Assembly (NCBI GenBank): GCA_965204575.1
Contig: OZ241993.1
Location: 1,728,001-1,792,000 of the forward strand
Reading direction: 5' to 3'
DNA from: an uncultured candidatus Porisulfidus sp.
GTDB lineage: Bacteria; Pseudomonadota; Gammaproteobacteria; Poriferisulfidales; Poriferisulfidaceae
DNA: 64,000 nt
Positions 1 to 64,000 of the stretch are shown in pieces. The position numbers and the translations under genes are program-made. The notes beneath the pieces were generated by a model. That model searched no databases, was not told where the DNA came from, and saw only the letters and a program-made list of their open reading frames with translations. Positions within the stretch are counted from its first letter, which is position 1. Each line of letters begins with the position of its first letter.

Positions 1-822
1 CAGGCGCGGGCCAGTCTGGTCGCGCATCTGTTCTATGACATCCAGCAGTCCCAACACGTCATGGCCACCAACCGGCCCGAAATACTGCACGCCCAGTTCC
101 TCGAACAACATGCCCGCCGGCAAAATCATTCCCTTGAGCTGCCCTTCCACCCTCATCGCGAACTTTTTCACCCTTGGCACCGAACTCAGCATGCGTTGGC
201 CGGTTTCCCGCACCGAGGCGTACAGGCTCCCTGCCAGCAGGCGGGTCAGGTAACGGGACATGGCGCCCACATTCGGGGAAATCGACATCTCGTTGTCGTT
301 GAGGATCACCAGCACGTCTGCCTCGGAAACCCCCAGGTGGTTGAGCGCTTCGTAGGCCAGGCCGGCCGTCAGCCCGCCGTCCCCGATCACGGCCACCGAC
401 TTGCACGGTTTCCCCGCATTGCGGCTGGCCAATGCCATGCCCAGGGCCGCACTGATCGAGGTGCTGGAGTGCCCCACCCCGAAACTGTCGTAAGGGCTCT
501 CATGCCGTTCCGGGAACGGCGCCAGGCCCCCCCAGCGGCGAATCGTCTCCAACTGGTCGCGACGCCCCGTCAGGATCTTGTGGCCATAGCTCTGATGCCC
601 CACGTCCCAGACCAGCCAGTCTTCCGGCGTGTTGAACGCGTAGTGCAGGGCCACGGTCAATTCGATCGCGCCGAGGCTGGCCCCGAAGTGCCCCCCGCAG
701 CGGGCCACGCCCTGAATCAGGAATTCGCGAAGTTCGTCTGCAACCGCAGGGAGATTCTCGCGGTCCAGCGCGCGTAAATCAGCCGGGCTTTCGATCTTCG
801 ATAGGAAAGGGAAATCGTCCAC
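1..822 (-). CDS. dxs: 1-deoxy-D-xylulose-5-phosphate synthase, N-terminal part (runs off the window)
   Basis: Manual translation from GTG at 822: ...GGHFGASLGAIELTVALHYAFNTPEDWLVWDVGHQSYGHKILTGRR...GVGHSSTSISAALG...VIGDGGLTAGLAYEALN; not in the ORF track because there is no stop in the window. Confidence 0.96.
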   Translation of the reverse strand, partial: MDDFPFLSKIESPADLRALDRENLPAVADELREFLIQGVARCGGHFGASLGAIELTVALHYAFNTPEDWLVWDVGHQSYGHKILTGRRDQLETIRRWGGLAPFPERHESPYDSFGVGHSSTSISAALGMALASRNAGKPCKSVAVIGDGGLTAGLAYEALNHLGVSEADVLVILNDNEMSISPNVGAMSRYLTRLLAGSLYASVRETGQRMLSSVPRVKKFAMRVEGQLKGMILPAGMLFEELGVQYFGPVGGHDVLGLLDVIEQMRDQTGPRL

Positions 823-824
823 AA

Positions 825-1097
825 TCAGCCATCCTTGTCCTCGTCGTCATCCCCCATGAGGCCCATGGGTTGCGCGGCCGTCTCACCGCCTTCCTGTTCC
901 ACAATCTTGTCGACCCTCTGCTGCGCCTGGTCCAGGCGCTCGCGCAAGGTGCGCACCAAGGCAACGCCATGCTCGAAATCCTGCAGCGATTCTTCCAGCG
1001 AAACCTCACCGCTCTCCAGCCGTTCGACCAGATCCTCAAGTTGCTTGAGGGACTCCTCGAATGGAAAGACCTGCGGGTCGCTTGATTGATTCTTCAT
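825..1097 (-). CDS. xseB: Exodeoxyribonuclease VII small subunit
   Basis: FEESLKQLEDLVERLESGEVSLEESLQDFEHG motif; lies upstream of dxs. Confidence 0.95.
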   Translation of the reverse strand: MKNQSSDPQVFPFEESLKQLEDLVERLESGEVSLEESLQDFEHGVALVRTLRERLDQAQQRVDKIVEQEGGETAAQPMGLMGDDDEDKDG

Positions 1098-1156
1098 GCC
1101 TCGCCGCCATGAAATTGGGCTGCAGTTAGTTTATCATCGGGCGTGCGCCCGTTACA

Positions 1157-2125
1157 ATGGAAAAACAGAAATTGAATCCAGTCATGTCCAGGAAACCCGG
1201 CCCGAGCATCTACGCACTCGACGACTGGACCGTCCTCGCCGTCGGCGGCGCCGATGCCTCCGACTTCCTGCACGGCCAGTTCACCAACGACCTCCTGGCC
1301 TTGCCCGACAACCGGGCCCAGCTGTCCGCCTATTGCATGCCCAAGGGACAGATGATTGCCAACTTCCTGGTCTGGCGTACAAGCGGGAACCAGTACCGGA
1401 TCGCGCTTCCTTCGGGCCTCGACGAAGCCGTGCTGCAACGTTTGCAGTTGTTCAAGCTGCGCTCCAACGTCGAAATCGAATCTCTGGCGGAATCCTTTTC
1501 CCTGTTCGGCGTCACCGGATCCTACCTCGAGGACAACCCCGAATCCCCCGTTGAATTGCCCCGACCCCCCCTCGGCAAAATGGAGACCGACCCATACACC
1601 GCCATTGCCTGGCCCGGGCAACGCGCCCGATGGCTGGTGGTCAGCCCCCAGGATGCGACATCCACCCTGTGGGGGGGCGGCAAGGCTCCCGGTTCGGGCT
1701 CCGACCTGTGGCGTCTCTGGGATATCGAAGACGGGATTGCGTTCGTCCGCGCCGAGAACCGCGAGCAGTTCATCCCACAGCACCTGAACCTGGACCTGGT
1801 CGATGCGATCAGTTTCAGCAAGGGATGCTACCCCGGCCAGGAAGTCGTCGCGCGCATGAAATACCGTGGCCAGGTCAAGTTCCGCACCTACCGCCTGAGC
1901 GGCAACTGCGACGAGACCCCGGTCCCGGGTGACCCCATCCATCTGAGCGAGGATCCCGATGCCCGCCCCTGCGGGCGGGTGGTCGACGCGTGCGTCCCGC
2001 CCGACGGCGGACCGTGCCAGATGCTGGCCTCCGTCCGCGCAGCGGACGCCAGCCAGCCGCTTCGTGCGCAACGCCCGGACGGCCCCTCGCTGGAACCGCT
2101 CCCGCTCCCCTACCAGCTGACCTGA
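1157..2125 (+). CDS. ygfZ: Folate-binding Fe-S/tRNA-modification protein YgfZ
   Basis: Signature SFSKGCYPGQEVVAR; N-terminal GADASDFLHGQFTND; true start may be the second Met. Confidence 0.93.
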   Translation: MEKQKLNPVMSRKPGPSIYALDDWTVLAVGGADASDFLHGQFTNDLLALPDNRAQLSAYCMPKGQMIANFLVWRTSGNQYRIALPSGLDEAVLQRLQLFKLRSNVEIESLAESFSLFGVTGSYLEDNPESPVELPRPPLGKMETDPYTAIAWPGQRARWLVVSPQDATSTLWGGGKAPGSGSDLWRLWDIEDGIAFVRAENREQFIPQHLNLDLVDAISFSKGCYPGQEVVARMKYRGQVKFRTYRLSGNCDETPVPGDPIHLSEDPDARPCGRVVDACVPPDGGPCQMLASVRAADASQPLRAQRPDGPSLEPLPLPYQLT

Positions 2126-2135
2126 GGCGATTGAC

Positions 2136-2291
2136 ATGTCCCGGATGATGCTGATCCTGTACGTGGCGATCCTGCTGCTGATCGGCGGCTACATCCTGTT
2201 CAACCGCCAGCGCGACATCGGCATGCTTCTCTACATCCTCGGCGCGATCGCCGCCGGGCTGGCGATCATCGGTTTCCTGGAAATTATCTAG
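2136..2291 (+). CDS. Small (51 aa) two-TM membrane protein, unannotated
   Basis: MSRMMLILYVAILLLIGGYILFNRQRDIGMLLYILGAIAAGLAIIGFLEII; GAGG upstream, genome-like GC3 codons, fills the ygfZ-lysS gap. Confidence 0.75.
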   Translation: MSRMMLILYVAILLLIGGYILFNRQRDIGMLLYILGAIAAGLAIIGFLEII

Positions 2292-2297
2292 TTCGGA

Positions 2298-3794
2298 TCA
2301 GCCCGCTTCCGGGCGCATGTGCGGGAACAGCAGCACGTCGCGGATCGACGGCGCATCGCAGAAAAACATCACCAGCCGGTCGATGCCGATGCCAATCCCG
2401 GCCGTCGGCGGCATGCCGTATTCCAGGGCACGGATATAGTCGGCGTCGTAGTGCATCGCCTCCGGGTCGCCCGCATCCCGCCTCTCCACCTGCTCCCGGA
2501 ACCGCTCCGCCTGATCCTGCGGATCATTCAGCTCGGAAAATCCGTTCGCGATCTCCCGCCCGGCCACGAACAATTCAAAGCGGTCCACGAAATCAGGGTT
2601 ATGGTCGCAACGCCGCGCCAGCGGCGAGACTTCGAGCGGATACTCGGTCACAAACGTCGGCTGCTCCAGCTTCTCCTCCACCGACGACTCGAAAAGGTCG
2701 AACAGCAGCCCTCCCTCGCCCCGGTTTTTATCGACCTCTACGCCACTGTCCCGGCACAATCCGGCCAGTAGTTCCCGGTTGGACAGGTCGGACCGATCCA
2801 GGCTCGGATGATGCGCCAGCACCGCGTCGGTCAGCGTGGTGCGCTGGAAAGGCTGCTCCAGGTCGTATTCCCGGCCCTGGTAGGACACGGTCGTGCTGCC
2901 CAGCACGGACTGCGCCATCTCCCGCATCAATGCTTCCGCGAGGTTCATCAGGTCTTGGTAATCGGCGAACGCCTGGTACAACTCCATCATGGTGAATTCC
3001 GGGTTGTGCCGCGACGACACCCCTTCGTTGCGGAAGCTGCGGTTGATTTCGAACACCTTCTCGAACCCCCCCACCACCAGGCGCTTGAGGTACAACTCGG
3101 GCGCGACGCGCAGGTACAGGTCCTGGTGCAACACGTTGTGGTGCGTCACGAAGGGACGCGCCGTCGCGCCGCCTGCGATCGAATGCATCATGGGGGTCTC
3201 GACTTCCAGAAATTCGCGCTGCTCCAGTTGCTGCCGCAGGCAGTTGAGCAACTGGCTGCGTTTCTGGAACACGCCCCGGGCCTCGCTGTTCATGATCAGG
3301 TCCACGTGACGCTGCCGGTAACGCTGTTCGATATCCGTCAATCCGTGGTATTTCTCCGGCAACGGCCGCAGGGACTTACTCAGCAGCCGCACTTCCTGCA
3401 CGTCCACCGACAGCTCCCCGGTCTTGGTCTTCATCAGGACGCCCTGCGCCCCGACGATGTCGCCGATGTCCCAAGTCTTGAAGTCCGCGTAGTCCGATTC
3501 GCCCAGCCCGTCGCGGCGCACCAGCAACTGAATTCGCCCCGTCCGGTCCTGCACATGCGCGAACGCGGACTTGCCCATCACGCGCTGGCTCATCAACCGT
3601 CCCCCCAGGGCCACGCTCACCTGGCCGCCGGTCAACTCCTCCGCCGTCTGCTCCGCATGCGCCTCCTGCAACTCCTGCGCCGCATGCGTGGGCCGGAAAT
3701 CATTCGGATACGCCCAGCCGGACGTCCGCAGTTCCTGCAGCTTCTCCTGACGCTGCGCGAGCAGGCGCTCTTCGCCGGTTTTCGCCTTGGCCAT
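2298..3794 (-). CDS. lysS: Lysine--tRNA ligase
   Basis: [46 protein letters not shown]; follows prfB. Confidence 0.98.
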
Positions 3795-4889
3795 TACAAC
3801 CCCGCCTTGAGACTGGCTTCCAGGAAAGCGTCGAGGTCGCCATCCAATACGACCTGCGGCGTGCCGGTCTCGACCTGGGTGCGCAGGTCCTTGATTCGCG
3901 ACTGGTCCAGCACGTAGGAACGGATCTGGCTGCCCCAGCCGATATCGGCCTTCTCTCCGGCACTCTGCTGCTCGGCTTCACGCCGCTTCTGCTCTTCCAG
4001 CTGGTAGAGCTTGGCCCGCAACTGCCGCATCGCCATCTCCTTGTTCTTGTGCTGTGAGCGACTATTCTGACATTGTGTGACCACGCCGCTCGGAAGATGC
4101 GTGAGCCGCACCGCCGATTCGGTCTTGTTGACGTGCTGCCCACCGGCCCCGCTGGCCCGGTACACGTCGACCCTCAGGTCGCTCGGGTCGATTTCGATTT
4201 CGATCTCGTCGCTGACCACCGGCGAGACCACCACCGCCGCGAACGAGGTATGCCGGCGGTTGCCGGAATCGAACGGCGACTTGCGCACCAAGCGATGCAC
4301 GCCGGTCTCCGTGCGCAGCCAGCCGTAGCAATAGTCGCCGGTGTACTTGATGGTCGCACTCTTGATTCCCGCCACTTCGCCCGCCGAGGCGGCGATCAAC
4401 TCAGTCCCGTAGCCGCGCTTCTCCCCCCAGCGCAGGTACATGCGCAACAGCATCTCGGCCCAGTCCTGCGCCTCGGTGCCGCCGGAACCGGCCTGGATGT
4501 CAAGAAAAGCGTCGCCGGCGTCGAACCGCCCGGAAAACATGCGCTGGAACTCGAGGTCATGCACCCGTTTCGCACAGCCCCGGATATCCGACGCCAAGGC
4601 CGCCATTGTGTCCTCGTCCTGCTCCTCCAGGGCGAGGTCCAGCAACTCCCCGCTGTCGCGCAGGGAGTCTCCGAGATCGTCGAGCGTCAGCACGACAAAC
4701 TCCAGGCGGGCACGCGCCTGGCCCAGTTCGCGCGCCTGGTCCGGATCCTTCCAGATTTCGGGGTTTTCCAGTTGCTGCTTTATTTCGTCCAGCTGGCGGC
4801 GTTTGCCGTCGAGGTCAAAGATACCCCCTAAGCGCATCCACCCGCTGTGTCAGGTCACGCAACTGTTCCGGCAGAGAGAGTTCTTCCAT
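3794..4889 (-). CDS. prfB: Peptide chain release factor 2, translated through a programmed +1 frameshift
   Basis: ATG at 4889 gives [24 protein letters not shown] then CTT TGA C; downstream frame has the SPF and GAGGQHVN motifs. Confidence 0.97.
4814..4829 (-). promoter_or_regulatory. prfB +1 frameshift signal (internal SD AGGGGG-TAT-CTTTGAC)
   Basis: Minus strand reads AGGGGG TAT CTT TGA C, the canonical RF2 autoregulatory site. Confidence 0.96.
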
Positions 4890-4913
4890 AGTCAGGGCCT
4901 CGCAGGCCGCGGA

Positions 4914-6176
4914 TTATACGCGGATTTGTCCGTCGCCGTAGACTACGAACTTCTGGCTGGTCAGCCCTTCCAGTCCGACCGGCCCGCGAGCGTGCAACTT
5001 GTCCGTGCTGATCCCGATCTCCGCACCCAGTCCGTACTCGAATCCGTCCGCGAACCGGGTCGAGGCATTCAGCATCACGGAGCTGGAATCCACCTCGCGC
5101 ATGAACCGCTTCGCCCGCTCCTCGTCCTCAGTGACAATGGCATCGGTATGGTGCGAACCGTATTTCGCGATGTGATCCATCGCTTCGTCGAGGCCTGCGA
5201 CCACCCGCACCGACAGAATCGGCGACAGGTACTCCTCGGCCCAGTCCTCCTCGGCCGCCGGGACGGCCTGCTCCAGCAAATCGCAAGTACGGGGACAGCC
5301 CCGAATCTCCACCCCATGCTCAGCGTAGGCGTCGCCCAGGGTCGGCAGCAATTCTTCGGCACGGGACTCCGCGACCAGCAGGGTTTCCATTGCATTGCAG
5401 ACGCCGTAGCGCTGGGTCTTGGCGTTCACGGCAATGCGGATCGCCTGGTCCCGGTCTGCGGCATCGTCGATGTACACGTGGCATACGCCATGCAGATGCT
5501 TGAGGATCGGAATATGGGTATTGTCGTGAACCCGTTTGATCAGGTCCGTCCCGCCCCGGGGGATGATCAGATCCACCCATTCGTCCATCTTGAGCAGCGC
5601 GTCGATCGCGGCCCGGTCCGTGGTCGGCAGCAACTGCGCGCCTTCCGGAGGCAGCGAAGCCTGGCGCAGGCCTTCCTGCAGGCACTCTACCAGCGCCTGG
5701 CTAGAACGGTACGACTCGGAGCCGCCGCGCAAAATGACCGCATTGCCAGACTTGATGCACAATCCGCCCGCTTCCACTGTCACGCCGGGACGGGCCTCGT
5801 AAATCATGCCGATGACCCCGATCGGCACCCGCATCCGCCCGACCTTCAGGCCATTGGACCGATCCTGCATGTCCGAGATCCGGCCCAAGAGGTCCGGCAA
5901 CTCGGCAATATGCTCCAGTTCCACCGCCAGCCCCTCAATCCGCGATTCATCCAGTGCCAGGCGGTCGATGAACGCATCGTCCCGATGCGGCCTCGCGGCT
6001 TCCACGTCTTCCGTGTTGGCTTCAATGATCGCGCCCGCACGCTCCCGGATCAGGCCGGCCGTGGTTCGCATGACCTGGTTGCGCGCCTCCGTGCTGGAAG
6101 CCGCAACGACCCGCCCGGCCGCTCGCGCGGCCTGACCCAGTCCGGCAATCCGGGCGTCCAGATTTTCCTCAGGCAT
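4914..6176 (-). CDS. proA: Gamma-glutamyl phosphate reductase
   Basis: PIGVIGMIYEARP, VCNAMETLLV, NASTRFADGFEYGLGAEIGIST. Confidence 0.97.
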   Translation of the reverse strand: MPEENLDARIAGLGQAARAAGRVVAASSTEARNQVMRTTAGLIRERAGAIIEANTEDVEAARPHRDDAFIDRLALDESRIEGLAVELEHIAELPDLLGRISDMQDRSNGLKVGRMRVPIGVIGMIYEARPGVTVEAGGLCIKSGNAVILRGGSESYRSSQALVECLQEGLRQASLPPEGAQLLPTTDRAAIDALLKMDEWVDLIIPRGGTDLIKRVHDNTHIPILKHLHGVCHVYIDDAADRDQAIRIAVNAKTQRYGVCNAMETLLVAESRAEELLPTLGDAYAEHGVEIRGCPRTCDLLEQAVPAAEEDWAEEYLSPILSVRVVAGLDEAMDHIAKYGSHHTDAIVTEDEERAKRFMREVDSSSVMLNASTRFADGFEYGLGAEIGISTDKLHARGPVGLEGLTSQKFVVYGDGQIRV

Positions 6177-7185
6177 GGTCGGAGACTCCCTGTACAGGCA
6201 ACAATCGATCCTTTCCTGAAAAAGCCAGGCAGGCGTTCTGGATGGCGGGCCACGGGCTTTCCGGCCCCTGTCCCTTGACCACCCGTTCCAGGTGGATGAA
6301 GCGTTTCAGTATAGCGCGAAAATGCCCCTGAGAGTGCTGGTTCAGGGCTCTTTTCAGCAGGTCGCGGCGAGTGAACGGGAAAATCGAGTCCAGTCCGGAC
6401 GGCTGGCGGCTCAAGGCGAGCAACTGTCGGATCTCACGCATCAGCATGGCATGCGTCGTGACCGGGTCGTGACCCTCGCTCTCCAGGTTCCGCGCCACGC
6501 TGATGATGCGGCGTCCCCGGCCCTGCAGCATGGCCATGGCCAGATCCATCGCCTCGTAGCGGGCGTCCTGCCCCAGGGACTGCTGCAAGGACTCCATCGA
6601 GACCGACCCCGGCCCGTTCAGGATGTGCAGCTTGTGCAATTCCTGCTCGGCCGCCAGCAGGTTGCCCTCCACGCAGGACAGGAAATAATCCGTCTCGAAG
6701 CTGTCCATCTCCAGCTCGCGCTTTCGAAGCGCCCCCTGCAACCACTGCCGGGTCTCTCCTTCGTCCATCGGCATGATCCGCACGATCAGGCCGATCTTGT
6801 CTATGGCGCGCACCCACGCCTCGTTCAAGGCCCGATTGTCCAACCGCGGCACCTGCAGGGTAATCAGGCTACCCTCCGGGGACTGTTCGCACCATTCCTT
6901 GAGCCGGGCTTTCGCCGTCGCGTCCGGCTTGCCGCTCAGCACCCGCATGTCGAGCATGGCCTGGTCCCCGAACAGGGACGGGCTGCACAGCGTCGGCAGT
7001 TCCTCCCAGGCAAAGCCCCGCTCGATGATCCGCAGTTCACGGCGATCAAAGCCTTCCTGCTTCGCCCGCTGGCGAATCATCCGTGCCGCATCCCGCATCT
7101 GCACCGGCTCGTCCCCGGTAATCAGGTACACCGGCAGGAGCGGCCCGTCCAGGACCTCGCGGAGTTTTCGAAAGTAGACTTTCAC
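6169..7185 (-). CDS. holA: DNA polymerase III delta subunit
   Basis: LLPVYLITGDEP, SLFG, EGNLLAAEQELHKL; holA-proA synteny. Confidence 0.92.
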   Translation of the reverse strand: MKVYFRKLREVLDGPLLPVYLITGDEPVQMRDAARMIRQRAKQEGFDRRELRIIERGFAWEELPTLCSPSLFGDQAMLDMRVLSGKPDATAKARLKEWCEQSPEGSLITLQVPRLDNRALNEAWVRAIDKIGLIVRIMPMDEGETRQWLQGALRKRELEMDSFETDYFLSCVEGNLLAAEQELHKLHILNGPGSVSMESLQQSLGQDARYEAMDLAMAMLQGRGRRIISVARNLESEGHDPVTTHAMLMREIRQLLALSRQPSGLDSIFPFTRRDLLKRALNQHSQGHFRAILKRFIHLERVVKGQGPESPWPAIQNACLAFSGKDRLLPVQGVSDHA

Positions 7186-7229
7186 GATGCGGGTATGATG
7201 CGTTCGTATTGTAAAGGGAACAAAACCCC

Positions 7230-8117
7230 ATGAGTGAACTTTCCATCGGCTGGGTCGGCCCCGGAATCATGGGCCGCCCGATGGTTCTCAACCTGCTGCA
7301 CGCCGGCTATCCGGTCAAGGCATTTGCGCGTCGGCCCGAACAGTTAGAGCCCCTAATCGGGGCTGGCGCCACAACCGGAGATACCCCGGCTGAAGTCAGC
7401 GCGGCAACCGACCTGACCATCGTCATGGTGGCGGACACCCCGGACATGCTGGAAGTCGTGACGGGGGACAATGGGATCGAAAAAGGCGCCCAACCTGGCC
7501 ACATCGTGGTCGACATGAGCACCGTCTCGCCGACCGAAACGCGGACTGTAGCCCAACAATTGGAAGCAAAAGGCATCGCCATGCTGGACGCCCCGGTATC
7601 CGGCGGCGAAACCGGAGCCATCGACGGCACTCTCTCGATCATGGTCGGCGGGCCGGCAGAAACCTTTGATCGCGTCCGGCCGGTATTCGAGGTGCTGGGG
7701 GGGCAGGTGCGTCTAATCGGTGATGCCGGAGCCGGACAAGTGGCCAAAGCCTGCAACCAGTTGCTCGTGGCTCAGACGATGGCGGCGGTGGCAGAGGCTT
7801 TCCTGCTGGCGGAATCAAGCGGCGTGAGCCGCGAACAAGTGCGCGACGCTCTGCTTGGCGGATTTGCCTACAGCCGCATCCTGGAAGTCCACGGGCAACG
7901 CATGCTGACCGGCGACTACCAGCCGGGCTTCAAGGCCGAACTGCATCTCAAGGATCTTCGCATCGTGGACCGGGAGGCTCGGGAGACCGGCATCTCCCTG
8001 TCCGGTGCGAAAGACGCGCTGCACCTGATGGAGCAATTGGTCGAGCAAGGTGATGGCGGTTTGGATTCCGCCGCTCTGGCGAAAATGGTGCGCCAGCGCG
8101 CCCTGAAGAAAGGCTGA
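7230..8117 (+). CDS. 2-hydroxy-3-oxopropionate reductase / beta-hydroxyacid dehydrogenase family
   Basis: GWVGPGIMGRPM Rossmann motif, LDAPVSGG, GAGQVAKACNQ, FKAELHLKDL. Confidence 0.9.
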   Translation: MSELSIGWVGPGIMGRPMVLNLLHAGYPVKAFARRPEQLEPLIGAGATTGDTPAEVSAATDLTIVMVADTPDMLEVVTGDNGIEKGAQPGHIVVDMSTVSPTETRTVAQQLEAKGIAMLDAPVSGGETGAIDGTLSIMVGGPAETFDRVRPVFEVLGGQVRLIGDAGAGQVAKACNQLLVAQTMAAVAEAFLLAESSGVSREQVRDALLGGFAYSRILEVHGQRMLTGDYQPGFKAELHLKDLRIVDREARETGISLSGAKDALHLMEQLVEQGDGGLDSAALAKMVRQRALKKG

Positions 8118-8135
8118 ACCTGAAGCTTCATTCGC

Positions 8136-8459
8136 ATGGACAGAGTCGAAGAAGGGATTCTGGACAGCGTCTCAGTTATCGACGAGGCGCTCAGAGAGAT
8201 GAGGCGAATCATGTCGCAAGACTCGGGCATGCCGGTAGCAAGCCCTGTCGTGGCAATCGACGAAGTCGCCGAATGGTTGATCGAAGACGGGGAATGGCGC
8301 GAAGAAGTAAAGGATTTGGTGTTCGGTCTGCTGGCGAGAGAAATCGTTGGAGAAGAGGCCCTAGAGTGCCCGGATGAGAGAAATCGTGAGATCGTCGACC
8401 ATCACGACGACATCATCGAAGTGATGCAACTCGTCGTGGACTCCGTCAACGAATTGTGA
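8136..8459 (+). CDS. Very acidic hypothetical protein (107 aa)
   Basis: Open ORF right after the dehydrogenase; about 30 D/E versus 9 K/R by hand count. Confidence 0.6.
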   Translation: MDRVEEGILDSVSVIDEALREMRRIMSQDSGMPVASPVVAIDEVAEWLIEDGEWREEVKDLVFGLLAREIVGEEALECPDERNREIVDHHDDIIEVMQLVVDSVNEL

Positions 8460-8629
8460 ATTAAAACATTCTCTCTGACGAATCCCACCAGACTCTCGAA
8501 AAGTCGACAACTCATACAATACCGGGCTAGTTCGACACCTCCAAGCGCCACCTATCACTTACGGAAATCCGAGCACCATAGCCAAACGGATCATTCATCC
8601 GTCTACGAGGTCCGATCAATATCGGTGGT

Positions 8630-9238
8630 TCAAAAAACCGGATCAAGCGATAGAAGCAATCGTTCACCAGCTTCATGGGGAGATCGGTGAACGACACCGC
8701 TAAAGCAATCGTTCCACGCGCCACCCTTCAGTAACGACCAGTGACCTGTGGTCAATTGCTGGATCTGCCGGTTCGCCTGGATGGGAGGTGCCGTGGTTTC
8801 GAGATCGGCGAAAACAGCCCAATCGACATCGCTGTTGGGAATCCATTCCGTGCCCACTCCGCTGAGCGTGATCAACATGCGGCAAGGGATACGATCCACA
8901 TGGAATCGCGGGCACATAGGAGCGCTCAGTGTATCGAGTCGAACACCGACCCGTTCACAGCCCATAAGTTCGCCCAGCATTTCGCTGGCCTCAGCGATTT
9001 GATCGAGCAGCGCAGAATGTACGTCGGCGTCGATGGTCGCGGGCAGCTGACTCGCCGGGGCTTCGGGATCATCCGCAGGCTGGACCCATCGTAATCGCGG
9101 AACCTGGCGCGAACGGATCAATCGCCTTGATAAGGCTTCACAGGTGCTCGCTTGTGGGCGCGCCACGCTGACGATTTCCACATCCTCATCGTAGATCGCT
9201 GCAAAGTCGCCCAGCTGACCACTGATTACCTGGCGCAT
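8630..9238 (-). CDS. DUF1826 family protein
   Basis: MCPRFHVDRIPCRMLITLSGVGTEW, LLKG, VHRSP, RLLLSLD; TGATG coupling to the upstream COG0523 gene. Confidence 0.85.
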   Translation of the reverse strand: MRQVISGQLGDFAAIYDEDVEIVSVARPQASTCEALSRRLIRSRQVPRLRWVQPADDPEAPASQLPATIDADVHSALLDQIAEASEMLGELMGCERVGVRLDTLSAPMCPRFHVDRIPCRMLITLSGVGTEWIPNSDVDWAVFADLETTAPPIQANRQIQQLTTGHWSLLKGGAWNDCFSGVVHRSPHEAGERLLLSLDPVF

Positions 9239-10467
9239 CAGACGTCTGCCTCCCCTACTTCGCGGATCCATCGCGGGAAAGGGTCCGGGAACTGTTTCCA
9301 GCTATCCGGACCGGCAGCAAGTTCTTCCTCATTTAGAAGGCATGCATCCAATGCTCGGCTGGCTTGTTCTTCGTCAAGTCCTTGTCCAATGAAGACAATC
9401 TCCTGACGCCGGTCACCGTAAGGCGGCTCGAACTTGCTTTCGATCGCCGCTCTATGTTCCATGTGATCAGGCCACTGATCCTCAGGCATCGCTGCCCAGA
9501 ACAGGCCTGCAAATCCGTGATTCATGATACCGCCTGCCTGAGACCATGCACCCACTTGATCGAAGCGTGAAGCCAACCAGAAGTAACCTTTTGATCGAAC
9601 AAGGTTGCCGTGGCGCCAACCCTTTACGAGAAAGTCATAGAGTCGCTGAGGGTGAAACGGCTTGCGCGCCTGGTAGACGAAGCTACCGATGCCGTATTCC
9701 TCGGTCTCCGGCACGTGTTCGCCACGAAGTTCCGCCAGCCAGCCAGGCGCGTTCGCGGCCTCGGCCATATCAAACTTGCTTGTGCCAAGAATGGCGGCTG
9801 GCTCAATCTCTCCGTGGTCCGCGACGAGTACCTCGGCACTGGGATTCAAGCGACGGAGCGTGGCAAGCAGCTCGTCAGTTTGAGAGGGATTGAGCAAATC
9901 GGTTTTTGTCACCACGATGACATTACTGAACTCGACCTGGTCAATGAGGAGAGCGGCGATATTGCGTTCGTCGTCCTCGCCGACCTCCATGTTCTTGTCT
10001 TTTAGGCTTTCAGCCTCGGCCATTAGCCGTGGAAAATTGTAAGCGTCGACGACGGTAACCATGGTGTCGAGCTGGGCTACCGAGGACAGCGAGCGGCCTA
10101 TTTCATCCTTGAACGTAAATGTTTCCGCCACGGGTAACGGCTCAGAGACACCGCTCGATTCGATGAGGAGGTAATCGAACCGTTGCTCATCCGCAAGGCG
10201 CGCGACCTCGACGAGCAGGTCCTCCCTGAGCGTGCAGCAGATGCAGCCGTTAGTCATCTCGACAAGCTTCTCATCCACTTGCTGGAGTGACACATTTTCT
10301 CGGAGGAGATCAGCGTCGATGTTGACCTCTCCCATGTCGTTCACAATGACCGCAACCCGCAGGCCTTCGCGATTGTTGAGAACATGATTCATGAGCGTCG
10401 TTTTGCCAGATCCAAGAAACCCTGACAACACGGTTACGGGTAGAGGTGAGCCCAAGTCTGCCTCCAA
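9238..10467 (-). CDS. COG0523 (ZigA/YciC-type) zinc metallochaperone GTPase
   Basis: LSGFLGSGKTT, NGCICCTLREDL (CxCC), IESSGVSEP, RSKGYFWLA, GDRRQEIVFIG. Confidence 0.93.
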   Translation of the reverse strand: MEADLGSPLPVTVLSGFLGSGKTTLMNHVLNNREGLRVAVIVNDMGEVNIDADLLRENVSLQQVDEKLVEMTNGCICCTLREDLLVEVARLADEQRFDYLLIESSGVSEPLPVAETFTFKDEIGRSLSSVAQLDTMVTVVDAYNFPRLMAEAESLKDKNMEVGEDDERNIAALLIDQVEFSNVIVVTKTDLLNPSQTDELLATLRRLNPSAEVLVADHGEIEPAAILGTSKFDMAEAANAPGWLAELRGEHVPETEEYGIGSFVYQARKPFHPQRLYDFLVKGWRHGNLVRSKGYFWLASRFDQVGAWSQAGGIMNHGFAGLFWAAMPEDQWPDHMEHRAAIESKFEPPYGDRRQEIVFIGQGLDEEQASRALDACLLNEEELAAGPDSWKQFPDPFPRWIREVGEADV

Positions 10468-10485
10468 ATAGTAGTTAAGTTCAAA

Positions 10486-10507
10486 GAATAGTTATGTTAT
10501 AACATTC
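10486..10507 (-). promoter_or_regulatory. Putative Zur box upstream of the COG0523-DUF1826 operon
   Basis: Minus strand GAATGTTATAACATAACTATTC resembles the gammaproteobacterial consensus AAATGTTATAwTATAACATTT, about 20 bp upstream of the start. Confidence 0.75.
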
Positions 10508-10780
10508 TACTATCTAGCAATTCTCATTTTGGCTGATTGCCTTCTCCGTTGAGGTTTCCCCACCCTGGCTTTTGCAGTTTCCGCCTTTGGCGTCATCGCG
10601 ACGAAGGGGCACCGCAACCCGCGAGCCGCCTGAGACCTCCCGTATTCACTCGCCAGACGATCTCCCAGCTGGTGCTTCAGGTATGCACAACGGAAGCGCG
10701 ATGCATATACAAGTGCGGGAGGAGTTTTTGTCCCGCCCTTTCATGCCGAATCGACAATCCACGCTAACTATAATGCGATC

Positions 10781-11773
10781 ATGAACGCGCCGGGAGAAAA
10801 ACTCCTTATTCGGCTCTGGGACACGCTCGAAAATGTCCTCGGAGGGCTAATGAGTCCTTGGCATATTCGACGAATTGGGCAGGCGCGCGCCGCGGCTCAG
10901 CGAGATGAGATGTTGGCTCTTGCCCAGACGGAGCGAGACATCAAAGAAATCCAATCCGGTCGTAAGGTTTTCACTGCGGATTGGCAACTTGCCGAAGCCT
11001 CGAGTCTCCGGACCGAACACTCATCTCGAGAGGCATCGAAACTGGCGGCCTTCGCGGCAACCACACAAAGCAAGCTCGTTTTGCGCGAAATCCGTGGCGA
11101 TAGGAATATCAGCGCAGCCGTGTCGCATGCGGAAGCTAATTTGAGGAACGATCCGCAGGAACCACCGGAGCGGACCGTTGACGAAGACTGGCTGTATCGC
11201 TGGAGAGATTCCGCAAGCAACGTATCCGCAGAGGAACTACAGTCCTTGTGGGGGCGCGTGCTGGCTGGCGAGGTCAAGTCACCGGGCACGTTCTCGCTGC
11301 GCACCCTGGAATTCCTGAAGAATTTATCGAAGGAGGAAGCGCGAAAAATCGAGAAGTTGGCACCGTTCGTTGTCGATGACGATTTTGTATTCAAAGGTGG
11401 GAGCTCGCTGGAGAAAGCAGGTATCACGATGAACTTTCTTCTAGGCCTCCAAGACTTGGGAGTCATCCTGACACAAGCTCTGCAGAAGCCATGGAAGTCA
11501 GTGTCGCCAGAAGAGTTCAAGCTGGCTCTCGTTGCATACACGCGAGCATTGGTCGTAACTCACCCAGACCCAACCAAGGAACTCGCTTTGAACGGTTATC
11601 GGCTTACGTCGCTCGGCAGGCAAGTCCTCAAGATCGGTACGTTCGCGCCGTGCGAGTCTTATCTTCGAAACCTCGGGCAGGCAATCCGCGATTTGGATTT
11701 CAACGTCGTTATTGCTCAATGGGAGTGGGTCACCGAGACGCAAGGGCGCTACTTCAACAGTGAGGATTTGTGA
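10781..11773 (+). CDS. DUF2806 family protein
   Basis: VDEDWLYRWRDSASNVSAEELQSLWGRVLAGEVKSPGTFSLRTLEFLKNLSKEEA is typical of DUF2806. Confidence 0.8.
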   Translation: MNAPGEKLLIRLWDTLENVLGGLMSPWHIRRIGQARAAAQRDEMLALAQTERDIKEIQSGRKVFTADWQLAEASSLRTEHSSREASKLAAFAATTQSKLVLREIRGDRNISAAVSHAEANLRNDPQEPPERTVDEDWLYRWRDSASNVSAEELQSLWGRVLAGEVKSPGTFSLRTLEFLKNLSKEEARKIEKLAPFVVDDDFVFKGGSSLEKAGITMNFLLGLQDLGVILTQALQKPWKSVSPEEFKLALVAYTRALVVTHPDPTKELALNGYRLTSLGRQVLKIGTFAPCESYLRNLGQAIRDLDFNVVIAQWEWVTETQGRYFNSEDL

Positions 11774-12849
11774 TTGGAACCGACTTTCGCCGGTGCACAT
11801 CTTGAACAGGCGGAACCATTCGCATGTGGGGTACTCAAAAAGGCAACTTGGACAAGACCTACATGCACGGGGCGACAGGGGCGACGTAGGCGCTGCCCAA
11901 CAGGCGCGCGAAAGCAAACCAAACTCGCGGGTTCTGGTCGAGTTTTCGCCACTATGCGGCGGAACAGACGCACACTGCCGCATGCCGTGATGAAAAGGGC
12001 GTTGGCGCACTCGAACAAAAACAAGACCGAGGCAGCCTTCGTCTGACCGCGGTCCGCGCAGGACTGCACCTCCGCCATTTCCTTGATCACGGTCTCTCTG
12101 ACAAATTCCACGGGGATCACTTCGGCGAGGCCTGCATCTTCCTCGAAGACGATGCGTGGTTTGCCGGTCTGCTCGCTGACAGCGACCTCCCGGCTACGGA
12201 GTTGCTGGCTGGTCACTCCTACGAGGAGGCAGTGTGTGTTCGGCTTAGTGTCCGCGATGGCCGCAAGTTCTGGCTTGAGGATGACTGGCCCATCGCTGTT
12301 GCCTGGGAAAACGGAGGCATCGATTAGGAAAGTGCATTCCTGTCGTTGTATCCAATCTTGGATTCTTGAAACGACACCATAGCAGACGACAGGAAAGTTC
12401 CGGGCTTCGCCGACCAAACCGAGAGGAAAGCCGATTACAAACACACCGTCGCCCTCAACCGGTTGGATACCTTCGCCAATCGTCGTTCCTACGTCTTCAA
12501 TGAACATCCCTAGGCCCTGCAACTCGCGCCCCTGGCGTAAAGGACTCGAATCTAGGAGAGGCGTGACGGCCAAATTGGCACCCGCCGGATGCAAGGTCCA
12601 ATCCCCCGAAGCGACCGTATGGGTCGCCGCTAACGTCAGTCCCGTGTCAGAATGGTTGAAGTGGACGCGCGTAATTGCGCCATCCACGACATGTTTATTG
12701 GTGACTAGGAATGCCCGATAAGGTGTTCGCTCATCCATGCTCGGCAGTGGGTGAGCGTAAAGGAAGCCAGTGCCTACATGGTGAAACGTAGTACTGTTTG
12801 TGCCCAAGGAAACAACGGCATCCAGGTATCCGGGAGGTATGAGGGCCAT
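11749..12849 (-). pseudogene. Trypsin-like serine protease, apparently decaying (altered catalytic motifs, read-through C-terminus)
   Basis: GTGFL and VTNKHV (His) present, but ANLAV where DLAV is expected and GNSDGP where GNSG(G/S)P is expected; tail after about 12060 looks non-coding and overlaps the DUF2806 end. Confidence 0.6.
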
Positions 12850-12963
12850 CTAACGTTCGGTGAGAAGATCTGTATGCGATGCCGTGAGACCCCTCGAATC
12901 TTTGCACCAAGTCATTTAATCTTGCGGTAGAATCATCAGAACATATTGTTTTTATTTGTATAT

Positions 12964-13054
12964 TGGCGGAGAGGGAGGGATTCGAACCCTCGATGGGGTA
13001 TCAGCCCATACTCCCTTAGCAGGGGAGCGCTTTCAGCCACTCAGCCACCTCTCC
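12964..13054 (-). tRNA. tRNA-Ser (GCT)
   Basis: GGAGAGGTGGCTGAGTGGCTGAAAGCGCTCCCCT-GCT-AAGGGAG, long variable arm, GGTTCGAATCCC, CCA end; classic position after csrA. Confidence 0.97.
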
Positions 13055-13064
13055 GATCAACGAT

Positions 13065-13253
13065 CTACTCTTCCTCGGATTCCCGCGCCTTGTCGCTTGC
13101 ATCACGCGGGAAAATCTCTTCGCGATATATACGAACATTTCTTGGCGCATCAATGCCAAGCCGCACTTGGTTTCCCTTCATTCCCATGACCGTCACCGTG
13201 ACCTTGTCATCGATAATCAGGGATTCACCGATCTTCCGCGTCAGAATCAGCAT
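13065..13253 (-). CDS. csrA: Carbon storage regulator CsrA/RsmA
   Basis: [16 protein letters not shown]...QVRLGIDAP...YREEI; alaS-lysC-csrA-tRNA-Ser synteny. Confidence 0.96.
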
Positions 13254-13294
13254 TCCTCGCGTCCCGGGCTTCCGGCCCAGGCAAAAACAGGCTC

Positions 13295-14527
13295 TCAGTG
13301 TAGCACTTCGCTGGCCTCCGCCAATTCGAACTCCTTATGCAGCACCTGGACACAGGTTTCAAGCAGCGCCTCTTCGATTACCACCGAGATCTTGATTTCC
13401 GAGGTGGAGATCATGGAGATATTTACGCCTGCATCGGCCAGAGCCTGGAACATGCGGCTCGCGATCCCCGCGTGCGAGCGCATCCCGACCCCGACCAACG
13501 ATACCTTGACGATGTCCCGGTTACCGCAGGTCTCGCGTGCGCCGAGTTCGCCGCCGATCTTCTCCAGAATCTCCAGCGCCTTGGCGTAATCGTTGCGGTG
13601 CACCGTAAAGGTGAAGTCCGCCGTACCGTCTTGCCCGACGTTCTGCACGATCATGTCCACTTCGATCTGCGCTTCGGCAATCGGCCCCAGGATACGCGCC
13701 GCAACACCCGGCATGTCCTGCACGCCGGAGATAGTCAATTGCGCCTCGTCGCGGTTGTGCGCAATGCCCGCGATAGTAGCCTGTTCCATGTTTTCAGCCT
13801 CCTCTGAGATCAGTGTTCCAGGGCCGGACCCGAACGCGGAAAGAACCCGTAGCGGAACATTGTACTTTTCCGCAAACAATACCGAGCGCAATTGCAGCAC
13901 CCTGGAGCCCAGCCCGGACATCTCCAGCATTTCCTCGTAGGTGAGGTGCTCCAGTCTGCGCGCCTCCGGTACGAGCCGGGGATCCGCCGTATACACCCCC
14001 TCGACATCGGTGTAGATATGACATTCGTCCGCACCCAGCGAGGCTGCCAACGCAACCGCGGTCGTGTCCGACCCGCCCCGGCCCAAGGTCGTCACTCGCC
14101 CAGACTCATCCATGCCTTGGAATCCAGCCACCACGACCACCTGCCCTTCGTCGAGAAGCCCACTCAAGCGGTCGCTGTCGATGTTCTTGATCCGGGCTTT
14201 GTTGGCTTGTCCTTCGGTCAGGATTCCCGCCTGCCGCCCGGTCAATGCAATGGCCGGGCACCCGAGCGCCTGCAGCGCCAGTGCCAGCAACGCAATGCTG
14301 ACCCGTTCACCGGAGGACAGCAACAAGTCCAGCGCAGGACCTCCCGCCTGCGAACTTACCTGGCGTGCCAGCGACAGCAGATGGTCGGTTTCCCCACCCA
14401 TCGCGGACAGCACCACCACCAAGCGATGCCCCTGGCTATGCTGCTCGTGAAGCCGCTCGGCAATCGTCAAGAGTTTCTCGGTGCTGGCCACCGAGGTCCC
14501 GCCGTATTTCTGTACCCACAGACTCAT
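13295..14527 (-). CDS. lysC: Aspartate kinase
   Basis: [24 protein letters not shown] domains ([21 protein letters not shown]). Confidence 0.96.
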
Positions 14528-14528
14528 A

Positions 14529-17129
14529 TCAGTGCAGCCGCTCGCGAACCCATTCCGGAATCGATTCCAATGCCTCCTTCAACGCCTCCGGATGATTCCC
14601 TCCGGCCTGCGCCATATCCGGGCGGCCCCCGCCCTTTCCGCCAACCTGACCGGCCACGGAATTAACCAGGTCCCCGGCCTTGATTCGCTCGGTCTGATCC
14701 GGGGTCACCCCGGCTACCAGTGTCACTTTTTTGTTCTTAACCGAGGCCAGCACGATCACTGCACTGCCCAATTTATCCTTGAGTTGATCCAGCATGCTGC
14801 GCATGGATTTGGCGTCAGCGTCCACCTGAGCGCTCAACACCTTGATCCCTTCGACCTCCACCGCTTGCTGCGCCAAGTCCCCGCCCGCCCGGTGCGCCTG
14901 CCGGCTCTTGAGCCGCTCCAGTTCCTTCTCAAGGCTTTGGTTCTGTTCGACCAGGCGTTCAAGCTTTTCGCGGAAGTTGTCCGGCACGGCCCGAATCATC
15001 TCGGCCGTGTCGCGCAATAACTCTTTCTGCTCCCAGGCCCAGCGGTTCGCCACCGCCCCGGTGAGGGCCTCGATCCGTCGCACGCCGGACGCGATACCCG
15101 TCTCGCCGACAATGCAGAAGAACCCGATATCCCCGGTTCGCGAAACGTGCGTGCCCCCGCACAGTTCCATCGAGAAGTCGCCCATCCGCAGCACGCGGAC
15201 TTCCTCTCCGTACTTGTCGCCGAAGAACGCAAGCGCGCCCGCATCCATCGCTTCCCGGAACGGCATGACCGTCGATTCCGTCTCGTAGTTCCGGCGGACG
15301 GCCGCATTGACCATTTCTTCGATCCGGTGTAATTCTTCCGCCGTGACCGGTTGCGGATGCGAGAAATCGAAGCGCAGCCGGTCTGGTGCGACCAGCGAAC
15401 CTTTCTGCATTACATGAGAACCCAGAACCTCGCGCAGAGCCGCATGCATCAGATGCGTGGCGGAATGATTGAGAACAATCGACTGGCGGCGTTCCGCATC
15501 TATCTCCGCAGTCACCGAATCGCCGACTTTCAGGCTTCCTTCGCGCAGCCGGCCCAGATGCAAATGGGCCTGCCCATGTTTTTGCGTGTCGCGGACTTCG
15601 AACCGGGCATTCTCGCCGCGCAGCCAGCCGGTGTCACCAACTTGCCCACCTGATTCGGCATAAAACGGGGTCTCTTCCAGTACCACGACCGCGTCGTCTC
15701 CCGCTTCCACCGCCTGCACGCTGCGCCCATCAGCATAGAGCGCGGCCACCGAACTGTCCTGGCTGGCCCGTTCGTAACCGCTGAAGCGACCATCCTGCGC
15801 CACATCCTTGAGTTGGGAGTAATCCACCGAAAACTGCGCGGTATCCCGAGCACGGTCGCGCTGTTCGTCCATTCGGCGTTCGTAATCTTCGACATCGACC
15901 GTCAGGTTGCGCTCCCGGGCGATGTCCTGCGTCAAGTCGATCGGGAAGCCGTACGTGTCGTAAAGCAGGAACGCGAGTTCTCCCGGGATGGTCTTGTCCT
16001 GAAGCTGGGCCAGCCCGTCGTCCAGAACCTTCAAGCCCGTCTGGAGCGTCTGCGCGAAACGTTCCTCTTCCTGCAGCAAGGCCTCCTCGATACGGTCGCG
16101 GGCTTCCGCCAGGTCCGGATGGGCTTTTCCCATCACGTCGACCAGCGGCCCCACCAGACGATGGAAGAAAGGCTCGGTCAGGCCGATCTTGTTGCCGTGG
16201 CGCAAAGCGCGGCGAATGATCCGGCGCAGCACGTAGCCCCGCCCCTCGTTGGACGGCAGCATGCCGTCCATGATCAGGAATCCGCTGGTCCGGATATGGT
16301 CCGCGATCACGTTGAGCGACGCCGAATGCGGCGTCTCCGAATTCACCATCTCGGACGCGGCCTGCCGCAACGGGATGAACAGGTCCGTCTGATAGTTGTC
16401 GTGCACGCCCTGCATGACGGCCGCGATGCGCTCGAGCCCCATGCCGGTATCCACCGACGGGCTCGGCAGCGGCTCCATGCTCCCGTCCGCTTCGCGCCGG
16501 TACTGCATGAAGACCAGGTTCCAGATCTCCACGAAGCGGTCGCTGTCGTCGCCCTGTCCCGGCGGCTTTCCGGGAATCCCTTCCCCGTGGTCGTAGTACA
16601 CCTCGGTGCAAGGCCCGCACGGCCCGGTGTCGCCCATCGACCAGAAGTTCTCTTCCGCGCCCAGCCGCGCCAGCCGCTTTGGATCCACCCCGATGCCTTC
16701 GAGCCAGATCTTCTCCGCTTCGTCATCGTCCTGGTACACCGAGACCCAGAGCCGGTCCGGCGGCAACGCCAGGGTGTCGGTCAGGAACTCCCAGCAGTAC
16801 TGGATCGCTTCTTCCTTGAAGTAGTCGCCGAAGCTGAAATTCCCCAGCATCTCGAAGAACGTGTGATGCCGGGCGGTATAGCCGACGTTCTCCAGGTCAT
16901 TGTGCTTCCCGCCGGCACGGACGCAACGCTGTGCGCTGGCCGCCCGGGGCGGCGTGCGGGTTTCGTGCCCGAGGAAGACGTCCTTGAACTGCACCATGCC
17001 GGCATTGGCGAACAGCAGGCTCGGGTCGTTCGCTGGAACCAGCGGACTGGAAGGCACGACCTGGTGGCCGTGACCCGCGAAATAATCCAGGAAAGCCTGG
17101 CGGATCTCGTCGCTTTGCTGACTAGTCAT
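14529..17129 (-). CDS. alaS: Alanine--tRNA ligase
   Basis: [58 protein letters not shown]; start placed at ATG 17129 with GGAG. Confidence 0.98.
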
Positions 17130-17545
17130 CTCGACTCTCCCGAAGTGCCGCACCGACCGCCCGTCTCGCGATCCCGCCCGGATACCCCCGCTGGTTCAGG
17201 AAACGCAACTGTTGCTGCCGCGTTCCCGTCTTTCGGCGCAAGGCTTCGCAGGCGCGTTCAAATTCCCCTTCCCTGGCCAAAGACTCGAACTCCTGCGCAA
17301 TGTCTCCCGGCACGCCGCGTTCGCGCAATTCGCCCGCCACGCGAAGGCTGCCGTAGCCGCGATTCATCAGGGAACGGGTGCAGGCTTCCGCAAAACGGTC
17401 GTCACTCTGAAGGTCCTGCTCGCGCAGTGTCGCCAGCGCCGATTCCACCGCCTCGGCGGAAAAACTCCGCGCCCGCAGCTTTTCGCGTAACTCCCGGCTC
17501 GAATGTTCGCGTCGCGCCAGAAGACTGACCGCCTGCTGCACGGCG

Positions 17546-17565
<20 letters not shown>
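17122..17565 (-). CDS. recX: Regulatory protein RecX
   Basis: [28 protein letters not shown]; between recA and alaS. Confidence 0.92.
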
Positions 17566-18595
<1,030 letters not shown>

Positions 18596-18699
18596 AGGTG
18601 ATTTAACCTCCCTGTTTCAAGGGCGGTTCCGGTTTCGCAAGCGTATTATTCCACAGGGGCTGCCCTGGATTAATCCGGGGGCGCTTCGCCCTGAAAGTA

Positions 18700-19188
18700 C
18701 TAGGAAATCTCTTCCGCCAGCCGACGCAATGCATGCAGCACGGACGCCCGCCGGACCGCGTCGCGGTCGCCGGAGAAATCCCGCCGTTCGCTGCATACCT
18801 CGCCGCCCGCGCGCAGGAACGCGAACCATACGCAGCCAACCGGCGCACGTTCCGTCCCGCCGGATGGCCCGGCCACGCCGCTGATCGCGCAGGCCAGGTC
18901 GCATTGCGCACGCTCCAGGGCTCCTGCCGCCATCGCTTCGGCCACGGCCCGGGAAACCGCGCCTTCCTGGCGGATCAGTTCCGGGTCGACACCCAGCGAT
19001 TCGCTTTTCGCCTCGTTGCCGTAGGTCACCCACCCGCACCCGAACCAGTCCGAACTGCCCGGCAGGTCGGTGCAGCATTTGGCGAGCCAGCCACCGGTGC
19101 AGGATTCGGCTGCCGCCATGCGCAGGCCCTGTGCCCGGCTGCGGTCAGCCAACACTTTTGCCGCTTCGAGCAACGATGCGTCGTCCAT
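18700..19188 (-). CDS. pncC: CinA C-terminal / nicotinamide-nucleotide amidohydrolase
   Basis: AESCTGG, GSSDWF, TYGNEAK, GAVS, SGVAGPSGG; upstream of recA. Confidence 0.9.
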   Translation of the reverse strand: MDDASLLEAAKVLADRSRAQGLRMAAAESCTGGWLAKCCTDLPGSSDWFGCGWVTYGNEAKSESLGVDPELIRQEGAVSRAVAEAMAAGALERAQCDLACAISGVAGPSGGTERAPVGCVWFAFLRAGGEVCSERRDFSGDRDAVRRASVLHALRRLAEEIS

Positions 19189-19242
19189 GCCCCAATCATA
19201 CCCGCTTGACAAGCCATCTCGCTTGCTTCACACTCCTCCAGC

Positions 19243-19255
19243 AGTGTATTACACT
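19243..19255 (+). promoter_or_regulatory. Palindromic operator overlapping a putative -10 of the MNT-HEPN operon
   Basis: Perfect inverted repeat AGTGTA-T-TACACT; TTCACA-17bp-TACACT promoter-like spacing; AGGAGG RBS downstream. Confidence 0.55.
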
Positions 19256-19276
19256 ATGTAACACATAGGAGGAGCC

Positions 19277-19810
19277 ATGAATACTCCGACAATCAGTTTC
19301 CGCGTGCGCCAGGACTGGCAGGCCGACATCCGCGAATTGGTCAACTACATCAAAGACGACCCGGAATTGATCGGCCTGGCGCTGGAATACGTCCGCAGCG
19401 AACCCCGGCCGGAGCCCGAGGCCGAAGCCGCAAATGAAAATATTGGCCCGTTCCGCAATGCGGGGGCGGCTCTTTCCGTTCTGACGACGAACCTGGCCAT
19501 TGCATTCCAGCCCGATGCCATTTTCCTGTTCGGCAGCCGCGCACGCGGCACCGAACGCCCGGACAGCGACTTCGACCTGATGGTCGTGACTCCGGACAGC
19601 CAGCCTCTCGACCACCTGTCGGTGCGAAAACCCGTCGCCGGGTTCGGCATTCCGGTGGACGTGGTCCCTTGCCGCTACTCCGCGTTCGAGAGAAACCGGA
19701 ACGTGCCCGGCATGCTCCCCTACGAAGTCGACCAGGAGGGGAAATTGCTGGACGCGCGCATCGACGGTCCATTCTGGACACGCTATCGCGAGGCGTTCCC
19801 CCTGCGATGA
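19277..19810 (+). CDS. Minimal nucleotidyltransferase (MNT) antitoxin-like protein with N-terminal extension
   Basis: FLFGSRARGTERPDSDFDL (GS-x10-DxD); ATGA overlap with the HEPN gene. Confidence 0.85.
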   Translation: MNTPTISFRVRQDWQADIRELVNYIKDDPELIGLALEYVRSEPRPEPEAEAANENIGPFRNAGAALSVLTTNLAIAFQPDAIFLFGSRARGTERPDSDFDLMVVTPDSQPLDHLSVRKPVAGFGIPVDVVPCRYSAFERNRNVPGMLPYEVDQEGKLLDARIDGPFWTRYREAFPLR

Positions 19811-20196
19811 CCTTTCCGCTCGCCTTGGGACTCCTGAAGGCGGCCGGACGGGACGCCGCCGGCATCGAGCGCCTTCTTCCAGACCTCCCGGACCTGGCCG
19901 CCTTCCATGCCCAGCAGGCCGCAGAGAAACTCGCGCGCGCCGTATGCCTGCACGAGGACCTTCCGGGCCTTCACTCTCACGACATCGCGCGAATTGCCGA
20001 ACAGCTGGCCCAGGAGCACCCGCTCAGGAAAAGCCTCGCCAAACTCGACAGCCTCACCGGGGCGGCAACCGCCTGGCGTTATCCGGGCGCCGAGGGCGAA
20101 CTCCCGAAACCCCCCGAACCTCGTGAAATTCGGACGGCACTCAAACAGATCAAGAGCACTGAGGCCGAAATTCGCGATTGGCTCTCAGCTTCGTAA
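19807..20196 (+). CDS. HEPN domain protein (COG2250-like), partner of the MNT
   Basis: AAFHAQQAAEKLARA, HSHDI, RYP motifs; ATG at 19807 overlaps the MNT stop. Confidence 0.85.
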   Translation: MTFPLALGLLKAAGRDAAGIERLLPDLPDLAAFHAQQAAEKLARAVCLHEDLPGLHSHDIARIAEQLAQEHPLRKSLAKLDSLTGAATAWRYPGAEGELPKPPEPREIRTALKQIKSTEAEIRDWLSAS

Positions 20197-20220
20197 CCCT
20201 CTCAGGGCCTGTCCACTGCC

Positions 20221-20400
20221 ATGTACCGCAGCGACGAAGATTTCAGGTTCCAGTTGTGCGCCCTGATCTTTTTTATGGCTTCTCTCGGCTTTTTAATCTT
20301 CGCCCTCATGACGATGGCGAAGGAACGTACTGAGGCCCGTTTCCAAGATCAGCTGGAAGCCTGCAATGAGCGTTTGGGTGCCATTGTTCAGGATGATTGA
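20221..20400 (+). CDS. Putative 59-aa single-TM protein, unannotated; 3' half antisense to a degenerate EEP fragment
   Basis: MYRSDEDFRFQLCALIFFMASLGFLIFALMTMAKERTEARFQDQLEACNERLGAIVQDD; weak RBS. Confidence 0.4.
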   Translation: MYRSDEDFRFQLCALIFFMASLGFLIFALMTMAKERTEARFQDQLEACNERLGAIVQDD

Positions 20401-20544
20401 GCGCTGCCACCTTGATCCTGAGCAAGCGGGATTGAAGCAAGCACACACGTAGTCCAACTGTCGCGCGGCCGTTGCAGGGGTCTGCTTGGTGGAATGGAAT
20501 GTCGGAACGCTGCCACTGTCCTCGGAAGAGCCGGCAGACCATGG
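20328..20544 (-). pseudogene. Degenerate duplicate of the 3' end of the EEP nuclease gene (copy of 21213-21427)
   Basis: Aligns by eye over about 215 bp, with shared blocks GGAATGGAATGTCGGAACG, ACACGTAGTCCAA, CAGGGGTCTGCTTG; indels present and SDH changed to NAH. Confidence 0.85.
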
Positions 20545-20597
20545 AAAAACGCGAAAAACTCCCGGAAATCCGACTTGCAGGTACCTAGAGATGCATC

Positions 20598-20610
20598 TAA
20601 CTCATTGATT
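20598..20610 (+). promoter_or_regulatory. IHF-consensus site
   Basis: TAACTCATTGATT matches YAA-N4-TTGATW in an AT-rich intergenic stretch. Confidence 0.4.
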
Positions 20611-20755
20611 CTAATATTGAAAGAATGGTCTAAAAATTCCGGCCATTTTTCCTTGATTTCCGTTGATTCTGTGTCATCATCCCGACTTGGGCCATGCAGG
20701 CCCCTCCATGGAGGAGCCTCTCCACATCACCCCATTCCTGTCAAGGAGGACCGAC

Positions 20756-21151
20756 ATGAACCCGCACGCCAAAAAGTCCGGCACCAACCCCGATCAACGC
20801 GAGAAAGCCACCCCGCCCCCGCCTTCATTTGATACACTTCGAGCTGTCGAGAGATTGAAGAATGCGGAATTCGGAGAGAAGCAGGCCGTGACCTTGGTCG
20901 AAACCCTACAGAATGTGCAAAGCGAGTTGGCCACAAGAGCCGACTTGGAAAAGACGGAACTTGCCTTGCGCGGTGACATGGAGAAGATGGAATCTAGCAT
21001 CCGTGCCGACATGGTGAAGATGGAACTCAGGCTACGCAGCGACTTTGAGAGTCAATTTGTCTCACTGCATCGGTTCTTGCTTATCGGCGGAGGCGTCATG
21101 ACCGCCATTCTCAGCGTCGTAATCACTCTCGCCACCACTCTCGCCAAGTGA
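20756..21151 (+). CDS. DUF1640/CCDC90-like coiled-coil protein with C-terminal membrane anchor
   Basis: FDTL...L..AEF.EKQA head, LATRADL neck, 11-residue coiled-coil repeats, C-terminal hydrophobic helix; AAGGAGG RBS. Confidence 0.8.
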   Translation: MNPHAKKSGTNPDQREKATPPPPSFDTLRAVERLKNAEFGEKQAVTLVETLQNVQSELATRADLEKTELALRGDMEKMESSIRADMVKMELRLRSDFESQFVSLHRFLLIGGGVMTAILSVVITLATTLAK

Positions 21152-21211
21152 AGGCGGCCTGCACACGCTCATCCACCTATTCCAAACACACCGCAATCAT
21201 AACCAAACCAC

Positions 21212-22048
21212 CTACTGAAACCCGTTTTCAAGATCAACTAGGATCTTGCAGTGGTCACTCGGGCCCCATTGCTCAGGATCGTTGAGTGCCATCACCTTAA
21301 TCCTGGCAGCAAGCGGGGTTGAAGCAAACACGTAGTCCAATTGTCGAGTAGCTTTCTCAGGGGTCTGCTTGATGGAATGGAATGTCGGAACGTTGTCGCT
21401 GTCCTTAGGAAGTTCGGCAGGCCACGGTTTTGCCTGCCGACCGTGAGGAAACTGAGGTCCGATACAGGGAAGACCCAGCGCTTTCATCCTGTCGAACACG
21501 GTGGCATACCGGTTCGCCCAGTAGGCACTGCCATCTTCGCCGTAACCCTTGAGAATGTTCAGGTCACCCGCGGCAATAATGCGGTGTCCAGACTGTTGCC
21601 CAATGAATGCGGATAGATCCGAAATCAATCGATGAACTGAACCATCGGCGTAAATCCAACTGCTCTTAGTGCTTGAATGCGGGCTCTCCCAGCAAGCGTA
21701 CAAAGAAACGAGCGTCAAGGTCTCTCCCGACATCCCGGTCACCCTTGCGGCAGCAAGCGTCCCCGGCCGGCTTACCCCCAAGTCTCCCGAACACGATTCA
21801 TTGATGGGTTTCGCATTAATCCACTCGACTGCAACGCGGTCGCTCAGTTTGACGATGGCCGTGCGCCACGCGATGCTCTTCCCGCCGCAACCGTGCTCCC
21901 AGTCCACATCTCCAGTCTCAAATCTCCCCGCTAGATCTTCAGGCGGAGCCCCTGCCTCCTGAAGAAGCGCAACGTCCGCATCCAATTCGGCGAGATGCCG
22001 CCATGCCTGATGGCAATGCGCCATGTTCCAACTAATGATTCTGATCAA
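21212..22048 (-). CDS. Endonuclease/exonuclease/phosphatase (EEP) family protein
   Basis: IISWN, DVALLQEA, AGDLN, PTF, QLDYVF, PSDH motifs. Confidence 0.88.
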   Translation of the reverse strand: MIRIISWNMAHCHQAWRHLAELDADVALLQEAGAPPEDLAGRFETGDVDWEHGCGGKSIAWRTAIVKLSDRVAVEWINAKPINESCSGDLGVSRPGTLAAARVTGMSGETLTLVSLYACWESPHSSTKSSWIYADGSVHRLISDLSAFIGQQSGHRIIAAGDLNILKGYGEDGSAYWANRYATVFDRMKALGLPCIGPQFPHGRQAKPWPAELPKDSDNVPTFHSIKQTPEKATRQLDYVFASTPLAARIKVMALNDPEQWGPSDHCKILVDLENGFQ

Positions 22049-22296
22049 TTATCCCCCCCGAGACGACCGCAAAAAAATTTCGCATTAGCATGATGAAGTT
22101 TGTTCAAATTATGTCATCAGTCATGTCGCGAGGGATGGCTGGAGGCAGATCGGTAAATTGCAGTCGCCTGATTGGCTGGAAACGAGGCGGCTATGGCGGT
22201 GGACGCCGGTATATCCTGGCCACTGTTGAATACTCTGCCTGCGTGCCCTCGATACCGTCAAACATGGATGAAAAAGTTTCGGAATCAGGGCACAAG

Positions 22297-22471
22297 ATGA
22301 CTTCGGGACCGAACATACCCGGCAATTCATCGGCTGCACCCGTTTTTGTCACCGGCGCGGCCGGGCACGTGGGGCGCCAATCTCGTGCGCCGGCTGCTCA
22401 ACGAAGGCACCCGGGTCCGGGTGTTGCTGCGATACGAAGAAAGCAACGACGCACTGGAAGGTCTTGACTGA
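22297..22471 (+). pseudogene. 5' remnant of an NAD-dependent epimerase/dehydratase (HpnA/DFR-like)
   Basis: PVFVTGAAGHVG, frameshift in the G-run at 22371-22374, then ANLVRRLLNEGTRVRVLLRYEESNDALEGLD and a stop. Confidence 0.75.
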
Positions 22472-22576
22472 GTAAAGCGCATTTTTGAGCCGAGTTCCCC
22501 GCGAACCCTCTACCCCGCCGCGGACTTCTGCCGGCAACCGTCCCAAGGGAGTTCAGAAATTTGACAAAATAGCCGG

Positions 22577-25177
22577 ATGGCACTGCAACCGGCTCCACTG
22601 TTGACTTCACCCACGCCGCAGCAGCATACTCCCAGCATGCGCCAGTACCTTGAGTTCAAGGCGCAATACCCCCAGCACCTGCTGCTTTACAGAATGGGAG
22701 ACTTCTACGAGCTGTTCTTCGAAGACGCCAAGCGCGGCTCCGAATTGCTGGATATCGTGCTGACCGAGCGTGGCCGCTCCAAGGGCCAGCCCATCCCGAT
22801 GGCAGGCATCCCGGTCGTCTCGCTCGACTCCTATCTCGCAAAACTCGTCGACCTCGGAGAATCCGCAGTGGTCTGCGAACAGGTCGGTGACAGCCCGTCC
22901 GGCCGGGGGCCGATGGAGCGCCAGATCTCGCGCATCGTTACGCCCGGCACCCTGATCGAGGACGAACTGCTGGACGCCGGGCGCGACACCCTGCTGCTCG
23001 CGCTGTGGCCGGGGGACCCGATCGGGCTGGCCAGCCTGAACCTGAGCTCGGGCCGTTTCAACGTAATGGAACTTCCATCCATCGAAGACCTGTACGCGGA
23101 ACTGGAGCGCCTCCAGCCGGCGGAAATCCTGTACCCGGAATCGAACACCCCTCCGGACTGGGAAGACACGCACTGGCAGCCTCTTTCGGACTGGCATTTC
23201 GATGTCGAGACCGCCACACGGCTCTTGTGCCAGCAACTCAAAGTCCATGACCTGTCCGCCTTCGACTGCCAGGATGCGCCTTCTGCCACCGGAGCTGCCG
23301 GAGCCCTGCTCTACTACGCCCAAGAGACGCAACGGGCGGCCCTGCCCCACATCACCAGCCTGCAGCGGGAGCGGCGCGACACCCATATCTACCTGGATGC
23401 CACCAGCCGGCGCAATCTTGAACTGGAGGAGACCATCTCCGGCGACTCCCGCCACAGCCTGCTGGGCGTGTTGGACAAAACCGTCACGGCGATGGGCCGC
23501 CGTTGCCTCAGCCGATGGATCCAGTCCCCCCTTCGCGACCGGGAAATGCTGGCGACACGTCATCAAATCGTCTCTCACTTGCTGGACAACACGCACCGCG
23601 CCCCGATCCGCGAACAGTTGAAGAAGGTCTCCGACATCGAGCGCGTGATCGCCCGCCTCGCCCTGTACACCGCTTCCCCGCGGGACCTGTGCGGCCTGGC
23701 CCAGACCCTGCAGCGCCTGCCGGACCTGCGCCGCCTGCTGGAGAACATCGACGCGACGGAATTCGATTCCTACCGCACCCATCTGCAATCGGACCCGGAA
23801 CTGGCCGCACACCTGGCCTCGGCACTCGCGGAGAATCCTCCTCCGACCATTCGCGAAGGCGGCGCCATCGCGGCGGGCTTCGATTCCGAACTGGATGAAC
23901 TGCGCGAACTGTCGCGCGGAGCCGACGATTTCCTCCTGGAGATGGAGGCGACCGAACGGGAACGCACCGGCATCGCCCAACTCAAGGTCGCCTACAACCG
24001 GATTCACGGCTACTACATCGAGGTCCCGCGCAGCCAGGCCGAGCGGGTGCCCGACCACTACCGGCGGCGGCAGACGCTCAAGAACTCCGAGCGCTACCTG
24101 ACATCGGAACTGAAGGAATTCGAGGACCGCGTCCTGAGTGCGCGCAGCCGGGCGCTGGAGCGGGAGAAGCAGGTCTACCAGAATCTCCTGGAAAGCCTGG
24201 CGCCACACCTGAATCACTTCAAGCAATGCGCGGCCGCGCTGTCCGAGCTGGACGTGCTCGGCAGCTTCGCCGAGCAGGCCAAGGCGCACCACTACTGCTG
24301 CCCCGAACTGGTCGACGAACCCGGTGTCGAGATCGAAGCCGGTCGCCACCCGGTCATCGAGCTGACTTGGAACGAACCATTCGTGCCAAACGACACGCGG
24401 CTTTCCGAGCAACGTCGCCTGCTCCTCGTCACCGGCCCGAACATGGGCGGAAAATCCACCTACATGAGGCAGACCGCACTAATCGTGCTGATGGCCTGCA
24501 TCGGCAGCCATGTGCCGGCCAAGCAGGCCCGGGTCGGCCCCATCGACCGAATCTTCACCCGCATCGGGGCCTCCGACGACCTGACTTCTGGCCGTTCCAC
24601 GTTCATGGTCGAGATGACGGAAGCGGCCAACATCCTGCACCACGCCTCCGAATACAGCCTGGTGTTGATGGACGAGATTGGTCGCGGCACCAGCACTTTC
24701 GACGGGATGGCGCTGGCATTGGGCTGCGCCGAATACCTAGCCACCCGAAACCGGGCCTTCACCCTCTTCTCCACGCACTACTTCGAACTAACCCAACTGG
24801 CCGAGATCCATCCCGGAATCGTCAACCTGCACCTGGACGCCACGATGCATGGCCAGCAGATCGTCTTCCTGCACGCCGTCAAGGAAGGACCCGCCAGCCA
24901 GAGCTACGGCCTGCAGGTCGCACGCCTCGCGGGCATTCCCACACCGGTGCTGGAGCGGGCCCAGGCATACCTGTTGGAACTCGAGGACGACAGCACCCAG
25001 CGTTGGGCGCGCAGCAATCCGCAGAAAGACCTGTTCGTGCCACCCTCCGACCCTCCATCCGTTCCGGCCGCCCTGGAACGCCTCCGCCAGGTCAGGCCCG
25101 ACCAATTGTCGCCGAAGGAGGCCCTGGACCTGATCTATGAATTGCAGAAACTGGATTCCCCCGAGGATGACGATTGA
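22577..25177 (+). CDS. mutS: DNA mismatch repair protein MutS
   Basis: [40 protein letters not shown]. Confidence 0.98.
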
Positions 25178-25211
25178 CTTTGCCGAATCCGGCACCTACG
25201 GATAGTTCACG

Positions 25212-27446
25212 ATGCCGGCTCGATCATTCCTGAAATTGATCCTCGGCAAGCTTGCCGCACCGTGGGTCCAGTTGTACCGAAACGTCCGCCAAGGCTCGGC
25301 CCGGCTGCCGGAAGAACTGATCGAACAAGGCCCCCGCATCCGCGCCAGCGCCCGGTACGGCGGGATGGGCGAACGCGAACTGGAACTGCGCATGGAGCAG
25401 ATCATCGAGCGCATCCTTTCCACTCGACGCCGCGTGCACGAGCCCGCAAAGCAACTGGCCCCCTTCAACCACTTCGAGCAGCGCCGCTTCTTGGATTCCG
25501 GGCAGGCCCTGGCCGACCGCGACGTCGAACTCGCCTACCAATTCTTCCATTTCGGCATCCCGTCGCTTCGGCTGATCGATGAGGAACACTGGGACGGCTG
25601 GCTCGACCATCTGCGCGCCTGCCACGAGCTGGCCGGAGTCGATGCCGCCGTGCACGCCATGCAGGAAGTCGAAGGCTACCTGCAGAAAATCCTCGGTGGC
25701 GCCCGCGCCATCCGTCTCAACGACGTGGAGCGGCTGGTCGAGTCGCTGCTGGTCGGCTTCGGCGGACGGCCGCTCAAAGTCGGAATCGCCCCGGAGCCGT
25801 ACACCGACACGGAAACCGTCTACCTGCCCGAACTGATGGATGCCTGCGGCACCCGGGAGGAAAACTTCGAATTGCTCAAGGCTACCGCCGCGTACCTGTG
25901 GGCGCAAACCCGGTACGGGACATACCGGGCGCCCGCCGACGCCTTCGCCGGCTATTCGGACCGCGGCCGCGCCCGCCGCTACTTCCACGCACTGGAAATG
26001 CTCCGTTTGGATGCCCGGATCCGGCGCGGCATGCCCGGCATCGGCCGCATCCTCAAGCGCCACAACCCGCCCGACGCATGGACGGGACTGCCCGACACAT
26101 GGACGGCCGCCGTCGCGGAAATCTCGGATCCGAAAGCCACGGTCGAAGACTCTCTTCGCCTGCTCGAAGGGCTCTACCCGACCGCGGTCACGCTCCCGGA
26201 GATCCCGTACCAGGGCGTGCTGCGCCCGGAACTGGCCTCCGAAATCCTGATCAAACGGGTGGACGAGGAGCAGCATCAACTGGCGAATGCCCTGCTCAGC
26301 CTGAAGAAGGAACTGTCTCCTTTCCAGTCCGAGAAGGAACAAAACGAACGTTTCACCGTGCGCAGGGAGCAGAATCAGGTGGCCGACGAATTCGCGTTTT
26401 CCCTGGAACTCGGCGACGAAACCGTCACTCCGCCCGAGAATATCCAGCAACTGCTCGAGTCCATCATCCAGGACCTCGGGGAAATCCCCGACGAGTATCT
26501 TGAGCCAGCCGGCGCCGGCGCCTATCCCCCGGCTTCGGAAGAACCGGAGGATGCGTCTTCGCCCGCGAGCGGAGATGCGGATTACGTCTACCCGGAGTGG
26601 GATCATTCCCGCCAGAAGTACCGGGCCGACTGGTGCCAGTTGTATGAACGCCCGATCACCGGCGCCAGCGAACAGTTCGCACAGGACACGCTGGACCGGC
26701 ACCGCCGCCTGCTCGCCGGGCTCCGGCGCACGTTCGAGGCCCTGCGCGACGAGGAAAAACGCGTCCGTCGGGAAATGCACGGTGACGAGGTGGACCTGGA
26801 CAGCTTCATCAACGCCTACAGCGACTATGTCGGCGGCTCGGAACTGGACGAACGTTTATTCACCCGCATGAAAAAACTGGACCGCGACATCGCCGTGATG
26901 TTCCTGGTCGACATGAGCAGCTCCACGTCCGGCTGGATCAACAACCTGATGCGCGAGGCGCTGGTGCTGCTGTGCGGGGCGCTGGAAGCGTTGGGGGACC
27001 GCTACGCGATCTACGGATTTTCCGGGCGCACCCATCGCAATTGCGAGTTGTATCCGATCAAGGACCTGGATGAGGCCTACGGCGGCGACGTCCGCCGCCG
27101 CATCAGCGGCATTACGCCCCGGAACTACACCCGCATGGGCGTGATGATCCGCCATCTCACGCAACTGCTCAAGGACACGGAAGCCCGAACCCGCTTGCTG
27201 ATCACGCTGTCCGACGGCAAGCCGGACGACCAGGACGGCTACCGGGGCACTTACGGCATCGAGGATACCCGCCAGGCGCTGAACGAGGCCCGGCATTTGG
27301 GAATCCACCCGTATTGCATTACCATAGACAAAGCGGGCATGGAGTACCTCCCGCACATGTACGGGACCTCTAATTTTGCCGTAGTGAGCCGCATCGAGAA
27401 ACTCCCGACCAAAGTGTCCGACATCTACCGCCGCATTACCCTATGA
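25212..27446 (+). CDS. VWA-domain protein of the NorD/CbbO family
   Basis: YPEWD, C-terminal MIDAS DMSSST, YTRMG, LSDGKPDD, YGIEDTRQA, PYCITID. Confidence 0.85.
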   Translation: MPARSFLKLILGKLAAPWVQLYRNVRQGSARLPEELIEQGPRIRASARYGGMGERELELRMEQIIERILSTRRRVHEPAKQLAPFNHFEQRRFLDSGQALADRDVELAYQFFHFGIPSLRLIDEEHWDGWLDHLRACHELAGVDAAVHAMQEVEGYLQKILGGARAIRLNDVERLVESLLVGFGGRPLKVGIAPEPYTDTETVYLPELMDACGTREENFELLKATAAYLWAQTRYGTYRAPADAFAGYSDRGRARRYFHALEMLRLDARIRRGMPGIGRILKRHNPPDAWTGLPDTWTAAVAEISDPKATVEDSLRLLEGLYPTAVTLPEIPYQGVLRPELASEILIKRVDEEQHQLANALLSLKKELSPFQSEKEQNERFTVRREQNQVADEFAFSLELGDETVTPPENIQQLLESIIQDLGEIPDEYLEPAGAGAYPPASEEPEDASSPASGDADYVYPEWDHSRQKYRADWCQLYERPITGASEQFAQDTLDRHRRLLAGLRRTFEALRDEEKRVRREMHGDEVDLDSFINAYSDYVGGSELDERLFTRMKKLDRDIAVMFLVDMSSSTSGWINNLMREALVLLCGALEALGDRYAIYGFSGRTHRNCELYPIKDLDEAYGGDVRRRISGITPRNYTRMGVMIRHLTQLLKDTEARTRLLITLSDGKPDDQDGYRGTYGIEDTRQALNEARHLGIHPYCITIDKAGMEYLPHMYGTSNFAVVSRIEKLPTKVSDIYRRITL

Positions 27447-28180
27447 ACACGATTTACCCCCATGGAATCCGCATTGGCCTGGCACTGACACTGGTGCTGG
27501 CGCTGACCGGCTGCAAAACCGACCTCTTCAGCACTCAGGACATCCCCGAGGAAGTCAAGAGAATCGCCAAAACCAGCGTGGACTACGCCTTGGACGCACA
27601 CCTGAACGCGACCACCGGGGGGCTCGAAGAACTGATGCGGGAGTTGTACCGGCTCAACCCCGGGGAACTGGAGAAAATGCCAGGCGCCACGGTCGACGAG
27701 CGGGTCGCCCTGGTGCTGCCGAACCGCACTTACGACGAGTTGCGATTCGGAGAACTGGACAGCCACCGCAGCACCGAAGCGATGCAGCTGGCATTCGAGC
27801 CCCGCTTCATCGGCGACCGGGTTTTCGCGCTGATGGTCGGCATCGTCAGCCAGATGCGGGTCGCGTACAACGACAAGCTGGAATTTTTCGCGCTGAACCG
27901 GCTGGATTCCGAGAATCTCGAGAACTTCGCCAACAACCTGGAAATCGTCCGCGTCAGCCTGGAACGCCGGACCGGGCCGGATGGCCAGCCGATCATACGG
28001 TACGAGGGCGACGCCCAACTCCTGGAATCGGGGCTTCCCAGGCCGACTTCCAAGCAGATCCTGGATCGGCTCGTCGGGCACCAGCGGGTGCTGGTCAGCA
28101 TCGCGCATGGCTGGCGGGACCGCGCTCACCAGGCCGCAGTGAGGACGATGGGCGCCGTCATCATGCTGCCTATCCCCTAA
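27443..28180 (+). CDS. Putative lipoprotein
   Basis: Signal peptide with lipobox LALTGC; ATGA overlap with the VWA gene. Confidence 0.75.
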   Translation: MNTIYPHGIRIGLALTLVLALTGCKTDLFSTQDIPEEVKRIAKTSVDYALDAHLNATTGGLEELMRELYRLNPGELEKMPGATVDERVALVLPNRTYDELRFGELDSHRSTEAMQLAFEPRFIGDRVFALMVGIVSQMRVAYNDKLEFFALNRLDSENLENFANNLEIVRVSLERRTGPDGQPIIRYEGDAQLLESGLPRPTSKQILDRLVGHQRVLVSIAHGWRDRAHQAAVRTMGAVIMLPIP

Positions 28181-28193
28181 GCCCCCCACGCGC

Positions 28194-29152
<959 letters not shown>

Positions 29153-29155
29153 AAT

Positions 29156-29863
29156 TCAGAGCCGACTCTCCGAAGTCGGCGGCTCGGCCAACACCTCGCG
29201 CACGAACGGCACGGTAATACGCCGCTGCTGGCTCAGCGAGGCCTGCTCCAACCGGTCCAGCAACTGGCAGAGTTGCCCCAGACCGCGGACCACATGGCGC
29301 TGCATGTAGCGCACCGCATCCTCCGGCAGGTCGTACCCCTGGCTGTGCGCGCGGCGGCGCAACGCTTCGGATTGCCGTTCGTCATCCAGAGGCTGCAGCG
29401 GAAACGACACGGCGCCGCGGAGCCGGGAACGCAGGTCGGGCAACTCCACCGACACGCTTGCCGCAGGCCGGCGCGCCGCCATCAGCAGGCTGGCGCCATG
29501 ATCCATCGCCTGGTTGACCAAGCCGAACAGCCGGTGCTCCCAGTCTCCTTGCTCCAGCACGGCATCCACGTCATCCAGGCAAATCCACAGGCACTGCTCC
29601 AAGCCGTCCAGGGTTTCCGGGCCCAGTTCCCGCATCTGCTTCAGCGGCAGATAGGCCGCGGACTCCTCCCGGGTCTTCGCCTGATGGCAGACCGCTTGTA
29701 GCAGGTGCGTCTTTCCGCTGTCTTGAGGACCATGCAGCCACAAGGACCCGCCCTGTCGCGGCAAGGATTCCAGCGCGTCGAGAATTCCCGCGTTGCCGTC
29801 CGTGCAGAAATTGGCAAAGGTATGCCGCGGATTGGAGCCAAGCGGCAGAATCAATTGGCTCAT
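29156..29863 (-). CDS. hda: DnaA regulatory inactivator Hda
   Basis: N-terminal clamp-binding QLILPL, GPQDSGKTHLL, LPDLRSRL, RRITVPFV. Confidence 0.92.
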   Translation of the reverse strand: MSQLILPLGSNPRHTFANFCTDGNAGILDALESLPRQGGSLWLHGPQDSGKTHLLQAVCHQAKTREESAAYLPLKQMRELGPETLDGLEQCLWICLDDVDAVLEQGDWEHRLFGLVNQAMDHGASLLMAARRPAASVSVELPDLRSRLRGAVSFPLQPLDDERQSEALRRRAHSQGYDLPEDAVRYMQRHVVRGLGQLCQLLDRLEQASLSQQRRITVPFVREVLAEPPTSESRL

Positions 29864-30411
29864 TGGGAAGCGTCCCCGGGATCCGCCAGCAATCCGCCCC
29901 AGACCAGCATGTACCCGATCCCGCTGACGAACGTAGCGATCACGGTCGCCCACAACAGGGCATCAAGCAGCATCGGCGGCAGAACGGCCAGCTGGTTTCC
30001 CATCAGCGCGAATACCATGACGATCTGTACGAAAGTATTAATTTTCCCGACTTTCAGAACTGCGGTTTTCTGACCAGGATGGAGCAGGTAATTCAGTAGG
30101 GTCCCCCCGACGACCATGACATCGCGCCCCACCACCAGCGCCACCAGCCATACCGGCAGCAATTCCAGATGGCCCAGGACCACGAAGGCAGCCACCAGCA
30201 TCACCTTGTCCGCGAGCGGGTCCAGCCCCGCCCCCAGGGCGCTTGAGGCCTTCAAGTAGCGGGCCAGGAAACCGTCCAGGGCATCCGATATGCCCATCAC
30301 GATAAACAGGATCAGTGCCAAGCTGAACTGCTGTTCCAGCAGTAGCATTGCGAACCACGGCACCAGAAGCAGGCGCAGGACACTAATCAGGTTGGGAATA
30401 TGCTGAATCAT
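29860..30411 (-). CDS. CDP-alcohol phosphatidyltransferase family protein
   Basis: IPNLISVLR, SDALDGFLAR...G..LDPLADK. Confidence 0.9.
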   Translation of the reverse strand: MIQHIPNLISVLRLLLVPWFAMLLLEQQFSLALILFIVMGISDALDGFLARYLKASSALGAGLDPLADKVMLVAAFVVLGHLELLPVWLVALVVGRDVMVVGGTLLNYLLHPGQKTAVLKVGKINTFVQIVMVFALMGNQLAVLPPMLLDALLWATVIATFVSGIGYMLVWGGLLADPGDASQ

Positions 30412-30441
30412 AACTACTTAATATTTTAATGCAGGAGTAAA

Positions 30442-31494
30442 ATGGCGCGCGTACCGAGTGGTTCCGTGCCAGAAAAAGAATCTTCTGCTTCCGCCTACCG
30501 GGAAGCCGGGGTCGATATCGACGCCGGCAACCGCTTGGTGAAACGCCTTGCTCCGCTTGCGAAGCAGACCTTCAACGAACACGTCCTCAGCGATCTCGGC
30601 GGATTCGGCGGGCTCTACCAGCTAGCGCAGGATTACACGCAGCCCGTGCTGGTCTGCGGTACGGACGGGGTCGGCACCAAACTGCTTCTGGCTCAAAAGC
30701 TCCAGCAGCACGAAACCATTGGCATCGACCTCGTGGCCATGTGCGCGAACGACGTCCTGACGCACGGCGCACGCGCCCTGCTGTTCCTCGACTATTACGC
30801 CTGCGGGACGCTGAACATGGAGGAAGCGGAAGACGTGATCCGCGGAATCGCGGCGGGATGTCAGCAGGCCGGCTGCGTCCTGCTCGGCGGGGAGACGGCC
30901 GAAATGCCTCGGCTCTACCGCCCGGGCGACTACGACCTTGCCGGGTTCTGTGTCGGTCTCGCAGACCGCGACCGCCTGCTCCCTCGCCCGGATATCCAGC
31001 CGGGTGATGTTTTGGTCGGGATGGACTCCAGCGGTGTGCACGCCAACGGCTTCTCTCTCGTCAACCGCCTGCTGGAGACAGTGCCGGAGGACCCGGACCG
31101 GCTGGAAGCGCTACTGCAACCCACCACGATTTACGAACCGCACCTTCGGGAAGCCATCGATTCCGGGAAAGTCCTGGCGCTGGCCCACATTACGGGCGGC
31201 GGCCTGACTGAAAACGTCCCGCGCGTCCTGCCGGAAGGCCTGTCCGCGCAAATCGACATCGAAAGCTGGACGCGCCCGGAGTTGTTCGACTGGATACAGT
31301 CGGAGGGCAACGTGGACGAAGAAGAGATGCGGCAGATTTTCAACTGCGGAATCGGCATGATCGCGCTGGTCCGTTCGGAAGACGCAAAAACCGTAGCGCA
31401 GGCCATCCAATCCACCGGATTGGGGGCCCGAATCATCGGTGAAATCATTGCCTGGAAAGGCCCGGCTCAAACAATTTATAATACGCGACCATGA
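30442..31494 (+). CDS. purM: Phosphoribosylformylglycinamidine cyclo-ligase
   Basis: YREAGVDIDAG, TDGVGTK, GGETAEMP, HITGGG, FNCGIG. Confidence 0.97.
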   Translation: MARVPSGSVPEKESSASAYREAGVDIDAGNRLVKRLAPLAKQTFNEHVLSDLGGFGGLYQLAQDYTQPVLVCGTDGVGTKLLLAQKLQQHETIGIDLVAMCANDVLTHGARALLFLDYYACGTLNMEEAEDVIRGIAAGCQQAGCVLLGGETAEMPRLYRPGDYDLAGFCVGLADRDRLLPRPDIQPGDVLVGMDSSGVHANGFSLVNRLLETVPEDPDRLEALLQPTTIYEPHLREAIDSGKVLALAHITGGGLTENVPRVLPEGLSAQIDIESWTRPELFDWIQSEGNVDEEEMRQIFNCGIGMIALVRSEDAKTVAQAIQSTGLGARIIGEIIAWKGPAQTIYNTRP

Positions 31495-32126
31495 TCCCGA
31501 TGGCGATCTTGTTCTCCGGCGAGGGAACAAACCTACAAGCCCTGATCGATGCGGTCCACCAGCGCCGCATCTACGCTGAAATTCGCTGTGTTATCAGCAA
31601 CAAACCGCAGGCGCACGGGCTGGACCGTGCCCGCGCAGCCGGGATCGAGACGCTGGTCATCGGCGACTCCGACCGCGTTGCCCGGGAAGAAAAAACACTC
31701 GCGGCCCTGCAGGAACGCGGCGTCGAACTGGTCTGCCTGGCCGGCTACATGCGTGTCCTGTCCGAAATCATGGTCGGCCCCTATCTCGGGCGCATGCTCA
31801 ACATCCACCCCTCCCTGCTTCCGGCCTACCGCGGCGCGAACACTCACCGCCGGGTCTTGGAGGCTGGGGAAAAACACCACGGGTGCAGCGTGCACTTCGT
31901 CACCGTAGACCTGGATGAAGGCCCGTTGATCATCCAGGCGAGCGTACCCGTGCACTTAGACGATACCGAAAGAGCGCTGGCTCTTCGAGTATTGGAACAG
32001 GAACACCTGATCCTGCCTCTGGCGGTCCAGTGGTTCTGCGACGGCCTCCTGCGCCTGCAGGACGGAGCCGTCCACCTTCGCGGAGAACGGCTTGACGAAC
32101 CGTTGATTTATGAGGCTGGTCCCTAG
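31491..32126 (+). CDS. purN: Phosphoribosylglycinamide formyltransferase
   Basis: SGEGTNLQA, LAGYMR, NIHPSLLP, GCSVHFV, LDEGP. Confidence 0.96.
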   Translation: MIPMAILFSGEGTNLQALIDAVHQRRIYAEIRCVISNKPQAHGLDRARAAGIETLVIGDSDRVAREEKTLAALQERGVELVCLAGYMRVLSEIMVGPYLGRMLNIHPSLLPAYRGANTHRRVLEAGEKHHGCSVHFVTVDLDEGPLIIQASVPVHLDDTERALALRVLEQEHLILPLAVQWFCDGLLRLQDGAVHLRGERLDEPLIYEAGP

Positions 32127-32820
32127 CCTCTGCGGCCTTCTCCTCTTTGGCTTGTCCGCTGCCGCTGCGGACACGACCCAAGCCACCTACGACCTTTACT
32201 ACCAAGGTACGCGGACCGGGACCATCACCGTCACCGTCACGCGCGAAACAGCCCACACCTACTACAAGGCCATTGCGAAACCGAACTGGCTGGCCCGCCT
32301 GTTGGGCCTGGACACCATCATCGAGCGCGGCACCATGAGCAGCGAAGATCTGCAACCCCAAGAGTACTTCTATCACGATTCAGGCCGGGGACGTCACTAC
32401 CGATACGTCTACGACTGGTCTCACGGCCAGGTTCTCATCACGACCCATGAAAGCGAATCCGTCGAACCGCTCGGGGACAACACGCTGGATCCCGCCGCCA
32501 TGGCCGTGCGTCTGCTCCGTGACCTGCCCAGCCCCTCGCCCAACTACAGTGTCCTCTCCAAAGGCCTGCTCAAGGTGTATCGTTTCGAGGCTCCGGTGTT
32601 GGAACCCCTCGAAGTGCTGGGCCAAGAGCGGCTGGTCTGGAAGGTGGTCCGCATCCGCGGAAGCGCCGAGGACTCGCGCATCATCACCTGGCACGATCCC
32701 AAGCGCGACCAGTGGATGGTTCGCACCGTGCGCATGGAGGACGGCAAGGAAAAGGTCCGGCTTGAGCTGGCCAGCCTGAATCAGTCAGACGCCAGCAATC
32801 TGCATCCGGTCGACCAGTAA
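32110..32820 (+). CDS. DUF3108-like exported protein
   Basis: Signal peptide, beta-rich body, TLDP; typical position after purN. Confidence 0.65.
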   Translation: MRLVPSLCGLLLFGLSAAAADTTQATYDLYYQGTRTGTITVTVTRETAHTYYKAIAKPNWLARLLGLDTIIERGTMSSEDLQPQEYFYHDSGRGRHYRYVYDWSHGQVLITTHESESVEPLGDNTLDPAAMAVRLLRDLPSPSPNYSVLSKGLLKVYRFEAPVLEPLEVLGQERLVWKVVRIRGSAEDSRIITWHDPKRDQWMVRTVRMEDGKEKVRLELASLNQSDASNLHPVDQ

Positions 32821-34125
32821 CGCTCCGGTCTGAAGAGAACCGCGGCGGTCCCGCTCCGCTCCGACCGCGACGACACCGCGGTACATGTCCGGCAGGGAAC
32901 CGGCGATGGTGATTTCATGCACGGGATGCGCCACGGCACCATTCTCGACCCAGAATCCCGCCGCACCGCGGGAGTAGTCACCGGTCACCGGGTTGACGCC
33001 CTGCCCCATCAGCTCCGTCACCACCAATCCCCGCCCGAGGCGCTGCAACAATTCATCCCAGGACAGCGCGGGTTCCCGGGATTCCAATACGAGATTCCGG
33101 ACTCCGCCGGCATTGCCGGTAGAGGCCAGTCCGAGCCTGCGTGCGGAATAACTGCTCAGAAACCACCCGCGCAGGATGCCGTTCTCCACCACGACCCGCT
33201 CCTGCGTTGCCACGCCTTCCGCGTCAAACGGCGCGCTGGCCGCCCCCCCAGCCTCATGCGGATGTTCGGCCAGGGTGATTTCCTCCGCCCAGACCTGTTC
33301 ATCCTTCCGGCCAAGCAGGAAAGACGCCTCATGGTAGAGCGCCTGGCCGCTGGCTGCACCCACGAAATGTCCGAGCAGCGACCGCGCGACCGGGGCTTCG
33401 AACAATACCGGCGCGACGCAACTGGCAAGCGGTCGGGCTCCCAAGCGACGTACCGTTCGCTCTGCCGCAATGCGCCCCACCGTCCCGGGATCCTGCATCT
33501 TGCGCCAGTCGCAGTGGGTGCTGTGCCAGTAATCCCGCTCCTGCGCTCCGGCCTCGTCTGCCGCCACGACACAGCAACTGAGGTCGTGGCTGCTGCGCCG
33601 GTAGGCGCCCATGAAACCCAGGCTGTTGCCAAGCACCCGGATGCCGTCATAGCGGCGGACCTCCGCCCCTTCCGAGTTTGCGATACGGGCATCGGCGCGC
33701 GCGGCATCTTCGCACTCAAGCGCGAGACGGACGGCTTCGTCGCTATCGAGGTCCCAGGGATGATAAAGGCCCAGCTCCGGGTATTCGAAGGCCAGCCGGC
33801 CTTCATCCGGCAGGCCGTGGCAGGGATCTTCCTCCGTGCTGCGGGCGATCTGGCAGGCCGCTTCGACCGTGCGTTCGACCGAGTCTTCGCGCAAGTCCGT
33901 GCTGGAGGCATGGCCGCGCCGCTGGTCAAAGTAGGCGGTGATGGATAAGCCTTGATCCTGCTCGTGTTCGACGGTCTCAAGTTCGCCAAGCCGCACCGAG
34001 ACCGTCAGGCCTTCACCGCGCTCCAGCGAAACCGCCGCGGCGGTCGCCCCTTGCCGGCGGGCCTGGTCCAATGCTTGCTGAACGCACGTGCGCAGATCCT
34101 GCGCCGAGGCGGATTCAGCCGTCAT
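32785..34125 (-). CDS. pmbA: Metalloprotease PmbA (TldE)
   Basis: VSVRLGELETVE, FDAEGV, GQGVNPVTGDYSRGAAGFW. Confidence 0.95.
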   Translation of the reverse strand: MTAESASAQDLRTCVQQALDQARRQGATAAAVSLERGEGLTVSVRLGELETVEHEQDQGLSITAYFDQRRGHASSTDLREDSVERTVEAACQIARSTEEDPCHGLPDEGRLAFEYPELGLYHPWDLDSDEAVRLALECEDAARADARIANSEGAEVRRYDGIRVLGNSLGFMGAYRRSSHDLSCCVVAADEAGAQERDYWHSTHCDWRKMQDPGTVGRIAAERTVRRLGARPLASCVAPVLFEAPVARSLLGHFVGAASGQALYHEASFLLGRKDEQVWAEEITLAEHPHEAGGAASAPFDAEGVATQERVVVENGILRGWFLSSYSARRLGLASTGNAGGVRNLVLESREPALSWDELLQRLGRGLVVTELMGQGVNPVTGDYSRGAAGFWVENGAVAHPVHEITIAGSLPDMYRGVVAVGAERDRRGSLQTGALLVDRMQIAGV

Positions 34126-35575
34126 GCATCCGGGTCCCCCCGACTGTCAACTCGTCGACCCGCAACGTCGGCTGGCCAACGCCCACCGGGACCTGCTGCC
34201 CGTCCTTGCCGCAGGTGCCGATCCCATCGTCGAGCTCCAGGTCGTCGCCGACCATGCTGACGCGCCGCAGCACGCTGGGGCCGTCTCCGATCAGGGTCGC
34301 CCCCTTCACGGGGTGGGCAATCTTTCCATCCTTGATCAGATAAGCCTCGGAAGCGGAAAACACGAATTTGCCGGACGTGATGTCTACTTGTCCGCCATTG
34401 AATCCGACCGCATACAGCCCATGGTCGACCGACACCAGGATCTCTTCCGGTGAATGGGCGCCCGCCTGCATGTAGGTGTTGGTCATGCGCGGCATCGGCT
34501 GGTATGCGTAGGATTCGCGACGACCGTTGCCAGTCGAACGGGTCTTGCAAAGACGCGCATTGTGGCGGTCGTACAGGTAGCCGCGCAAGATGCCGTCCTC
34601 GATCAGGACCGTGTTCTGGGTCGGGGTTCCCTCGTCATCCATGCGCAACGATCCGCGGCGATCCGGCAAGGTGCCGTTGTCCACGACCGTAACCTCGGGA
34701 CTGGCCACACGCTGGCCCATCAGGTGGGTGAACGCCGAAGTGCCCTTGCGAACCGCGTCGCCCTCCAGGCCGTGTCCTATGGCCTCGTGCAGCAGCACGC
34801 CGGGCCAACCGTGCCCGAGCACCACGGTCATGGTGCCGGCCGGGGCTTCCTGGGATTCCAGGTTGAGCAATGCCACGCGTACGGCTTCCTGCGCGAACCG
34901 GGCCGGTGCCCCGGTCTCCAGTAACCGGCTGTATCCATAGCGCCCGCCCCCACCATGTCCGCCGACTTCACGCCGCCCGTCCCGTTCGGCAATAACGCTG
35001 ACGTTCAGGCGCACCAGCGGGCGGATGTCGGTCTGGTACACGCCTTCCGTCGAGGCGATCAGGATCACCTCGTAGGCGGATGCCAGCGTCGCCGTCACTT
35101 TCTTGACCTCGGGAGCCAATCCACGGGCGGTTTCATCCACTTCGCGCAACAGGGCGATCTTCTGCTCCATGTCCAGGTTCTGCAGCGGATTGTCGTAGCC
35201 GCAAACGGCAGGCGGCGGAGTCGAGGAGGACTGCGGCAAGCGGGCCTGCCGCTCGCCGTGCGCGATGGAACGCGCGGCCCGGGCCGCCTCCAGCAACTGT
35301 TCGGGGCTCAGTTCCTCGGAATACGCGAACCCGGTCTTCTCACCCAGTGCCGCACGGACACCGGCACCTTGTTCCAGGGTAAAAGCCGCATCCTTGACGA
35401 TTCCGTTCTCGATCGTCAGCGATTCGTGCTGTGAATGCTGCAGGTACACGTCTGCATAATCGCAGGCCCGCGACCAGGCATGCGCAAGGGTCTGCTCCAG
35501 CGTTTGCGGCGTCAGTTCCCCCGGATCCAGGAGGTAACGCCGGACCGCGCCGTCGGTTACGCGTTCATCTGGCAC
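34115..35575 (-). CDS. tldD: Metalloprotease TldD
   Basis: GWPGVLLHEAIGHGLEGD, GNGRRESY, PRMTNT, CGKDGQ. Confidence 0.97.
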   Translation of the reverse strand: MPDERVTDGAVRRYLLDPGELTPQTLEQTLAHAWSRACDYADVYLQHSQHESLTIENGIVKDAAFTLEQGAGVRAALGEKTGFAYSEELSPEQLLEAARAARSIAHGERQARLPQSSSTPPPAVCGYDNPLQNLDMEQKIALLREVDETARGLAPEVKKVTATLASAYEVILIASTEGVYQTDIRPLVRLNVSVIAERDGRREVGGHGGGGRYGYSRLLETGAPARFAQEAVRVALLNLESQEAPAGTMTVVLGHGWPGVLLHEAIGHGLEGDAVRKGTSAFTHLMGQRVASPEVTVVDNGTLPDRRGSLRMDDEGTPTQNTVLIEDGILRGYLYDRHNARLCKTRSTGNGRRESYAYQPMPRMTNTYMQAGAHSPEEILVSVDHGLYAVGFNGGQVDITSGKFVFSASEAYLIKDGKIAHPVKGATLIGDGPSVLRRVSMVGDDLELDDGIGTCGKDGQQVPVGVGQPTLRVDELTVGGTRMHDG

Positions 35576-36384
35576 GTCAGCCTCCGGTTGTGGATGCTGG
35601 GAAAGTTTTTCCGAATCTCTTCAAGCCGCTGTCGATCGATGTCCGCGACGACCACGCCCGCCCCGTGAGCACGTTCCCCCTTGATCGAACCCCAAGGATC
35701 AATGATCATGGAATGCCCATGGGTCTCGCGCCCGTTCAAGTGGTAGCCGCCCTGCGCGCTGGCAACCAGGTAGACCAGGTTCTCGATTGCGCGGGCGCGC
35801 AACAGGCTCTCCCAATGCGCCTTGCCCGTCAACGCCGTGAACGCGGCAGGCAGCGTAATGATCTCCACCCCCTGATCCAGGAGCGCGCGGAACAGTTCCG
35901 GGAATCGCAGGTCGTAGCAAACGGTCAGCCCGATACGTCCGAACGGGGAATCCGCGACGACCAACTCGTTTCCGCTGCGGATGGTCGCGGACTCGTTGTA
36001 GCTCTCCCCGCTGGCGACCAGCGTCACATCGAACAGGTGGATTTTGTCGTAGCGCGCCCGGATTTCCCCCCGGTCATCGAACAGCATGCATGCGGCCGCC
36101 GTCTTGTCATCGACCCCGCAGTGCAGCGGGAGGGTTCCTCCCACGATCCAGATCTGGTGCCGACGGCACTGCTTGCGGATGAACTCCTGGATCGGCCCGT
36201 CTCCCGGCAGTTCCCGGTATTGCAGGATGTCCTTGTCCTGCAGGCCCATCATGGCAAAGTTCTCGGGCAGGACCACCAGCCGCGCGTCGTCCTCGACCGC
36301 TGTTTTGATCAGACGCCCGGCCTCCAGCAGATTGGCATCCAGGTTAGGGCCGGAAGCCATTTGTACCGCAGCAACCCTGTCCAT
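35557..36384 (-). CDS. Carbon-nitrogen hydrolase (Nit1-like, deaminated glutathione amidase family)
   Basis: LPENF, YDKIHLFD, VCYDLRFPE, RARAIEN. Confidence 0.92.
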   Translation of the reverse strand: MDRVAAVQMASGPNLDANLLEAGRLIKTAVEDDARLVVLPENFAMMGLQDKDILQYRELPGDGPIQEFIRKQCRRHQIWIVGGTLPLHCGVDDKTAAACMLFDDRGEIRARYDKIHLFDVTLVASGESYNESATIRSGNELVVADSPFGRIGLTVCYDLRFPELFRALLDQGVEIITLPAAFTALTGKAHWESLLRARAIENLVYLVASAQGGYHLNGRETHGHSMIIDPWGSIKGERAHGAGVVVADIDRQRLEEIRKNFPSIHNRRLTCQMNA

Positions 36385-36398
36385 AGTCCCTCGCAAGA

Positions 36399-36875
36399 TC
36401 AACGTGGCCGGTTTCGAGCCGGCTCACGAGGAATTCGTTCCTGAAATCGTAGCATGTCCTCGCGCTCGGGTTTCTGCTTGAGCCGGATCCGGTAACGTTC
36501 CGTCACGAACATCCGGGCCGCCTCGTGCAGCAGGTTGCTGGGATGCTTGCCGCAATACTTCTCAAGCCATTCGTTGGTGCGGGTGAGTCCGGAGTATTCC
36601 GCAATGCTGTACGTGTCGCGCACAAGGTAATTGTATGCCGTCAGGTAACCGGCCAGCCAGCTGTAGTACAGGCCGCGTTTCTCGACCGGGACATCCAGGA
36701 AACTGGCGCAGGTATCCAGGCCCAAGCCCTGTGCCTTGTACTGCTGATTCAAGTCGCGCGCGTGCGCCAGCGTCATTGAGGCGCCGAGCAGGATGCCGAC
36801 CAATCCGCAAGCGATCCAACGGCCCTCCCTTCGCCGCGGAACCGAACCGGTTCCCGCCCCCATCATTCTTTGCAT
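36399..36875 (-). CDS. Exported hypothetical protein with two Cys (HdeA/Rap1a-like pattern)
   Basis: Signal-like segment ending LAHA; G..TC..F...[12 protein letters not shown]...WLEKYC..HP pattern. Confidence 0.6.
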
Positions 36876-37468
36876 AGCGCTTTGAGCGGAAACGGCACGC
36901 CGGTGCCGCCGTGGCCGCAGTAGCCGCCCGGGTTCTTGCCCAGGTATTGCTGGTGGTAAGACTCGGCAAAGTAGAACGTTTCGGACGGGACGACTTCGGT
37001 TGTGATCGGATCGCCCCCTTTTGCGGAAAGTGCCGCCTGATACAGCTCAAGGCTCCGCTTGGCCAGTTCCTCTTGTTCGCGACCGGCACAGTACACGCCG
37101 GAACGGTACTGGGTGCCAATGTCGTTCCCCTGGCGCATTCCCTGGGTCGGGTCGTGGCCCTCCCAGAAGCAGGCCAGAAGCTCGGGGTAGGTCATCAGGC
37201 CGGGATCGTAGACGATGCGCACCGCTTCGGCGTGCCCGGTCTGCCCGGAGCACACTTCCTCGTAAGTGGGATCCAGGGTTTCTCCGCCGGTGTAGCCCAC
37301 CGCGGTGGTCCAGACACCCTTCAACTGCCAGAAACGCTGCTCCGCCCCCCAGAAGCATCCCAGCGCGAATTCCGCGATTTGCAACTGCACCGGATACGGC
37401 GGAGTCAGAGGGTTGCGTGTGAACAGATGCAACTCTCTCGTCTCTTCCATCAGGCCTGCGTCTGTCAT
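36863..37468 (-). CDS. msrA: Peptide methionine sulfoxide reductase A
   Basis: [35 protein letters not shown]. Confidence 0.97.
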
Positions 37469-37482
37469 TGCCGTCGCCCCAT

Positions 37483-37508
37483 AAAACAAGGCCGCCTTGC
37501 GGCGGCCT
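37483..37508 (-). terminator. Rho-independent terminator downstream of DUF1326
   Basis: AGGCCGCC-GCAA-GGCGGCCT followed by TGTTTT. Confidence 0.8.
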
Positions 37509-37567
37509 GAGTTTTGGAGGTAATAGTTATTATTGTTGTCTGTAAACCCTGACCGGTCAAATCTTGA

Positions 37568-38179
37568 TCAGTCCGGGCCATAGGTGAAGTTCGAAGCCAA
37601 ACTTACGGAACCCGAGTGTTCATGGGTGATTCCGTTATCGCTGTACGCCACCTTGACGGTATCACTGATCGTGATGTCATTGCCCGGGGCAATGGCCAAG
37701 GGTGGGTTGGAAACGATGACGGGGCCTCCGTCGGCTCCCTCGACTTCCACGACTTCACTCTCACCAATGCCGTCACCCACTTTCAGGCGACGGGTCTTGC
37801 CGTCCACGGAGTACTCGATCGAGGTCTGCTTGACGCTGACCACCTCGCCAACCAAGCTGCACACGACCGCTAAATGGCCGCCGAGTTGGCCCGAGTACAT
37901 CTGGGTGATGGCGTCGAACTGCGCTTCGCTGGCACGCTCATCGACGTACAGGGCCACCTTGAAGCCGCCTTCGGTCAGAAGACCGGGGGCTTGAAGAAAC
38001 ATTGCGACGTTGAGATCGTTGATTTCCAGGTCATCCAGATGGCCTTCGTCGATGTGCCATCCCAGCAGTGCCGTACAGGTTCCAGTGGTGGGGGGTTTCA
38101 GCGTGATGCACGGGCAAATCAGGTCGCACGTGCAGGATTCAAAGTAATTGCCTTTGATGCTCCAGTTGTCTGATGCCAT
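37568..38179 (-). CDS. DUF1326 family protein
   Basis: WSIKGNYFESCTCDLICPC, YVDERASEAQ, SGQLGG; AAGGAGG RBS. Confidence 0.88.
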   Translation of the reverse strand: MASDNWSIKGNYFESCTCDLICPCITLKPPTTGTCTALLGWHIDEGHLDDLEINDLNVAMFLQAPGLLTEGGFKVALYVDERASEAQFDAITQMYSGQLGGHLAVVCSLVGEVVSVKQTSIEYSVDGKTRRLKVGDGIGESEVVEVEGADGGPVIVSNPPLAIAPGNDITISDTVKVAYSDNGITHEHSGSVSLASNFTYGPD

Positions 38180-38268
38180 GGCTGTTCCTCCTTATTATTA
38201 GAGTGCGCGGCGCGTTGTCCGGTTGGGGAGTATAACACGGCTAGAAGGCTATTGCGCAAGGCCAAGCG

Positions 38269-39855
38269 TTAAACTGTCGCAAATAATTCTCCTTGCTTTT
38301 CAGACTGCAACCGTGCTGGCTCTGGCAACAGCTCCGCAAACTCTGCAACCGGTACATTACTCAATTCTCTTGGCTCTAGTTTGTGTAGTCCCCCGCCATA
38401 GACTCGCCCCTCATCTAGCATTGTCTGAGGACGAATTTCATTTAGAAATTTCCAAAGTCTCTTTTTCAAATCCGGGTCTTCCTCTAAAGCTTGGGCAATC
38501 GGCCCTTTAGGGTAAAGCATCAGATAGACGTTTGCGGCGGTTGCTCTGGAGTGGTTCAGTATGAAGCGAAACGGACATCCGCTTTTTGTGTCTCTTCTCC
38601 CAAGGTAGGTGCATACAAATGGCGCTGGCGGTCGTTCTTCCTGTGTATACCAAGGTTTTCGATGCCGACAGAGGTAGCGTTCGGCTACGCCCAGCGCTTC
38701 CCCTTCTTCAAGATATTTCCACAAGGCGGGATATTTCTTCCTTATCTGCGCTTCTCCCAATCGGCAATCAAGCAAGAACAAACGATTTCCCAATACTGGG
38801 TTTCCATCCCCGTCGGCTGCTACTTCATTCTCCTGCAAATAGCGCGGGCTCGGCAATATGGGTCGAAATGCTTCTTGAGGTAATCCACGGCGCTCGATTT
38901 CCTCAAGTGTCAGAATGAAATACCGGTTGCCCCCGGTCGCCAGTCCCCGCTTAATGCTGAAGAAATCACCCAAAACTGGCACATTTGCTCTATCGGCTTC
39001 CTCTCTTGCCGGATAGCCTGTCCATTTAGAGTTACGGCACAGCATCTTGGCTGGCACTAGGCGTTCCAACCTCGGGCAGTCAAGCGACCCACCGTATGTG
39101 AACCTGACTTGGTGTTCCAGCGGCGGCTTCGTTTTACGGAACCAGACCACAACCGAAGACACTAAAGCATCTTCGAACTGTGCATCGTCTGGGTCAAATC
39201 GATGCAGATGCAGTAGCGTCACGTCATTCAGCAGGTAGTGCCTTATTGCAGCACCATAATTCACATCCATAAATTCACTTGGCACCAGCCAGCCCGCAAG
39301 CCCCCCCTCAGTCAACCACTCATGGCTTAGCCCGAGGAAATAACAATATAGCCCAGCCAATCCACTGAGCCTCATGCTGCCCGCCTTCTGCAAACAGGCC
39401 TGCAGGCGTTGCTTTTCTCTACTGTCAATATGATGGTGCCGAACGTAAGGTGGATTGCAAATAAGTAGGTTAAATTTTTCAGAATCTGGCGGCGCTTCAG
39501 CCTGCGTAAAATCACTCAGACAAACATCCAAACCTGTCTTTTCCCATAAATTTGCAGCAGGAATTCCATAATGGGGGTCAATTTCGTAGCCTATAGCAGT
39601 ATCAATGCGGTTTTGTGGAAACACTTTGAGCAGAGCTGAATAAAACGACCCGGTTCCTAGGCTCGGATCAAGGAAACGAACTCTTTCGTCGACTCCAATC
39701 TGGGCTTCAGCGTAGCGGAGAATGTCCACTGCCAATTCTGAAGGCGTGGCAAATTGACCCATTTGATTTCTTTCAGCTTGATTTTTTTTCGAGTCCAGTT
39801 GCCCCTGAAGCGTCAAGCGATGCTCCTCCAGCGCCGCAATTTCACTCCTAGCCAT
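38269..39855 (-). CDS. N6-adenine DNA methyltransferase (gamma class) of an XamI-like R-M system
   Basis: GQFATP, FLDPSLGTGSF (motif I), CNPPY (motif IV), GRVYGGGLHKLEP; low GC. Confidence 0.9.
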   Translation of the reverse strand: MARSEIAALEEHRLTLQGQLDSKKNQAERNQMGQFATPSELAVDILRYAEAQIGVDERVRFLDPSLGTGSFYSALLKVFPQNRIDTAIGYEIDPHYGIPAANLWEKTGLDVCLSDFTQAEAPPDSEKFNLLICNPPYVRHHHIDSREKQRLQACLQKAGSMRLSGLAGLYCYFLGLSHEWLTEGGLAGWLVPSEFMDVNYGAAIRHYLLNDVTLLHLHRFDPDDAQFEDALVSSVVVWFRKTKPPLEHQVRFTYGGSLDCPRLERLVPAKMLCRNSKWTGYPAREEADRANVPVLGDFFSIKRGLATGGNRYFILTLEEIERRGLPQEAFRPILPSPRYLQENEVAADGDGNPVLGNRLFLLDCRLGEAQIRKKYPALWKYLEEGEALGVAERYLCRHRKPWYTQEERPPAPFVCTYLGRRDTKSGCPFRFILNHSRATAANVYLMLYPKGPIAQALEEDPDLKKRLWKFLNEIRPQTMLDEGRVYGGGLHKLEPRELSNVPVAEFAELLPEPARLQSEKQGELFATV

Positions 39856-39857
39856 CC

Positions 39858-40822
39858 CTAAAGCCCAAATTTCCCTAGATCGCCGACACGGTGCTCCCAC
39901 ACCCAATCGATACCTTCTGCGGCTTCATAACCGAGATAGCCACTGTCAAAGTATCCGCATAAAAACAAAACGAATTGCACTTTTTTCCATAGGTTCGCTG
40001 CAACTGGTTCATTTTCGTGGCTTCTTCCTTTCGACGTTTGTTGACATTTGTAAAGTCGCCCGCAGATTTTGCCTCTATGAGAAGCGGTAAGTTCCCCACT
40101 TTCGCATTTTTCGGCATCACAACAACATCCATAGGAATGTTAACCGATTTCCCGGTTTGATCCTGCTCGGCTGGCACATTCAGCCGGAACGAATATGTCC
40201 CCGGCTGCATTTCATCGTGTTTTGCCCCCTCTCCCGATGAAATCTTCACATAGCCACGATTCTTTAGCCACTTCCCGATAGTAGCAAGTTGTCTTTTTTC
40301 CTGAGCATTTCGAATGATCGGGTTTGCAACAGCACCGCAAAGTCGGTCAGCCACAATCGTCGCAGCCCGGTACAAGTCCTGCCGAGATGGTTTTTTGTCA
40401 TCCTTCAGCCAGTCAAAAATATCCGGATCGATCATTTTCTGGATTGTTTTGCTGATTTTCCGAAGGTTGGCATTTAATTCTCTCCGCGACATCCGAGAGG
40501 GTAGTTTGCCTTGTTTTTCCATTACCTTGACAAGGTTGGCTGAAGCGCCCGAGAGTCCTATTAAGCGGTCTATGGCAAGCGGTGGAGAAGTGGCCATCCG
40601 GAGTGTCGGTAGCACAGCAGGAACTGTCTTGAGCAATGCTACATCAATTTCTCTGAAATTGCCCGTCGCTTTCAGCATCCTTTCGACATCCTCGGCCGTT
40701 TGCTCTCGAACATTCCGATACGCTTTCGGCGCAAACCTGATAAACCACTTGTTGTACATGTCGACTGACCGGATAATGTCTTCTTTCCATTGGTCCGGCT
40801 TGTCTCGATTTACCGCTTTCAT
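39858..40822 (-). CDS. XamI-family type II restriction endonuclease, frame broken at A_AAA_AAG (39980-39986); pseudogene or recoded
   Basis: VNRDKPDQWK.D...SVD.YN.WF, IEAKSAGDFTNVNKRRKEE; family-like C-terminus VQFVLFLCGYFDSGYLGYEAAEGIDWVWEHR...GL is in the -1 frame. Confidence 0.85.
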
Positions 40823-40887
40823 TGGGCCACTATATCCCTATCTTTCAACATATGCCACCTGTTAAAATGCCTTTCGGAGCTTCGCTC

Positions 40888-41712
40888 ATGCCTGCCACCG
40901 CCTCCACTCCTGAATTCGCACCCCTGCCGCCGGCTGAACGCTGGACCCTGATCGGTGCCGTCACCGCCGTCACCGCCAGCGGATGGGGCTGGATGCTGTA
41001 CATGGACTGGATGATGCGCGACATGATGCGGGGCGGACCCTCTGTCGCGTGGATGCCTCCGCCGGCCGGAGTTGGTGGCTGGAGCGGATACGACTTCTGG
41101 ATGCTGTTCGCCATGTGGGCGATCATGATGGTCGCGATGATGACGCCCAGTGCCGTGCCGATGCTGCGGACATACCGGGTCGTGCAGCGAAACCGGAGCC
41201 GGCAAACCCTGAAAGTCGTCCCCTGGATGATCTTTCTGGTCGGTTATCTTGCCTCTTGGACCGCGTATTCCGCAGTAATCTCCGTTGTTCAATGGCCCCT
41301 GCACGAATGGGGGCTGCTCGACCCCATGATGGACAGCCGAAGCCAGCTGTTCAGCGGCATCCTGCTGATCGTGGCGGGCCTGTACCAATGGACACCGTGG
41401 AAAGACGCCTGCCTCACCTTGTGCCGGACGCCCATGCAATTCCTGCTCGCCCGCTGGAAAGACGGCCGCACCGGCGCCTTGCAGATGTCTTTCGAACACG
41501 GCCTGTACTGCATCGGGTGCTGCTGGGCGCTGATGCTGGTCCTGTTTGCCGTCGGCATGATGAACATGCTGTGGGTCGCGGCCATCACGCTTTTCGTGAT
41601 CGTCGAGAAGGCGCTTCCAAGCCCCGCGCGGTTGTTCCGAACGATAACCGGGTTGTTGCTGGCCAGTTCGGGATTCTGGCTGCTGTTGCTCCACTTCCAG
41701 AGCCCGACATGA
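40888..41712 (+). CDS. DUF2182 family predicted metal-binding integral membrane protein
   Basis: MWAIMMVAMMTPS, YQWTPWKDACL..CR.P, GLYCIGCCWALM..LF..G.MN; GGAG RBS. Confidence 0.9.
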   Translation: MPATASTPEFAPLPPAERWTLIGAVTAVTASGWGWMLYMDWMMRDMMRGGPSVAWMPPPAGVGGWSGYDFWMLFAMWAIMMVAMMTPSAVPMLRTYRVVQRNRSRQTLKVVPWMIFLVGYLASWTAYSAVISVVQWPLHEWGLLDPMMDSRSQLFSGILLIVAGLYQWTPWKDACLTLCRTPMQFLLARWKDGRTGALQMSFEHGLYCIGCCWALMLVLFAVGMMNMLWVAAITLFVIVEKALPSPARLFRTITGLLLASSGFWLLLLHFQSPT

Positions 41713-42299
41713 GTTCGGCAGGCGAGCAACGGGTCCGGCAGCTGTTCGAAGACAGCCTTGCGACCCATCGGGATTCTCAGGATCGGCTTGTTGAACCGAT
41801 CGCGCAGGCCGGAGCCCTGCTGGCGCAGACCTTGGCGGGCGGTTGCCGGGTGTTGAGTTGCGGCAATGGCGGCTCAGCGGCAGACGCACAGCATTTTGCG
41901 GCCGAACTGATCGGTCGCTTTGAAAAGGAACGGGAAGCCCTGCCCGCCGTCGCCCTCTCCACCGATACCTCGGCGCTCACTGCCATCAGCAACGACTACG
42001 GATTTGAACGGGTTTTCAGTCGCCAGGTCGAAGGGCTTGGGCGGGAAGGCGACATTCTTGTCGCGATCAGCACCAGCGGCAATTCCCCCAATGTCGTGCA
42101 GGCCATCGAGACGGCGCAGTCCAGGCAAATGCGGGTGATCGCCCTTACCGGCCGGGACGGCGGCGCCATTCGCGGCCAGATGCGCGAGAGCGACATTGAA
42201 CTGTGCGTTCCGTCCGATTCCACGGCCCGGGTCCAGGAAGTCCATATCCTGATCCTGCACTGCCTGTGCGACCTGACCGATCAACTCGTGCATGAGTGA
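41709..42299 (+). CDS. gmhA: Phosphoheptose isomerase (GmhA/DiaA SIS family)
   Basis: CGNGGSAADAQHFAAEL, NDYG, ISTSGNS, ARVQEVH; ATG at 41709. Confidence 0.9.
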   Translation: MSSAGEQRVRQLFEDSLATHRDSQDRLVEPIAQAGALLAQTLAGGCRVLSCGNGGSAADAQHFAAELIGRFEKEREALPAVALSTDTSALTAISNDYGFERVFSRQVEGLGREGDILVAISTSGNSPNVVQAIETAQSRQMRVIALTGRDGGAIRGQMRESDIELCVPSDSTARVQEVHILILHCLCDLTDQLVHE

Positions 42300-43698
42300 T
42301 CCGGGCTGGCTGGCCGCGCTTCGCGACCTGGTCGACCCCGAGGACCTGCTCGACGACCCGGCCGACTGCTGGACCTACGGCTACGACAACAGCCGGCAGC
42401 ACAGTGCCCCGCAGGCCGTGGTCTTCGCCCGCGAGGCAAGCCAAATTCAGGATCTGGTCCGCTTCTGCCGGGCCCATCGCATCGCCCTGACTACCCGGGG
42501 CCTCGGCACCAACACTACGGGAGCCGCGGTGCCCTTGCAGCACGGCATCGTCCTCTCCACCGAGCGCATGAACCGGCTCCTGGACATTGACCCGCGCGAA
42601 CAGACCGCGCGGGTTGAACCCGGGCTCATCAACCAGCAACTCCAGGACGCGGCCGGCGAATACCGGCTGTTCTGGGCGCCGGACCCGTCCAGTTCCCCGT
42701 TTTGCACCATTGGCGGCAACCTGGCCTGCAATGCAGCCGGGCCCCGGGCGCTCAAGTACGGCACCACCCGCGACAACACGCTCCAGGTCCGGGCCATCAC
42801 CGGCGCTGGCGAGCCCCTGAGCGCCGGCACCCTGACTCGCAAGGGCGTGGTCGGATTCGATTTGATGCGCCTGCTGATCGGCTCGGAAGGAACGCTGGCG
42901 ATTTTCACCGAGGCGACCCTGCTGCTGCGCCCGCGCCCACAGGCGCTCGCGACCGCGCGCGCCGTCTATGCCGACCCCCAACATGCGATGGAAGCCATCG
43001 AGGCCATCCTCGCCCAACCCAACCTGCCGTGCGCGCTGGAATTCATGGACGCCGCCTGTCTGGACCTGATTCGCGACGACGGACAAGTAGAACTTCCGGA
43101 AAGCGCTCGCGCCCTCCTCCTGATCGATATTGATGGCGATGCCGACCAACTGCCGCAAACTTCCGCACCCATCGCCCAAGCGGCTTCTACCGAAAAATGC
43201 CTGGATTTTCAAATTGCTTTTGGGGATGAGGAACGCGAAACCTTGTGGCAGGCACGGCGCACGCTCTCACCCGCATTGCGCCGCATCGCTCCCGAGAAAA
43301 TCAACGAGGATGTCGTGGTCCCGGTCAGTCGGCTTGCGGAATTGCTGAAAGAACTGGATGAGATTCGTACACGTTATGCCATCCCCATCGTCTGCTTCGG
43401 GCATGCGGGATCTGGAAACATCCATGTCAACCTGATGCCGGACGGCTCGGATGAACAGCGAGAAATCGCTTTTCGCTGCCTGGATGAAGTTTTCGGGGCA
43501 GTCCTGCGCCTCGGAGGCACCCTGTCGGGCGAACACGGCGTAGGCATCGCGAAACGAGAGCACATCGCCCGCGAGCTGGATCCTGCTTCACTGAAGATGA
43601 TGCACGCGATCAAACGCGACTTCGACCCGGATGGCATCCTCAATCCGGGGAAGAACCTGCCGGACCCGGATGCATTTACAGACCAACCCCATGCTTGA
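42292..43698 (+). CDS. FAD-linked oxidase (GlcD/D-lactate dehydrogenase-like)
   Basis: PDPSS...TIGGNLACNAAG, GSEGTL, EDVVVP, GHAGSGN.H, SGEHGVG. Confidence 0.9.
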   Translation: MSDPGWLAALRDLVDPEDLLDDPADCWTYGYDNSRQHSAPQAVVFAREASQIQDLVRFCRAHRIALTTRGLGTNTTGAAVPLQHGIVLSTERMNRLLDIDPREQTARVEPGLINQQLQDAAGEYRLFWAPDPSSSPFCTIGGNLACNAAGPRALKYGTTRDNTLQVRAITGAGEPLSAGTLTRKGVVGFDLMRLLIGSEGTLAIFTEATLLLRPRPQALATARAVYADPQHAMEAIEAILAQPNLPCALEFMDAACLDLIRDDGQVELPESARALLLIDIDGDADQLPQTSAPIAQAASTEKCLDFQIAFGDEERETLWQARRTLSPALRRIAPEKINEDVVVPVSRLAELLKELDEIRTRYAIPIVCFGHAGSGNIHVNLMPDGSDEQREIAFRCLDEVFGAVLRLGGTLSGEHGVGIAKREHIARELDPASLKMMHAIKRDFDPDGILNPGKNLPDPDAFTDQPHA

Positions 43699-43722
43699 CC
43701 TTGGATCCTATCAGCGAATGGG

Positions 43723-44031
43723 TCAAGTGGATCCGGGGTGCGCCTTCTTGTAGTCTTGGTAATCCGATACTGAAATGTAAGACAGGATGGGAAACCCAGC
43801 GGCTCCTTTTTCACCTAGCCTCGGCAATATGCGACGTACGAGCCCCGTGGTTTTGTTCGAATCCAGCAGCCCTCCCTTCGTATTTGCCTCAAAAACGACT
43901 TTGATTCGATAGATCTCATCGCCATAGTGATCCAAATCCGAGACAGCATGAACCGACAGGATTTCGCTGCCAATCGCTTTCTGGGCAATCTTTTTAACTA
44001 TTTTTTCGACAAGGCGTTCTATGTCAGACAT
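43723..44031 (-). CDS. Hypothetical protein, possibly an MNT-like orphan antitoxin
   Basis: D.DHYGDEIYRIKVVF...LVRRI...L...GFP.LSY pattern; low GC. Confidence 0.55.
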   Translation of the reverse strand: MSDIERLVEKIVKKIAQKAIGSEILSVHAVSDLDHYGDEIYRIKVVFEANTKGGLLDSNKTTGLVRRILPRLGEKGAAGFPILSYISVSDYQDYKKAHPGST

Positions 44032-44152
44032 GGCTCATGAAAGTTAGATAACCCAAGGTGTACCTGATGAGGGATTGCCCTTTATGCCATCTGAATTTCC
44101 AGCCTTTCGCGAAATCTGCCCTAGCAGAAGCTAAAGCACACGTGTCTAGTTA

Positions 44153-44281
44153 TTACTTTTTGGGCGGCGGCGGCGGCGGCGGCGGCGGCTTAACAGCATT
44201 CGCAGGCATTGGTGAGACACCGCGCGCTGGCACTTCTCTACCACCGGATGGCGCATTCGGCACAGATGGTTTATTCGTCAT
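44153..44281 (-). CDS. 42-aa polyproline peptide, unannotated
   Basis: MTNKPSVPNAPSGGREVPARGVSPMPANAVKPPPPPPPPPKK; GGAG 6 nt before ATG, 3 nt after the upstream stop, tandem TAA TAA. Confidence 0.7.
   Translation of the reverse strand: MTNKPSVPNAPSGGREVPARGVSPMPANAVKPPPPPPPPPKK
44162..44188 (-). repeat. (CCG)8 CCC trinucleotide run encoding Pro9
   Basis: Plus strand gggcggcggcggcggcggcggcggcgg inside an otherwise low-GC patch. Confidence 0.9.
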
Positions 44282-44284
44282 GCT

Positions 44285-44917
44285 TCACTCCGCATCCTGT
44301 TCGCCAGAGGGCATAGGTAGAAATTCTATCATTTCTACTTCGGATGCGGTGACCAACATATGGGAAACCCCTTCAAGTGGTTCTCGTTTGTTTTCATCCT
44401 TCAACCACTCACATTTGACCATTAGGAAATGCTGGTCTTCCGCCCGACTCGGCCATTCCTGAGGCCAACCATATAAGCGACGTTCCCCTTTCAAATGCAA
44501 TACAACAAAACAGTCTCTATGGTTCGCGAAAGCCGAATATTGCGCTGATCGGTACGAACTCTCCCTTGTTAACCCCCACTCACGAAGGTGCCTATGCAAC
44601 CAATCGCGATTCCAAGTGCAGGCTGATATCAACCCGAGCATAACCGCTACAAGAACCAGCACCCACGTTGATATCTCCCACTTCCACTTATCACTGGACA
44701 GGATGTCCGGCCACATGGCTTCAATTCCAGAAAAAGCGGGCAATGCTGCCAATTGCACAAACATAGTGAAAACGAATGCCTGCACTATGACTTCAATTCC
44801 ACTCGGCTTTGAGTTTGAAATTAACGCTTGAAAAACTCCTGCGGCTACAAATCCCGGCAAGAGAAATAGAAGGACTCTTATGGTCTCGCTAGACTCCAAA
44901 ACTGCGAACAAATTCAT
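44285..44917 (-). CDS. DUF6338-like membrane protein (N-terminal TM helices, C-terminal small beta-barrel)
   Basis: LLFLLPGF, about three TM segments, then FVVLHLKGERRLYGW...FLM...W...MLV...EVEMIEF. Confidence 0.65.
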   Translation of the reverse strand: MNLFAVLESSETIRVLLFLLPGFVAAGVFQALISNSKPSGIEVIVQAFVFTMFVQLAALPAFSGIEAMWPDILSSDKWKWEISTWVLVLVAVMLGLISACTWNRDWLHRHLREWGLTRESSYRSAQYSAFANHRDCFVVLHLKGERRLYGWPQEWPSRAEDQHFLMVKCEWLKDENKREPLEGVSHMLVTASEVEMIEFLPMPSGEQDAE

Positions 44918-44961
44918 CCCTGAACCCTCTTGGTTCAGCATAACATGCCGAAGCGATTTTT

Positions 44962-45462
44962 TTAAACTTCCCGCGTGGAAAGCTGCTGCCGATACAACTC
45001 TGCATCTTGTTCTGAAAAACAGCAGCACACCAAGCGCTCGAAATCAGCCTCATGCTGGCGTAACGCTTCCAGCGCGACCCTCGCCGCCTCAGCTTTCGGA
45101 TAGCCATAGACCCCGGTGCTGATCGCCGGGAACGCCAGCGACCTGAGCTTTTCCTGCTCTGCCAGCCGGCAACTGTTGTGATAGCAGGATGCGAGCAACG
45201 CTTCCTCGCCTTCCTGGCCCCCTTTCCAAATCGGCCCGACCGTGAGGATCACGTGGCGAGCTTTCAGGCCGAAACCGGGCGCAATCTTCGCTTCCCCCGT
45301 CTCACACCCTCCCAGGGTGGCGGTAAACCGGGCCAGTTCCGGACCTGCCGCGCGGTGGATGGCGCCATCCACGCCTCCGCCCGGCATCAGGCTGGCGTTG
45401 GCGGCATTGACGATCGCATCGACCTCCAGGCCGGTGATGTCTCCGACGACGATTTCGATCAT
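44962..45462 (-). CDS. Macro domain protein (YmdB-like O-acetyl-ADP-ribose deacetylase)
   Basis: GDIT, VDAIVNAAN, GGGVDGAIHRAAG, FPAISTGVYGYP. Confidence 0.93.
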   Translation of the reverse strand: MIEIVVGDITGLEVDAIVNAANASLMPGGGVDGAIHRAAGPELARFTATLGGCETGEAKIAPGFGLKARHVILTVGPIWKGGQEGEEALLASCYHNSCRLAEQEKLRSLAFPAISTGVYGYPKAEAARVALEALRQHEADFERLVCCCFSEQDAELYRQQLSTREV

Positions 45463-45478
45463 GTCGGTCCCGCCTCCG

Positions 45479-45856
45479 TCACTTGACGACTTTCAGGTGG
45501 GGCGGCCCTTTCGGCGGGGTCGGATCCTCGTCCGAGGACGATGAAGATTTCCCGTCGTTCCAAGGAAAGACCAGTCCCTCATTGTTTTCCTTGCAAAAGA
45601 TGCGGGCCACTTTCTCCACGTCCAGAACCACGTGCTTCGAGACGCCCTGGAACCGGGCATGGAAGCGGATGCTTTCCTCGTCGATCACGAGGTCGCGCGC
45701 CGCACGCGGAGAAATGTTGTAGACAGTGAGTTGGTCGTCCTCCAGTGCCGTTCCGAATTCGGCACCTTCATTCCGGACCACCAGCATCGGGGTCAGGTCG
45801 TTGTCGACCACCCATTCGTAGATGGCGCGAATCAGGTAGGGGCGATTGGAGGTCAT
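45479..45856 (-). CDS. sspB: ClpXP adaptor SspB
   Basis: MTSNRPYLIRAIYEW.VDN, NIS..A, F.ARF.G, C-terminal HLKVVK. Confidence 0.93.
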   Translation of the reverse strand: MTSNRPYLIRAIYEWVVDNDLTPMLVVRNEGAEFGTALEDDQLTVYNISPRAARDLVIDEESIRFHARFQGVSKHVVLDVEKVARIFCKENNEGLVFPWNDGKSSSSSDEDPTPPKGPPHLKVVK

Positions 45857-45882
45857 CGCCGGATCGGCATGGAATCAGTCCG

Positions 45883-46491
45883 TCAGGACAGGTGCAGGTC
45901 CCGCTCGACTTCGGTCAGGCTGCGCTGGAAGCACGGACGCGAATAGACCTCGCGGGCGTATTTCCAAAGCGGTCCGGAGCTGCGCGGCATTTCGATCTTG
46001 TAGCTTTTCAGGCGCCACAGGATCGGCGCCAGCGAGGCGTCCAGCAAGGTGAAGCTGTCGCTGGTGAAGAATTTCTTGTTTTCCCGCTGCTTGAGTTCCG
46101 CCGTCACCCGGATCAGGAAATTCCGCATGGCCTCCCGGGCGGCAGCGGACTTTTTCGCGCCCGGCGAGTGCAGGTCGTCCAGTTGATCGTACAGGCGCCG
46201 CTCGATTTCAAGCAGCCACACCCGCGCCCGCGCCTTCCCGACCGGGTCGACCGGCATCAGGGGCGGATGCGGGAAGCGGTCATCCAGGTATTCCATGATG
46301 ATCCGCGGCTCCAGCAGCGTCATTCCCCGGTCGTTGAAGGTCGGCGTCGTGCCCTCGGGATTGAACACCAGCAGATCTTCGCGCTGCTGCGGATCGTCCG
46401 TGTATGCGTAGCGGGCCTGGGTCTCCTTCTCGGCCAGAACCATGCGGACCCGGTGACACTGCGGGCACTGGGGAGACGAGAACAGCTGCAT
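45883..46491 (-). CDS. sspA: Stringent starvation protein A (GST-like)
   Basis: HRVRMVLAEK, IIMEYLDDRFPHPPLMPVDP, LAPILWRL; petC-sspA-sspB synteny. Confidence 0.92.
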   Translation of the reverse strand: MQLFSSPQCPQCHRVRMVLAEKETQARYAYTDDPQQREDLLVFNPEGTTPTFNDRGMTLLEPRIIMEYLDDRFPHPPLMPVDPVGKARARVWLLEIERRLYDQLDDLHSPGAKKSAAAREAMRNFLIRVTAELKQRENKKFFTSDSFTLLDASLAPILWRLKSYKIEMPRSSGPLWKYAREVYSRPCFQRSLTEVERDLHLS

Positions 46492-46497
46492 GGCGTT

Positions 46498-47241
46498 TTA
46501 GTGGACGTCCTTCCAGTATTCGCGCTTGAGGAAATAGGCGAATCCTCCCAGCACCAGGAGGAACAGCAGCACCCACGTCCCCACGCTTTCGCGCGTCAGC
46601 CGCGCCGGCTCCGAAACATACACCAGGAACGAAGTGAGATCGACCACGATCTGCTCGTACTCTTCGGGGGTCTTCAGCCCCGGGGTCTCCAGCGTCAATC
46701 CCGTGATGACCGGCTTGCTCCCGTTTCCATTGTCGACTTCCTCCCATTCCGCGCGTTGCAGGCCCTGTTCCCGCCACAGCACGTGCGGCATGGTCGTGAA
46801 CGGGAAGGCCCAGTTGTTGACGCCCCAGGGACGGTTTTCGTCGGCGTAGAACGTCATCAGGTACTGGTAGATGTAGGTGCCCCCCTTCTGCCGGGCGAGC
46901 ATGCTCAGATCCGGCGGCTTCGCCCCGAACCACCGCTCGGCATCGTCCTGGGACATGGAGATTTCCATCCTTTCGCTGACGCGCCGACCGTTGAAGATCA
47001 GGTTGTCCGCCACCATCTGCATGTCCAGCCCCAAGTCCTCTCCGATCCGGCTGTAGCGGCTGTATTTCAGTGAATGGCAACCCAGGCAGTAATTAACGAA
47101 GTACTTGGCCCCCCGCTGCAAGGAGGCCCGATTGGTGAGATCGATCACCACTTGGTACCCGGGCAGTTCGGCTCCGACCGCAGCGAATGCGGGCCCGGCC
47201 GAACCCAGGCACAAGACCGACAGAAAAAGTGCGCGTTTCAT
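46498..47241 (-). CDS. petC: Cytochrome c1
   Basis: SLQRGAKYFVNYCLGCH (CxxCH), PPDLS, MPHVL, C-terminal TM and KREYWKDVH. Confidence 0.95.
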   Translation of the reverse strand: MKRALFLSVLCLGSAGPAFAAVGAELPGYQVVIDLTNRASLQRGAKYFVNYCLGCHSLKYSRYSRIGEDLGLDMQMVADNLIFNGRRVSERMEISMSQDDAERWFGAKPPDLSMLARQKGGTYIYQYLMTFYADENRPWGVNNWAFPFTTMPHVLWREQGLQRAEWEEVDNGNGSKPVITGLTLETPGLKTPEEYEQIVVDLTSFLVYVSEPARLTRESVGTWVLLFLLVLGGFAYFLKREYWKDVH

Positions 47242-48629
47242 CCGGTCAACCGGTCCGGCACTGGAAGGTCGCGCCCCAGTTTCTCGATGCCGCTGCCGAA
47301 AACCATGACGGCCACGAACACGGCCGGCATCAGCCAGCCCAGGAAGACCAGCATTCCGTGTCCGGGTTCTACTCTCACGACGTCGTAGAGACTGATCAGG
47401 CCCAGGACCACGACCAAGGTCAGCAAGCGTTCGAGGTTGCGGCGCGGGCGGCTGAAGAACCACAGGGCGATGAAGAACAGGAAGTACCATTCGCTGAAGC
47501 GCAGCGCGAGTTCGCTGTACAGCGGGGTCGGCGGGTTAAAGCCCAGATAGCCCAATGCCGCGAACGTGACCACGAACACGCCCAGGTTGATCTTGTACAG
47601 CAGGCTGCGATAGCGCACGGAACGCACCGGGTTGCGGTCGATCCATGGCAGGAAGAACAGGACCAGGATGGATAACAGCATGGCCAGCGCCCCGAACTGC
47701 GGGTCCGGGATCGCTCGGAGAACCGAATAGAACGGCGTGAAATACCACACCGGAACGATGTGCTCCGGGGTCAGCAGCGGGTTGGCCGGCGTGAAGTTGT
47801 CCGGCTCCAGGAAATAACCGCCCATTTCGGGGGCGAAGAACACCACCAGCGCGAACAGGAACAGGAACGCGATCGATCCCCAGATGTCCTTGACGGTGTA
47901 GTACGGGTGGAACGGGACGCCGTCCAGCGGCTTGCCGTCCGCGTCCTTCTGTTCCTTGATCTCGATGCCGTCGGGATTGTTGGAGCCCACCTCGTGCAGC
48001 GCCATGAGGTGCAACGCCACCAGCGCCAGAAGCGCCAGCGGGATGGCCGACACGTGAAGTGCGAAGAACCGGGTCAGGGTCGCGTCGGAGATCGCGAAAT
48101 CGCCACGCAACCAGATGGCGATATCCGGTCCGATCCAAGGAATGGTGCTGAACAGGTTGACGATGACCTGCGCGCCCCAGTACGACATGTTGCCCCAGGG
48201 CAGCAGGTAACCCATGAAGGCTTCCGCCATCAGCGTCATGTACAGGAACATGCCGAGCAGCCAGATCAACTCGCGGGGCGCCTTGAAGGAACCGTACATG
48301 ATGCCCCGGAACATGTGCAGGTACACCACGATGAAGAAGAACGACGCACCCGTGGAGTGCATGTACTGAATCAGCCAACCGAGAGGAACATCGCGGCGAA
48401 TGTATTCAAGGGAAGCGAACGCGAGTTCCGCGTCCGGCTTGTAGTGCATGGTCAGGAAGATGCCGGTAACGATCTGGATGACCAGCACCAGCAGTGCCAG
48501 CGAGCCGAAAAAGTACCAGAAGTTGAAGTTCTTGGGCGCGTAGTATTTCGCCAGATGATCGTTCCACAACTGCATCAGCGGGAAACGGGCGTCGATCCAG
48601 CCGATCAGGCCCTCGAAAAGGGATTTCAT
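47238..48629 (-). CDS. petB: Cytochrome b
   Basis: YAPKNFNFWYFFG, MHSTGAS, LPWGNMSYWG, PEHIVPVWYF. Confidence 0.97.
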   Translation of the reverse strand: MKSLFEGLIGWIDARFPLMQLWNDHLAKYYAPKNFNFWYFFGSLALLVLVIQIVTGIFLTMHYKPDAELAFASLEYIRRDVPLGWLIQYMHSTGASFFFIVVYLHMFRGIMYGSFKAPRELIWLLGMFLYMTLMAEAFMGYLLPWGNMSYWGAQVIVNLFSTIPWIGPDIAIWLRGDFAISDATLTRFFALHVSAIPLALLALVALHLMALHEVGSNNPDGIEIKEQKDADGKPLDGVPFHPYYTVKDIWGSIAFLFLFALVVFFAPEMGGYFLEPDNFTPANPLLTPEHIVPVWYFTPFYSVLRAIPDPQFGALAMLLSILVLFFLPWIDRNPVRSVRYRSLLYKINLGVFVVTFAALGYLGFNPPTPLYSELALRFSEWYFLFFIALWFFSRPRRNLERLLTLVVVLGLISLYDVVRVEPGHGMLVFLGWLMPAVFVAVMVFGSGIEKLGRDLPVPDRLTG

Positions 48630-49225
48630 GCGGGAGCGTCCTCGGGCATCTCGCCGATCAGGATTCGCGTATCGCTGACGAAACGGTACGGCGGCACCCG
48701 CAGGTTGGCGTTGGCCGGCACGTGGTCGTACACGCGGCCTGACAGGTCGAACCGGGAACCGTGGCAGGCGCAGAAAAATCCACCTTGCCACTCGGGGCCC
48801 AAGTCCTCCGGAGCCGCGTCGGGACGGTAGGTCGGGTTGCAGCCGAGGTGCGTGCAGATGCCGACCAGCACCAGGAACTCCGGATTCAGCGAGCGGTGGG
48901 AATTCCGCGCGAATTCTGGCTGTTGCTCTTGCTCGGAGTGCGGATCGCGGAGGTAACTGGCTTCAGCTTCCAGCGCCGCCACCATTTCGGGTGTACGACG
49001 AATAATCCAGACTGGCTGCTTGCGCCAGATCAGGTCGATCTTCTGACCCCATTCCATCTGCCCGATATCCACTTCGATCGGGGCGCCTGCCGTACGGGCG
49101 CGAGCGCTCGGAGACATGGATGCGATGAACGGCCACATGGCCACTGCGGCACCCGTTCCACCCACTAGGGCTGTGCTGCCGGTTAAAAACCTGCGGCGGC
49201 CCACATCAACTGTGTCATCTGGCAT
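48626..49225 (-). CDS. petA: Ubiquinol-cytochrome c reductase Rieske Fe-S subunit
   Basis: Tat motif RRRFL, CTHLGC and CACHGS. Confidence 0.96.
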   Translation of the reverse strand: MPDDTVDVGRRRFLTGSTALVGGTGAAVAMWPFIASMSPSARARTAGAPIEVDIGQMEWGQKIDLIWRKQPVWIIRRTPEMVAALEAEASYLRDPHSEQEQQPEFARNSHRSLNPEFLVLVGICTHLGCNPTYRPDAAPEDLGPEWQGGFFCACHGSRFDLSGRVYDHVPANANLRVPPYRFVSDTRILIGEMPEDAPA

Positions 49226-49363
49226 GTGCTGGGAATCTCCGGGCGATCAAAAAACACAGCCGCCACCCTTTTCGCGGGTCGACCGTGTCCACTCCATCTG
49301 CGGCGGCAAATTTTAACATATGCGGCTTGGCGTCTTGGCGTCAGCGAAATGCGATACCTCTTC

Positions 49364-50122
49364 TCAAGCCGGGTTCGAAATGTCGATGAACTGGTGGTGC
49401 AACCCGAATTTTTCCTCAAGATGCCGGCCGACGGCCTGCACGCCGTAACGCTCGGTCGCGTGATGGCCGCAGGCAAAATAATGCACCCCGCATTCGCGGG
49501 CCGTATGCACGGTCTGTTCGGAAATCTCCCCGCTGATGAAGGCGTCCAGTCCCAGGCGGGCCGCCTGTTCAATGAACTGCTGCCCGGCACCGGTGCACCA
49601 TCCAACCGTGGCGATCGGGTCTTTTCCCTCGGGGCCGGCCCATACCACCGGGTGCTGCAACCGCCCCTCCAGTTCGCCCGCGAATTCCTGTGCTGATTGC
49701 GGTTCTTTCAACCGTCCAACCCTTCCGGTCTCCGGGGCGCCGGGCTCCAGAAGGCCGGTGACATCCAGATCCAGGCATTCCGCCAGCTGGACGTTGTTTC
49801 CGAACTTCTCATGCGCGTCCAGCGGCAGATGGTAGGCGAACAAGTTGATGTCCGAAGCCAGCAGTGTGCGAAGCCGCCGCGCTTTCATCCCGGTGACCCT
49901 CGCATCTTCGTTTCGCCAGAAATACCCGTGATGCACGAGCAAGGCATCGGCACCCTGTTCCTGAGCGGCTTCGATCAACGCCTGGCTTGCGGTCACGCCC
50001 GAGATCAGCGCCTCGATCCGGTCGCGGCCCTCGACCTGCAACCCGTTGGGGCAATAGTCCGAGAATTCTGAAGGCTGGAGCAACTCGTCCAGGTAAGCGG
50101 AAAGATCCGTTCGCTCAACCAT
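49364..50122 (-). CDS. Nif3-like dinuclear metal centre protein (YbgI)
   Basis: DYCPNGLQVEG, VHHG, YHLPLDAH, GHHATE. Confidence 0.93.
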   Translation of the reverse strand: MVERTDLSAYLDELLQPSEFSDYCPNGLQVEGRDRIEALISGVTASQALIEAAQEQGADALLVHHGYFWRNEDARVTGMKARRLRTLLASDINLFAYHLPLDAHEKFGNNVQLAECLDLDVTGLLEPGAPETGRVGRLKEPQSAQEFAGELEGRLQHPVVWAGPEGKDPIATVGWCTGAGQQFIEQAARLGLDAFISGEISEQTVHTARECGVHYFACGHHATERYGVQAVGRHLEEKFGLHHQFIDISNPA

Positions 50123-51435
50123 CACTTCGAGTCGCTTCGCCAACGGGCCGAAGCGGCATGCGCACCCAAACCCTCCGCCTTCGCCAGACACTCGGCCAAG
50201 CCGGCAAGGTCCGCGGCACCGGCCTGCGACAGGCGAATGGTGCTGCTGCGCTTCTGGAAGTCGTAGACCCCCAGCGGCGACGCGAAGCGGGAAGCCCGCA
50301 TGGTCGGCAGCACGTGGTTGGGTCCGGCGCAGTAATCGCCCATCACCTCCGGGCTGTGCGCGCCCAAGAAGATCGCGCCGGCATGATGGATTCGATTCAT
50401 CACCGCATCCGGTTCCTCCAAGGCCAGTTGCAGGTGTTCGGGCGCCAGTCGGTCAACCAGTTCCGCGGCCTGCTCCAAATCGTCGGTCTGGATCAGCGCG
50501 CCGTTGGCCGCCAGGGATTCGCGGATGATTTTTGCGCGCGGCAGCCCTTCCAATTGCGCGGCCAACGCGTCCGCGACCGCATTGATGTGATCCAAGTCCG
50601 GGCTCAGGAGAATCGCCTGCGCCTGTTCGTCGTGCTCCGCCTGCGCCATCAGGTCCGCCGCCAGCCATCGCGGGTCCGCGCTGCCGTCGCTCACGACCAC
50701 CACTTCCGAGGGCCCGGCCACCATGTCGATCCCGACCCTGCCGAACACCTGCCGCTTGGCCTCGGCCACCCAGAGGTTTCCAGGCCCGACGATCTTGTCG
50801 ACTGCCGGGATGGTTTCCGTCCCCAGCGCCAGCGCGGCGACGGCCTGAGCGCCTCCCAGCGCCCATCCGCGATCAATGCCAGCCACATGCGCCGCCGCCA
50901 GCACGACCGGGTTGACCTGCCCATCCGGTATCGGGCTGACCATCAGGATTTCTCCCACCCCGGCGACTCTCGCCGGGATCGCGTTCATCAGTACCGAAGA
51001 CGGATACGCTGCAGTCCCTCCGGGGACATAGACGCCGACACGCTGCAGGGCATTGACCCGCTGCCCGAGCCGAGAGCCGTGTTCGTCCTCGAACTCGAAC
51101 GATTCCAGCTTCTGCCGCTGCGCGTAATCCCGGATTCGATCGGCCGCGGCCAGCAGCGCATCGCGCAGGGGTTCGTCCAGCGCCTCGAACGCGGCCTGAA
51201 AATCGGCCGCCTGCCAAAGCAGCGACGCCACCGAGCCGGCTTCGTGTCCGTCGTATTGCCGGGTGTATTCGAGCAGGGCGGCATCGCCGCGCGTGCGGAT
51301 CTCTTCGATGATGGCCGCGACTGCTTCGGCCTGTTCCGGGCGCGAATCCTGTGCCCTGCCGTCGATCAGCGCCTGAAATTCACCCTCAAATCCCGGCGCT
51401 CCGGTCGACAGAATGCGCGGGAAAGAAGTGCTCAT
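50122..51435 (-). CDS. hisD: Histidinol dehydrogenase
   Basis: [44 protein letters not shown]. Confidence 0.97.
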
Positions 51436-52502
51436 GCAGCCCGGCTGGCGCGCTGCCGTCGCGTCCGAACCGCCTCGGCCAAGCCTTCGAGCAACTGTTC
51501 CGTCTGCTCGAATCCGAGACAGGCGTCCGTAATGCTCTGGCCGTACTGCAACGACTCACCGGGAACCAGTTTCTGGTTGCCGCCGACCAGGTGGCTTTCC
51601 ACCATGACCCCGACGATCCGCCGGTCTCCCGCGCGAATCTGTTCGCCGATATTGTCGGCCACCCGCATCTGCTGCTCGGGAACCTTCCGGCTGTTCGCGT
51701 GGCTGCAGTCGATCATGACGCGGACCGGCAGTTTCGCCTGTTCCAGGCGCGCACAAACCTCCTCGACCGCATTGGCCTCGAAGTTCGGCTGCTGCCCGCC
51801 CCGCATGATGACGTGGGAATCCTCGTTGCCGGTCGTGTGAAAAATCGCGCTCCGCCCCTCCTTGGTAAGCGACAGGAAGCAGTGCGGCTGGGTGGACGAA
51901 CGCAATGCGTCCACCGCCACCTGGATGTCGCCGCTGGTCCCGTTCTTGAAGCCCACCGGGCAGGACAGCCCGGAGGCCAGTTCCCGGTGGCACTGGCTTT
52001 CAGTGGTGCGGGCACCGATCGCCCCCCAACTGACGCTGTCGGCGACGTACTGCGGCGTAATCAGGTCCAGGAACTCGGTGCCGGCCGGAAGCCCCTGCTC
52101 GCCCAGCCATACGAGCAACCCGCGAGCCAGGCGCAGACCGCGATTGATGTGGTAGCTGTCGTCCAGATCCGGGTCGTTGATCAAACCCTTCCAGCCGACC
52201 GTGGTGCGCGGCTTCTCGAAATACACCCGCATCACGATCAGGAGGTCTTCCGCCAGCCGGTCCCGGACCGGCTGCAGGCGCTGTGCGTACTCGTGCGCCG
52301 CCTCCACGTCGTGAATGGAGCACGGGCCGACGATCACCATCAGGCGATCATCCGATTGCTGCAGGATCTCGCGGATTTGCGCCCGCGCCTCGAACACCGT
52401 ACGCGCGCCCGCTTCCGTCAGCGGGAATTCTTCCAAGATCTCTTCCGGAGCACTGACGTTTTGCAAGTCCGTAATCCGCAAGTCGTCCGTTGGGTATTTC
52501 AT
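51432..52502 (-). CDS. aroG: DAHP synthase, class I-alpha (AroF/G/H type)
   Basis: GPCSIHD, RVYFEKPRTTVGWKG, AIGARTTESQ, DCSHANS, YGQSITDAC; regulatory isoform not determinable. Confidence 0.93.
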   Translation of the reverse strand: MKYPTDDLRITDLQNVSAPEEILEEFPLTEAGARTVFEARAQIREILQQSDDRLMVIVGPCSIHDVEAAHEYAQRLQPVRDRLAEDLLIVMRVYFEKPRTTVGWKGLINDPDLDDSYHINRGLRLARGLLVWLGEQGLPAGTEFLDLITPQYVADSVSWGAIGARTTESQCHRELASGLSCPVGFKNGTSGDIQVAVDALRSSTQPHCFLSLTKEGRSAIFHTTGNEDSHVIMRGGQQPNFEANAVEEVCARLEQAKLPVRVMIDCSHANSRKVPEQQMRVADNIGEQIRAGDRRIVGVMVESHLVGGNQKLVPGESLQYGQSITDACLGFEQTEQLLEGLAEAVRTRRQRASRAA

Positions 52503-53140
52503 GCGTCTATCCCCGCCGCCTCCGCGGCTTCCTGAAGGCGTGCCAGAATCGGCATGATCTGGTCATGCCGCATCTTCCATGCACCCTTGTTGACCACCAC
52601 GCGCGCACTGATTTCGGCGAGCGTGGCATACGGTTCCAATCCATTGGCGGCCAAGGTCCGGCCGGTCTCCACCAAATCCACGATGCAATCCGACAGCCCC
52701 GCCAGCGGCGCCAGCTCCATCGAGCCATACAATTTTATCGTAACGGCCTGCCTGCCGCGTGCGGCAAAAAACTCGCGGGCAAGGCGCACGTACTTGGTCG
52801 CCACCCGAACCCGGGGCTGTTCCAGGCAGGCTTCGCCGCCCTTCGGTCCGGCCACCACCATCCGGCAGCGCGCGATGCCGAGATCCAACGGCTCGTACAG
52901 GCCGGGAACCCGGCCCTCCATCAGCACGTCTCGCCCGGTAATTCCGAGTTCCGCCGCACCCAATGCCACGTAAGTCGGCACATCCGCGGCCCGCAGCACC
53001 ACCAACTCAAGGCCCGGCTCAGTGCACGGCAGGATCAATCGCCGGCTCTCCGCGGGGTCCTCTTTCGGCACGATATCGGCGCGCGCGAACACCTCAAGCG
53101 CTTCGCTCATGATGCGTCCCTTGGAAACAGCGATTCTCAT
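52499..53140 (-). CDS. hisG: ATP phosphoribosyltransferase, short form
   Basis: IAVSKGR, DVPTYV, ATKY, LYGSMELAP, DLVETGRTL; no C-terminal regulatory domain. Confidence 0.95.
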   Translation of the reverse strand: MRIAVSKGRIMSEALEVFARADIVPKEDPAESRRLILPCTEPGLELVVLRAADVPTYVALGAAELGITGRDVLMEGRVPGLYEPLDLGIARCRMVVAGPKGGEACLEQPRVRVATKYVRLAREFFAARGRQAVTIKLYGSMELAPLAGLSDCIVDLVETGRTLAANGLEPYATLAEISARVVVNKGAWKMRHDQIMPILARLQEAAEAAGIDA

Positions 53141-53151
53141 CGGGATTCTCC

Positions 53152-54408
53152 TCAACTCAAACGCTGGATGCTGGCGCCGAGGCGCTGGAATTTCTCTTCC
53201 ACGCACTCGTAGCCTCGATCAATGTGATAAACCCGATCCACGACCGACTCCCCTTCCGCCGCAAGACCGGCCAGAATCAGGCTGGCCGAGGCCCGAAGGT
53301 CCGTGGCCATCACCGGCGCGCCGGACAGCTTCTCCACGCCCTGGATGACGGCGGCACTGCCGTGCACCTCGATGTTCGCCCCCATCCGGACCAGTTCCTG
53401 GATGTGCATGAAGCGGTTCTCGAAAATCGTCTCGGTGATGGTGCTGGTTCCCTCCGCCACCGTGCTGACCGCCGTCATCTGCGCCTGCATGTCGGTCGGA
53501 AACCCCGGGTACGCCGCCGTATAGACATCGGCGGCCCGGGGGCGGCGACCCCGCATGTCGATCTCCACGTAGTCCTCGCCCAACTCGACGCTTGCGCCGT
53601 ACTCGCCGAGCTTGACCAGCACGGCTTCCATCGTGTCCGGCCGCACCTGGCTGACCCGGATTTTTCCGCCGGTCGCGCATGCTGCAGCCAGATAGGTCGA
53701 GGCCTCGATCCGGTCGGGCAGCACCTGATGCGTCGCACCCTGCAGTTCACGAACGCCCTCGATCTCGATGCGGCTGGTTCCGGCTCCGCGAATACGCGCA
53801 CCCATCGCTGTCAGGCAACGTGCCAGGTCCTCGACTTCCGGTTCGCGGGCGGCATTCTCGATCACGGTCGTGCCCTCGGCCAGCGTCGCGGCCATCATCA
53901 GGTTCTCGGTCCCGGTCACCGTGATCTGATCCAGGGCCAAGTGAGTCCCCTTCAGGCGCTTGGCCCGCGCCCGGATGTAGCCGTTGTTCACGTCGATGGC
54001 CGCGCCCATCGCGGCCAGCCCATGCAGGTGCAGGTCGATCGGCCGGGTCCCGATCGCGCATCCCCCCGGCAACGAGACTTCCGCTTGGCCGTAGCGTGCC
54101 AGCAACGGCCCCAGCACGAGAATGGACGCCCGCATGGTTCGCACGATGTCGTACGAGGCGTAGCAGCGGTTGACCTCGCGGGTGTCGACGCGCAGGCTGT
54201 TGTCTTCGCCCAATGTCACCGTCGCCCCCATGCTGCCCAGCAGCCGCATGGTCGAGGCCACGTCCTGCAAATGCGGGGCGTTCTGGATCAGCAGGGGCTC
54301 CTCGCCCATCAGCGAGGCGGCCAGCACGGGCAACACCGAGTTCTTGGCGCCGGAGATTGACACCTCGCCACACAGCGGCGTTCCGCCTTGAATCAGCAGC
54401 CTGTCCAT
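53152..54408 (-). CDS. murA: UDP-N-acetylglucosamine 1-carboxyvinyltransferase
   Basis: [40 protein letters not shown]. Confidence 0.98.
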
Positions 54409-54426
54409 TGGAAAACTGGACGCTGC

Positions 54427-55083
54427 TTAGGCGTGCGCATGCGGCGTAAATCGCCGGGAAGTCTTCCCGTGCGTTTCGCCACGCAGACGCTCAATCACGG
54501 CATCCAGGCCATTCTGTTTGATTTCGGGGCGCAGGCTGTCCTTCAGGCTCTTGATCAGGAAAATCCCGTCGGCGCGGATCTCGAACACGTACCACTCGCC
54601 CTCGATTTCGCGCATCAGGTAGGTCAGGTCGACCGGAGCCTTGCCGGACATCAGGAATTCCGTGCGGACGACTTGGTAGGCTTTGCCGGGCTTGAGCTCG
54701 AACGGCAGGTACTGCACTTTGCCGTCGGCGTACTTGAGGATGACCCTCGCGTACAGTTCGAGCAACTGCCGCTTGAGTGAAACAATGAACTCGTCGCGTT
54801 GCGTCGGTGTCGCCTCCTGATAGATCTTCTTGCCGAGGATGATCTTCAGGATCTGGTCGTAATCCAGCACGCCGTCCAGCGTGGCGTCCACGAACGTGTA
54901 CAGTGCCTCGCCATCGCGCTCGAATTCGTCCATTCTCAAGCGGATTTGCTCCAGCAACTCATCGCTGACGCCCTGCAGGCGGACTTGCGGGGATTCCGCC
55001 GCGGCCCCGGCACCCGCCCACAGCAACAGGGCGGCAAGCGCGAATGCGCCCCCGGACAAACGCAGCGATGCAATGTTCGTCAT
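54427..55083 (-). CDS. mlaC: MlaC/Ttg2D periplasmic phospholipid-binding protein
   Basis: Signal peptide, LG...AT..Q...F, W.VF.I..DGI, GLDAVI; upstream of murA. Confidence 0.8.
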   Translation of the reverse strand: MTNIASLRLSGGAFALAALLLWAGAGAAAESPQVRLQGVSDELLEQIRLRMDEFERDGEALYTFVDATLDGVLDYDQILKIILGKKIYQEATPTQRDEFIVSLKRQLLELYARVILKYADGKVQYLPFELKPGKAYQVVRTEFLMSGKAPVDLTYLMREIEGEWYVFEIRADGIFLIKSLKDSLRPEIKQNGLDAVIERLRGETHGKTSRRFTPHAHA

Positions 55084-55164
55084 TATCAATCTCACAGCGG
55101 ATTTGCGAATTATAGCAAGCGGAACTTTATTTCTCCGCGGCTTGTTCGAGCTAAACTAAAAGCG

Positions 55165-55407
55165 TTACGAGCCCTCAGCCTCTGTAGCCTTTGCATGTAG
55201 ACGATCCAGCTTGTCGAGCAATCTCAGCCCAAGTGCTTTGTCGCCGCGTGATGCACGGAGTCGAAAACGCATTTCGGTATCGTGTTCGGCCAGCGCCCGA
55301 ACAGAGAGCTCCTCCATCAGCTTATTAACGCTCAGGCCTCGTTGCGCGGCCATAGCCGCCAAACGGTCGCGATGAGCATCAGGGAGCCGAATTGTCAATG
55401 TAGCCAT
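55165..55407 (-). CDS. RHH/HicB-like antitoxin
   Basis: MATLTIRLPDAHRDRL..MA..RGLSVNKLMEEL; AAGGAG RBS; immediately after the PIN gene. Confidence 0.85.
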   Translation of the reverse strand: MATLTIRLPDAHRDRLAAMAAQRGLSVNKLMEELSVRALAEHDTEMRFRLRASRGDKALGLRLLDKLDRLHAKATEAEGS

Positions 55408-55408
55408 A

Positions 55409-55837
55409 TTAGTCTCCTTTACGTTCAAGCCAAGCTCTTGGTGTGATGATGCGGAAACTGTCAAAAACCAATTCACCAGCTGCAATATCTTTGGCATTGC
55501 CGGTCACAATCCATTCTGCATTTCCTGCAACCGCCAGTTCGATTAAGTGGTTGTCGGACTCGTCCGGCAGATTCGGGCGCCAGAGAAATGCGACGTTTAT
55601 CCACTGACAAACACCAAGAAACGCATCCAGCAACATTATCCGCTCCTCCGAACTGAGTGGAGCCATAGCAAACAACTCTTCCCTCGACAACACATCCTCA
55701 TATTCCAAAAATAAGGAGTTGCTGATGAGCGGCCGAGCTTCCTCAGTCAAACACTGCCGCAAGACATTCCGCGCCGCGCCATCAGGAGACAGGATCGCAG
55801 AGACCAAAATGTTCGTGTCAACCACAATCCTGCACAT
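55409..55837 (-). CDS. PIN-domain toxin (PIN_3/TIGR00305-like)
   Basis: IVVDTNILVSA, EYEDVL, WRPNLPDESDNHLIELA, IVTGNAKD. Confidence 0.88.
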   Translation of the reverse strand: MCRIVVDTNILVSAILSPDGAARNVLRQCLTEEARPLISNSLFLEYEDVLSREELFAMAPLSSEERIMLLDAFLGVCQWINVAFLWRPNLPDESDNHLIELAVAGNAEWIVTGNAKDIAAGELVFDSFRIITPRAWLERKGD

Positions 55838-55843
55838 TGCGAC

Positions 55844-55865
55844 ATGATAGCATATATGCTGTCAT
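55844..55865. promoter_or_regulatory. Palindromic operator of the PIN-antitoxin operon
   Basis: ATGATAGCATA|TATGCTGTCAT, 10 of 11 arms matching, immediately upstream of the PIN start. Confidence 0.65.
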
Positions 55866-55909
55866 ATGTCGTGGGAGATTTGCTATTGATAGGTGCTTAT
55901 GACAATACA

Positions 55910-56155
55910 TCAAATGCCCGGCCCGCCGTAGATGAAGTTTCGCAATTCAGGCCAAGAATACTGCTCAAAGGGGTCACTTGCGTCCGGGTCTCCAACCCTA
56001 AGATCAGAAAGGGTGTATTTGCTACCGGGAGTTGAAGGCGGAAGTAGGTTGCGAAGCCCTTCCTCTACGGCGGCATGCAAGGGCTTCCCCGTTTCTTTTG
56101 CTTAGCGCTTGGCCCGGGTGAGCAATTCGTCGTGAATGTCTAGTGTTATCTTCAT
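55910..56155 (-). pseudogene. VapB-like (DUF2191-type) antitoxin with an internal stop
   Basis: MKITLDIHDELLTRAKR*AKETGKPLHAAVEEGLRNLL...YSWPELRNFIYGGPGI; TAA at 56102-56104. Confidence 0.75.
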
Positions 56156-56326
56156 GACCACCATCTGACTCATATGTAAAGAGCAGGGGAATGGTTTACT
56201 GATTCCTGCTGCATTGGACGGAAGTCTTCTCGGACAACACGGCATCCCGGGAAAATCATACTATTTATAATTGGCCACGTTATCCATACTTCCTGCGTTC
56301 ATAGCCTTTCAGGCTTCTCCCCCTCA

Positions 56327-56914
56327 ATGCGCCCCCTTATCCTCGGCAGCAGTTCTCCTTATCGCCGGGAACTCCTCGAACGCCTGCACTTGGATTTCAC
56401 GGTGGACGCTCCCGACATCGACGAAACGCCCCAGCCCAGCGAGACAGCCCCGGATTATGTCCGGCGGCTTGCTCACGAGAAGGCCGAGGAAGTCGGAAGC
56501 CGGCATCAGGACGCCCTCGTCATCAGCAGCGACCAGTGCGCGGAACTGAACGGGCAATTGCTCGGCAAACCTGGCACACACGACGCGGCCGTGGAGCAAT
56601 TACGCCGGTTGAGCGGGCAGGAAGCGACTTTTTTGACCGGGCTGTGCCTGCTCGACACCGGAAACGGCACGTGCCACTACTCCGAATCCCGCCACACGGC
56701 GTACTACAAGGAGTTGGGCGAGGATGCGATCGAGCACTACCTGCAGAGCGAACAGCCCTACAACTGCACTGCGAGTTTCAAATCCGAAGGGCTCGGCATC
56801 AGCCTGGTGCACCACATCAGCGGCGACGACCCGACGGCCCTGATCGGCCTGCCGATGATCCGTTTGATTGAAATGCTGCGGGAAGCGGGTCTTGATATCC
56901 CGGGCGCGGACTAG
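56327..56914 (+). CDS. Maf family nucleoside triphosphate pyrophosphatase (YceF type)
   Basis: LILGSSSPYRRELL, IDETP, ISSDQ, GKP, FKSEGLG, LIGLP. Confidence 0.93.
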   Translation: MRPLILGSSSPYRRELLERLHLDFTVDAPDIDETPQPSETAPDYVRRLAHEKAEEVGSRHQDALVISSDQCAELNGQLLGKPGTHDAAVEQLRRLSGQEATFLTGLCLLDTGNGTCHYSESRHTAYYKELGEDAIEHYLQSEQPYNCTASFKSEGLGISLVHHISGDDPTALIGLPMIRLIEMLREAGLDIPGAD

Positions 56915-57834
56915 AACCGCACCGGGTTACGCAACCAGGATTCCGCCATCTGGCCCAGCCGGGCTCCGACCCGGTCCGCCACGCGCTCCAGGAAATCCGG
57001 CTCATAGGTGTAATTCACCACTGTCTCGGCTCCGACCTGGTCGCGCGCAACCTGCGCGACATCCGAAAATCCATCCACCAGCCCCATCTCCTGCGCCTGA
57101 TCGCCGGTCCAGATCCGCCCGTCGAACACCTCTTCGTCCAAGGCCGTCAAACGGTCTCCCCGGGCCTCCTTGACGGCGTTCTCGAACCGTTGGTGGATCC
57201 GGTCCACCAGGTCCTGAAGATGCGCCTCGGCCTCCGGATCCTGCGGCAGGAACGGATCGAGCATCGCCTTGTGCCGCCCGGAAGCCGTCACGCGCCGCTC
57301 AATGCCCCATTCCTCAATCAGTTCGGCGAAGCCAAACCCGCTGGCGATCACGCCGATAGAACCGACCAGGCTGGAACCGTTGACGTAGATCTCGTCTGCC
57401 TCGACGGCAATGTAGTAGGCGGCAGACGCGCACAGGTCCTCGACCACCGCATAGATTTTCTTTTCCGGGAATTCCGCCTTCAGCCTCTGGATCTCCGCAC
57501 TAATGCGATCCGCCTGGACGGGAGACCCGCCAGGGCTGTTGATGCGCAACACCACCCCTTTTGCCTGTTCTTCCTCGAATGCCTCGCGCAGCGATTGGTT
57601 GATGAATTCCGCGCTGGCCGGAGCCTGGGGCACGATTGGGCCGAACACGTCGATCCGGGCGGTATGCGCATCCTGCCTCGGCAACGAGGACTCCCCTCCG
57701 AGCATCGCGAGCAGGATCAGCAACAGGAGTAGGAACGGAATCGCGGCGAACGCGGTCCGCCAGCGCCGGGCGCGACGGGTTTCGGCGGTCAGTTCGCGAA
57801 CCGCGACGACGAGAGCGGATTCTTCTTCATCCAT
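56911..57834 (-). CDS. sppA: S49 family signal peptide peptidase (short SppA type)
   Basis: RINSPGGSPVQ, CASAAYY, GSIGV, FDGRIWTG. Confidence 0.9.
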   Translation of the reverse strand: MDEEESALVVAVRELTAETRRARRWRTAFAAIPFLLLLLILLAMLGGESSLPRQDAHTARIDVFGPIVPQAPASAEFINQSLREAFEEEQAKGVVLRINSPGGSPVQADRISAEIQRLKAEFPEKKIYAVVEDLCASAAYYIAVEADEIYVNGSSLVGSIGVIASGFGFAELIEEWGIERRVTASGRHKAMLDPFLPQDPEAEAHLQDLVDRIHQRFENAVKEARGDRLTALDEEVFDGRIWTGDQAQEMGLVDGFSDVAQVARDQVGAETVVNYTYEPDFLERVADRVGARLGQMAESWLRNPVRF

Positions 57835-57846
57835 GGCAGCTTTCCT

Positions 57847-58764
57847 CTAGGACTCTGATTGTACTGAATCTTCGGGATCGGCCATCAGGCGCCGAGGCTG
57901 GAGCCATCCCGTCTCCAGTACTTCGGCCACACCGAAAAACTGGCCCTGCGCATCCTGCAATTTCCAGAATCCCGCAGATCCCTCGTGAACGATCTGCTGC
58001 CCCTTGCGCAACGCGGCCTCCTCGCTCGCCGTGCAGGAATGAACCGGCCATTCGGGCAGCACCGCATCCGCAGGGAGCAATCGCGCCAGGCGCGCTTCCT
58101 CGGAATCGGCCTCGACCTGCTCCAGGCTCACCGCCTGGGATCCGTCAAAAACCCCGAGCTCCGTGCGCCACAGTTGGCTCACGTATGCCCCACAACCCAA
58201 CGCCCGGCCGATATCGTGTCCCAGCGAGCGCACATACATGCCCTTGCCGCAGGAAACCTCAAGCTCCCACTCCTCCCGGCGGTCCGCAAGCAACTCCAGC
58301 CGGTCGATCCTTACCTCGCGGGGAGGCCGGTCGACCACCTTGCCTTCGCGAGCCAGTTCGTACAGGCGCCGCCCTTCGCTGTGGAGCGCGGAATACATCG
58401 GCGGGACCTGTTGGATCGTCCCAGTAAAGCGGGACAGCAGGTCTTCGATCTCGGTGCGCTCCAGCGAGGGGATTTCGGCACAGGGCGGAGCCGCCGCCAA
58501 GCTTTCCGCATCATGGCTGTCCGTCTCCCGGCCCAGCCGGATCGTGAACCGGTAGGATTTCGGGGCATCCAGCAGGTAGGCGCACCAGCGGGTGGCCGGG
58601 CCCAGGGCGATGGCGAGGAGCCCGCTCGCCAACGGGTCGAGGGTGCCCGCATGTCCGGCACGCTTCGCCTGGAAGAGGCGCTTGATTCGGGATACGGCAC
58701 GGGTCGAACTCAGCCCGACCGGCTTGTCCAGCAGCAACCAGCCGCAGGGCACAGGTGGAGTCAC
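57847..58764 (-). CDS. truB: tRNA pseudouridine(55) synthase
   Basis: LDKP, GHAGTLDPLASG, QVPPMYSA, CGKGMYVRSL. Confidence 0.96.
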   Translation of the reverse strand: MTPPVPCGWLLLDKPVGLSSTRAVSRIKRLFQAKRAGHAGTLDPLASGLLAIALGPATRWCAYLLDAPKSYRFTIRLGRETDSHDAESLAAAPPCAEIPSLERTEIEDLLSRFTGTIQQVPPMYSALHSEGRRLYELAREGKVVDRPPREVRIDRLELLADRREEWELEVSCGKGMYVRSLGHDIGRALGCGAYVSQLWRTELGVFDGSQAVSLEQVEADSEEARLARLLPADAVLPEWPVHSCTASEEAALRKGQQIVHEGSAGFWKLQDAQGQFFGVAEVLETGWLQPRRLMADPEDSVQSES

Positions 58765-59126
58765 GGAGCCGTCTTGGCGCGGGTGGATGTCTCCAGAAGA
58801 CTTTCGATCCGCTCCGCCCGGTCCTCGGTATCGTCCAGGACGAAGCGCAGCTTCGGCACATAGCGCAGACCGCCACGATCGCCGATCAACCGACGAAAGA
58901 ACGGCGTGCTGCGTGCGAACCCGGCTTCGATTTCCGCGCGCCGGCTCGAATCCGGCGTTTCCGCGCTGATGACGTACACGGTGGCATGCTTCAGGTCCCG
59001 GCTCATGACGACCTCGGAAACCGTCAGCCGCCGCAGGCGCGGATCGTTGACTTCATGCAGCAAGGCCGGGCCGAGAAGCCTGCGAACCTGTTCGCCCACC
59101 GCCACCGGGCGCTGTCCGGGGATCAC
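58761..59126 (-). CDS. rbfA: Ribosome-binding factor A
   Basis: DPRL, SRDLKHATVY, LRYVPKLRF; infB-rbfA-truB synteny. Confidence 0.92.
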   Translation of the reverse strand: MIPGQRPVAVGEQVRRLLGPALLHEVNDPRLRRLTVSEVVMSRDLKHATVYVISAETPDSSRRAEIEAGFARSTPFFRRLIGDRGGLRYVPKLRFVLDDTEDRAERIESLLETSTRAKTAP

Positions 59127-59135
59127 TGCGTTCTC

Positions 59136-61541
59136 CTAGAGCGTGCGAGCGGTCTCCACGCGCCGGTAGACCTCGATCTGGTCTCCCACCTGGACATCGT
59201 TGTAGTTCACCACGGCGATGCCGCACTCGGTTCCGGCCTGCACTTCCCCGACGTCCTCCTTGTGGCGGCGCAGGGACTCGAGTTCCCCCTCGTAAATGAC
59301 CACGTTCTCGCGCAGCACCCGGATCGGGTAGCCTCGCTGGACCATGCCTTCGGCGACCCGGCACCCGGCCACCGGCCCCATCTTGCTGGAACGGAATACT
59401 TCCAGCACTTCGGCCAAGCCCATGATCTCTTCGCGAACCTCCGGCGCCAGCTGCTTCTCGAGCAGCGCCTTGACGTCGTCAATCAGTTCGTAGATTACGT
59501 TGTAGTAGCGCAAATCGAGGTTTCGATCCGCGATGGTGCGTCGCGCCGCATTGTCGGCGCGGACATTGAAGCCCAGCAGGATGGATTTGGAAGCATCCGC
59601 CAGCAGGGCGTCCGATTCGTTGATGCCGCCGATCCCCGAGAGCACGATCTTGATCTGCGCCTCGTCGGTGGAGAGTTTCTCCAGCGACTCGCGCAGGGCT
59701 TCGCCACTGCCCCGCACATCCGTCTTGATGATCAGGTTGAGGGCTGCCTTCTGCTCCTCGTCCATCTGCGCCACCCAGGCCAAGCCGGCCTCGCGGGGCT
59801 CATCCGTCTGCAGGTGTCGCACGGCTTCCTTGCGGTGATCCACAATTTCCCGCGCCTTCTGCTCGTCGGCCACCACATGCATCGGGTCGCCTGCCTGAGG
59901 CACGCCCGACAGGCCCAGCACCAGGACCGGAAACGCTGGCCCCGCCTGCTCAACCTTCTGGCCACTGTCGTCGAACATTCCCTTGACGCGTCCGTACTCC
60001 TGGCCGCACAGCAGCAAGTCGCGCTGGCGCAAGCAACCTTCCTGGACCAGGACCGTCACGGTCGCGCCCCGGCCACGATCCAGGCTGGATTCGACGACCA
60101 CGCCGCGGGCCATCCCCTCGGCTGGCGCCTTCAAATCCAACACTTCCGCCTGCAGGGTGATCGCCTCCAGCAGCGAATCCATCCCCTCCCCGGTCTTGGC
60201 CGAAACCTGGACGAACATGGTGTCGCCTCCCCAGTCTTCGGGCTGCACACCGAGCGCCGAAAGCCCGGTCCGAACCTTTTCGGGATCCGCATTGTCGCGA
60301 TCGATCTTGTTGACCGCCACGATGATCGGGACTTCCGCGTCGCGGGCATGCTGGACCGCCTCTTCGGTCTGCGGCTTCACGCCATCGTCGGCGGCCACCA
60401 CCAGCACGATGAGGTCCGTGCACCGCGCACCGCGCCCGCGCATGGCGGTAAACGCGGCATGGCCCGGCGTGTCCAGGAACGTGATCTTGCCGTTCGGAGT
60501 CTCCAGCTGGTAGGCCCCGATATGCTGGGTAATCCCGCCCGCTTCACCAGCGGCAACCCGGGTTTTTCTCAGGTAGTCCAGCAACGAGGTCTTGCCGTGG
60601 TCGACATGGCCCATGACCGTCACCACGGGCGGTCGCGACACGGGGTCGCCGGTCGGCACGCAATCCACCAGCAGATCGGCTTCCACATCCTCGACATGCA
60701 CCCGCTGCACCTTGTGGCCCATGTTCTCGACCACCAGCTCCGCGGTATCGGGATCCAGCGAATCGTTGATGGTCGCCGTCTCGCCCAGATCCATCAGCGT
60801 CTTGATTACCGCCGAGGCCTTGACCGCCATCGCCATCGCCAGTTCCGCCACCGTCACGGGCCCGGCCAGGGCGACTTCCCGGACGATCTGTGCCGTCGGT
60901 TCCGTGAATTGATGCTTGTTGTCGACCACCACCCGGGCCTGTTTCTTCGCGCGCGGCTTGCGCGTCCGGCGCTGGTCGTCGATATGCAGCTGGCCGCGGT
61001 GCCGTTCCCGGCTCGGGCCCGGCTTGCCGCGGGGTTCCCGGTCTTCCCGGAGCTTGGCGCGGGGTTTCGCCTTCCGCCCGGCACGGGGCGCGGCACCCGC
61101 TGCGGGCTTACGTTTCTCTTCTCCGGGCTGTGCTTCGGGCTTCGCTTTCTTCTCTTTCGGTTCCGCCTGTTGGGCCTCGGCCGGAACCTCGGCTGGAGCG
61201 TCCGGCGGAGACTCGGGAGCCGGTTCCGGCTCCGGCGCCTTCTCGGGGGCCTCGATCTTGGGCCGCACCAGGCGGTATTTGCCCTTGACCTTGACCTTGA
61301 CCCGATTGCGCCCGGGTCCGCCGGTCCGCGGAATCTCTACCTGGCCCGCCGACGGCCGGGACTGCACCAGGGTCGCGCCCGTGGGCCCGCCATTGCGCAT
61401 GTAGCGCACCAGTTGTTTCTTGTCGTCGTCGCTGAGCGTGTCCTGCTCGTCCTTTTTGGCCAACCCGGCATGCCGGCACATCGCGAGCAACTGCTCGGGC
61501 GACATGCGCAGGGAAGGAGCGTATTCAGCGATCGTGGCCAT
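59136..61541 (-). CDS. infB: Translation initiation factor IF-2
   Basis: [42 protein letters not shown]. Confidence 0.98.
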
Positions 61542-61556
61542 CTTGATTGATCCCGA

Positions 61557-63044
61557 TCAGGCCTCCGGCAGCTGCATTACCAGGTTTTCGCGCGCCTTCA
61601 TGATCAGGGCGCCTGCCCGCTCTTCGTCCAGCGACTCGATCTCAGGCAACTCGTCCAGGGCCAGTTCCGCCAGTTGCCGCCGCGTGGTAATGCCGTGCAG
61701 GGCCAACTGCATGGCCAGGTCGGGATCCATTCCCTCCACGTTGAGGATGTCCTCATCCTCTGCCATCTCCGCACTCTGCGCCAGGCTGTCCTGCGCCCGT
61801 TCCTTCAGTTCAGCCACCACCTGCTCGTTGAACTCGTCGATCAGCAGCAGGTCCTGATCCGGCACGTACGCAAGCTCCTGGACTTCCCGGAAGCCGTTCT
61901 CTACCAGGATCCCTGCAATATGCTCGTCGACATCCAGCTCTTCCTGGAACCGCTCTTCGAGCACCCGCTGCTCCTGATCGCTCTTCTCCCGCAGTTCCTG
62001 CGCCGTCATGACGTTCAGCGTCCAGCCGGTCAACTGGCTCGCCAGGCGGACGTTCTGCCCGTTCCGGCCGATCGCCTGCGACAGGCGCTCTTCCTCGACC
62101 GCAATATCCATGACCTGGTTCTCCTCATCCTGGACGATCTCGTCGACCGAAGGGAGCGACATGGCGTTGATCACGTACTGCGCCGAATTTTCGTGCCAGG
62201 TAATGATGTCGATGCGTTCACCGGACAGTTCGTTGGAGACCGCCTGCACACGGGAACCGCGCATGCCCACGCAGGCACCGACTGGATCCAGCCGGGAGTC
62301 GTTGGTGCGCACCGCGATCTTGGCGCGGATTCCGGGGTCCCGCGCAGCAGCCACGATCTCGATCAGCCCCTGTTCGATCTCCGGGACTTCCAGGTGGAAC
62401 AGTTGGACCAGGAACTCCGGCACGGTCCGGGACAGGATCAACTGCGGGCCGCGGGTTTCCTGGCGCACTTCGCGCAGGTAGGCGCGAAGCCGGTCGCCGG
62501 TGCGGATGATTTCGCGCTGGATGGTGTCCTCGCGCGGAATGAACCCTTCCGTGTTCCCGCCCAGGTCGATGTAGGCGCCGGCATGCTCGACCCGCTTGAC
62601 GATGCCGATCAGCAGGTCGCCGACCTTGTCTTCATAGGCTTCCGCGATCTGCGCCCGTTCCGCCTCGCGCACTTTCTGCACGATGACCTGCTTGGCGGTG
62701 TGCGCGGAAATCCGCCCAATGTCCACGGAATCGATCGGCTCCTCGATGTAGTCGCCGATTTCCAGCTTCGGGTCCCGCTGCTGCGCGGTGCTCAGCAGGA
62801 TCTGCCCGTCGGGCGACTGGAACTCGGGGTCGTCGTCGGCCATCACCAGCCAGCGCCGGAACGTGTCGTAGGCGCCCGTCTCCCGGTCAATGGCGATACG
62901 CACGTCGGCATCGCCGCCCAGGTTCTTGCGGGTCGCCGCCGCCAGAGCCACCTCCAGCGCATCAAAGATAATTTCGCGCTCGATGCCCTTCTCCGTAGAG
63001 ACGGTGTCGACCACGGCCAGAATGTCTATACCGGCATCACTCAT
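61557..63044 (-). CDS. nusA: Transcription elongation factor NusA
   Basis: AKQVIVQKVREAER, ARDPG.RAKIAV, GACVGMRGSR, AIGRNGQNVRLA. Confidence 0.98.
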   Translation of the reverse strand: MSDAGIDILAVVDTVSTEKGIEREIIFDALEVALAAATRKNLGGDADVRIAIDRETGAYDTFRRWLVMADDDPEFQSPDGQILLSTAQQRDPKLEIGDYIEEPIDSVDIGRISAHTAKQVIVQKVREAERAQIAEAYEDKVGDLLIGIVKRVEHAGAYIDLGGNTEGFIPREDTIQREIIRTGDRLRAYLREVRQETRGPQLILSRTVPEFLVQLFHLEVPEIEQGLIEIVAAARDPGIRAKIAVRTNDSRLDPVGACVGMRGSRVQAVSNELSGERIDIITWHENSAQYVINAMSLPSVDEIVQDEENQVMDIAVEEERLSQAIGRNGQNVRLASQLTGWTLNVMTAQELREKSDQEQRVLEERFQEELDVDEHIAGILVENGFREVQELAYVPDQDLLLIDEFNEQVVAELKERAQDSLAQSAEMAEDEDILNVEGMDPDLAMQLALHGITTRRQLAELALDELPEIESLDEERAGALIMKARENLVMQLPEA

Positions 63045-63050
63045 CGCCAG

Positions 63051-63521
63051 TCATTCCTCCTCATAGTGCAATCGCGCCTGGGCGATTACGTTGTAGGGAA
63101 CCACGAACCTCTGTTCGTCTTCCCGGATTTCCACGGCATTGCCGTTCGCCGCCTCGATCGTCCCGAACAGGCGACGGCGTCCTTCCAGCGGCCAGCGCAG
63201 GCGTATCGACACCTGCGAATCCCGGTAGCGCTGGAAATGCTCCGGGCACAGCAGCAGGCGGTCCAGCCCCGGCGAGGATACTTCCAGCCGGTAGGCGGTC
63301 CGGATCGGGTCCGCCACGTCCAGCAGCCCGCTCACCTGGTCGCTGACGGCCGCGCAGTCGGCGTGGCTGATGCCGTCCGGGTGGTCGATGTACACGCACA
63401 CCCGACCTTGGCGCACACCCAACTGGCATACCAGCCCCCACAGCTCGTAGCCCATTCTTTCGATTTGGGGTGCGATCAGGGACCTTAATGTTTGAGTCGT
63501 GCCGTCGGCCCTCATCAACAT
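63051..63521 (-). CDS. rimP: Ribosome maturation factor RimP
   Basis: GYELWG, VYIDHPDG, DC..VS, Y.LEVSSPGLDR. Confidence 0.95.
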   Translation of the reverse strand: MLMRADGTTQTLRSLIAPQIERMGYELWGLVCQLGVRQGRVCVYIDHPDGISHADCAAVSDQVSGLLDVADPIRTAYRLEVSSPGLDRLLLCPEHFQRYRDSQVSIRLRWPLEGRRRLFGTIEAANGNAVEIREDEQRFVVPYNVIAQARLHYEEE

Positions 63522-63537
63522 TCCTCCCGAACCTAAC

Positions 63538-63561
63538 AGAAACCCCCTTTCGGGGGCTTCT
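63538..63561 (-). promoter_or_regulatory. rimP leader hairpin (terminator-like)
   Basis: AGAAGCCCCC-GAAA-GGGGGTTTCT then GTT, between a TATAAT (63591-63596) and the rimP RBS GGGAGG. Confidence 0.65.
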
Positions 63562-63650
63562 ATGGGAACCCAGGTTGTGTCCTGCCCCTAATTATACACG
63601 GTTCAGGCGTATGTGCCCGGTATTGAACGCAAAAATTCGGCGTATTCTAA

Positions 63651-63851
63651 TTACTTGGAGCCGGGAAATATATCCGGTTCGGGAGGCGGGAGTTCCGAGT
63701 CCGTGCCCCAAGAAGAGACCCAAGCAGCCACCTTCTCCTGCGAGATGAAGATTCCCTTATCCGCCTCTACTACGGCTTCACGAATCGCCACACGCTTATG
63801 GCTCTTCTCGTCTGCATCAATCTGAAAATTCAGTCGTTCAATCGCCATCAT
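63651..63851 (-). CDS. Orphan, probably truncated CopG-type antitoxin (RelE/ParE partner type)
   Basis: C-terminal AIREAVVEADKG.FIS.EKV.AW..SWGT..ELPPP pattern; no toxin downstream. Confidence 0.55.
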   Translation of the reverse strand: MMAIERLNFQIDADEKSHKRVAIREAVVEADKGIFISQEKVAAWVSSWGTDSELPPPEPDIFPGSK

Positions 63852-63936
63852 TCAATCCCTGCGCGCGCAATGTTTGATATCGGGGAACAGTCTACTTCAT
63901 ATCGGACGATATTGGGGATTAAAACCGTTCGCTGCC

Positions 63937-63999
63937 TTATTCGAAGCGGGAACTGAGCGATACGTACGCCCGGCGCCCACGCGGGTCGGCAGTGCGCGG
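63937..63999 (-). CDS. C-terminus of a gene entering from beyond the window, possibly a TonB-dependent receptor
   Basis: PRTADPRGRRAYVSLSSRFE* resembles the GR..Y.SL..RF terminal beta-strand; only 20 codons visible. Confidence 0.3.
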   Translation of the reverse strand, partial: PRTADPRGRRAYVSLSSRFE

Positions 64000-64000
64000 G

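Follow-up and report, generated by a model that had tools for sequence, protein, structure and literature searches.

A conserved polyproline micropeptide ORF at the end of DUF6338 membrane protein genes: a candidate two-gene module

In the window, i.e., the whole 64 kb stretch of DNA that was analysed, two genes are located next to each other on the minus strand. The first one (44285..44917; ATG at 44917, TGA stop at 44287..44285) encodes a DUF6338 protein of 210 aa, and the second one (44153..44281) begins with ATG at 44281 and is composed of 42 codons and a TAA stop (44155..44153), its translation being MTNKPSVPNAPSGGREVPARGVSPMPANAVKPPPPPPPPPKK. The spacer between the DUF6338 stop and the micropeptide ATG comprises 3 nt (AGC), both genes are read in the same frame, and a GGAG Shine-Dalgarno-like motif (44288..44291, minus strand) lies inside the final DUF6338 codons, 6 nt ahead of the micropeptide ATG. 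The micropeptide ends with a K-P9-K-K tail (44156..44191, minus strand), encoded by AAG, (CCG)8 CCC at 44188..44162 and AAA AAG; no other (CCN)7 match exists in the 64 kb window, and 100 shuffles gave 0 matches. The first-pass annotation had described both ORFs with their coordinates, the 3-nt spacing, the GGAG, nine prolines and a double TAA, placed in a low-GC patch, and all of these elements are found in the sequence, the GC content being 45-53% over ~43700-45000 vs. 60-68% in the flanks. The second in-frame TAA (44150..44152, minus strand) directly behind the first stop is also present in the closest relative, L001, but because the codon after the stop differs among the remaining loci, the double TAA is no feature of the family. 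A longer DUF6338 form starting from GTG at 45028 was rejected, since it would overlap a Macro gene and has no support from homologues (alignment A1). A short ORF alone is little evidence, as 9 kb already contain 102 ORFs of 30 aa or more; it is conservation that raises the micropeptide ORF above chance.

That the larger gene encodes a DUF6338 membrane protein, as was proposed from the sequence, was borne out by a match to Pfam DUF6338 (PF19865; E=2e-16, 60.7 bits vs. the gathering threshold of 26.5) that covers profile positions 11-203 of 205. No other Pfam family was matched at E<=0.1, including LSM, SH3, WW, MS_channel and toxin-antitoxin (TA) families, the NCBIfam search matched no family and the PHROGs search gave only weak matches (E=0.075 and 0.25). 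A word-indexed search returned 247 homologues at E<=1e-3, and a second search 1425 representative clusters at the same threshold. Among 2796 candidates, no fused or multidomain form above 368 aa reached E<=1e-3; the evidence for this absence is weak. In the AlphaFold2 model (alignment A1) analysed with DSSP, three long membrane helices (residues 11-32, 40-68 and 76-103) are predicted within residues 11-103 (44609..44887, minus strand), and the same three-helix layout was obtained with pLDDT >90 in the model of a homologue, P0210. Applying the positive-inside rule to the sequence, we infer that the N-terminus is out and the C-terminus is in.

The helices are followed by residues 123-200 (44318..44551, minus strand), predicted by the AlphaFold2 model and Foldseek to form a helix and a small, five- to six-stranded Sm-like barrel. 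Most of the invariant residues of the protein sit in this region (R146, R147, L148, G150, W151, P152, E154, W155, P156, H163, E170, W171, L172, E195 and F199). The best Foldseek matches in the PDB were Sm/LSm chains (E ~1e-4, target TM 0.75-0.81, rmsd 1.9-3 Å over ~72 columns), and the Sm-like result was reproduced in a second AlphaFold model, that of a 34%-identical homologue, with TM of 0.7-0.8 across both models. Identity of the barrel to these structural matches is 10-19%, and at the level of sequence neither a Pfam LSM match nor an RNA-binding motif was identified. The C-terminal domain models as an Sm-like fold. The first-pass annotation had expected an Sm/SH3-like barrel; the Sm-like part of this claim agrees with the best Foldseek matches of two models, while its SH3 part found neither a Pfam match nor an SH3 domain among the Foldseek matches listed for both barrel models. 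An MscS-like channel was considered and found no support: the PDB profile search gave only YnaI (E=0.31-0.59), aligned at the N-terminal helices (query 39-98) and missing the pore/beta-domain junction, there was no MS_channel Pfam match and no MscS was present among the listed Foldseek matches. Two weak phage leads may be recorded separately. In the ESM Atlas the nearest non-DUF6338 cluster, scoring 0.92, is unnamed and half viral, with the phylum known for 6 members, and in BFVD one uncultured siphovirus protein aligns over 194 columns with TM ~0.5; tblastn against a phage genome collection gave no match.

The search of genome contigs revealed 309 relatives, the best 80 of which, representing 8 phyla and 40-92% DUF6338 protein identity, were kept as loci for comparison. 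The micropeptide family was defined as ORFs of 25-68 aa at the DUF6338 3' end, on the same strand, ending with a basic residue, a proline run and K/R, and the ORF of the window belongs to it. A complete Pro-tailed ORF of this kind is present in 78 of these best 80 loci. The first-pass annotation had associated Pro-rich micro-ORFs with DUF6338 genes and suggested counting Lys-ending ones in the flanks of homologues; this link holds in all 80 loci compared, on a planctomycete plasmid and in one published proteome, and with it the reading of the locus as a candidate two-gene system stands. An automatic, loose test for a Pro-tail ORF starting from -35 to +160 nt relative to the DUF6338 stop was passed by 76 of the 80 loci; L062 and L080, where the micropeptide ORF overlaps the end of the DUF6338 gene, are not among these 76 and are included in the 78. 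In L018 the contig end cuts the ORF, leaving the first 24 codons visible, and L039, a locus in which a decayed copy occurs, has two micropeptide copies upstream of DUF6338 in place of a downstream one. Elsewhere in the same loci the loose test found just 10 ORFs in 1,323,716 strand-bases, five of them being extra copies beside DUF6338 genes.

The spacing of the two genes is similarly constrained, as in 71 of 76 cases the micropeptide starts no more than 31 nt from the DUF6338 stop, with the 3-nt gap in 31 and an ATGA overlap in 5. The copy number of the micropeptide ranges from 1 to 3, extra copies being located downstream in L003, L005 and L037 and upstream copies in L010, L035, L039 and L053. 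On a plasmid of Planctomycetota, a DUF6338 homologue of 32% identity is overlapped at its gene end by a 49-aa ORF ending PPPPPPKQS, and the micropeptide is missing among the genes listed for this plasmid in an incomplete RefSeq gene table. The pairing is therefore kept in nine phyla (the 8 and Planctomycetota), which points to an undescribed two-part system.

The micropeptides have a typical length of ~43 residues and vary between 25 and 59 aa in the 78 peptides counted without L080, which reaches up to 68 aa from a TTG start; despite this variation the reading frame always enters the proline run and stops shortly after. The N-terminus resembles MAKEPxPPPS, the middle part carries G-V-S-P-K-P and the C-terminus K-(Pro)7-10-K-K. 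In alignment A2 the residues K31, P32 and P34-P36 are nearly invariant, and P38 and P39 are invariant. The window peptide, 83% identical to that of L001, matches the A2 consensus MAKxPxPPP...GxSPKPxxxxKPPPPPPPPPKK. The longest run is of nine prolines in 27 of 78 peptides, usually 7-10 and at most 13. The 78 peptides consist of 33% proline and 14% lysine, their median net charge is +7 and Cys is absent in 77 of them; the window peptide itself has no Cys and no hydrophobic N-terminus, and the family is without a signal sequence or a leader-cleavage motif. Proline codons of the tails are mixed (CCG 337, CCA 150, CCT 133 and CCC 92 in 76 ORFs), with third positions varying freely. The pN/pS ratio pooled over 17 sister pairs is 0.34 and is below 1 in all 16 pairs with a defined ratio; the pair L016/L026 shows 4 non-synonymous and 0 synonymous differences. 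A Shine-Dalgarno-like 4-mer at positions -18 to -4 precedes 63 of 76 micropeptide ORFs vs. 269 of 1520 (17.7%) random ATGs from the same loci. Judged by these sequence comparisons, the micropeptide ORF is not a chance frame but a conserved gene whose protein sequence is under purifying selection. No Rfam match at E<=1 was found within 43500-45200, and a promoter/terminator scan gave site numbers no higher than in shuffles.

Experimental evidence that such peptides are made comes solely from Pseudomonas stutzeri. Three peptides, SEP1, SEP5 and SEP2, of 36, 47 and 41 aa and ending PPPPKK, PPPPPKRDSK and PPPPPKKGG, respectively, are encoded directly behind the DUF6338 gene Pstu14405_RS12030 and were detected by digest-free mass spectrometry with 44-114 spectra (PMC10433244, Anal Chem 2023). 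The DUF6338 protein was undetected, the fractions analysed having excluded membranes (PMC10433244). By inspection, the likeness being judged by eye, the SEP peptides appear homologous to the window micropeptide: they share with it the DUF6338 partner, the directly downstream position on the same strand, the size range, the Pro-rich and cationic character and the ending PPPP(P)K[KR], and differ from it in shorter, interrupted proline runs (4-5) and in being present in three copies. The authors state that these peptides lack conservation outside P. stutzeri and may have arisen de novo as genes, raise an antimicrobial role and note DUF6338 within biosynthetic clusters (PMC10433244). In contrast to this species-specific view, the pairing described here is found in 80 of 80 further loci from 8 phyla (downstream and complete in 78) and, additionally, on the planctomycete plasmid.

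The two products are occasionally joined by nature. In P0210 (248 aa, identical on 9 contigs) and P0215 (259 aa) the whole peptide is fused behind the barrel, and the fused parts keep the N-terminal, middle and Pro-run motifs. Such fusions are rare, as they constitute 3 of 268 DUF6338-sized proteins, and one of the three, P0009, derives from a deletion. Modelling of P0210 with AlphaFold gave pLDDT of 50-54 for the linker and of 78 and 84 for the Pro-run blocks; the higher values in the fused tail may come from nothing more than local rigidity of a polyproline helix.

Apart from the micropeptide, the surroundings of DUF6338 are variable. All-against-all clustering of ORFs from 81 loci, in which clusters 1, 2 and 4 were discounted as ORFs overlapping the DUF6338 gene itself, left DUF6338 alone common to all loci, and the next real neighbour family occurs in 13. 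A 102-aa ORF (44031..43723) was rejected as a third gene: it lies inside a 407-bp stretch (43696-44102) missing from the closest relative, L001, belongs to none of the ORF clusters shared between loci and gave no hit in Pfam, NCBIfam, PHROG or PADLOC. No flanking repeats were found at this insertion. When the DUF6338 protein, the micropeptide and both flanking ORFs were searched against PADLOC-DB, no family reached E<=0.1. In 10 of 73 loci an immediate neighbour carries a restriction-type domain (Type ISP, GmrSD, Mrr, EcoEI R, N6/N4 methylase), a raw count from 141 of 157 immediate-neighbour ORFs. No modification or transporter genes are conserved near the pair. The module has a GC content below that of the host in 72 of 74 loci, and the tree mostly follows phyla (14 label changes vs. 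38 in shuffles). Synteny of the module is kept between the window and L001, with 87% DNA identity, so the module is not highly mobile. The planctomycete plasmid copy adjoins an integrase.

We propose, at roughly even chances, that the micropeptide is a dedicated, translationally coupled partner of the DUF6338 protein, probably docking on its barrel, and that the two genes constitute a self-contained module. In this model the first gene would provide a protein anchored in the inner membrane by three helices, its Sm-like barrel lying in the cytoplasm, and translation of the second would start at or near the stop of the first, behind the Shine-Dalgarno motif in its last codons. The lysine-flanked polyproline-II rod might then dock on the Trp-/Glu-rich surface of the barrel, or of a ring of barrels, at the cytoplasmic face of the membrane, and the peptide would thereby complete or regulate the membrane protein. 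Indirect support for docking comes from the two natural fusion proteins and from the higher pLDDT of the fused Pro tail. The resemblance of the barrel to Sm and not to classical proline-binding folds is counted against docking, as is the rarity of the fusions. Upstream or two to three peptide copies fit a partner, but equally fit a product or cargo. Polyproline runs stall ribosomes unless EF-P acts; since the nine-proline run needs EF-P, the supply of peptide relative to DUF6338 would follow elongation capacity.

A more far-reaching version of this proposal, which we consider improbable, takes the pair for a translation-gated membrane effector, where DUF6338 would assemble via its Sm-like domains into a membrane-anchored ring able to form a pore, and the nine-proline peptide would serve as a short-lived plug or antidote. 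Synthesis of the peptide would be unusually dependent on EF-P and prolyl-tRNA supply, so that when elongation falters (phage takeover, EF-P loss, starvation) the peptide would cease to be made and the effector would be released. The pair would then constitute an addiction or abortive-infection module that senses ribosome elongation capacity via the polyproline run. Both the defence-module and the translation-sensor roles suggested by the first-pass annotation are speculative, and the translation-sensor idea derives solely from the known EF-P dependence of proline runs.

Among explanations that compete with a docking partner, the one that survives best, although it is rather unlikely, assumes that both products act on a common third target (RNA, ribosome or anionic lipids) without binding each other and are co-inherited for this reason. 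It is in line with the RNA-binding nature of Sm/LSm proteins, the best structural matches of the barrel, with the strongly positive median charge of the peptides, with a copy number ranging from 1 to 3, and with P. stutzeri peptides being abundant in fractions that yielded no DUF6338 protein. However, the peptide is tethered to the barrel in the natural fusions, tight translational coupling is a more usual trait of subunits within a single complex, and the barrel has neither a Pfam LSM match nor an identified RNA-binding motif. Less probable still is a reading of the peptide as product or cargo, which would be exported or released, for instance as a signal or as an antimicrobial-like proline-rich peptide, with DUF6338 as its dedicated exporter or as the immunity protein of the producer. 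Tandem diverged peptide copies beside one membrane protein, three of them in P. stutzeri, do resemble precursor-peptide arrays, the peptides are cationic and Pro-rich, and the P. stutzeri authors raise an antimicrobial role and note DUF6338 in biosynthetic clusters (PMC10433244). Yet the peptides lack a signal sequence, a leader-cleavage motif and, in 77 of 78 cases, cysteine, no conserved modification or transporter genes are nearby, the fused form could not be released without cleavage, and the Sm-like domain is predicted on the cytoplasmic side, where the peptide is also synthesized.

That the ORF is a cis-acting translational device, in which pausing at the proline run controls mRNA stability or operon expression and the peptide itself is irrelevant, seems very unlikely. 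Consecutive-proline runs stall ribosomes without EF-P (PMC13602936), and the run lies at the extreme end of the ORF; but the ORF follows the sole conserved gene and is followed by none, unlike known arrest or leader peptides, its N-terminal and middle motifs are conserved far from the run and the ORF in its entirety has a pN/pS of 0.34, Rfam elements are absent, and full-length peptides accumulate in P. stutzeri. A regulatory arrest or leader peptide was rejected on position, as in 78 of 80 loci the ORF lies downstream and not upstream of DUF6338. The perfect (CCG)8 trinucleotide repeat of the window and the plenty of short ORFs in GC-rich DNA might suggest a chance ORF over a C-rich non-coding repeat, but this is already refuted, as far as sequence comparison allows, by mixed proline codons in related loci, by start, frame and stop kept in 78 of 80 loci despite 40-92% identity of the neighbouring protein, by purifying selection and by the proteomic detection of relatives.

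The peptides define a micropeptide family that is widespread in bacteria, lacks a Pfam or NCBIfam model and goes by nothing better than 'hypothetical protein', and the published view of such peptides as species-specific de novo genes (PMC10433244) is thereby corrected. DUF6338, with its 1425 representative clusters, would gain a first fixed functional partner, a role that we infer, together with a fold assignment that comes from models; the literature search brought up a single paper mentioning DUF6338 and none for PF19865. According to a review, the longest run is 8 in E. coli K-12 (AmiB) and 4 in B. subtilis, and nine exceeds both (PMC13602936). The micropeptides, with runs of 7-10 and up to 13 that exceed these maxima, may thus be regarded as natural, conserved and extreme EF-P substrates, and the DUF6338-polyproline peptide pair was not found among the matches listed in the broader polyproline literature.

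Several known systems invite comparison. Rz1-like o-spanins of phages are Pro-rich lipoproteins with a lipobox cysteine and a signal sequence, and this identity was rejected, as the window peptide has neither. With toxin-antitoxin and abortive-infection systems the pair shares its compact, autonomous and translationally coupled organization, low GC, varied neighbourhoods, an integrase-adjacent plasmid copy and a decayed copy in L039, but it differs from them in having no PADLOC or TA Pfam match, in a tree that largely follows phyla and in not being highly mobile. Residues 123-200 are predicted to share with Sm, LSm and Hfq proteins a helix and, after it, a sharply bent barrel (TM 0.7-0.8), whereas the DUF6338 barrel is only 10-19% identical to its matches, gives no hit to Pfam LSM and shares its chain with three membrane helices. 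AcrZ, paired with AcrB, exemplifies the small proteins that regulate bacterial membrane proteins; each of these consists of one hydrophobic membrane helix. Here, as there, a peptide of less than 50 residues is encoded with a membrane protein, on which the AcrZ-like regulators act; the window peptide, in contrast, is hydrophilic, with 33% proline and 14% lysine in its family, and is proposed to meet a cytoplasmic domain. SH3 domains are small barrels whose PxxP ligands, of class I or class II, have Lys/Arg at their flanks. The DUF6338 barrel with invariant Trp, Pro and acidic residues, set beside polyproline flanked by basic residues, recalls this arrangement, although it matches Sm/LSm and its candidate ligand is a separate co-translated gene product and not a segment of a signalling protein. 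If the peptide binds the barrel, the module would represent a bacterial pair of polyproline ligand and small barrel encoded as two coupled genes.

The window carries one example of a gene pair that is deeply conserved and had not been recognised before: a membrane-anchored Sm-like protein and a polyproline-lysine micropeptide. The DUF6338 gene (210 codons, minus strand, ATG 44917 to TGA 44285; Pfam PF19865, E=2e-16) is followed after three bases by the peptide ORF (42 codons, minus strand, ATG 44281 to TAA 44153, a second TAA directly after the stop), translated as MTNKPSVPNAPSGGREVPARGVSPMPANAVKPPPPPPPPPKK. A GGAG motif (44291..44288, minus strand) lies within the final codons of the DUF6338 gene, and the GC content around the pair is 45-53%, as against 60-68% in the genome. 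Every element described in the first-pass annotation (3-nt gap, GGAG, 42-codon ORF, double TAA and low-GC patch) was found again, and its observation is confirmed and much strengthened. Upstream of the pair, also on the minus strand, lie petA/B/C-like genes, sspA, sspB and a Macro-domain gene; a convergent FAD-oxidase gene comes after it.

A lone 42-codon ORF is unconvincing, because short ORFs are abundant in this region. An alignment of 36 homologues of the membrane protein was used for fetching related loci, i.e., the best 80 of 309 relatives on one-genome-per-species contigs (40-92% identity). Each of the 80 belongs to the metagenome-assembled genome of an uncultured bacterium, one of them labelled Candidatus Poriferihabitaceae, and the closest relatives may share a habitat. 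Just 3′ of the DUF6338 stop, a Pro-rich, Lys-ending ORF was listed in nearly all 80 loci. A Pro-tail ORF (at most 80 aa, at least 7 prolines in one 12-residue window within the last 22 residues) starting between -35 and +160 from that stop was found in 76 of 80, which bears out the earlier suggestion of Pro-rich micro-ORFs beside DUF6338 genes. Elsewhere in the same loci only 10 such ORFs occur in 1.32 million strand-bases, five of them being extra copies beside DUF6338 genes. The start lies at most 31 nt from the DUF6338 stop in 71/76, with the 3-nt gap of the window in 31 and an ATGA overlap in five. Among the loci that failed the automatic test, L062 and L080 have a Pro-tail ORF overlapping the DUF6338 gene end, the contig of L018 ends 77 nt past the stop with the first 24 peptide codons visible, and L039 has two peptide genes, each upstream of a decayed copy of DUF6338. 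A planctomycete plasmid homologue (32% identity) is overlapped at its gene end by a 49-codon ORF with a tail of six prolines and KQS, absent from the plasmid gene table as displayed, which is incomplete.

The codons of the proline run are CCG (337), CCA (150), CCT (133) and CCC (92), and since all four are used, selection acts on proline and not on the repeat. In the window itself the run (44162-44188) is a perfect (CCG)8 CCC, with mixed codons in L001, the closest relative, and in most loci; slippage at such a perfect trinucleotide repeat could alter the length of the run with the frame kept. The pooled pN/pS of 17 sister pairs is 0.34, and the ratio is 0.10 to 0.79 across all 16 pairs in which it is defined; one pair shows four non-synonymous and no synonymous changes. 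An SD-like 4-mer precedes the start of 63/76 peptide ORFs, compared with 17.7% of random ATGs. The family consensus is MAKxPxPPP...GxSPKPxxxxKPPPPPPPPPKK. Its 78 peptides (the L080 peptide, up to 68 aa from a TTG start, stands outside this set) have a median length of 43 aa (range 25-59), 33% Pro, 14% Lys and a median net charge of +7; the commonest longest proline run is nine, and cysteine is absent from 77. Used as a search profile, the peptide alignment matched just 50 predicted proteins (E<=0.01), all of which lack a Pfam domain and are named, if at all, 'hypothetical protein'. The peptide ORF is almost certainly a real, translated partner gene, and it is an old, conserved one, mostly missed by gene callers. 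As the longest proline runs are 8 in E. coli K-12 and 4 in B. subtilis (PMC13602936), which nine prolines exceed, EF-P dependence of the peptide is a safe expectation.

The AlphaFold2 model of the DUF6338 protein (37 sequences, mean pLDDT 78.6) contains three long helices (11-32, 40-68 and 76-103), a barrel (137-200) and two short helices; a 34%-identical homologue (96 sequences, pLDDT 88.6) shares this layout. Both models find their best PDB matches among Sm/LSm proteins (E about 1e-4, TM 0.7-0.8, about 72 residues), therefore the 'Sm/SH3-like barrel' proposed earlier was right on its Sm side. The barrel and the segment leading into it hold most of the invariant residues, among them RRLxGWPxEWP, H163, E170-W171-L172 and E195. 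The charge distribution of the sequence suggests an outside N-terminus and an inside C-terminus, which would place the barrel in the cytoplasm, the compartment in which the signal-less peptide is synthesised. The family counts 1425 representative clusters at E<=1e-3. A sequence search of solved structures gave no significant match (best YnaI, E=0.31), PADLOC and NCBIfam yielded no family for the membrane protein, and PHROGs returned two non-significant matches only (E=0.075 and 0.25). Phage-borne relatives may exist: the uncharacterised BFVD protein A0A8S5PTE5 (197 aa, from the uncultured siphovirus Siphoviridae sp. ct96x5) matches the DUF6338 model over its full length (194 columns, TM about 0.5, E=1e-6), and the nearest non-DUF6338 cluster in the Atlas is half viral; tblastn against a phage genome collection found no DUF6338 match.

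The two products are joined naturally in two database proteins, P0210 (identical on 9 contigs) and P0215, in which the whole peptide sits on the DUF6338 C-terminus; in P0009 a deletion joins the barrel to the second half of the peptide. In the P0210 model the 30-residue linker has pLDDT 50-54 and the two blocks of proline run and lysines 78 and 84, a rise that would fit a docked tail, although pLDDT is a local measure. That the peptide binds the barrel, we infer with about even confidence. More distant homologues (P0198, P0199, P0213, P0229, P0234, P0248, P0251, P0287 and P0310) have low-complexity C-terminal tails of 60-120 residues, several ending in Lys/Arg clusters; such a tail may be a built-in equivalent of the peptide that is elsewhere a separate product. 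Between helices 1 and 2, the predicted cytoplasmic loop (44804-44821, residues 33-38) carries a near-invariant motif, S-N-P-K-P-S, resembling the conserved middle V-S-P-K-P of the peptide; the window versions are SNSKPS and VSPMP (peptide residues 23-27, 44201-44215). The likeness could reflect chance or competition for one site.

The unit consists of two genes only: in ORF clustering of 81 loci DUF6338 is present in all and any other real family in at most 13. A 102-codon ORF after the peptide (44031..43723, minus strand) was rejected as a member on this count and for lying in a 407-bp low-GC segment (43696-44102) without counterpart in L001, although synteny with L001 is otherwise kept, at 86-87% identity in the genes on either side of the module. 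This ORF has no match in Pfam, NCBIfam, PHROG or PADLOC, its ESM Atlas neighbours are unnamed Pseudomonadota clusters of about 100 aa (0.94), and no repeats were found flanking the segment. Peptide genes are duplicated downstream in L003, L005 and L037 and occur upstream in L010, L035, L039 and L053. In L039 the decayed DUF6338 copies (355-1575 and 3497-4486; one split into three frame-shifted ORFs, the other without N-terminus) each have their Pro-tail gene in front instead of behind, and this gene belongs to a separate subtype with the ending TPSPKR; an upstream peptide of this subtype (3451-3588) is found in L010 too, together with a downstream peptide. In the Rhodothermales loci L035 (3701-3892) and L053 (3715-3897) a second peptide gene is found ~100 nt before the start of the DUF6338 gene, which places peptide genes on both sides of the membrane gene.

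GC of the DUF6338 gene is below that of its surroundings in 72/74 loci (median -0.10), and the protein tree tracks phyla for the most part, apart from some placements across phyla (14 label changes; minimum 7, shuffled mean 38). Most neighbours are ordinary metabolic genes, and restriction-type genes adjoin the pair in 10 of 73 loci scanned. Large convergent Type ISP restriction-modification enzymes (Type_ISP_C + N6_Mtase; about 4720-8560, minus strand) directly follow the module in five loci of three phyla (L016, L021, L026, L032, L053), and GmrSD-type genes flank it in L017, L050 and L060. The plasmid copy has an ATPase/S8 peptidase pair on one side and an integrase on the other: in the Paludisphaera locus L081 (NZ_CP019084.1, 1-2947) the DUF6338 gene comes after genes for an ATP-binding protein and an S8 peptidase of 826 aa on the same strand, with a tyrosine recombinase downstream, and these genes may form a larger cassette. 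The pair resembles an accessory module with occasional transfer and is neither a highly mobile element nor a recognised defence system. It may act in defence or in sensing translation status, the two roles proposed in the first-pass annotation.

A literature search for DUF6338 found no mention beyond a P. stutzeri proteomics study. That study describes three unannotated Pro-rich peptides (36, 47 and 41 aa; C-termini PPPPKK, PPPPPKRDSK and PPPPPKKGG) encoded immediately downstream of the DUF6338 gene Pstu14405_RS12030; their sequences come from digest-free mass spectrometry, with 44-114 spectra (PMC10433244). Its authors regarded the peptides as restricted to P. stutzeri and as possible de novo genes (PMC10433244). 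The present comparison of loci contradicts them on non-conservation and shows that the pairing is conserved.
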